Positions 1 through 56,870 are shown, counted from the whole stretch's first letter. The stretch is 56,870 bases of DNA, filler included, from Platydemus manokwari (GCA_037951405.1; 5 parts of 5 records of this genome joined end to end with filler, not necessarily neighbours in it); one strand, 5' to 3'. Notes: generated by a model not told the origin, from the letters alone. Numbers and translations are program-made.

Positions 1-135
1 CCAGTGCGTATTTGATACATTGACTGGTGCAATTATTGTACTTGCCAATTGTGGAATGTTGTACAAAATTGAGAGATTACCTGGTTTCTTATTGTATTGC
101 AAAATCGCTTCCGTGTTGTACGAATCGATATACAT
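1..135 (-). CDS. Partial Ulp1/SENP-like (peptidase C48) exon, running off the window edge
   Basis: Minus frame 135->1 reads MYIDSYNTEAILQYNKKPGNLSILYNIPQLASTIIAPVNVSNTHW. The ending IIAPVNVSNTHW matches the hydrophobic-P-[IV]-N-x(n)-H-W motif around the catalytic His of C48 proteases. It could be a host gene or transposon cargo. Confidence 0.45.
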   Translation of the reverse strand, partial: MYIDSYNTEAILQYNKKPGNLSILYNIPQLASTIIAPVNVSNTHW

Positions 136-633
136 GATCTTAGGATTTTAGGAATCGATTTAATATATAATATATATAAACAATTTTATTTCAAGTTTAA
201 ACATTGGGATTGTTTAAGTAAATCAACAAAATGCATTCTAAAATAACATTTTAAATGATAAAACATATTCTTTAATTAATAGTTGCAACATTAACAATCT
301 ATATATTCACGTATTCGCGGATATTAAATGATCTCATTATGTAATTAAGTTAACTTAAACGATAAAAATAGACAAATTGTACAAAATGCAAGATTGGTAC
401 ATAAAAGTCCAATGTATATTAATTAACCCCATGGACACCAGTAGTGGAGCAAAATAGCTTATCTACGAGCATGACAAAGCCGGTAGAATGATAAAATAAT
501 ATGCATAATTTGATAAAATTAAAATAAATACACACTTTAATTTCAACTGATAACAAGTAAATAAAAACACATTATATATTAACAACTAAATATTGATAAA
601 GTGAATAAACGCTAAAAAAAGATATTGCAAAAT

Positions 634-1120
634 TTACAACTCTGATCGGGATTCAATTTTGATTAATTCTACTTCAAACACTAAAGTAGCTTTGCCTGGA
701 ATTTTTGGAGGACTTCCACTGTCCCCATAGCCCAAATGAGAAGGGATAAATAGTTTTCTTTTTTCACCGACACACATACTGGAAAAAAATATATTATGAT
801 AAAACAAGAAAGGAAAATTCATATTAATACCCCTGGATACCTAAGTCCCACCCCTTGATAACTTGCCCAGCTCCAAGCGTAAATTTCAAAGGCTCGTTAC
901 GATCTAAACTACTATCAAATTTACTTCCGTCGTCATAAAGAGTCCCAGTATAGTGCATATGTATAATATCACCATCCTTAGCTTTTTCAGTACAATCTTT
1001 AATTCTCTTTTTAATACCAATTCGTAATTCAGTAACTGGACTCTTAGTAGGCTTAACTTCATCAGAATAAACACATTGGAAAAACAAAAGTACACCAACA
1101 GTTAATATAAAAAATTTCAT
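634..1120 (-). CDS. FKBP2: ER FK506-binding peptidyl-prolyl isomerase (FKBP2/FKBP13), 2 exons
   Basis: Exons 1120-831 and 778-634 with a 52-nt GT-AG intron (779-830) splice to ...[12 protein letters not shown]. Signal peptide, FKBP motifs HYTGTL..G.KFDSS and GQVIKGWD, and a C-terminal ER-retention-like RSEL followed by TAA. Confidence 0.95.
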
Positions 1121-4100
1121 TTTAAAATTATCTAAGAAAAATCTGATTATTTAAATACTTTTCTGACTTGAATTTAAATAAACAAAACTTATACGTGTCT
1201 TAAAATAATTGACAAATCTTATTTATCATTTAAAAGTAAACACATACGTAGATTTCTATATCTATTTTAAAGTTTTTTTAAATAAAAAATGAAAACAAAC
1301 ACGAAATTACGAAAATAATTAAAATAGGTCGAAAAGTAGCAATACTTTTAAAATCCCCATAATTAATATAATGATTAGCTTAGAAGTTTTTACTAAATCA
1401 AATAAGCATTTTGTCAAGATATTTCCAATTCATGATTTCGTAACACTCTTATTTAACACTGATTATAAATTTTTTGACTTCCTTAATTCTTTCATAAAAA
1501 TCTTATATTCGTATAATTATAACGACGTCTGCCATCTAACCAAAAGTAAATAAACTAAATTTTTTAAGTCTTGGAATGATTATATGTCAGCCCGGTTTTT
1601 TTTAATGGAAAAGCATTCATCGCATTAATAAAAATCAGATCCAAATTCCATAATTGCATTGAAGTGCTGATCTATGAAAATGTGTCAATGAATGAATAGG
1701 AAATAAGAATTTTACAAGATCTGATTTTAGTTCTAGTAGAATGTGTCTCATTTTCAAGGACTTATTTCTGGAGTGTCATAAAGTGCCTGAGTTGCCATGT
1801 ATTTGGCAATTTGATAATAACTAATTTATAAAAATTACGTTAATTTTATTACAATAAAATAATATTTATTATTATTTATTTATTTATTCCCTGTATGTTG
1901 GGTTTTGGTGGTTCGAAAATCTTACATGTTGTTTTTAATCAACTCAATATATGAGTTCGATTTGTTTATCTTAAATCAAGGTTTTGTCTGATAAATAAAC
2001 ACAACTTATTAATAACATCTAATAAATTTATTAATACAGCAATAGAATACATATAATAATTTTGCTCAATTACACAATTTCTTTTAAAAAGGTGTTACCA
2101 TAATTACTAAGGATGAATACTCAAAGTTATAATTGTGTTGGGAAAGCATTGATAGGTTAGTGCTCTACTCAGATACCGAGGAGATTAATGATGAGAAAAT
2201 ATTCATCACCATCGACTTTATTGTATAAAAATAATTTATTTGTTTTTAAGAAAATACTTTTTACCTTTTATTTAGTTGGTTGAAACGCAAAACGCATACA
2301 ATTTTTAAGACGCCATTTCATTAATATTCTTGTTTCCAAATATAACTGCTAGTTCTTATCGATGTCGAATATAAAAATTATCCTTTACTACCTATTCAAG
2401 TTAAAATTATAAATTTTGGTTCTAATTATGTTTTAAAACAAATTTGTGCTTCCACATTATTATTTTATTATCAATACCCACATAATTAATCTTATTAAAC
2501 AATAATTTATATTTTATGAATATTTAATTAACTTTCGATCTGCAGTCATTATGTGAATTATTAACTTACTTCCCACATGGCTGGTGTACATTGTTGATTT
2601 ACATTTGGTTAAACTAATTAATTTTCGTCATTAATAATAAATAAATAATTATCCTTTTAGTGATATTCGAAAGATGAATATTAATGGACACGAAACTTAT
2701 GACTAGAAATGGATTAATAATAAATATTTAACAATAAATAATTGAAAGTCTTTACCAAATAAATAAAAGTCGAATAACCTAATCGAGCACTGTTGTAATT
2801 ATCACAATCTACATTTGGAGAAGAAATCCTTGATAAATCTATATAAGGAAAGTAATGACAAACTGTAACACTGGTTATGCATCAAATTCATATGACTGTT
2901 GATTTAATTCGGAAAAATGTTGATATTTCAATTCACTTGATTGATTATTTAACTCAGACTACAATTTCGAAGCATTTTTAGATTGTATATTTAATTTGAA
3001 AATTTTGTTTTCTCAAATCCAATCGATTGTACGAATCATTATTAAAGAATATCAAATAAACTATTTTTATTATTAACGTCGAAAAAAAGTTGCTCAAAAT
3101 TGGAACATTTATATGGAATTTAGGGTGAAATTCTACAAAAGAAAAACATTCACCGACTTTCTAAAATCACAAATTTAGATATTTTCATTTATTATTGAAC
3201 AAAGACTTAGTTCAGAGGACTAGTAACATTTTTGGTCAATCATTCTTATTACAAGTAACACGTAGCTTAATTACTGCTAGAAGGCAGATATTTGGTTGGA
3301 AGCTTTCGCAAAAAGTATTTACTCAAAGCATCGTTTATGAATATATTTAAAGAATATCATGGATTAATATTATTTTTAATAATTCATGATAGAATTAATT
3401 ACCTTACTTAATCCCATACAAATAATTGATTAAAAATTAATTAAAATGGTAGTAAAATTAAAAAGCAAGTTTAAAACGGTAGTTTAATTTTTTGAGAAAC
3501 ATCTTGTGATTCAATAACTCCAAAAATAACTTTTATTTTGAAACATAATTAATTTTATGGTAGAAATAAATTTTTCCAAACAAAATTTTCAGTTTCGTCC
3601 AAGCTTTAATAATCATTTTCTACGTTTTATATATATACTTTAAATAATTATAAAGCAGGTGTTTGTTAAAATTCATTAAAATTTCAAAATGCAATAGAAT
3701 TAAAAAGTGTAATTTTATAATTTCGTCACAACTTGTTCTCAAGTTGAAATCCGTTTTGATCCAAACATTACTGACAATGCGAAGTAATGGGAATCGCAAA
3801 TATCACAACAATTCCGTTGGTATTTGCACGAATTAACTTTCAATTCAGCAATTTTTCAGGATTTCTACATAAAAATAATTCCAGCAGTGTGAGGTCTACT
3901 GAACACGAAGGATATTCATCGAAAACTCTCGATCTAAGTAGCCTGCTTGGCAAGATACCACCAAAGAAGAATTCAAAATAATTATTTAAATTCAGATAAA
4001 ATTATATTCGACCAAAAAATAACTTAACCCCATCTGAAATAGATATAATCAATAATAAATTATGTACTTTCAATAACGCGAAAAGAAATAAAAATTTGAC

Positions 4101-4399
4101 AAATAATTGCTCGTAGAATTTTACAACCCAAAAGGGAATAAAAGCCATTGCCGCTAGAAACATCATTAAATGTTTAAAACATTTGTGATCATATAAAATG
4201 TTCTTCCATTATTTAGCATAAATAAAATCTAGAGGAATTTGAAACAATAAATAATAAAAAAAATATTGATAAAAACTAAAAATAGAGACCCGCTAATAAA
4301 GTTGAACTGTATTTTTAAAAATCATGAATTAATAATAATTTTTTAAATCCTAAGGAAATAATTTAAATATAAATAAAATGACAAAATACAGACCCATAT

Positions 4400-5470
4400 C
4401 CAATTTTAATATTGTAGCCAATAGAAGAGCCAATTAAGAATCGACAAATCCATACCAAATCAAGCATAGTTCTTGGAAAGCTAAGTGCCAGAAGTCATAT
4501 GATGTGATTGTTAACAGGAAGATAACCCACAGAATTATAATTTTTGACAGATAACAATAATCGATAGCAGGAAATAAGCAAGCGTCTTGTACCGATAAAA
4601 CCAGACCCATTTAAATTTATCGTATTTATCCAATTTATAGAGTTAGTCTTAACCCCTATTTTGCTCCAGTATTACGAAGGAGTTCCATAACCATTTCAAT
4701 CCAAGATTTGTATTTGAAATCGAAAATTTTTATAATAAATAAATTTATTTAACCAACATTCCAGTGTTATTATGACAGTCAAATGGGCTTAAGGTCTCAT
4801 CGACTTTGAACAGAAATCACCAATCGATTTCATTTCGTCAAACTTTTAGTTGTCAAGATTCTATAATTAAAAATTCAAAATAAACAATGTCCCGGGCCAC
4901 TCATCTTGCTATACACGACTTTCTGAAGCGATTGGGAAGAAAATATATTCATAAAATAATAGATAGAGTTAATTACAGTTTGCGGGTAAAAGAACCCCAG
5001 TATTTTATTAAGACGCAGGACAGTGCTCAAATAAATGAGTTAAGTAAAAATTAAGACAAACACAATTGTAATGACTCTGAAAAGTAACATATAATTAAAG
5101 ACCAGAAAATTGATACTTTATCAAACCTAATAAGCTTATATGGATTATTGATAACAATTATTGAGTGAGACGAAATCTCGCAAAAGAGAAACGGATTTGC
5201 ACATTGGAACCCTTGTTTTCACACTTTAAGCATTCGCATGCCTACACAATCATACAGATATGACAATCAATCAATCATAGTTGAGCTAGGTGGAAAACGA
5301 TAATTGGAAAAAGTGACATAGCTACACAGGAACACACATAAGGATTGACAAATCAAAAACCAAAGGCAAATAGAAGCATGAGAAAAGAAAGATTAAATCA
5401 AAATGTGATACAAACATGACAAAAAAAATTACACACAGATCACGAATATAAATACCTATCTAAAGAGGGC
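4400..5470 (+). mobile_element. Highly degenerate Ty3/Gypsy integrase remnant
   Basis: Ordered, stop- and frameshift-broken motifs: GVP (~4678), QSNGL (~4775), DWEE (~4930), IGTLV (~5203), AYTII..DNQSIIV (GPY/F-like, ~5240), and a purine tract aaagaggg (~5462). Confidence 0.4.
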
Positions 5471-6109
5471 CAATTGCCGATTCGAAGCCAAGTTTTGATT
5501 GCGTTTATTTAAGATAATGTATTGAATTTTAGAGTCGTACTGAGTAGCACTGGTTGGTACCAGTGATAAACCAAGTTTGATTGTGTTGATGTGTTACTTT
5601 GTGAATGTCACCTTCGATATTTGGAGTCAGTAATTATTTAGTTATTCCGAATTTAACTCCTAACACAATAACGTTTGTTTTAATATTTGTTATTTATGCC
5701 GAGGTTACTTTCATTCATTAAATGAAATTTGCTTTGTTAACTAAATCTTGTTTGTTATTTTGTATATATATGAATTAAAAATGCAGTCCAATAGATCATC
5801 AACCATATTCCTGATTAACCTCTCAATAATTATGTGTGCTGTGATGGTATGTAAATCAAAACATAGACACTACTAGCCCAGTTTCGGTATCATTTTTACT
5901 CATCAATTATCGGATATGATCTCGAGTTCAGCATTTAATAGCTCACTCACCCATGCATTCGAAATAGCGAGTTCTTTTATTCGATAAAATACAAGTCTGA
6001 ATTGAAAGCATCTGCTGTGATTGATTTATCGTTATAATCGATAATAATTATAACTATTATCAATTGAAAAACAAATATAATTGATTTATCATTTACAAAA
6101 TCGACCGAA

Positions 6110-8204
6110 TCAATTGGTATTTTCCACGTATCTCGTTATTATTTGATCCAATTCTTCAAATGAATCCAGAAATAATTCCTAAAAACACAGAAAGTCAATA
6201 TTTCCATGGAAACAGGAATAACCTTGTTGCCACCAAATCTGTAATACCAATGAAGATAAGCAGACGAGTTAAATTTTTCAAGACTTCGCATTTTCACATA
6301 TTTTAGATAGTTTATAATGCAGCCGGAATTGAATGCCAGTGTGATTCGATTGTGTTCATTTGCATTGGCATCTTTCGATAACGGGGACATTATATATAAT
6401 TATTGAAATAATAATATATTAATAAATGGAGAATAATTATTCCAACCGAAATATTTTCATTATTTATAATATAAAATCCAGAATAATATTAAATATAATT
6501 TCTAAAAATTATTTATTAATAAATACATAATAAATATAATTAAATAAAAATAATAATTATTATAAACAAAATATTATCACTGATAATATAAATTCAAAAA
6601 ATATTATTAAATATAACTTCTAATAATTATTAATTAATTAATATTTAATAATAATTTTTATTGAACAAAAATAATAATAAATCAATAAAATATTAATAAC
6701 ATAATAATAATAATAATTATTATTATTAAATAAATGTTGAAATATTAAAATTAAATAATTTTCAATCAATAAATAAATTCCAAATAATGCATTAAAACAA
6801 ATTATTAAAAAACAGAAACCCACCCAGCCAGATATCGATCGCATCAGATTTGTTCCATTTCACAAAATGCATTTTCGAATGAAGCTGTTCCTGGATTTTC
6901 AGAAGCGATGGCAAATGGTGATCACGTTTTGTGTTACCTCGATAGCAACAAATCGCTGAAATCGTATCGAACACATTGCCATATGCTGATTTCAATTGGT
7001 GCATGGTTGATATGACAACATCGTTCCAGTTGCTATTGGATGCTAGACTAAATAAATCAATCAGATTCGGGGTCGATATTGAGTTGTTTACCCAAATCTT
7101 GATGAGACAGATCGAATGAATTTCGAATCGGTAAATGAGCACAATGATCGCAGAATCTCATTGAGTTCAACGTTGATTCGATAATCTTTCGGTTTCCATG
7201 GATACAAAGAGGAACAAGGCGCTAATAAGGATCCCATTTGAGTTGCAATCAAATCGTTTACAGCGGCTAGCGAAATTTGATGAGAATGATAAGAGCTGGT
7301 CGCTGGGCGAGTCAAAGATGATTCTGAAGATGAGTTGGATTTGTAGTCTGAATTGGCCATTTTGATTGGACACGGTAAATCCAACCCCAACTGATTAAGA
7401 AGGCTGTCGTTATGAAACAAAAATATGCCATCAGAACTCCTGTAAATGGATGAGATCTATTAGAACTAAAGGTTGCCACAGAAATAATGACCTATTAATG
7501 GTTGCTAATGACAACAATGTATTATAATATTGCAACGGACTGTCCCCACCGATATCAGATGGGGCTACTACGCAATTTAAGATCTGATGAAACGCGAACT
7601 CGTCGCGAATCATCTCTGTCATACGGCTTCCAAAACCCGATCCAGTACCCCCTCCAAGACTATGGCACATTACAAGGCCCATATAATTATCACATCTATT
7701 TATGTTCAAATTGGAATAAAATTTATTGATCTATTAACCTTTCGACTTCTTTACGAATACTTTCCAATGCATCATTTGATATATCAGGATTAGTTTTGCA
7801 TCCACTGTAACCTAAAACAAAGTCATCAAGCAATATTATCAAATATAGCACACCATAACACCAATTAGAACCTCTCCCATTCAAACCATTTACAAAATTC
7901 TCATCCCTTACAAATGATCTAAATGGATTATTATCAATGAAAACATATTAACAACGATAAATTTAACTTATATTTACTTTGACTTTTAATATTATTTAAA
8001 ACTTTTGATTCACTGTCAACAAATATACATCTTAATTTATTACTTTGAGTCTGTAAATAATTGTAATTCACACTAATAAATTATTGTCATTAGAATAATC
8101 GTTGCAAATAATTAGTACCGATTACAGTTGAGTTCATGGTTTATAAAAGAGTTTAATACTTGATTACCACATTGTCCCACACCAACATAAATAACACTAC
8201 TCAT
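6110..8204 (-). CDS. tubz1: Zeta-tubulin-like gene (delta/zeta branch), about 9 exons
   Basis: Spliced product: MSSVIYVGVGQCGNQ...LRCIFVDSESKV...GRGSNWCYGY...IRKEVERCD...HSLGGGTGSGFGS...GDSPLQYYNTLLSL...SDGIFLFHND...AYLHWYYRFG...FLDSFEELDQIITRYVENTN*. GRGxNW, SPLQxYN and AYLHWY fit zeta better than delta (GSGNNW, GEVIVQNYN, AYIHQY). Exon 1 is 8204-8160; stop TGA at 6112-6110. Confidence 0.85.
6200..6213. promoter_or_regulatory. RFX X-box-like palindrome in the last intron of the zeta-tubulin gene
   Basis: GTTTCCATGGAAAT on the minus strand is a 13/14 match to the palindromic X-box GTTTCCATGGAAAC. Confidence 0.3.
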
Positions 8205-9198
8205 GATAATCAATCAAGATATCAAATAATATTAAAAGATTATACTAAATAATTCAGTGAAATTCACTATTTTTAAAAATGCAAATATTACACAAATTAA
8301 GAAGAGAAATATTTAAACAATTACAACTGGAGTTTAAATTAAATTGTTTGATTAGGATTTTTTAATTTCAAAATTATATAAGTTGAAAATTTAAGTATTT
8401 AGAAATTAACAGACAACTTTTTTAAAATTATTAGAATAAAGCGTAATTTGAAAGGTAAAGACTTCATATAAAAACATTATTCACAAATAAATGGAAAATC
8501 ATAAATATCGTTCAAGTTCTAACCATTTTTAACGTAAAACATTAAACAGGATCTTTACTTGATCTATAATTAAGGTCATCACCAGGTTTGACTTTGGTTT
8601 GGTTCTATATAGTGATTCTGAACCAATATTAACCTTAATTTAAAATTTGATTGATTTAGTTATCAAATACAATTTTCGTTACGACTTGCCACTAGTAATA
8701 AGCAAGATGTTTTAGCCAGTAGTAAGTGTTAAAGTAACAGGAAAATTATGAAAGAATAATTTTTAAATATTTTCTACATTTCATGGCAGATTAAATTACC
8801 AGTTTTATTTTTCCATTCATGAAATTTAAAAATTTGGATTACTCTAATTATTAATGGCTTAAAAAATGCCTTCAATCAATGAATATGTCTGACTGATGAA
8901 ATGATGCTTTAAGTAATACAAGCTATTGCAAAGAATTAGGTAACTTCAAATAGATTTTAAAAATGTTTCAGTCATTGTAATGAAATCTGTCTTCTAGTTA
9001 ATGTTACCACAATATAGTTTAACATAGCAATTTTTCCATTTAATTTTAAAAAACTTAAAATTGATATGATATTCACAAAAAAATCAATAATTTTACTTAG
9101 AAAAATTTAAGATATAATAGGAATCTGATGTTAAACTATGTGCTATATGAAGGTCGAATTATTCATCAACCAACTTATCGAAACATCAATATGTTTAG

Positions 9199-9229
<31 letters not shown>

Positions 9230-10758
9230 ATTTTAACTGAATTAATTAAAAGAGAAACAAATCAATCTCATAAACATAGTGATCAATTAAAATTAATCCA
9301 TTTTCATTTCCATTACGAGTTTTCCTTTGCTTTCAATTGTTCAAACAGCAGCATTTTTATTAAGAGATGATAATTGATTATTGTTGGAACCATGTATATA
9401 TATATGTGTGTGTGTGTGTGTATGAAATACCGAAGAAAATAAACTAAATGAGCTGGTTACCCTTTAGGTGAGGTTGAAGGAAGATCTGTGCCAATTTCGT
9501 GCATTTGGGGAATAAGAATATGTAACAATTACGTGATTAAATTCTTCCGATCGAATGGAGGTTGCAAATGTGCAATGAAAGGCCGATTATTTATACAAAT
9601 ACGATCATAACGATGGATCTAATCTCATTTATTTCGATATTTCCACAGAAAAATATTTCCATTTTAATGCACACCCGTGAAAGGCAAACCAACACAATTG
9701 CTGGTGATTAATAATTTATAATATTTTTAATCTTTGAAAATCTTTGGTGGGAAGAATTGTAAAAGATCTCAATATTTCTAAATGCAAAAGAAACTAGTAC
9801 CATTGATTGGCCAGTGTTTATCATTTTTTTATTGAAATTACTTTGAAAATATATTAAATCGAAAATCATTGATTCGATAACAGAAGAGATGATCATTGGA
9901 AAAGAATGTTAATAAATAAAATCAAGAAACTTTATATGATACATTTGATAATAAGGAAAATATGTTTGGATATTTTTAATTATATAAATTGAGAGCTATT
10001 GAATTATTCAGAAATAATTATTGAGGTTCTTAGTGATAGTCCACTGCGATAGAAAATGCTAGAATGGGACCCAAAACCCCATATTTCATAATATTATTAT
10101 TGCTCACTTATGGATTCCAATCCACAACTTCTTCACTCAACTTTACACCACCACTTGGCCGTGTGAATGGGATTTTTGTTCTGGCATAACATAATTTTAC
10201 TTCCTTTAATTGGTAGGTATCAAGGAAACATAAAACTAGTTTTTCGGCACCACGTTTATTAAATAAAATATATAAAAATAAATCCCAAATGCATCAATTC
10301 AACATAAAAGATCTGATCTTATTATTATGACCATATCAAAGAATGTAGAGATGAGAACATAAATACTTAAATAATATTTTTAGTGGGTCAAACAAATTTT
10401 CTATCTACCATGTAAACCCCACAATAAATGTGAACCCAATAATGCTGAATGAACGATTTCAGGGTATTTCACTAGAAAATGTTGGTCCACGTTTATATTG
10501 TTTTTTTATATTTTTTCATAATAATCACATATAATTAACATAAAAAAATATTTGAGAAATTTTATTATTTTATGTTTTTTTAACTCGAATAATGAAAAAT
10601 ATTTTCTCGAGATTTATCTTTTCCAATTTCTCAGCTTTCCCTTTCGATATAATCACAATGAACTATAATAGAAACCAAATAATTCTACATTTTTTTCTGT
10701 TGTTCAGACTCCATATTTCATTATTTGGATTTTAATTTCATTTCAGTAAAACAAAAAA

Positions 10759-11390
10759 ATGTTTTTATTGCAAAAGACCAAATATTCTAATAAGATGATT
10801 CCGGATAATTTGCAGCAACGAGAGGATTTATTCACTGGAAAAAAAATTTTAAGAAATATTTCAGCTGATGATGCTCGAGAGGAACTGATGCATGAAGCTC
10901 CCGATCTAAAGAAAATTTATGACACATTTTCTTTTAGATATATTTTGCTACTTTAAGCCAGATGAATGAGATCAAACATTTTACCAGCACATTGGTAGAC
11001 GAGTTGAATGAATTTAAGAGAAAGAATTCACAAACTCCAATTTATTGATTACCGGAAGAAGTGGATCCATGATCCCATATCTTCTCTTATATATACAGTA
11101 TTCCTCCTCCTAACCACCCCTTTTTGGAGAATTAGAAAAATGTGGCGTTTAAGAGGAATTGGTAGTTGGGAGAAGTGGCGGTTAAGAGGAATTGATAGTT
11201 AGGAAGAGGAATACTGTATATATATATACTCTTATACCTACAAATTCAGAGAAAGTTCGTGTAAAAAATGATATGTCGCTTATTGACTACTTGTCAAGTC
11301 CATTCTTCGTTAATAAAATTTGGTATCAATCTTCTTCTTTACATAACAATAACAAAACCATGACAAGTATTTTTTGTGATGCATGAATGG
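10759..11390 (+). pseudogene. Decayed coding sequence of unknown family, interrupted by a MITE
   Basis: Protein-like segments (DLFTGKKILRNISADDAREELMHEAPDLKKIY; FATLSQMNEIKHFTSTLVDELNEF; SEKVRVKNDMSLIDYLSSPFF) are joined by a frameshift and stops, with a TIR element inserted at 11096-11216. Confidence 0.3.
11096..11216. mobile_element. pogo/Tigger-type (Tc1/mariner superfamily) MITE, 121 bp
   Basis: 19-bp TIRs CAGTATTCCTCCTCCTAAC and GTTAGGAAGAGGAATACTG (1 mismatch), TA on both sides, and two internal direct repeats GTGGCG(T/G)TTAAGAGGAATTG(G/A)TAGTT. Confidence 0.85.
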
Positions 11391-11403
11391 ATACAAATAG
11401 ATT

Positions 11404-24134: not shown

Positions 24135-25260
24135 TATCATTTTTAACAAAATAATTCCACTAAACCATTCCAAGAATTATGAAATCATAAAAAAATAAAC
24201 ATAGATTAAATACAAATTAATGCAATAAAAATGAATAAACATTTAATACGTATCGTCAAAAATAAAGATATAATTGTGATAAATTTGGTATACGTACTGC
24301 AAAATTTAGTTTATCTAGTCATTTTCTCAAAATTCCAAGTCGATGAGGCAAGTTACCAAATGTCGGAATTCATCCAATACTTCATCGACATTTATATTTT
24401 CTTCAACATTGCCATTGTTTCCATGATAATCCAATCTGAGCCTCATTAGACGCCAGAATAAACAATTAAGGGTTAGAAGATTCACATCAATACCGGTTGC
24501 ATTTAAAATCCAGACTGATAATTCTAATAACCAATAATTAAATCCCCAGGTTAGGTGAAAGTAACTTATTGATGGATGACGAAATTTGGTTAATATAAGG
24601 AATTTGGAAATTTCACAACTAGAAAACTTTTCTAGAATGCCATCGATATTATTAAAATGATGAATAAAGTGTGAAACATAAGGAAAATTCTCCTAAATCG
24701 ATAAATATGATAACTTAAAATAAATATAAAAATAATTTACCTCCATTTACAAATAAAATTTCAATGATAACCAAATACAATTTCAAAGACAAGAAAAATA
24801 ATAATGACAAATTTTAATTTGACAATTGCCGGACAATGTCTATTTTCTGCTTACTACTTATTGATTGGATTGAAAGATGTGTATATGAGAGTGTGTATAA
24901 AAACAGTCAATGATGAATGGAAAGTCTGATTGGATAATTTTTTAAAACATTTTTGAGAGGTTACAGTAACGGTCTGAGCAATATAAATGATAAATATTTT
25001 TTAATATAATTAATTAAAAATATTCTTTGTTTTAAATTATTAAATTCAGCTTTTTAAATTAAATTAGTAAATTAATTTAGTAGAATAAATTATTAAATTA
25101 ATTTAGTAAAACAAGTCAATTTAAATTTAAACCTCACAGTATTTATCCAATATTTGACGATATTTTCATTATGAACGAATTTTATTGGGATCATTAAATA
25201 ACGATTTCATGAAATTTTTACATGATCGATATCATGTTGGTATTAATTATATTGATAATT
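24135..25260 (-). pseudogene. Copy 2 of the duplicated orphan gene block (paralogous to ~15670-16935), frameshifted
   Basis: Colinear, highly similar sequence with +1 insertions near 24650 and 24395 relative to the open frame of copy 1. Confidence 0.75.
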
Positions 25261-25261
25261 G

Positions 25262-25608
25262 ATAATCGATGTCAATAGATATGAAGTACTTAGAACCATG
25301 TAATGTATCTAGAATCTCTTCAACGTTCGGCATTGGAAACGCTTGTCTCTCTGTTATTAAATGTAGCTGTCTGAAATCAAGGTATAATCTAATATCTTTT
25401 CTTTCTTCCAAATACAAACAAGTGGAGTATTCCAAGGTGAATTGCACTTTCTTATGATGTTATTTTGCCTCAAATTCTGAATTGCCTCATCTATCTTTTC
25501 TTCTGAATTCACCAGTTGTCTCCAACATTTGATATGCATTTGGTTTCCATTCGTTACGATTTTGAGTTTCACCAATTTTGTAAATCCTATATTATAATGA
25601 TCTGTCAT
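25262..25608 (-). mobile_element. Ty3/Gypsy reverse transcriptase N-terminal fragment, frameshifted
   Basis: EKIDEAIQNLRQNNIIRKCNSPWNTPLVCIWKK, then KDIRLYLDFRQLHLITERQAFPMPNVEEILDTLHGSKYFISID: canonical SPW.SP, R...D[FY]R.LN and P.P motifs. Confidence 0.9.
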
Positions 25609-25613
25609 AAATA

Positions 25614-25683
25614 CCAGGTTGAGTCAAAAGTTATTCATGTTTTTATGCAGGTATTTTATTAACACAAATTGTTATAACGCTGA
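25614..25683 (+). mobile_element. Mariner/Tc1 terminus at a contig break
   Basis: TA|CCAGGTTGAGTCAAAAGTTATTCATG...ACGCTGA, identical to 46044-46113. Confidence 0.75.
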
Positions 25684-25783
25684 NNNNNNNNNNNNNNNNN
25701 NNNNNNNNNNNNNNNNNNNNNNNNNNNTTAATTAATTAANNNNNNNNNNNNNNNNNNNNNNNNNNNNNNNNNNNNNNNNNNNN
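25684..25783. other. Artificial contig spacer
   Basis: N44-TTAATTAATTAA-N44. Confidence 0.95.
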
Positions 25784-26383
25784 TTTGATAGCTTATGAAT
25801 AGAGCTTCAAAATGACGTGTATGTTAATGATTTGCTACAGCACACACACAAGTGTTTACACCTGGTGTCAAATTCCGGTTATTAAGTTATAGACCCAATA
25901 TATCAGATGTTATTTCAAATGTAGCCCGGAACCATATTTTGATAATTATAATTTATTATTAAAATTATAATAATATATTCTCGAATTTTTTTTAATTGAT
26001 TTATAGTTTTAATTTTTATAAAAAATAATTTTATATTAATAATAAATATATTAAAAATAAAACCGAGATATATTATTAAAGACCAACCAATCAAATAGAG
26101 ATAAACTTAATCAATAAATTGATAAAAATAAATATCAAATTAAATGTAAAACCAAACCAAGTGTTATTAAATATCAAATACAGTGATTTGTTCACAGAAT
26201 TTATACAAAATATTTTTTTAATTTTAAATCATCATTATTAATAAGTTATATTAATAATAATATATTATATTTATTACATAATAAATAATTATATATTATC
26301 AAATATATCTGACATAATAATGAGTTTACAATTCTATATCAATATTCTATGAAATAACATGATTCATCATTAATAATAAAACT

Positions 26384-26397
26384 GTTTCCATGACAAC
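26384..26397. promoter_or_regulatory. RFX X-box-like motif
   Basis: GTTTCCATGACAAC fits the consensus GTHNYY-AT-RRNAAC and lies 12 nt upstream of an ATG at 26410. Confidence 0.35.
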
Positions 26398-26834
26398 ATC
26401 GCTAAATAAATGCGTAAAAACGAATACAAATCACGTGCTAATCACATCATGAATCACTCAATTCTACATTCAAATCAGATCGCAATTAATTTTGATTTAT
26501 TTGAAGATGCCTCGCAAGAAGATCATTCATTGGTTAATTAAAAAGATCAATCTTTCAGTAAGATTCAAAGCAAGTGAAAATTGGTAACCCCTCTGAATTT
26601 CGTCTTTTGATTTAGGTCTGATGACATTAGTTCCTATTTGCTGGCAATGTTTACCCAGCAATTTATGTGTGTTACAACAACTTGCTCTTAAAATCTAACA
26701 TTACACTTTTGTTATTAACATTTCAATTGAATTTCATTGCTGATTTCAATAAATGCATAACTATATAGACTCTATTAATATCGATCTATACAACTAGAAT
26801 AATATTAGATTAAGCATCGGATACCGTTGGTTTC

Positions 26835-27196
26835 TTATCACATCCACATATTATCACATCCACATATTATCACATCCACATATTATCACATCCACCTATT
26901 ATCACATCCACATATTATCACATCCACATATTATCACATCCAAATATTATCACATCCACATATTATCACATCCAAATATTATCACATCCACATATTATCA
27001 CATCCACATATTATCACATCCACATATTATCACATCCACATATTATCACATCCACACATTATCACATCCACATATTATCACATCCACATATTATCACATC
27101 CATATATTATCGCATACACCTATTATCACATCCACATATTATCACATCCAAATATTATCACATCCACATATTATCACATCCACATATTATCACATA
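26835..27196. repeat. Minisatellite with a 16-bp unit TTATCACATCCACATA, about 22 copies
   Basis: Directly visible tandem array with a few variant units. The 16-aa periodicity of the overlapping ORF equals three units. Confidence 0.95.
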
Positions 27197-27899
27197 CACC
27201 TATTATCATAACTATTAGCACCATAAATGGGATATTCAAAGCACCATCGGTAATTAGTTGCTGATAATGCGCACCCGTATAATTTCCTCTAACAATTCTA
27301 TCAATGATAATTGTGATCCATTCCATTATTATTAAAAAATTTGAAAATCCTGTATTATCCAAGAAAATTATATCCATGATATTTTTTAATTTTTTTTGTT
27401 TCATTCGAGATTTTCCATTTATAAATATGCTTTGACTAGAAACTAATTCCTTTCATGTTATTTATTATGGAACATTATACGGAAAGTAATTAATTGCAAC
27501 GAGTAGAATATAAATAAAAGTTTCTCAAGAATAATGAGAGACGGGAATTCTCAACCTCAATCCCTAATCTATGTCGAATAAATAAAGTAATAAAAAATCC
27601 TAACTCTATTTTAGTAAATTTTTTAATTCTTTCTTTTGAAAATGTCGGGGTATCATCACTGCAATTACTCAAAATAACTACTCCACACTGACTGCCGATA
27701 TTTTTATTATTTTTGCCAAAGTTTTTCTCTAAATAATCCGGATTTTTTCCGATGGCTAAGTTTAAGTGAAAATATTTTTCCTTGGAGTATTTTTTCATGG
27801 AGTATTTTTCTATAAAGAAAATTTCTTTTTATCGACACTGTACTCACTGTGAATGATAAATTGTTTTGTATTTATGGATTAACTAATGATTCTGAAGGT

Positions 27900-28935
27900 G
27901 TGTTACAAGAGGTCGTTAAGAATACAGATAGTGGAGATAAAATTATTTTTTAATAAGCTTTTAAAACAGAAATATTCTCGACATAGCTGTGGAGACCAGA
28001 AGAAATTGATTTAACTTTTGGCTCGAAAACCGTACTGACTAAGAATTCTCATCAATGATAAAGGTACTGCTAATGAGCATCTATTTGTGGTTAAAATACC
28101 AGAAGCTAAACTGAAACACAAGCACAATACTGCTTTACTCTGTCTGTATCCTCGAGACTGTCAGTCAAAAAACGGAGTTCGAAAACAAGTCACCATTTAT
28201 AGGCATTCCATAAACACTAATGAATGGTGAAGTTGATTCTAAAACCATTCTGGAAGTTGTAATGAGTTATCGTCGAACATGGATTTCAGACTACTACGAC
28301 GTCATAAAATGCGTCATAAAGGTAGATGAGTCATGGAAATATCGGCATAACCCTGAAATGACCGACCAACTGATAAATATCGTGCCAAAATTAAGCCCAG
28401 GCCCAGGAAATCACCTCAAAGTCATTCAGAAATCTAAGTCATGTTGACAGTTTTATTCGATAATTATCGATGTGTCAATATATCAGCAAAGTAATATTAT
28501 TTCTATATAATACGTAGTTGGCATTAAGTTATTTGCCCGAAAAAATTAGAATTATGAGCAAAAATTCTTTATTATTTCATCAATGTAATTGCATTGGTAA
28601 TTTATGATGTTTTCACCAAAGATTCAATTCATATCGTTCCACAACCACTACATTCACTATTCGACTTCTGGCTTTTTAATAAACTCAGCTAACTGGTCCG
28701 AGGACATGGTGAACAAAGGGGCCACTTTCAATAGTTTGAAAAGATAGAGACCTAATTTAAGAAGGTATTAAAGAATATTCTGACTTATCTACTTTAACAA
28801 CTGTTTCGAGAATTGGAACAAATGTTGACTTAAGAATTTTGTGTCGAATGAGGAATAATTTGAAAGAGATCAAAAATAATTCGGAAGAATAAATAAAGAT
28901 TTTACCGTAAAATATTCGATACTTTTATACATCTG
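27900..28935 (+). mobile_element. Degenerate mariner transposase
   Basis: Broken motifs VIKVDESWKYRHNPE (first catalytic D), KVMLTVLFD, IVPQP...FDFWLFNKL and CFENWNKC...FE. Many stops and frameshifts. Confidence 0.75.
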
Positions 28936-29634
28936 TGAACAAATATAATCAAATTATTATTGACAGCCCCAAACCCCAACATATCTATAGTATTTTGTGG
29001 GTTGAATTTCTAAATGTTCGGGTTCACTATGGGATTTTTTTTAATTGACCCATTTCCATTTTATTATTCTGGATAATTTTTATTAATGGGCAATTTCATT
29101 GCTGCTACGTGGCGAAGCATTTTTTCATTGGGATTTATTTTATTTCGTATTGATCTAATTTTAATCAATATGGTTTCTTTGAAGTCCTCACATGAAAATA
29201 TAAAAATTAAGCTGAATATATAATAATTTGTTTTCATGCATTTTAATAATATACATTTTTCATACCAATAAAGATTACATCAAAATATTTCATCGAAAAT
29301 AAAAAAGAAATTTTTATCAGAATGTACTTTTGGACAGAAATTATTTTTATATATTTATGCTTACGCTTACCACATTATACAAGGGTAAAAAATAAAGAAT
29401 TATAGTTCCACACGTTGTTAATAACCAATTGTCAATCGGGTATTTTCAATTGATGTTGGAGTGTGAAAATCGAGTGTTGATTTCAACCTTGATTAGACAA
29501 TTTTGAATTTAGAAATTCAGACGCTCTATTATTTAGTAAATTCTAACACAGACCACATTATGAGTCAAGTCAGAATATGGGCAATGATTTTCTTTAAAAA
29601 TGTTCTATTGATAAAATTATAGATTTTAAATATA

Positions 29635-31135
29635 TTGGTTGGCACAGATTCGTGCGGTTGTTTACAATTATGAAAAATGCATACTGATCAAGAATAAAAA
29701 CCATCGAACAAATTCCAAATAACAAAATCAATTTATGAAATCATTAGAAAAAACAAATATCTCAGTCTCAATCGGTGAGATATTCTCCTTCACAATAGAT
29801 CACTTTCTTCCATCTTTTTGAAAGTTTGTCCTTCTTCGTTTTCAAATGTGAAACCAGAAAGATGGTACACGTGGAGCGAAAAAGATGAAAATCTGTTGGG
29901 GCTAAGTCGGTCGAATATAGAGGATGGGGAAGAACTTCACAGCCAAACTCTTCGATAGCCAATTTTGTCATTTTGGAGACATGAGGTCGAGCATTGTCAT
30001 GATGTAAAATTACCTGCTTCTTATTGTTCCTTTTCATTTTAATTGCAGTGTTTTCTCACTTGGGTCGTTCACAATAAAGTTCATGATTGATTATTTGTTT
30101 TCTTGACAAGATTTCTTAAAGATGAACATCAACTTGGTCCCACTAAACGCACAACAAGATTTTGCGTTGGTGAACTTCAAGCTTTGTACGTGGTTGTGGT
30201 TTCTTTTCAGAACTTACCCAAGCTTTTTGAGATTCAAATTTACTTACAAACACCATTTCTCATCATCTGTTACGATTCTGGAAAGGAGAGATTGATGATG
30301 CTGCACAGCAAATTGATTGCGAATGACTAATGGTTTAGAAATCGAAACACGTTGATTTTGTGACTTTCTTTGAGTCACTTTTTGAACTTTTCCAATTTTC
30401 TTGAGATGTCGAAAAAAAGTGGTGTGATCACAATCTATGGCTTGTCTAATCACTTGTGTTGAATGGCGCTGATCATCATGAATCAATTGGTTCAAACATT
30501 CTTCATCAAAGTCACCAGATCGGCATGACCGAGGTGCATCGCTTAAACCAAAGTTTTCATTGCTAAATTTCGAAAACCACTTATACGCTGTTCGTTCACT
30601 GACTGCTTTTTCTCCATAAACGCAACAAATCATTCTGGTGGCTTCTGCAGCATCCAAATGTTGATTAAAATAGAAAAGGAGTAGATGTCGGAAATGTTCA
30701 TTTTAATCGACCAGATACTCAATTTTAATGCGGATAATAAAAGTGAAAGTTAATCTAGAATGATTTAAATGATAATTCAGCTGAGTGTCTAACTCAAATC
30801 AGTTAAAACAAGAAGTTGGTGAGCAGCTACTTCACTTAAATTTGAGGCTTCAACAAAAGATGTCTTTTTTTATTCAATGCCAACAAATAAAACAATTTTT
30901 AAACAAATTTAAATTCTAGAAACACTTAATTATCAATCTTAATCGGGCATAGATGAAAATTTATAAATCATTTAATAAATTTTATATTAAATAATTTAAT
31001 AAAAATTTCAAAATACCATTTTTTATTTTGAAACTTATTAAATTATCTTAAATTATTTTTAGTTACTTTAAGTGTTCCTCACAGTGTGTTTTCTGTGCAA
31101 CAAATAAAACCGCACAGATTTATACACCAACCCGA
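29635..31135 (-). mobile_element. Full-length but inactivated mariner element with TIRs
   Basis: Imperfect TIRs TTGGTTGGCACAGATTCGTGCGGTT and its partner (reverse complement TCGGGTTGGTGTATAAATCTGTGCGGTT), flanked by TA. Transposase pieces: AAEATRMICCVYGEKAVSERTAYKWF (HTH), IVTDDEKW, HHDNARPHV and HPLYSTDLAPTDFHLF. Confidence 0.92.
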
Positions 31136-32699
31136 TACTATCAGCCGTTATAAAACAAGTAGATCTTATTTATTTTATAAACCTTTATAATTTCCTGTCA
31201 CTCATCAAATCATTCTACCAGAAAAATATCAGATCAACTAACTGTTACACCATTGGTATTTCTATAATTAATTCAGAGTCGTCATGTTTTGCTCTGGTTT
31301 TCATCTATTGTTTCGTAATTTCAATATAAATATTCATTAGTAATAATAATTATTATTATTATCATAATATTTAAAATTATTTTGAAAATAATAATAGAAC
31401 AACACTAATAAACAAATGATATATTAAAGATTATTATTTTTATTATTATTATTTGATGAAGATTCGTCTGATTGCCGGTTTCAGCTGATATTCTTATCCC
31501 ATGAAAATGAAATTTTAATCAAATTATTCCACAATACAATTGCTCGCTGTATGTGATTAAATGAGAATTCTCAATATTTTTTTATTTGCCTCCTCGGTTG
31601 AGATTTATTTAATCTCCCTAAAAATGAAAAGACAAATTATATTTTCACCATTGGCTGACGGTATCTAGTCATTCACAGGCAATACTTCAATCATAACCTG
31701 TGTTATGAATATTACGGATTTTAGATCTGATTAAAACAAAGGACATTATTTGTTTAAAAAATTATTGACGAAACAGAAACCAATGAAATGATGTTCTAAA
31801 AAATAGTTATCAATTTCTAGTCTGGCACCAATAGTTATTAAGGAAATCATTTCCGGAGTCATTTGTTTAAATTATGTTTATTATTATTTAATATATTATC
31901 ATCACTATTATCATTTAATTGTTGATTACTGGTCTTTCAGAATTGTAAACCCACATCATTGAAAGGAAATGTTATTCCCAAAATCCATAATTGGTTCGAA
32001 TATCATTTTAGAAATTCTAAATGAATGGATTTTATCAATTTCCTCGATCATCACATCTGCCAATCTAAAAGACAATAATTCATAGGAAATCAATTTTGCT
32101 GCCGCTTATTGGGAAATATGAAATGGATTTCCACAGTGTAGACAAAACAAATGATATCCCAAATATGCAAACTCAGACAAATATCTCGGAATCGTTTAGC
32201 TTTGATGCCCATAATAATATTATTGTTTTCATGTCAGCTTCATTATTTGGTTTCACTTGACGGAATCATATAATTGATATCGATCGGCGTGAATTGTGTT
32301 TTGTTTGATGGAATAACATCTCCATATATTTGATATTATCATTCTATTTCAGTTATTTTTTTTGCTTGTTTTGTCTGTAATTTTGTTTAAATAAACCGGT
32401 ATTTATTCTGATTATTTTAAACTATAATAATATTCATTATATAAATTCATTACTTTATGCTTGTAAGTAGAATATCGTCACTATAAATTTGATTCCACAA
32501 ACAATTGATTTTAATAATTTTCTTTATAATTTTAAGTACTGAACAAAAACATTAAAAATACCCATTTTTCGATAAAACTCTTTATCTGGTTAAAAAATTG
32601 TCTCGATAGATCGATTAAAAGAAAATCAATTCTTTAGTTTCTTCAGAAAATATTCATTATTATATTTATCTTTTAATTGATTTATTATTGCTTTATTTA

Positions 32700-33050
32700 T
32701 TGATTATCGGTTGAATGATTTTATTGTATTTTATGATTTATTAATAAATTGTAACTAAAAAATCAACAAGAAGTTCAATCTACAAAAGTATTTTAAATCC
32801 CAATATTTGAACAAATAATTCAAAAATATTTTAAATCATTTCTGTTATTTAAAAGCAATCAGAAATTATTTATAAACATTTATAAGCCCCTCTTACCCTT
32901 TGCTTTAAAATCTTGAATTTTCTTCACATCTTTTGATAATGAATTCTCTAATAATTTTCTTTGTTTTTATATCTATGTATAATACTTATTTCTAGACCAT
33001 CTATTTCTTTTATCTTTTATTTTGATATATTATCTGGAAAGGTTAAGGAA
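32700..33050 (-). mobile_element. Degenerate TRIM-family fragment (inverted)
   Basis: Reverse complement agaaaattcaagattttaaagcaaagggtaagagggg matches the pre-PPT and PPT region of the TRIM at 22305-22335. Confidence 0.5.
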
Positions 33051-33809
33051 TTTTACTAATGGAACTACTGACAATTTCATCTAGGAGTACCACGAGAGCT
33101 TATTTCAGTCCTTCAAATAGGATTTCAAGTTCAGCTCATACTGATGACTATTTTGCTCACATTCATCACTTAACTTTGCGAGTTCGTTGTAATCGGCATT
33201 TGTCTTTATATTGGTATGCATCCTGTCATTGATAATTAGAATTATTATTTGTTGAAGAGTAAATCAAGACAAGACATCATTGACATTACATAAAATAAAA
33301 AGATAAATAAATACATTATAACACACCACACATGTAAAACATCAAACTCATAGAACACCTCATCAAATCAGAAAGTCATTTAAAAATAAAGGTATTTAAT
33401 ACAACAAAAAATATTGTTTGTCTTATGGTTGTGAGTCTGAATGCCATGGAAGTCAATCAACAAAGCCCAAAGTCAAACCGAATATGTAGTGAATGAAGTA
33501 GAATACCAAATGTTCCCAGTTACGATTTGGTGTTTTATGGATCTGATAAGTGACCTTTTGTGTTTAAGAACACTCATTTATTTCTGTGATCATTCCTGAT
33601 GTCATAAATCGAGTTAATGCTTGATGCTTATGATTATTGGAATGTTAGAATTAAAGGATAAATATCATTGTATATTATAAAATATCATAAATATTAGGTG
33701 TAGAGAAATAAAAATTATTGTGTTAATATCGTTAATTAGGTGTTGATTAAAAATGATCACTTATAAGTATTGGAGAGTCTTCTTGATCAATAACTCAAAA
33801 TTATGGAAA

Positions 33810-34142
33810 AGAAGAAGGATGATATTGAAACTACATAGGGAATATACAAAGAAGATGTAGAGAAGATGGGAAGAAGATATAAAAAGATATAAATAAGATT
33901 TAGAGAAGATATACAAAGATAGAAGGATTAAAGATTTTTATGTAGGTACAGATGTAGAGTATTCGACACAATGTCATTTAAGAATACAAAGAAACTCAAA
34001 AATTTTAAAGATATTTTTGTAGATTTAATTTTATATCAAATTATCTCATTTTGTTTATGTCATTGTGCTTAAACCTATAATTTATTGTCGTGTCTATTCA
34101 GTTCGTTTCGATGCGTGTTTTATAAAATAGTAGCGACTCACG
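33810..34142 (+). mobile_element. Second TRIM-family copy (interior plus 3' LTR, PPT deleted)
   Basis: Shares gatattgaaactacatag, gatttagagaagata, tttaagaatacaaagaaa and the LTR end ttataaaatagtagcgactcac with the element at 21784-22488. Confidence 0.65.
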
Positions 34143-37100
34143 GTTATCAAATCAAAATAGTCTGAATGAATAGTACTCAGTGTTTGTAATGCGTGTGATA
34201 TTTGTAATAATAGAATTCTTTTAATGTTTCCAGCACTATTTTTTACACAATCGTAACCAAAATAAATCAACGGAATCACATATAGGATCTGATATAATGA
34301 CAGTGGAATATAGGAACAAATCGAAACATTTATGGATATTATTATTGGAAATATCGATTTTTATTAATCATTGTTATTTATATAATTTATCGATAATCTA
34401 ATTTTGGTAACAAAAATTTCGGACGATGTATACACGCATTGATAAAACTGTAAATTATTCTAGAAAATAAATTAACGAAATCGTGTAGAAACGAGCGTCA
34501 AATAAACAGACAATAATTCTGAAATAAATAAAACCAAAAATTACTAGAATGGAAAATGGACATTTTGAAAAGAAAATAAAATTGCTCCGATTTTTAGAAA
34601 ACAACTCCCAAAACCCGCTAATTATTAACAATGTGAATATCTTCTGGCGTTGATCTCGATAAAATTGTTGTATTATCAATATTCGATCTCAATTATTTAG
34701 TATATATGTCGGCTTCTTTGTGGTTTTAGAAAATATTATGATTAAGGAATTATAAATTTTGTTAAGCACATATTTTGAGATAATCAACAAATATGTAAGT
34801 TTTTATAATAATAAATCCCATAATAAATAATAAATTCAATATCTAACCCCGAATGAAATATTGAATGTTGTTTAACAAGCTATAATGATGATCAACACAA
34901 ATATAAATTAATGTATAGAATTACAATTTAAATATAAACGACAATGATAGAATAATAAATCATTAATTATCTGAAATAATAATCAGGTATTCTTTAATAT
35001 TTTAGTATAGGGTTCTATTGTTTTCTTGGAGAATGAATTTGAGTCTCCTGTGCTTTTGCCACAAGAGCCCTAGTTGTTGATTAACTTGCTGAGGGTTGGG
35101 TCTATAAGCAGCAGTGGCCCTGCTTGGTTGTTAGTGATTTTACGATGAGATTTGATTTAATTAGCAGAATGGTTGGACTGGGTCCAATCCATTCAATTAT
35201 AATGATGACGTAATTAAAATTCATTATTACAAATGTCATTTTAACAAAAATAAATTACTTGAATCAAATAATGATGGCCAAAATAACGTTGGTGATGAAA
35301 GTCTTCTTATACTGTTTGAAATTGCTCTGTAATTATAGCTCCAATAATTGATTTTTCGCGAGTTAGGATATTTCTAATAGTCCAAGTATTTGCCAAGGTC
35401 TTTTGTGATGCTTTTCAGGTCGATTTATTTTATTTTTCTCTTCTTTGTTTTAGTTTTTTTATATATTCTGATTATATTATTTTTTTATTTCATGTTACTA
35501 TTTTTAGTTATTTTTTCCTTCTATTTTTAGATATAACTTCAAAATTTTCATACTGATCATTATTTCTATCTGAGTTTTAAATCAGGTACCCAACACTTGT
35601 AAATGTCGACTTGCAGGTATAACATAGTTGTTTTATAGATAAACAATGAAGTTATTTATTTTATTAGGTAACTTGTTTATTGTAAACAATTCGAAAGCAA
35701 ATATATGTCGTATTTTAAAAAATATATCGCCATTTAAAGTTCATGACAGTAAATATAATCCGCATTATCAAAATAAGCCAGCAAAATATTATCAAGGAAA
35801 CCCCAGGGAAAAATATTCATGAAAATTCAAAATAAATAAAATTGCAGTGATGACTTTAATTCCCTGGATTAAATCAACAGCCAGCTGAAGATCAGTAAAA
35901 GTATAAAAGGTGAAGCAGTTAATAGAATAGGCTTACGAAAACTGTAAAATGAAACTACAATGAAGATACCGTTTGATTGCATCTAGGGGTAACGAGAAGT
36001 ACATTTAAGTTTATACGTGTCATTTATAGCCTGTTTTGTTACTGGAAGTCAATTGTTCAATACATTTATTCATTGAAGTCATCTAACCTGTCCAGGAAAC
36101 CTCGATGATTCAGACATCAAAGTAAATATCTTTTCGTCAACTGTCTTTCATCTGAATGCGTTCATGAGGAAACGGAAAAACGTTTTATTTTTCCTTTTAA
36201 ATTGTTGGCACAAAATCAACCGTTTCAATCGAGTCTTGACTGTTGTATTTCAATTTTTAGGATTCTTGGTCACATTTATGATTTACTTTTCTTCTTTCAA
36301 GCCTTATTTATCTCTTTATCATTTGTTAATATTGATAGTGCCTGAATTCATCGCAATAACTTATTTATGTTAATTCTGCACTCATTTTCAGCTTTATTCT
36401 AATCATAATGTTTGCTCACAAATTAATCTCAAACATATTTTTTATAAATAATCTCAGCGAATATCAAATCATTGACTGCACTATAACTTTAATTAATTAA
36501 TAAATTAATTATTAGTTTTCGATAGCACCTTATTGTATGACTAACTAAGTGTGCGAGTTCTAATTTTAAACAGGAGACTGATGAAATTGACTCTCAACGC
36601 CTCTCCAATAATCTCCGCATTACTATATAAGCATCGAAGTGAAACAAATAAGGAATAAACTTTTCCCATATTGTTATACAGGTTGCCATTGTCGAACTCA
36701 TCAATTAAATTATAGATATAGCTTTATAGGAAAGTATCCAGTTCATAATATAATAAAATGTAAGAAATAACATTACAGAAGCATTCTTATGAAGATCTAC
36801 CCGACGACGAGATCCGAGACTCGTTTTGCTGTCAACTATATCAATTTTCTTTGATCTTTGGATCTTCATAAAGACATGTTCCTATAGAATATTGGACTTG
36901 ATAAAAGAAAATCATGCCCATCTTCGGCTTCCTAATAACTGGACTGCTCAGAAATGACTTTTCCACTTACAAGGCTCACAAGGACCAAAAAATGAAAACT
37001 ATTTCTTGGTACCCAGTTCTAACTCTCTGAGACTTTCCAGCACAAAACGACGATGAATAACGATGCTGATTTGGTTATGCTGCAGAGCAAAGGAAGGGAA

Positions 37101-37145
37101 TTCAAATGAAGGTACATCGAATCGGGAATTACAATTATACATACA

Positions 37146-37245
37146 NNNNNNNNNNNNNNNNNNNNNNNNNNNNNNNNNNNNNNNNNNNNTTAATTAATTA
37201 ANNNNNNNNNNNNNNNNNNNNNNNNNNNNNNNNNNNNNNNNNNNN
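37146..37245. other. Artificial contig spacer
   Basis: N44-TTAATTAATTAA-N44. Confidence 0.95.
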
Positions 37246-37640
37246 AGTCAAGTCGGGATCAGCGCCCGAAAATAAAAAAACAGAATGAAAAGTTATCAAA
37301 AAGACTGATTACTAAAATCACACATAAACTAAGCATTGGAATTACCGACCAAAAAAGACTGGCAAGAATCCATGGAATTTAACTTCTTTTACAGACCCAT
37401 CGGATGTGTTTACTTGATGTCGCGGATCTTCGTTTTCAATTCGCTAAATTTGTTTGCCGATTGATATACTTGATATTTTCTTTATATCTCTTATGTCATT
37501 GAGGCATATTTGAGTTTGCTGCCATTTGTAGACATGTGCCTGTCGATTCTCAGCTTCTAAATATGGATTAACATGAAAATGAATTTGATTAGTTAAGGGG
37601 ACGTGTGTTTATCGGGTTTATGTGTATTGACCCTTTTTAT
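37246..37640 (+). mobile_element. Diverged LTR copy related to the LTR at 55004-55851
   Basis: Colinear blocks cgggat.agc.cccgaaa, aagactgatt, ttgatgtc.cgga, agtttgctgc.atttgt, cttctaaatatggattaa and gaccct shared with 55120-55510. Confidence 0.7.
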
Positions 37641-40026
37641 GGTTTTTCTTGGTTCCTGGGTCCCTTTTGACTAATTTGTGATATACTTTCCATCTCTGCA
37701 GGCTTTGATAAGAGGATTAAGATTATTTTCATATCTTCAGGTAGGCTGAAGACAATTATTGAGATGATCCCATTGATGGTTTTTGAGAAGATTTTACTGA
37801 AGATTGAGATTAAATTGATGATCCGGCTCTGTGACATTTTAAATATATGGTTTTTTTAAAATTAATGTGGATATTTAATTAATATTCTAGGTTTAAATAT
37901 GAATAAGATATTTTTTAAAAACTATCAGTAAAATCACTATTTTTAAATTCAAAATAAGCAGCTATTTAACAGTAATGATAGTTTATTCGAAATTCCAACA
38001 GAATAAAAAATAGTTTAAAAAACTAAAGAAGGCCTATCAATTTATGATTATATAAGCATTCGTGAATCCAGTAGAAGCACTACTATTCAATCCTAGAAAT
38101 TATTATCGGGATGTGTAAAAAGCTAAATGTATATAATAAATGCTATTGTTCAATAAATTACTATTATTCGATGAACAATTAATTTGTGGAGCATCAATAT
38201 CAAGAAATTTATCAAGAGGAAGACATTTCAATTTCATCACATTTCGAGTGTCATAATCATATTTATTACATAATATCAATACTATTATTCAAGTATTTTT
38301 ATTTTCAGTCATTGAACTTCTTATCAAATTATCAATATCATTAAAATTTTTATCAAGTTTGAACAATTTCTTTATACTTGATGGTAAACAATAAGAATTA
38401 TAAATTGGTAAAAGTGTTATTTTAAATATTCGCTTCTATAATTTCACTCTGCTTTTTACATAAATGGAAAGATTTACCTTATATTTATAAAAACAATAAA
38501 TTTAAATCAAATTTAATTTTTGAAAAAAAGCTTGGATAATAATAAAATAATTTTCTTACAGAAATGGTAAAAATTAATTGCAACATTTTCAATTCAAGTA
38601 AACTTTTGTTTAAATTTAGTTTTGAACATTTTCAAATTGTTCTAACTTTAATCAATGTTTTTACAAGATGATCACATATTACAAAATCTATTTTATGATT
38701 TCTTTTCTTAACTTCAGCCTTCCTGAAAATTGATATATAATTGATTTAAGTGATGGTTATCAAACACAGCATTTGTAATGTTGCTCTATATAAATATATA
38801 TAAATTTTTATTTTGCAGGGATTTCACTTGAGGGATCGAAGCTCCTTAGATTGGTTTAATAATAATAATTGCACGGTAAGATATATTTTTTTATATATGG
38901 ATTTTAATTATTTTGTCAACGCTTTGCTTGTTTTGGGTTGTTTCTTGCAGATTTTCTGAAAATTAAAATTTAAGAGTAACTCATTTTATAACTAAATATG
39001 TAAATATCTTAAAACATTTTAACAAGTTATGACCTTAGTTTGTCATATTATAAACCGAATAATTTCATTTTTATTTCATATTAGTATTCGATTTTCATTG
39101 TCAACAAATCAGTAATTAAGCTGCTATAAACATGCTTTTGATTGCTTTATATATGTAAGTATTTAAAATTAACATTTTAAAAGCGATTTCAAAACTGCCC
39201 ACATTTCTTTATTAATTTTACTTAATGATAATTAAACATGATTTATTTTTAAATGAACGAGAATAAATTTATATTATGGGCACAATCGAAGATTATAAAA
39301 CAAAAATGATATATTCTCAAAATTTTTAATGAGCACTTTTTGGATATGTAACGTCCCAACCCACGGTCAAGATTACGTAATATAATTTTCTAAGTAAAAG
39401 TTTTAGCAGATAAGTGTTAATGAAGTTATTTACGCTGGTATTTGATTAGGATCAACCAATAAAATATAATTGCATAATAATATTAATTTGCCACATGATC
39501 GCATAATGTGATTTCTGTGGTTCAATAAGAAGCCATTCAGAAAAGTTAAACTGAATTATCTTCGAAACTAATATTTTTTGTTAGATTAATTTGAAACCCA
39601 CTCTTTATACAAAAAATCAAAAGACGGGTTTTCCTTTTCGTTTTTTGAGATTAATCTATGAACAAAATTGTCACATCGAGTTTATCATTAGGACAAGGTT
39701 AATTTTAATTAGGACTAAGAAATTCATCAAGTTATGAAAAATCACAGAAAAGAAGAACAATCATAAAATAGTTTTGAAATTGAGAATAAGAGAAATTAAA
39801 ATGTTTCATTTAAGGAAAAAACTTTTCTTAAGCCGGAATATGAATAATAATATAATAATCTTAATAATAATCAATATCAGATAACTGGAAAAAAATGATT
39901 GTTTTTATGGTTTTATTTAGATAATGTTGATTACAACATTATAATTTTGACCACATCAACCATTTATATAAAAACTAGAAGACAATTAAGGTGTTTTATT
40001 TAATATAATCAAATTTTAAATATGGT

Positions 40027-43000
40027 TCAACATAGTCCGCAAGTTGCTTTGCACAATTTGTAAGCATCATTTTCATTTTTATGACAACCACCATTATCTT
40101 TGAATAATTTGCAATCTTGATTAGACAATCGATTCTCACAAACTAAAAACGATAATGATTAATATTTTATTGTTGCATTGAAGATTGTAGTACTTATGTG
40201 TGTTGAACATTTTTCTTTTCTGGTGTACACTTTTCTTCTACATTTAGACTTTTCTTTGCGTTCATCATCATCTCTCACGTAATAGTAAACGTGTCGTAAT
40301 CTGTATCCTTCGGAACAACGAGTTTTTCTTACATTTCTCTGTGGACATTTGCGGCAATAAAATTTTCTCGAGTCTCTAATTTCAACAAGAACATTGAATT
40401 ATTTAAATTTGAGTAGTCTATTTTACTCACATTTTAAATCGACAACAACCTTTTTGTCTAATTGAATATTTTGTTATCAATTTCAAAAATCCTGATTTAC
40501 CACAACTTGTTACAAAATGTTGATCATGTTTTGGACATTTAGAACAACTGAAAGCTTTCTTTGAAGCAATAATGTTGCACTTTCCATTTTTCAATTTTAC
40601 TGATTGTATAGTTGATATATATCTCACAGAGTTTTTACATTTATGAATTATTCGGAATGGCTTTTTGTAGCATACTACAATGAATAAATTCTGAACCAGC
40701 AATTAAATAATTATTTGAAATTTATTCAATTGAGTCAGCACCGAATATTTTCGTTAAGATATTGTTATCCTATTTAATTCACTTTCGTGATATTTTTAAA
40801 TTGACCAACTTCATATTTTTTGTTATTTATTAAATGAAAGTAATTAGAATGGAATATTTTTACTTAATGCTGAAATGATAAGCTTGGATTCAAATAAACT
40901 TAAATTTATTATTAATTTCTTATCATAACTCAGTTTTAGACTATTGCTCGGGATTTGGACATACACAGCTCCACCTGTTCTAGTACCAACATCATGACAT
41001 AATAAGATTAATTTAAAAAGTAATTATAATTATAATCATCAATAATTGTTTCTTTAATGCTATTTTCGACAGATGGAATCTATTTAATGTCATTGCTGAT
41101 ATAACAATCTTTATGCTATTTATATTTCTTTCAAGTCTTCATAGATTGAAAGTCGCTAAGTTTACTCTGCTCATGTTATTTGTCCTATGATTAAACTAAC
41201 TTGGATTACCAACACGATTCATTTTAAATCATATCAAATGCTTCATTTTCACCTACAAACTGAATATTAATCGTAAAATAGTTCATTACCATTTCTAGAA
41301 AACTAAGTATATAATTAAATAACAATTCTAATCATCCAATAAATTAGGTTAATAAATTTAAAATTTAATCTCGGTTAGGGTTATATCTTCAGCATTATTT
41401 AAGCTAATTTTAATCATTTTTTTTATTTCTGAGTAAATCAGCTCAAATAGCAGCTTCATCTCTATTTCCAATGTTATTTGGTCTTAATCCAGTTTCATGT
41501 ATTTAGATCAAAGTCACCCTCCAATAAACTTTGAGCTTAAAAATTAATAAATCGAATTAGTATGAGTGCAGAAATAAAACATTTTATCAAATTCATAGAT
41601 ATTATTTAACAATAATTTTATTCTAACTAGCTATTAAATTTGTTTCATCGAGGACATTAATATTAAATAGAAAATATTGTAATGAAATGCTTTATTTACC
41701 ACTGCAGGATTTTTTCCGCTTTTTGATTTGCATGACACATTTACCATGTTTAGGATGTTTGAAAATAATTATCTGAATTTTGAATCGATAGTTGGTTTTA
41801 TCACACTTCGTTTCATATTTATAAGACTTTGAACATTTGCATCTAGTGCATGTTTTCTTGCAAACTTTTTTGATAATTTTATTGGTACATTTCCCTAAAC
41901 GATGAGGTATTATATAAATACAACATATCATTATCAAACCTTTTGTTTTCAATTTTTGACATTTATTATCCGTTTTCCAGTTGTTGCACCCATCATGATG
42001 ACAAGGTATCAATCCTTTCCAAGATCTCTTCAGACAACGTCCACTGCGGCTAACAATGAAATAAAATATACTTGATTTCCTGTGGCAATGTAAACGATTT
42101 TTTAGTTTTGCACATTTGCATTTGCCTAATTTTTTGATTACTGGTGAAGAACAGACTGAAATTGTAATTGTTATTTATTGAAAAATTAACAATTTTTGTC
42201 ATACTATTTTTGCATATTTTTACACTCAGAATACAATGAGTCGCTTTTTGTCTCCGAAGATCTTCGTAACCGGCCCCCACCCTCAATTGATGGGGATAAA
42301 TTTTAGTTTCTAGTTGAGCCGGATTGACTTTATTCAAAACACAAACGCCAGGTCCTTTCGTCTTGGTTATATAGAAATCAAAACTTTTACAAGCTGACAT
42401 AACTTTGCACTTCATTAAACATTCATGATAAGAAATCATCTTAAAAGAGCCTAAATTAAGTTTTTTATTATAACGACGATCCGTAACTAAGCATGATTGA
42501 TAGTTTATCTTAAACCCAATTTTACTATTTGTTGGGCATTCTAAAAATATTATTTACTACAATCTGTAATTTAATTCATAATTTTACTTGAACATTGGTT
42601 GCATGTCATTCTACATAATTTATTTCTATACACTCCATGTTTTTTACATCCTCCAACGAGTCTTATTTTCTCACAAGTTTTGACTGGTAAAACATTGGCA
42701 CATGATTTACCATGTGCCGCTCCAATGAATCGATCTTGGCATTTCAATTTTCGCACGTACATCTTTCTAACACATTTGCATGTACGAGAGATATATAAAA
42801 TGGTTTTGATTATTTGAAATTTTTGATTGCATTTACTTTGAATAACCTTTGGTTTTGGACAATCTAAAACACGAATTTTAATTAATTAATTGTTTTCTGC
42901 AAGATATATTGATATTAATAATCACATAAAGTTGTATAAATGTAACTGGTTATTTTTATTAGTCTTTGTCTTATTTTAAATGAACTAAAAAATTTACGAT

Positions 43001-45633
43001 TATTTAATAGGATTGTTTAGTATATGAATGCTTTCACGAGGAAAAGCCAATATTGATGAATGGAAAAGATAATTGAATAGATTTAATGATAATTTAACAA
43101 AATATTCGTTTGAAATCTAATTTATAATTATTTAACTATTCCGAACAAAATTATTCTTATTCTTTTTAGTACTCGAATCTACAAAGCATATTATGCAACT
43201 GAAGAAATCCATCTTACTTATTGTCTTAGAGATTCTTTTGGATTTCAATGAACATTTGTTTTCTTCTTTTGAAAATTTGAACCACGTATGGAAAGTTACA
43301 AGATATTTATCTTTGAAGCAATTTGTTTTGGTCGCTCCTTTTGGACATTGGCACAATTCTTTGAGGCGCTTGGATAGTTTGATGCATTTACAATTTCTTT
43401 GAACGACCCATGAAATTATAACAAACCGATATTTGTAGTTTGAACTGTGGTCTTTTTTGCATTTGCTTGTATGTTTTTGGACGTTTTTCTGACATTCTAA
43501 ATTATAATAAAAGGAGATAAAACAAAACAATGATTGTGTAAAATATTGAAAGCAAGATTTATTGTATTTATGCTATGATAATAATTATTTAAAATTATTT
43601 TGATATAAAAACTAGTAATTGTTACTATGCTTTTCAACTTTCAAAACTTTGACTTCTTTTTTGCAACGAGCAATAATTTCTTTTCTTCGTTTTACTTTTA
43701 TTAATTTGTTCCTGATTTCAATATGCCTCCATATTCCATTATTGATGCATTTTCTCAAAATTGGACCTTTACTGCACCTGCATGGTACCTTTGAATGTTT
43801 CATCATTTTTATGCATTTGCAATTCTTGGGAATAAACCATTTGATTTCTTTAATTCTATACCAAACCTTGCCTATAGGGATGTTGCATTTTCCACTGTGG
43901 ATTGTTGGCTTTGAATTACATTCTGTAATCAATCAATTATTTTTGTAAAATTAAACCATCGAATAAAGTTAACTTGTCTTTTGAGTTTTTTTGATGGATT
44001 TTTTAACGCAAGTTTTCTTTTTTTCATTGAAAATTGTAAATGTTTTACGGTAAATTTTTCGATTGGATTTACAAATTCTTTCAATGTGTTTATTTAATGG
44101 ACAACCTGATTAAGAGTTAATAAAATGAAAATCCATTCTTAAACTTACAGCATTTCGCATGTCGGCTTTCTGTTCTGTGATGACACTGACAGTTTTTAGG
44201 GAAAAATTTAATGATACGAATTGTTTTTGTGCATGTTATTCGGTTGCATTTGGATTTTAGAATTTTTGGTTTAGCGCAGACTAAAAATTTAAATGGAATT
44301 AAATTTTATTTTATTTTCATCTGGTAAAAATTACTGATAGGTATTTTGGCGACATTTCTTCGTTTGATACAATTATGGTTAGCGAATGTTTCATAAAGTT
44401 TAATACGCATGACATATTTATCGTTTTTACACATTTTCATTCGTTTGCTCTTTTTACAACGGCAAAGTTTGTTTTGTTTTTTTACGAACTTGACACATTT
44501 ACATTGCTTGATGGATCGTTTTATGGTAATTATTGATCTGTAGTTGGATGACATACAATGGCCAGTTCGATGTTGGATTTTAGGTCTACATTCTACAAAA
44601 AAATATTTCAAACATTTAAGTTTTATTTAATACAGGATTATTACTATCTATTAAATTTCCAGAAATATCCTTTTTGCTGACATGTTTAACACACGATTTA
44701 TTCTTGAATTTCCAATCGATTTTAATTAATAATCTCCGATTTTTGAGACAGATATTAAATTGTCTTGATTTTTTAGGACAACCTAATTGAAATTCAAAAT
44801 TTAGTAGATCATGTTATAAATAAATTATCGTACAGCACAGCCAATTTTTAGTAGTGACCTTTCTTATGCATTGTTTACCAATAAATCGATATCCGTAAAT
44901 GTATGTTTTTCCAATACAACCAGTTTCCTTTGAACATTTACTTCGTTTTACTTTTGCAATTGGACATGCTTTTCAAAGGATTAATTTGTCATTTTATTTA
45001 TGATTCGTAATTACCTTTTTTGCAGATAGTTCTTAAAATTTTCTGTGGTAAATTATTCAATTGATTGATTTTACGTATTCTCCACAAATGATTCTTTGAA
45101 CCGATTAAAAGGCCTTTCAAGAATTTCCAACCTTTGTGTGATGGTCTTACTGCAACAGCATTCAAACGGACATTTAATTTTTCCAACTTTCTAATTTCTT
45201 TGAAAACATTTTTAATATTTCCATCATTGTGTCCATCACTGATAATGTAAATCAATTGAAGAATTCCTGGTCGTGATTCTCTTAATATCTGAGAAATTTA
45301 ATCTGGTATTCGAAAAATGCTAAAATAACAATGTTACTTTCGTCCTTGTTAGATGAAGTGCTTTCGCTAAATTTGAGATTCTTCCACTATAAGGCAGTTC
45401 ATTGATAAATGAAATCAAAGAACTATGCTCATGATGATCATTTAAATTGAATACGACACTGGGGTTTTCAGAATATTTTACCAAAGCAAAACGATAACTA
45501 CTTTTTCCTATTGGGAATATGTTTACAGTTTCTTTAAGTAATTTTTGAATTAATGATTGATATTCTGGCTGCCTACTAGACACTGCCTGATCAACCAAGA
45601 AAATCACTTCTGCCGCTGATTTCTTTAAGCATA
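40027..45633 (-). CDS. Large mosaic extracellular-type protein: vWA, Lys/Cys-rich repeats, ShKT, PAN/apple, ShKT, repeats, ShKT (5'-incomplete)
   Basis: More than 15 GT-AG exons. vWA: EVIFLVDQAVS...RFALVKYS...IYIISDG (45633-45015). Many ~45-aa CPK...C...R.I...F...CxC...C repeats. ShKT-like: CANVLPVKTCEKIRLVGGCKKHGVYRNKLCRMTCNQC (~42600-42700) and CNNWKTDNKCQKLKTKGKCTNKIIKKVCKKTCTRC (~41840-41990). PAN: SYHECLMKCKVMSACKSFDF...CVLN (~42330-42430). Terminal ShKT: CENRLSNQDCKLFKDNGGCHKNENDAYKLCKATCGLC*. Confidence 0.85.
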
Positions 45634-46043
45634 CTGAAGTAACATAAAATTTAATTGAAAATATACAAATTAAATAATAATTTAAGAATCATATTAATTA
45701 TATAATTTTTATTTTATAGAAATTATGGTTGACGTTCTCTAATTCTCTCAAGAGACTTTAATTTTTTCTGGGAATTGGTTTCGTATATTGTTATTGGTTA
45801 TGTGTCATATTCGACCAATCTTGTAATTCAGTGATATTCATTTAATATTTTTACTATTCCTTTATCTGACTTTAGTCAGAAAAATGACCACGAAAAATTC
45901 AGTTTTTTTATTATTTTTATTAAAATAAATTTGGTAAATTCTAACAGTATTATATAAGAGCTATAATAAATGAAATCGAATAACCTGATATAAGTCATCT
46001 AATGTTTCAAGATAAAACATCCCACTAACTGAATTATATTATA

Positions 46044-46113
46044 CCAGGTTGAGTCAAAAGTTATTCATGTTTTTATGCAGGTATTTTATTAACACAAATT
46101 GTTATAACGCTGA
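46044..46113 (+). mobile_element. Mariner/Tc1 terminus at a contig break
   Basis: 70 bp identical to 25614-25683, preceded by TA. Confidence 0.75.
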
Positions 46114-46213
46114 NNNNNNNNNNNNNNNNNNNNNNNNNNNNNNNNNNNNNNNNNNNNTTAATTAATTAANNNNNNNNNNNNNNNNNNNNNNNNNNNNNNN
46201 NNNNNNNNNNNNN
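46114..46213. other. Artificial contig spacer
   Basis: N44-TTAATTAATTAA-N44. Confidence 0.95.
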
Positions 46214-46284
46214 CAACAAACCATTTTTCTTATGGCCAGTGACATCTGTTACAAAAACCGGAAAGGAATTACCGACACACCTGG
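46214..46284. mobile_element. Mariner terminus of a different family at the contig start
   Basis: ...AAAACCGGAAAGGAATTACCGACACACCTGG|TA; the reverse complement begins CCAGGTGTGTCGGTAATTCC. Confidence 0.6.
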
Positions 46285-46977
46285 TATATTGAAATATCAA
46301 TTATTCTTGACTTTATCGGTGGCTAGACCTAATGGCACTATAACCAATACTATTAAATGCTTTGAGTTGAAAATTTTAAAATCAGTTATACTTCAGTTGA
46401 AATAAATATTGTGGATTTATATAAGTTAAAGAAAATTTATTTAAAAAGTACTAATCTCATCTTGTTTATAAAGGAATTTCGGAATAGAACTGTGAAAAAA
46501 ATTCTGTCAACGTAAGTATTGGCTATGTTTATTTCAACGGTAATTTCTCATTAATTTCTCTCTGTTTTCTTTTATCTTTCGATTTGTATCAGTGATAACT
46601 TTATATATTTTCTGTTGTTTAATTATCTTAGTTATAGGCTAATCATGTTATTTATTATCTTAAATTTGACTAATGGCAAAAAATGATAGATTTAATTCGA
46701 TCTGATAAATTAACAGCACTTAACGATTAGATTTTTGACAGCGATTTTGAAAAATTGTTAGATGCAACAGCTTAATAGTCTCAAGGTTAGTTCGCTTTTG
46801 TATTCACTTTATATTATTATTATTTTTCTTATTAGTTTTGTATTATTATTTTTGGTATTAAATTATACTACTTTTGTCGCCCAAATATTTTGGTGATTAT
46901 TTTTAGTTACTTTTTAACCATACTTCTTATTTTTTGTTATTATCATTCTATTTTTGGGATTTATCCGTGTTTAGTGT

Positions 46978-47940
46978 AAGCCACTACTATTTTATAATGT
47001 GCGCATTAAAAACAAAAACTGAAAAGCCAGAACACCAAATTATATTTTAATTTAAATTACTAAAACAAATTAATTTTTTATATGAATATAATTTTAAAAT
47101 TCAAATTTCAATTTATTATAAATTCTCAAATTTAGCTTAAAGGATAGTTTCGAAAAATTTCATGTATATATTGCGTTTCGAGCTTTTTAATGAATTTTTT
47201 ATTTTAATCAGTCTCAAATAAATACTATTATGATTTTTGCTTACGGATCACTGTTGTCTTGATCAGTCTCAAATGAGTTCTAATCAAGCCCAAGGTACAC
47301 CTTAAACCTTATTTCTATTTCTATTTTCACCTCTCAATCAAACCTAAATGAAGATAGAATTGATTGGCAACAATGATCCAAAAAGGGGTATTTTAATCCT
47401 ATCAGTCTCAATTACTATTTTATAACTATTTATGCCTCTAAAATCGATCAACAACGTAACTCCTTTTTACTGCTAAACTTTTATTAATATATAAAAGCAA
47501 AATTACAGTTTGCAATACTAATATACACCAAGATAAAAATATTGGATCAACGGCTAAGCTTACAATTCCAGATGATAGCGGTTTATACCTCCTTCTCTTT
47601 TATTAAAACCGATTACCAAAGATGTTTTTGAGCACAGCTCTATAATAATATGATAGACGATACGTACGATAATGGTAAATTGATGGGTAAATTGGCACAG
47701 TTCGAAGCTATTTGAAGGGAATTAGAACAAATGTCTATGACAGCAAGGCCTTACGTACAATGGAAAAGCAGTGCCGAAATAGAATCTGCCAGATATGAGA
47801 AAACGACAAAGAAATACGACCCGTGAAAGTTGTATTACAGCGATTGTTAAAGAAAATATGGGAACCAATGGAAAGAGATAAAATCCAAGACGTAAGTGCC
47901 AATTCAAATTCAATCAAAAGTATTTGAATTTAGCTGATAT
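46978..47940 (-). mobile_element. Inverted copy of the long LTR-like repeat
   Basis: The reverse complement aligns with 19480-20080 (ttgttgatcga, ttggatc.ttg.tgcc.atca, gaggtgaaaa.agaaa, gagactgatcaag.ca.ca.tgatcc) and ends aatagtagtggcttaca like the TRIM LTRs. Confidence 0.65.
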
Positions 47941-48905
47941 ACGATATGATTTTATTTGAACGAATATTTATTCGATATCTGATTTGATTTTTGAAAATTA
48001 TAATTTTATGATTTTGAAAAAATTATTGAAATCATTATATCATTATTTAATAGGGTTATACTATTTATTAAGAAACTCGAAAAGTAGAGCTGACCATATG
48101 AAATGCTACCTGAATAAAATTTATTTATGGTTCACACAAGTTTTGAACATCTCTTACAGAAAATATTGTAAACTTTAAGTATCATCGTGAATATAAAAGT
48201 AGGCAATTACCTTTAATTAAAACAATTCAATGAAATTTCCAAAAGTTTGGATTAATTTCTGTACTGAGTTCACAAAGTCCATTTTCAATAAACAAATCGT
48301 TCATCACTTTGACAAATAAATGTGTAAGTTTTGATACGCGTGTATGATTTAATTTTAAGGTTGAGTAACATTTTCTTCGGAGTTGACGAAAAATTTGTTT
48401 CAGATATGGTACATCAGTACCACTTTATGAGATCAGAGGTGTTATACGAATGAAAAACATGGGTGCGTTGTTTGCCATGTTTATATTTAGTGAACAAATT
48501 TCAATTTTCTTCCCACAATTTCCAATCGTAAATTTAATATTGAAAACATGCTTATTTAATTTTTAAATGAAATAAAACAGCCAAAATACATAATAATATT
48601 TGTAAATTCTATTTGTTAGCTATTAAATAACCAAAACACATTTTGATAAGACAATATAAAATTCAATGATACTGATTGTCAACAATGACTATTTGGATAG
48701 AAATCCTGGAAAAATCACACACGTTTATCATGATCAATTAAACAATAAATCAATTGGAGATCCAACCACACATTAAAAACTAAATATTTTCAAACCATGA
48801 AAAATTCCAAACAAGCAAAATAACAACATAAATTCTCGTAAATTATATTTTGTAAAACTAATATCAATGACAATTCATTCGAAACCTATTTCTAATAATT
48901 ATTAA

Positions 48906-51900
48906 TCACACAGGCCATTTCCATTGATTTGCTGGTGCCTGTTCAATAAGAGGATCCCATGGTTTCCATTGTAAAAATTTTCGAGCCAGATACAGTTCAT
49001 TTTCAGCCTGAAATCATCATCATCAAACTCATTCAACACAAATATTCTCAAATAATCTCTATCAAATAAATTGATGGCTACAATAATGGTGTGAGAATAT
49101 ATTTGTAATAAAATGAAAAATTCATTATTTAGATTAAATTTTTATTTGAAATCGCAATTGGATTTTTATTTTTTATTTTAATCAATCCATAATTATTTAA
49201 TAAAATGAAATTGCTAAATTTGAAATGAATTCAATTTAAATATTCTACAACAATTATATCAACGACTCTATGGAGTTGGTTAGAAAATTAGACGACTCTG
49301 TCATTCCAGATCAATCCCAGTATATCGACAAGCCATTAAAACATAATATAGGCTATTTATTTGTTAAAAATATGTAAATGCGTATTGAAATGATTCAATA
49401 TTAGATACCTAATAAGCCTCACCTTCCTATTTTATTTAAATTCATAGACTCATCTTCTATTTTCATTCAAATTCTGATGGAATAATTTCTTATTAATTCT
49501 ACTTTCTTCATTTAATTCGTTCAACCTTATCTAAATATCAAATGTGGTTTGAGTGATTGATTAAAAAAATGATCCTGAAATGTTGAGACTCAATATTTCC
49601 ATCTAATAATTCTCAAGTTTCGAATAAATTACAACATTTCAGATAGATTTCCAATTCTCGAAATTTTTCCCACATTATAATAGTTCAATTATTATTTTTC
49701 AAAATACAATTCATTGGATCAAAATAAATGATGATCAATAACATTTAGCTTAACAGATTCTTTCTTCAACATTAAATCACCATCAAATCATCCATTTTTG
49801 TTAGACATGTACATCAAAGTTTACCATTCTATAAAAATCAGTGAATTTCCATTTCTTCAGTTTCTGAGTTCATAAGAACATCATTAGGATATTAGCATTT
49901 ATTTGATAATATTGTACTGACATAATATACTTGGATTATCCAGAAATTCTTAGCTACATTAGCAATCTAGATGACTCTGCTATATCAATTTTTAAATTTA
50001 TCCCTTGTTGGTGCACATTTATATCTGTTCCTCAATTCGATATAAGTACTTTACACCGATCTTTATTTTTTTGATTAAAAAATTATCCAAACCCACATTA
50101 CTTATGTACTCCAATTAAAATAAATTGTTATTAATATTATGGTTATATATAATAGAATAATGATATATATTAATCATTTTAAAATGTGAATATCAAACAT
50201 TGAAAATGCAATAAATATAAGATCAAGAATAATTTGATATTAAACAATATTTATTAAACAATATAATCTTTAATTCTGAATTTCGCCATGGATTGCTAAT
50301 TTTGAAATACTTGATTTTATTTCGAATAAATGCGCATTTTTCATTTAGAAGTATTTAAATACTATTTCTACCACTGTACGTTCATAATAATTTGAAAGAT
50401 TCGAAAGAAATACCAAAACTTATTGTTTGAAAACAATAAGATTAATTTAACCTGACTGAAAAAAAGAAAGAATCGGCAACAAAATTGAGAGTTACTGAAT
50501 AAATATAGGGGACGGCTAAAATTTTTTATTTTTCTTATCTTTATTTTATCAAAATCTAAAAAAAATGCAATTTAAAACATTTATTTGTGAAAATCGCATG
50601 TGCAATTATACTAAAACTGTTAGCAAGCCATAACATAGCTTAAACATAATCTCCATCAGCTTCAATGTCACTCTGGAGGTGACGTCTAAAATCTTGAAGC
50701 TTGCTTTTGAACTTGGCCTCCGATGTTACTCCAAATATTATCGAAAATTGTTGCTCACCTTTCCTGAATTTCTGCAGTTTTTTTCAAGTTGATAGCACTC
50801 GTAGTTCCTAAAGATAAAGCAATTCATGAGGTTTGTGTCGGGTGAGTAGGCCGGCTGCTTTAATAGACTCGCAATGTTGTTCAAGCCAAAGTCGAATTAA
50901 TTGTGCTGCGTGAGGTCTGGCATTGTCAGACTGAATGACCATTTCCAAAGCAGGTAGTCTTGTTTGAAAGTTTAAAATCATATCCTACAGGAAGTGTATG
51001 TATCTCTCAGCGTTGATGGATCCAACGTCATGAAGAATTTCGAAATACGTAAGCGGATTTGTATAGTTGCTGGCCACAATAATCAGAACTTTGCGATCAG
51101 ATATTGTCAGCCTAGCAATAGTTGGACGATCACCTGTGTCATCCACCAAAACGCGGTTGCATTATTTTGAAGGTACGTATCGAAAGTAAATCAATTTTCA
51201 TCGATCACAATGATCTTTTCCTTAGCCCTTCTTGCTGAATAAACACCCAACATTTCTTGACAGTAAGTGACACTGATTCTCTTCTTATTATCCATCAGAA
51301 TGTGAAGAACAAATCTACTGCAGTGACTTCTATCCAAGTTCTTGTTTCAACATGCGCCGAACACTCGTTTCTTTAATGTCAGTGACTCTTGAAATGGCTG
51401 GGCAGGTTAAGTGGCAATCTTCTTCAATCATTTTAAACACAATAATCACATTCTTTTCTGCAGTGCTCGTTCTTGGTCTTCTTGAACCTTCTTTTCGCTC
51501 ATAAAGTGTTCGTTTTTCTTTTGCAAGCTCTTTGGTAATCTGCTGTACTCTCCGAAGGCTGACGACGTTTACTGCTCCCCAAATTTCGACAAGAAAACAA
51601 TGAATTTCGGTAACCGAAAAGTTGTTTCGTGTTAAAGTTGCAACGAAGAAATTTATGCAGCATTGCTTTGCCTTCATCTTTCAGGCTCAATCATATAACC
51701 AACTCTAATCGATTTATTTAAATTTAAATCTTGAACTTTCCAGTTTTGTTAATGATCTACCTTAGAAAATTTACCTAAGAAAGATCAACCTAGAAAATTT
51801 TAACTTTGATCTTCAGATATTTTCTTACTGATAAAAAAGAAAATTATATATTTGTCTATTAAATCTTACATAATGAGACAAATTCAAAAATATCAATTTT

Positions 51901-53852
51901 CAGTTTATTTATCTCATAACAAAACATTAATTGATTAGATATTGTTACATTTGACATTCGTTATTATTTTGGTCACAAATTATAGTTTTAATTTATTAAG
52001 ATATAATTGTTACAATATGATGGAAAACAGTGAAAAAATAAAATTCATCATCAATGTAAAAACCTATGGCACCATATAATAGAAAAAATGAGTGCTATAT
52101 AATGAATTGTTTGTATTTATGCTGATCATAATATCAGATTGCTAGTAACACAAACTGAATCTTCAATAAAGTAAAACAACAATTAATTAACTAATTAAAT
52201 TTAATGACAACAAATCAAAATCCAATGATTATATCAACAAATGAATCAGTGATTTTATCGCATCAAGATGGCATAAGAATCTGTTAACGTGAGATTCAAG
52301 ATATGAATAAAAATTAATGGCTAACGTGTAAAATGGTTTGTTATTAATAAATTATTCTCTTCAATCATATAAATATTATCATTGTGATTATAAATATTAT
52401 TTATTCTGGTAACATGGGGAAAAATAACTAATATAATGAGATAATATATTCTGGATAAATACTTAACTGACTTGACGAATGAATAATTTATAACAGTGTT
52501 TACCTCTCGTCATCTTAAAATCTTATTCTAATAACTGGTTAATTTATCACAAAACATAGCGATGACCTCAAGTATCAATAACGGACTTGATAGAATAATG
52601 ATTTACAACAAAAACACCAGAATTATTGAATCATAAATGCAACGTGTTTCATTACAATCCTTAGATATTGTTTAATCTATACAGTGGGTACAAACAGCAA
52701 TCAATTCTAGCTATAAGAACTTCATCAACTTGAACTACTCAACCGTGACTACCATACCCGTGACCATGTAGTTCTGATAACAAACTCATTTATTTCATTC
52801 CATAGTGAAATTCATGTCGCATATTATTTTCATTTTAAATGGTATCATTATAATAAATCAGTAATAGAAAGGAAATCAAAAATAATTATAGAAAAATTAT
52901 CTAAATGATAAAAATATCACTAATAATATTATTATTCTCATTGAATCAAGCTATTTTTAAATATTTGTTCCTGATTAAAAATTATTGAAATACTTTCTAA
53001 TCAACTTGTATCATAGGAGAAATTTTAATATAACATGCCACTGGAGCGTGAAATTTAGTTGCAAAATAATATTTTCTCCTCCATAAATTACAATTAAATC
53101 AAATTTCAGTCCCAATTGAAAGATTTTGTTTTATTTGAAAATTTTTAATAACGAATTGATTTTTCAAGGTAAATCCATCAAAAATAATTTCAATAATACC
53201 CCTACAATATTTTATAATCTCTGTTGCCAGATTATATCAATGCTAGTTGCCAATATAATTGAATCAATTTTTTAATAAAAATTTTATAAAATTAGCTAAT
53301 CAATGTCTTTGGTAAAATTCTTAAAAAACATTTAATGTCATAACTGGTATTAATTTTATCAAATATAAAATAATGTTTTACATTAAAAAGCAAACATTGT
53401 TATAAAAATTAATAAAAACTAAATCATTTAATAAATTTCTGGTGATCTGAATCAAAATAAACACTACCTGAATTATGGCTTCTTCTATTTGACCACTGTT
53501 TAACTGTTTTTCCAATTGCATAACATCGGAAATCTATTTACAAATCATTAACAAAACGTGGTTTTACATTAAGATATATACATTTTTCACAGATTCTAAT
53601 TTATTTTTAATAATATTTTCTGTATGTATTCTATATGACGAATCCGACGGTATTCGTTGCAGGATTCTTAAAGTCCTTTCATATAAAACTTTAAGGCTCT
53701 AAGCTCATATTGAAATTATAATAAAATTCAAAATCCATAAAAATACATGATGGGGATTTTGTGAAACGACTAAACCCGTCAGTCCAGTCGTCTAAATTAA
53801 AGTAAATTTATCAAAATTTGAATTGTGTTACCAGTTTTGTTATTTTGGACAT
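48906..53852 (-). CDS. NDUFA5: NADH:ubiquinone oxidoreductase subunit A5 (B13), 5 exons
   Basis: Exons 53852-53832 (MSKITKL), 53791-53747 ([15 protein letters not shown]), 53698-53582 ([39 protein letters not shown]), 53533-53468 ([22 protein letters not shown]) and 49007-48906 ([33 protein letters not shown]). All introns are phase-0 GT-AG. The ORF track misses this gene. Confidence 0.95.
50506..51700 (-). mobile_element. Degenerate mariner-type transposase inside NDUFA5 intron 4
   Basis: HTH region (ORF 51330-51677, [11 protein letters not shown]), [24 protein letters not shown] and terminal EADGDYV* (~50640), with stops and frameshifts. One TIR-like end TA|TAGGGGACGGCTAAAA at 50506. Confidence 0.88.
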
Positions 53853-55003
53853 ATTTTATATTTTTGTTTCAAATATTAAAAGAATTGGGCAGGTTTAATA
53901 AAGTAAAATATACAAAATTTTAAAAAATTAATTTTTAGATTAAAATTAGTAAACTTTTTTATTAAGTCTTTATTCCTTATAAAATTTCCCTTTTTATCGG
54001 TGATAATCATTTTAACTATTCTAAATTGTTATTTTAAAAATTGATGTCACCAATTCAATAACATGATCAAATTGAATTATTTCACATTTCCTAAAGTCAT
54101 TATCATAGTTGATATCATATAAAAAGAAATATTTATAATATATTTTAATAAATTAGTATTTTTAAGAATTGACTTGTTAATATACTTCATTTCATGATGT
54201 TATATTCTGACTTGAAGCTTGTATCTCAATGTTTAAAATAATTTTAAGTTTAATTGGTCCAATTATCAACAGGAAGAAGTAATTCTTAAATGTGCCATTT
54301 AATAAAATAATTTATTGACAAACTTTTAACTTAACCATTTGAATAATAAACTTCATATGTTTGTTTTATAATTGTTATGCTTTTTTCAAAAAATTGATAA
54401 AATGCACAAAAATGATAAATTATAATTTTCTTTCAGCTTACATAAAAACAATAATCCTTGTCAGTAAAAAAATACAAATACCTATATATACTCTTAAATA
54501 ACTTTGTTGTGTTTATTGTAGTAGTGTCTAAATACTTGATTATAAGATGGATCAAATTACCTTGAAAGTCTTGCGATAATTAATGGAATTGGTTGATTAT
54601 GCTTATCGTATACTCTAGATTAATAAATATTTCACTATAAATTATATTTTGAAAATAATGTCTTCTCCAAAAGGTATATATATATATATACATAATTATG
54701 AACAAATATAAAAAGTATGGATAAAGAATAAAATAATAATTCGATTAATAATATATAATTGTTATTACAATTTCTGGTTAAATAATAGATTTCCTAAAAC
54801 ATAATGATTTAAATTATAATCTCGATAGAGTACACTAATTAAATAAAGAACAATGTTTAAATAAAAATAATTTTGGCAAATAACCAGGAAGAGACAATAA
54901 GTATCATTATTATATAAATGATATTGTTTGTGTTCTATTAATATAGAACTAAATAATTTGAGAGTCCCAGTTGATAAGTATCTTAAAGGTGGTTAGATGT
55001 CTC

Positions 55004-55851
55004 TGTAACCACATGTTGCGTATTATCTAAAAATAAAACTTGAAAATTATAAGTGAAACTATAATATCGCAACAGATATAGTTAAAATCTTATCACAAGT
55101 CAATAATAAATTATCATACAAGACGGGATAAGCACCCGAAAGTCAAACACAGAATAGAAAACAACCACAAAGACTGATTGCTTAAAATTAGGTAAAAATC
55201 AAAAATAGAATGCAGATTATTGACCAAACTCTACAGGTAGTTACTCACGTAATCTAACCTCTTTTAGAGACTTATTGAGTGTGTCTATTTGATGTCCCGG
55301 AGCGTCGTTTGTTATTTTTTGAATTCATTCATACATAGATATCCTTGTAATTTTCCTTGCATCCCTTGGGCGATTGGCAGATATCTAAGTTTGCTGCAAT
55401 TTGTTGGTATTTACCTGTCGTTTTTAACTTCTAAATATGGATTAATAGTATAAAGAATCTGATTGGCTGTTGACAGATGCGTTTAGCGGGTCTGTGGGTG
55501 TCGACCCTTCCTGTAAATCTTTGGATGATTTTGTGACCTACCCACACACGTTTAGATCCTCAGTTTATCGATGGGCTTAAAATTTATTTTAACTCCAGAT
55601 GGAGCGGGTTTGATCTGAAGCTTGTGAAGTGTAGTGGAAATATTAATAAAATAAATTATGTATTAATTACTATCAACAGAAGTTAAAGGCCATTAATTCC
55701 TTTGGTAATTATTTTTAGTCAGAAATTTTGATTTTTTAACTATTTTATAATGGATTTTGTAATATATGTATGTATATGTATTGTTTAAATACTATATATT
55801 TGTGTAATTTTTTGAATTAATAAATATTAATACATACTAATCTTTATCACA
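55004..55851 (+). mobile_element. 5' LTR of a Ty3/Gypsy element
   Basis: TGTAAC...ATCACA ends, AATAAA at ~55819, immediately followed by the PBS TGGCATCACGAGCAG and gag. A diverged homologue lies at 37246-37640. The 5' boundary is tentative. Confidence 0.65.
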
Positions 55852-56870
55852 TGGCATCACGAGCAGATTTAGAGATTGCTCGTTTAATTTTTAAAGAACC
55901 ACGTATTTTCAATGGTGAAAATGTGGAAGAATTTCTTTCTTCAGTGGACGAATATGCAAAAGCCATGCAAATACCGGAAAATTTAAGAAGCAAATTCTTA
56001 TTAAATGACTTAGATCCGTGTGTAAAGTCGGAAATAAAGTCAGATTTAAGTTTCACAGAAGAAAATTCTTGTTGATATATACAAGAAGAGGTCAGCAATA
56101 ACACCATATATGATGGTTGGGACGCTTTATCAACGGCCGTCAGAGTCCATCAAAGATTTTTCAAAAAGAGTAAAAATTTCTGTGACTGGTATTGATATGG
56201 AAAATAAGGAAGTGATATCTAAAAAAATATTCATTAAAGGGCTTCTTAACAAGAGCTACAAATTTGGATTAAAGCAATTGAACTCAAAGAATATAGATGA
56301 AGCCTTCAAACTTATCAAGGAAGACACTGATGTCTCGAAGCCAGAATCCGGAGATTTGGATATGCCGTGGGATCTGAAACACATAAAATCAGATGAAAAG
56401 AACATCATTGAACGATTAAAGGCTGAAAATTTAAGGCTCAAGCAATATATAGCAAAATTAAAAGAGCGTCAAAACTCTTCGAAAATCAGATTGCAAGAGA
56501 AATCAATGGACGACGTAACTTGCTTCAAGTGTAAACAGAAAGGACATTATGCTCGGTTCTGTAAGACGACTGAATGTTTTTGGTGTGGTGGTCCCCATCT
56601 GCAAAGATTCTGTCGTACAGAAGTCAAGGATGTAAAATATTTAAATACTGAAGAAAGAAGCATCACATCAGAAGAGGATAATGTCTCAACTTTAGATACA
56701 CTTTCTGAGAAAGATTGCAATATGTTGGATATGGGTGACTGGAAACAAGTTAAGCCAAAAAAGTCTAGGCAAAATCACTTCAATTCGATCGAAGACAATT
56801 ATGCACAGTTTGTGAATGGGCAAGGAGCTAAACCAAGCCGAAGGTTGTCAAAAGCAGATACGGTTATTAC
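55851..56870 (+). mobile_element. Ty3/Gypsy gag, interrupted by a stop and a frameshift, with two zinc knuckles
   Basis: EPRIFNGENVEEFL (capsid N-terminus), QRPSESIKDFSKRV...IFIKGL (major-homology-like region), CFKCKQKGHYARFC (56521-56562) and CFWCGGPHLQRFC (56575-56613). TGA at 56073. Confidence 0.88.

Follow-up and report, generated by a model that had tools for sequence, protein, structure and literature searches.

A predicted large extracellular mosaic protein dominated by a basic cysteine repeat

The window (the whole stretch of DNA analysed, 56,870 nucleotides including filler) contains, at positions 40027 to 45633, a long series of open exons in which a vWA domain is followed by basic cysteine repeats, a PAN domain and ShKT-like modules. 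This raises the questions of whether one gene encodes all of these modules, whether the repeats belong to a known domain family, and what role such a protein would have.

Gene structure and domain content

The gene lies on the minus strand, from 45633 to 40027, and has 16 exons, which are numbered E1 to E15 with E12 split by a 45-nt intron (Table 1). The splice model encodes 1,160 residues, uninterrupted by a stop. All 15 introns have GT-AG borders and 13 of the 15 are in phase 1. The phase-1 introns coincide with the borders of modules, a pattern known from extracellular proteins built by exon shuffling. Most introns (11 of 15) are 43-55 nt long, and the other four are 70, 129, 354 and 1,025 nt. 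The acceptor sites are mostly TAG and are not of the nematode-type TTTCAG form. The GC content is 31.7% in the exons and 22.5% in the introns. At the local composition the probability of a stop is 0.089 per codon, and a 98-codon open exon has a probability of approximately 1e-4. A stop is expected about every 11 codons, and the model is open for approximately 1,160 codons. This agrees with the initial annotation, which described an intact frame over more than 15 exons, and the limits that it gave coincide exactly with the E1 acceptor and the stop codon. The locus is best read as a single animal gene of the expressed type, which would encode a large mosaic protein of the extracellular kind.

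The 5' end of the gene is not contained in the model. The sequence piece ends 480 nt upstream of E1. The frame that is open above E1 contains no in-frame ATG, the 480 nt include no exon that begins with ATG and ends in a phase-1 donor, and no signal peptide can be placed there. The first exon may simply lie beyond the sequence piece. The vWA, PAN and ShK domains are all extracellular domain types, and the protein is probably secreted.

Table 1. Coordinates of the gene model, its domains and repeat units, and neighbouring features
Feature	Position	Strand	Remarks
Short ATG-led hydrophobic ORF	45651..45692	-	just upstream of E1, in a frame different from that of E1
Whole coding model	40027..45633	-	16 exons, about 1,160 codons; stop codon (TGA) at 40029-40027
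vWA domain	45015..45633	-	E1 (45338-45633) and E2 (45015-45288), 49-nt phase-0 intron between them
A/B pair 1 (U1, U2)	44645..44968	-	exons E3 and E4; unit alignment
A/B pair 2 (U3, U4)	44335..44592	-	exon E5; unit alignment and BLASTP to P0015
A/B pair 3 (U5, U6)	43974..44280	-	exons E6 and E7; unit alignment
A/B pair 4 (U7, U8)	43626..43922	-	exon E8; unit alignment
A/B pair 5 (U9, U10)	43218..43496	-	exon E9; unit alignment and BLASTP to P0015
Long intron E9/E10, 354 nt	42864..43217	-	E9 frame open 28 codons into the intron
Unit U11	42727..42861	-	first half of exon E10 (42588-42863)
ShKT-like module 1	42589..42705	-	second half of E10; Cys spacing 8-8-10-3-2
PAN/apple domain	42226..42540	-	exon E11; Pfam PAN_1; exon end at 42205 if an alternative donor is used
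Unit U12	42004..42153	-	first part of exon E12a (42155-41940)
ShKT-like module 2	41839..41988	-	across the 45-nt intron (41895-41939), E12a/E12b; spliced Cys spacing 8-8-8-3-2
Unit U13, canonical four-Cys	41701..41835	-	on E12b; structure-prediction target
Long intron E12b/E13, 1,025 nt	40675..41699	-	no recognisable content
Units U14, U15	40433..40672	-	exon E13 (40431-40674)
Unit U16	40195..40347	-	exon E14 (40194-40375); weak TSP1_ADAMTS match
ShKT module 3, C-terminal	40030..40140	-	exon E15 (40027-40142, including stop); Cys spacing 8-8-10-3-2
AATAAA polyadenylation-type hexamer	39995..40000	-	27 nt downstream of the stop codon, read directly

The Pfam VWA profile (PF00092) matches E1 at 9.8e-14 (profile positions 2-91) and E2 at 1.4e-4 (positions 97-171 of 174). 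Together, the two exons span positions 2-171 of the 174 and form a complete domain. The complete MIDAS (DxSxS plus Thr and Asp) is absent. Instead, the motif reads D-Q-A-V-S, with the first Ser replaced by Ala, so the degenerate MIDAS named in the initial annotation is the correct reading. A full MIDAS defines metal-dependent vWA domains and not membership of the vWA fold, and several collagen VI vWA domains likewise lack a full one. Among solved structures in the PDB, the best relatives are collagen VI alpha-3 vWA domains, the mussel byssus vWA protein PTMP1 and the I domain of integrin alpha-2. The likeness to collagen VI alpha-3 and PTMP1 is limited to the vWA domain. Collagen VI-type and byssal vWA proteins differ from the window protein in that they contain no basic Cys units, PAN or ShKT.

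The annotated PAN/apple domain passes the cut-off of Pfam PAN_1 (PF00024) marginally, with 22.1 bits versus 21.4, and only profile positions 21-64 of 76 are matched. It has no sequence match in the PDB. Three ShKT-like modules had also been proposed, and these are not equally secure. The C-terminal module passes Pfam ShK (PF01549) with 23.5 bits versus a cut-off of 20.9. The module in E10 scores 14.6 bits, which is below that cut-off; all six of its cysteines align with those of the solved sea-anemone ShK-like peptide 6ckd (E = 0.06). The module in E12 is a candidate recognised by cysteine spacing only, and Pfam ShK does not match the open stretch in its unspliced form.

The basic cysteine repeat and its relatives

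The Lys/Arg-rich part of the protein, first described as well over a dozen repeats, is resolved by alignment into 16 units. Each unit contains approximately 45 residues and three invariant Cys columns. The units alternate as A/B pairs with eight Cys per pair, five in the A unit and three in the B unit. In the whole model, 25.4% of residues are Lys or Arg and 5% are Asp or Glu, which gives a net charge of +236, and 98 residues (8.4%) are Cys. There is no DNA-level repeat among the units. The repeats are therefore old, and their Cys pattern and charge have been maintained.

The AlphaFold2 model of U13, based on an alignment of 33 units, is a three-stranded antiparallel sheet with a pLDDT of 93.9. 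The predicted strands comprise residues 3-8, 16-26 and 33-43. When pair 4 is modelled with AlphaFold, the A unit forms a confident hairpin and the B unit is poorly predicted. The confident unit model has no significant structural match in Foldseek (best E-value 0.7), and the basic repeat has no significant match to a Pfam or PDB family.

Thrombospondin type 1 repeats and pleiotrophin/midkine are, like the predicted unit, small, basic, disulfide-stapled three-stranded sheets, and they bind glycosaminoglycans; this analogy is functional only. Of the 33 units, U16 alone matches TSP1_ADAMTS, and the match is sub-threshold. The Trp ladder (a Trp-containing first strand) and the CSxTCG motif of thrombospondin type 1 repeats are absent from the unit alignments, and no such repeat is among the top Foldseek matches for the confident model. 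Pleiotrophin/midkine gives no Pfam match and a single Foldseek match (probability 0.11), which is to the poorer model only.

A profile search of 1.84 billion representative proteins recovers only three true clusters. Two of these are uncharacterised proteins of Macrostomum lignano and one is a metagenome protein. In BLASTP searches, all 85 residues of E5 (pair 2) align with the M. lignano protein P0015 at 8e-9, eight Cys among them, and E9 (pair 5) matches it at 2e-8 with eight Cys in register. The profile matches between the window units and the M. lignano proteins hold in both directions. A profile built without the window sequence recovers the window units, on the coding strand only. For example, it finds U11 at E = 2.3e-5 and U16 at 1.8e-6.

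Three M. lignano sequences, A0A1I8IWZ4 (P0015), A0A1I8HBH7 (P0012) and A0A1I8HCF7 (P0003), share the A/B double unit of approximately 85-95 residues, with eight Cys in register and a strongly basic composition. Also common to them and the window protein are a CxC ahead of the last strand and a Cys-Cys-Cys-Pro junction where the units meet. They differ from the window protein in sequence, with an identity of only about 25-35%, and they are fragments. No vWA, PAN or ShK domain is found in these homologue fragments with Pfam or phmmer. P0015 has a signal-peptide-like N-terminus. All three carry the UniRef name 'VWFA domain-containing protein'. Several M. lignano entries are named for vWA, vWD, vWC or SUEL-lectin domains that are absent in Pfam scans, except for a single partial vWD, which lies at the end of P0013. 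The aligning parts of these entries consist of the unrecognised basic Cys unit.

The M. lignano P0004 cluster (for example A0A1I8JML5 and PAA48661.1) and the JGI metagenome protein (P0005/P0002, locus L001) have the same unit plan, and their matches cover the full profile length. This common plan consists of a Cys, 9-10 residues, a Cys, a hairpin of about 20 residues, a Cys, about 10 residues and a final Cys. A basic patch follows the third Cys, as in the window unit. Unlike the window protein, these proteins have a regular four-Cys unit without A/B alternation, and no other domains are seen in them. In the metagenome protein, the basic units alternate with acidic linkers and Ala/Gln/Glu-rich stretches.

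The architecture had been noted as unrecognised and possibly lineage-specific. The searches made do not find it elsewhere, and within their limits the lineage-specific reading holds. Since the acceptors are mostly TAG and the only relatives from a named organism belong to a free-living flatworm, nothing points to a helminth parasite or to cuticle. The cuticular and host-modulating roles suggested in the initial annotation are thus unsupported.

Proposed role and alternatives

The role considered most likely, with roughly even confidence, is that of a secreted polycationic matrix, mucus or (temporary-)adhesive protein that would bind polyanions. The bulk of such a protein would be the 16 modules of about 45 residues, which are predicted to be flat three-stranded antiparallel sheets, pinned by disulfides and covered with Lys and Arg. 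A vWA domain of the collagen VI type, with an incomplete metal site, would occupy the N-terminal end of the visible part, and the PAN domain and three ShKT-like modules would be interspersed among the basic units. The array of basic modules may allow multivalent, charge-based binding. Candidate polyanions are sulfated or acidic glycans, glycocalyx, mucus and negatively charged surfaces. Contacts to proteins or carbohydrates may come from the vWA and PAN domains, and stability or cross-links from the many cysteines.

The same features could fit a structural role in reproduction or encapsulation, as an eggshell, cocoon, cement-gland or seminal-fluid protein, rather than one in adhesion or in the mucus of the body surface. 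Reproductive secretions that evolve rapidly are in many cases likewise cysteine-rich, highly basic, repetitive and lineage-restricted. This role is considered fairly unlikely, as nothing specific favours it and the known flatworm eggshell proteins are tyrosine-rich and glycine-rich rather than Lys/Cys-rich.

The two longest introns are the weak links of the single-gene model. Their length, 7 to 20 times the typical length, would also suit two or three tandem members of one gene family that are split at the 354-nt gap, the 1,025-nt gap or both. The E9 frame remains open past its donor, where it contains an ATG and then a short hydrophobic stretch that has phase-1 donors, and the unspliced E12b meets a stop five codons beyond the modelled donor. 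However, each of the two gaps lies between a phase-1 donor and a phase-1 acceptor, which preserve the frame. The candidate internal start comprises only 13 codons and has no basic n-region, E13 has no in-frame ATG, and the 1,025-nt gap contains no convincing signal-type exon. A division into tandem genes is considered unlikely.

A decaying or mis-assembled gene, that is, a pseudogene or an assembly artefact at the 5' end, is improbable. Such a gene would account for the missing in-frame start codon and for the nearest ATG-led hydrophobic ORF being in another frame. It is difficult to reconcile with the approximately 1,160 open codons across 16 exons, where stops are expected so often, and with splice sites that are canonical throughout; the first exon may also lie outside the piece. 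Finally, it is very unlikely that the protein is a carrier or precursor from whose dibasic-rich basic scaffold channel-blocking or immunomodulatory ShKT peptides are released by proteolysis: three ShKT-like modules in which the six-Cys spacing is conserved, the last lying right at the C-terminus, and abundant Lys/Arg pairs throughout would fit, but these modules make up only about 10% of the protein, a single one passes the Pfam cut-off, nothing indicates a venom or parasitic context, and the relatives of the repeat belong to a free-living flatworm. Across animal proteomes, most ShKT domains (PF01549) serve as accessory parts within large secreted proteins and are not toxins.

Comparison with adhesive proteins

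Among adhesive proteins, the flatworm glue proteins Mlig-ap1 and Mlig-ap2 (PMC6410801) and Mile-ap3 and Tmed-ap3 (PMC6745481, PMC9229212) are similarly very large, secreted, cysteine-rich mosaics. They have an extreme positive charge and, like the nearest relatives of the repeat, come from flatworms. They differ in that their basic regions are low-complexity Gly/Arg/Lys stretches and not folded Cys units, and in that their other domains are vWD/C8/TIL/EGF/C-lectin/TSP1 and not vWA/PAN/ShKT. In the window gene, Pfam finds no vWD, C8, TIL or EGF domain. Mlig-ap1 is set apart by its description, with low-complexity KR regions and a vWD/C8/TIL/EGF core. The Thr-rich repeats of Mlig-ap2, of 221 and 255 residues, are unrelated to the basic unit, which is absent from the Mlig-ap2 sequence. 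It has been proposed that the positively charged Lys/Arg regions of a M. lignano glue protein bind negatively charged carbohydrates (PMC6410801). The M. lignano footprint proteome includes very basic (pI 10.1-10.4) vWA or collagen-VI-like proteins of 2,784-3,108 residues. An adhesive role for the window protein is plausible, by analogy only.

The initial annotation also drew a parallel with invasion adhesins of unrelated parasites, here the apicomplexan vWA/PAN adhesins. In the TRAP and MIC families, which combine vWA, TSR or PAN, adhesive domains of the vWA and PAN types do occur together in a single secreted protein. They have no intron-rich metazoan-type gene, ShKT modules or basic unit, and no search returned a sequence relative of this kind. 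The parallel is one of resemblance only.

It is tentatively proposed, as a possibility held with low confidence, that the A/B basic Cys unit is an extracellular domain not described before, in the form of a polycationic three-stranded sheet stapled by disulfides. The unit would define a secreted family that is either restricted to flatworms or more widely present in unsampled small invertebrates, and that may act as a folded, charge-based polyanion binder for mucus or for reversible adhesion. Extracellular mosaics as such are ordinary, but here the main module is in no curated library. Its fold is predicted with high confidence, and the search of 1.84 billion representative proteins detects hardly any relatives of it. 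As a folded polycationic binder, if it is one, the module would be a new building block among the few known glycan- or surface-binding domains. If the proposal is true, the low-complexity Lys/Arg regions of known flatworm glues would have in this module a structured counterpart, and one that is tractable for the bioadhesion field.

Gene model and splicing

In the part of the window at 37246–46113, G+C is about 25%. The long, protein-like open stretches in this part are all on the minus strand, from 45688 to 40030. Every frame-keeping GT...AG combination was listed for each neighbouring pair of these stretches, and a single consistent splice model emerged.

Exons of the splice model, the introns that follow them, and paired repeat units
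Feature	Position	Strand	Following intron (nt)	Source
E1	45633–45338	minus	49	splice model
E2	45288–45015	minus	46	splice model
E3	44968–44834	minus	51	splice model
E4	44782–44645	minus	52	splice model
E5	44592–44335	minus	54	splice model
E6	44280–44149	minus	43	splice model
E7	44105–43974	minus	51	splice model
E8	43922–43626	minus	129	splice model
E9	43496–43218	minus	354	splice model
E10	42863–42588	minus	47	splice model
E11	42540–42226 (alternative end 42205)	minus	70	splice model
E12a	42155–41940	minus	45	splice model
E12b	41894–41700	minus	1,025	splice model
E13	40674–40431	minus	55	splice model
E14	40375–40194	minus	51	splice model
E15	40142–40030, TGA next	minus		splice model
Five A/B unit pairs	E3+E4, E5, E6+E7, E8, E9	minus		unit alignment

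All 15 introns have GT-AG borders and 13 of them are in phase 1. Most acceptors are of the TAG type, in place of TTTCAG, which disfavours a nematode origin, as does the absence of the protein from databases with helminth proteomes. Together with the low G+C, the many introns of 43–55 nt and the flatworm relatives described below, these acceptors suggest a flatworm or another small invertebrate. G+C is 31.7% in the exons versus 22.5% in the introns, and an AATAAA hexamer is found 27 nt 3' of the stop codon. The single-gene model is weakest at the two long introns (354 and 1,025 nt), where two or three tandem genes could stand in place of one, an arrangement that we consider rather improbable. 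Approximately 1,160 codons are open, compared with a stop expected about every 11 codons at the same composition; a decaying or mis-assembled gene is quite improbable. The initial annotation described a frame intact across more than 15 exons, and this observation is therefore confirmed by the open codons and the canonical model of 16 exons. The coordinates that it gave match the splice model exactly.

The frame of E9 remains open for 28 codons beyond the chosen donor (43135–43217, minus strand). This stretch has two more phase-1 donors and an ATG with a short hydrophobic run behind it, features that may reflect alternative donor use or an internal start. At the 5' end, the open stretch upstream of E1 has no in-frame ATG, and the 480 nt between E1 and the edge of this part contain no exon that starts at an ATG and ends in a matching donor. 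A strongly hydrophobic, ATG-led ORF of 13 codons (45651–45692, minus strand) lies directly upstream of E1 and overlaps the open stretch that runs into it, in a frame that differs from that of the vWA exon.

Nothing relevant in the same part is found by scans for Rfam families, tRNAs, tandem repeats or dispersed repeats, and ORFs in the 2.8 kb that follow the gene have no Pfam match. The end of the part (37246–37745) has a G+C of 35%, above that of the rest, and is without Pfam, Rfam or tRNA matches on both strands.

Recognised domains and the basic repeat

Domain, homologue and structure searches were run exon by exon. E1 and E2 match the Pfam vWA family (9.8e-14 and 1.4e-4) and jointly cover the whole profile. 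The metal-site motif reads D-Q-A-V-S, bearing out the degenerate site noted in the initial annotation. The best solved relatives of this domain are the vWA domains of collagen VI alpha-3, the mussel byssus protein PTMP1 and the integrin alpha-2 I domain. PAN_1 passes marginally on E11 (22.1 versus 21.4 bits in Pfam).

The C-terminal ShKT module in E15 is above the Pfam ShK cut-off (23.5 versus 20.9 bits). The second half of E10 scores 14.6 bits against Pfam ShK, below threshold; its six Cys match those of a solved sea-anemone ShK-like peptide in an alignment that covers it from end to end. The cysteines of both modules are spaced 8-8-10-3-2. A putative third ShKT-like module spans the 45-nt intron between E12a and E12b, where the spliced spacing is 8-8-8-3-2. 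When E12 is left unspliced, the Cys pattern of this module is broken and the Pfam scan is without a match. The spliced spacing is the sole evidence for both this candidate intron and this candidate module.

The remainder of the protein consists of 16 units of 35–51 residues each. In the unit alignment, every unit has three invariant Cys (C, 9–10 residues, C, approximately 20 residues, C), and many units have a fourth about 10 residues beyond the third. Two unit types alternate in the N-terminal half: A units have five Cys, including a CxC ahead of the last strand, and B units have three. A disulfide between A and B is suggested because the Cys counts are odd in both types. Phase-1 introns coincide with the unit borders, as would be expected of extracellular modules spread by exon shuffling. 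The whole model contains 18.2% Lys, 7.2% Arg, 5.0% Asp+Glu and 8.4% Cys, with a net charge of +236. Identity between units is 14–37% in the alignments, and repeat scans find no DNA-level repeat across the units. Therefore, the array is old, with its Cys pattern and charge kept.

No Pfam family matches the unit, and the unit alignments find nothing in the PDB by sequence or profile search. When 33 aligned units from the window gene and from relatives are scanned singly against Pfam, there is one weak TSP1_ADAMTS match and otherwise scattered noise. From an eight-row alignment of an A/B pair, AlphaFold2 places a hairpin in A with confidence and predicts B poorly, for a mean pLDDT of 69. One canonical unit, predicted from the 33-unit alignment that includes the units of relatives, reaches a pLDDT of 93.9 in all five models. 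The predicted fold is a three-stranded antiparallel sheet (residues 3–8, 16–26 and 33–43). Foldseek finds nothing significant in the PDB for either model (best E = 0.6–0.7). Thrombospondin-type and pleiotrophin-type repeats, considered as analogues, are not supported by Foldseek or by the single-unit scans with their one weak match, and both are rejected.

Relatives of the basic repeat

Word-index homologue searches, limited to proteins 0.55–1.75 times the exon length, return no match for the vWA exon E1 or for E8. Two metagenome scans, one seeded with the vWA exon and one with the PAN exon, turn up no close relatives. The window protein itself is absent from the 1.84 billion representative proteins searched, helminth proteomes included. 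In the same set, a profile of the 16 units has four matches, one of them spurious. The top match (P0001) is a tandem-repeat protein of 1,094 residues with 14 identical 73-residue repeats, and is rejected as a false positive because repetition drives its score and only profile positions 17–39 are matched. The three true matches comprise one hypothetical protein of a JGI metagenome (P0002/P0005) and two clusters, P0003 and P0004, that belong to the free-living flatworm Macrostomum lignano. A word search from P0003 finds further M. lignano proteins only.

Three of the M. lignano relatives (P0003, P0012 and P0015) resemble the window gene in their A/B alternation and in having an identical Cys-rich junction that leads into Pro. 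All 85 residues of E5 can be aligned with P0015 (8e-9), and the eight Cys all fall in register; the alignment of E9 with P0015 scores 2e-8. In the reverse direction, a profile built from non-window units alone picks up units of the window gene (1.8e-6 and 2.3e-5), and every match better than 0.05 is on the coding strand and inside the modelled units. By these alignments and profile matches, therefore, the window units and the M. lignano units are truly, if distantly, related.

The M. lignano sequences compared are fragments, and neither Pfam nor phmmer finds vWA, PAN or ShK in them. Thus, the full predicted architecture of the window gene is without a counterpart among the sequences retrieved, the M. 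lignano ones being fragments. The initial annotation interpreted the gene as a lineage-specific adhesive, cuticular or host-modulating protein of unrecognised architecture; the family, structure and profile searches uphold the part that calls the architecture unrecognised and lineage-restricted.

The metagenome relative P0005 (locus L001 39–2696, JGI metagenome 3300078644) is a eukaryotic protein of 885 residues with nine basic four-Cys units. Between these units lie strongly acidic linkers and stretches rich in Ala, Gln and Glu, and one chain thus combines opposite charges. In M. lignano NIVC01004089.1 (P0006, locus L002 217–12452), four-Cys units reappear across super-repeats in the genomic sequence; each super-repeat is approximately 2.5 kb long and codes for about 225 residues. 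The UniRef names of this cluster (SUEL-type lectin, VWFD) have no Pfam support in the sequences examined.

Flatworm glue proteins and proposed role

The Lys/Arg regions of the M. lignano adhesion protein Mlig-ap1 are described as low-complexity Gly/Arg/Lys stretches, and the repeats of Mlig-ap2, given in the supplement, are Thr-rich and unrelated to the unit (PMC6410801). The M. lignano relatives are so neither of these published adhesion proteins: the published description sets the Lys/Arg regions of Mlig-ap1 apart, and the repeat sequence itself rules out pieces of Mlig-ap2.

The M. lignano footprint proteome (Dataset S2, PMC6410801) contains very basic proteins of 2,784, 3,108 and 6,570 residues with a pI of 9.7–10.4, two of which carry a Pfam vWA and one of which is collagen-VI-like. 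The two shorter proteins (pI 10.1 and 10.4; one vWA, one collagen-VI-like) yield peptides with CxC and triple-Cys motifs (PMC6410801). In the listed peptides, these motifs recall the unit junctions. RNA1509_3676_2 and RNA1509_476_1 are among the transcripts behind the basic vWA proteins of the footprints. The vWA and collagen-VI-like footprint proteins are a lead, not evidence.

The safest statement is structural: the product is a large mosaic of extracellular type, made up mostly of arrayed polycationic sheets stapled by disulfides. A secreted scaffold, whether for matrix, mucus or temporary adhesion, has about an even chance of being correct, because of the composition, the domain types and the analogy with the charge-based model proposed for M. 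lignano glue (PMC6410801). Through its charge, the basic-unit array would make multivalent contacts with polyanions, to which the vWA and PAN domains would add others. A reproductive or encapsulation secretion is unlikely. A carrier of bioactive ShKT modules is graded weak and is very doubtful. As an extracellular mosaic, the protein belongs to an ordinary class and is built on an undescribed module.
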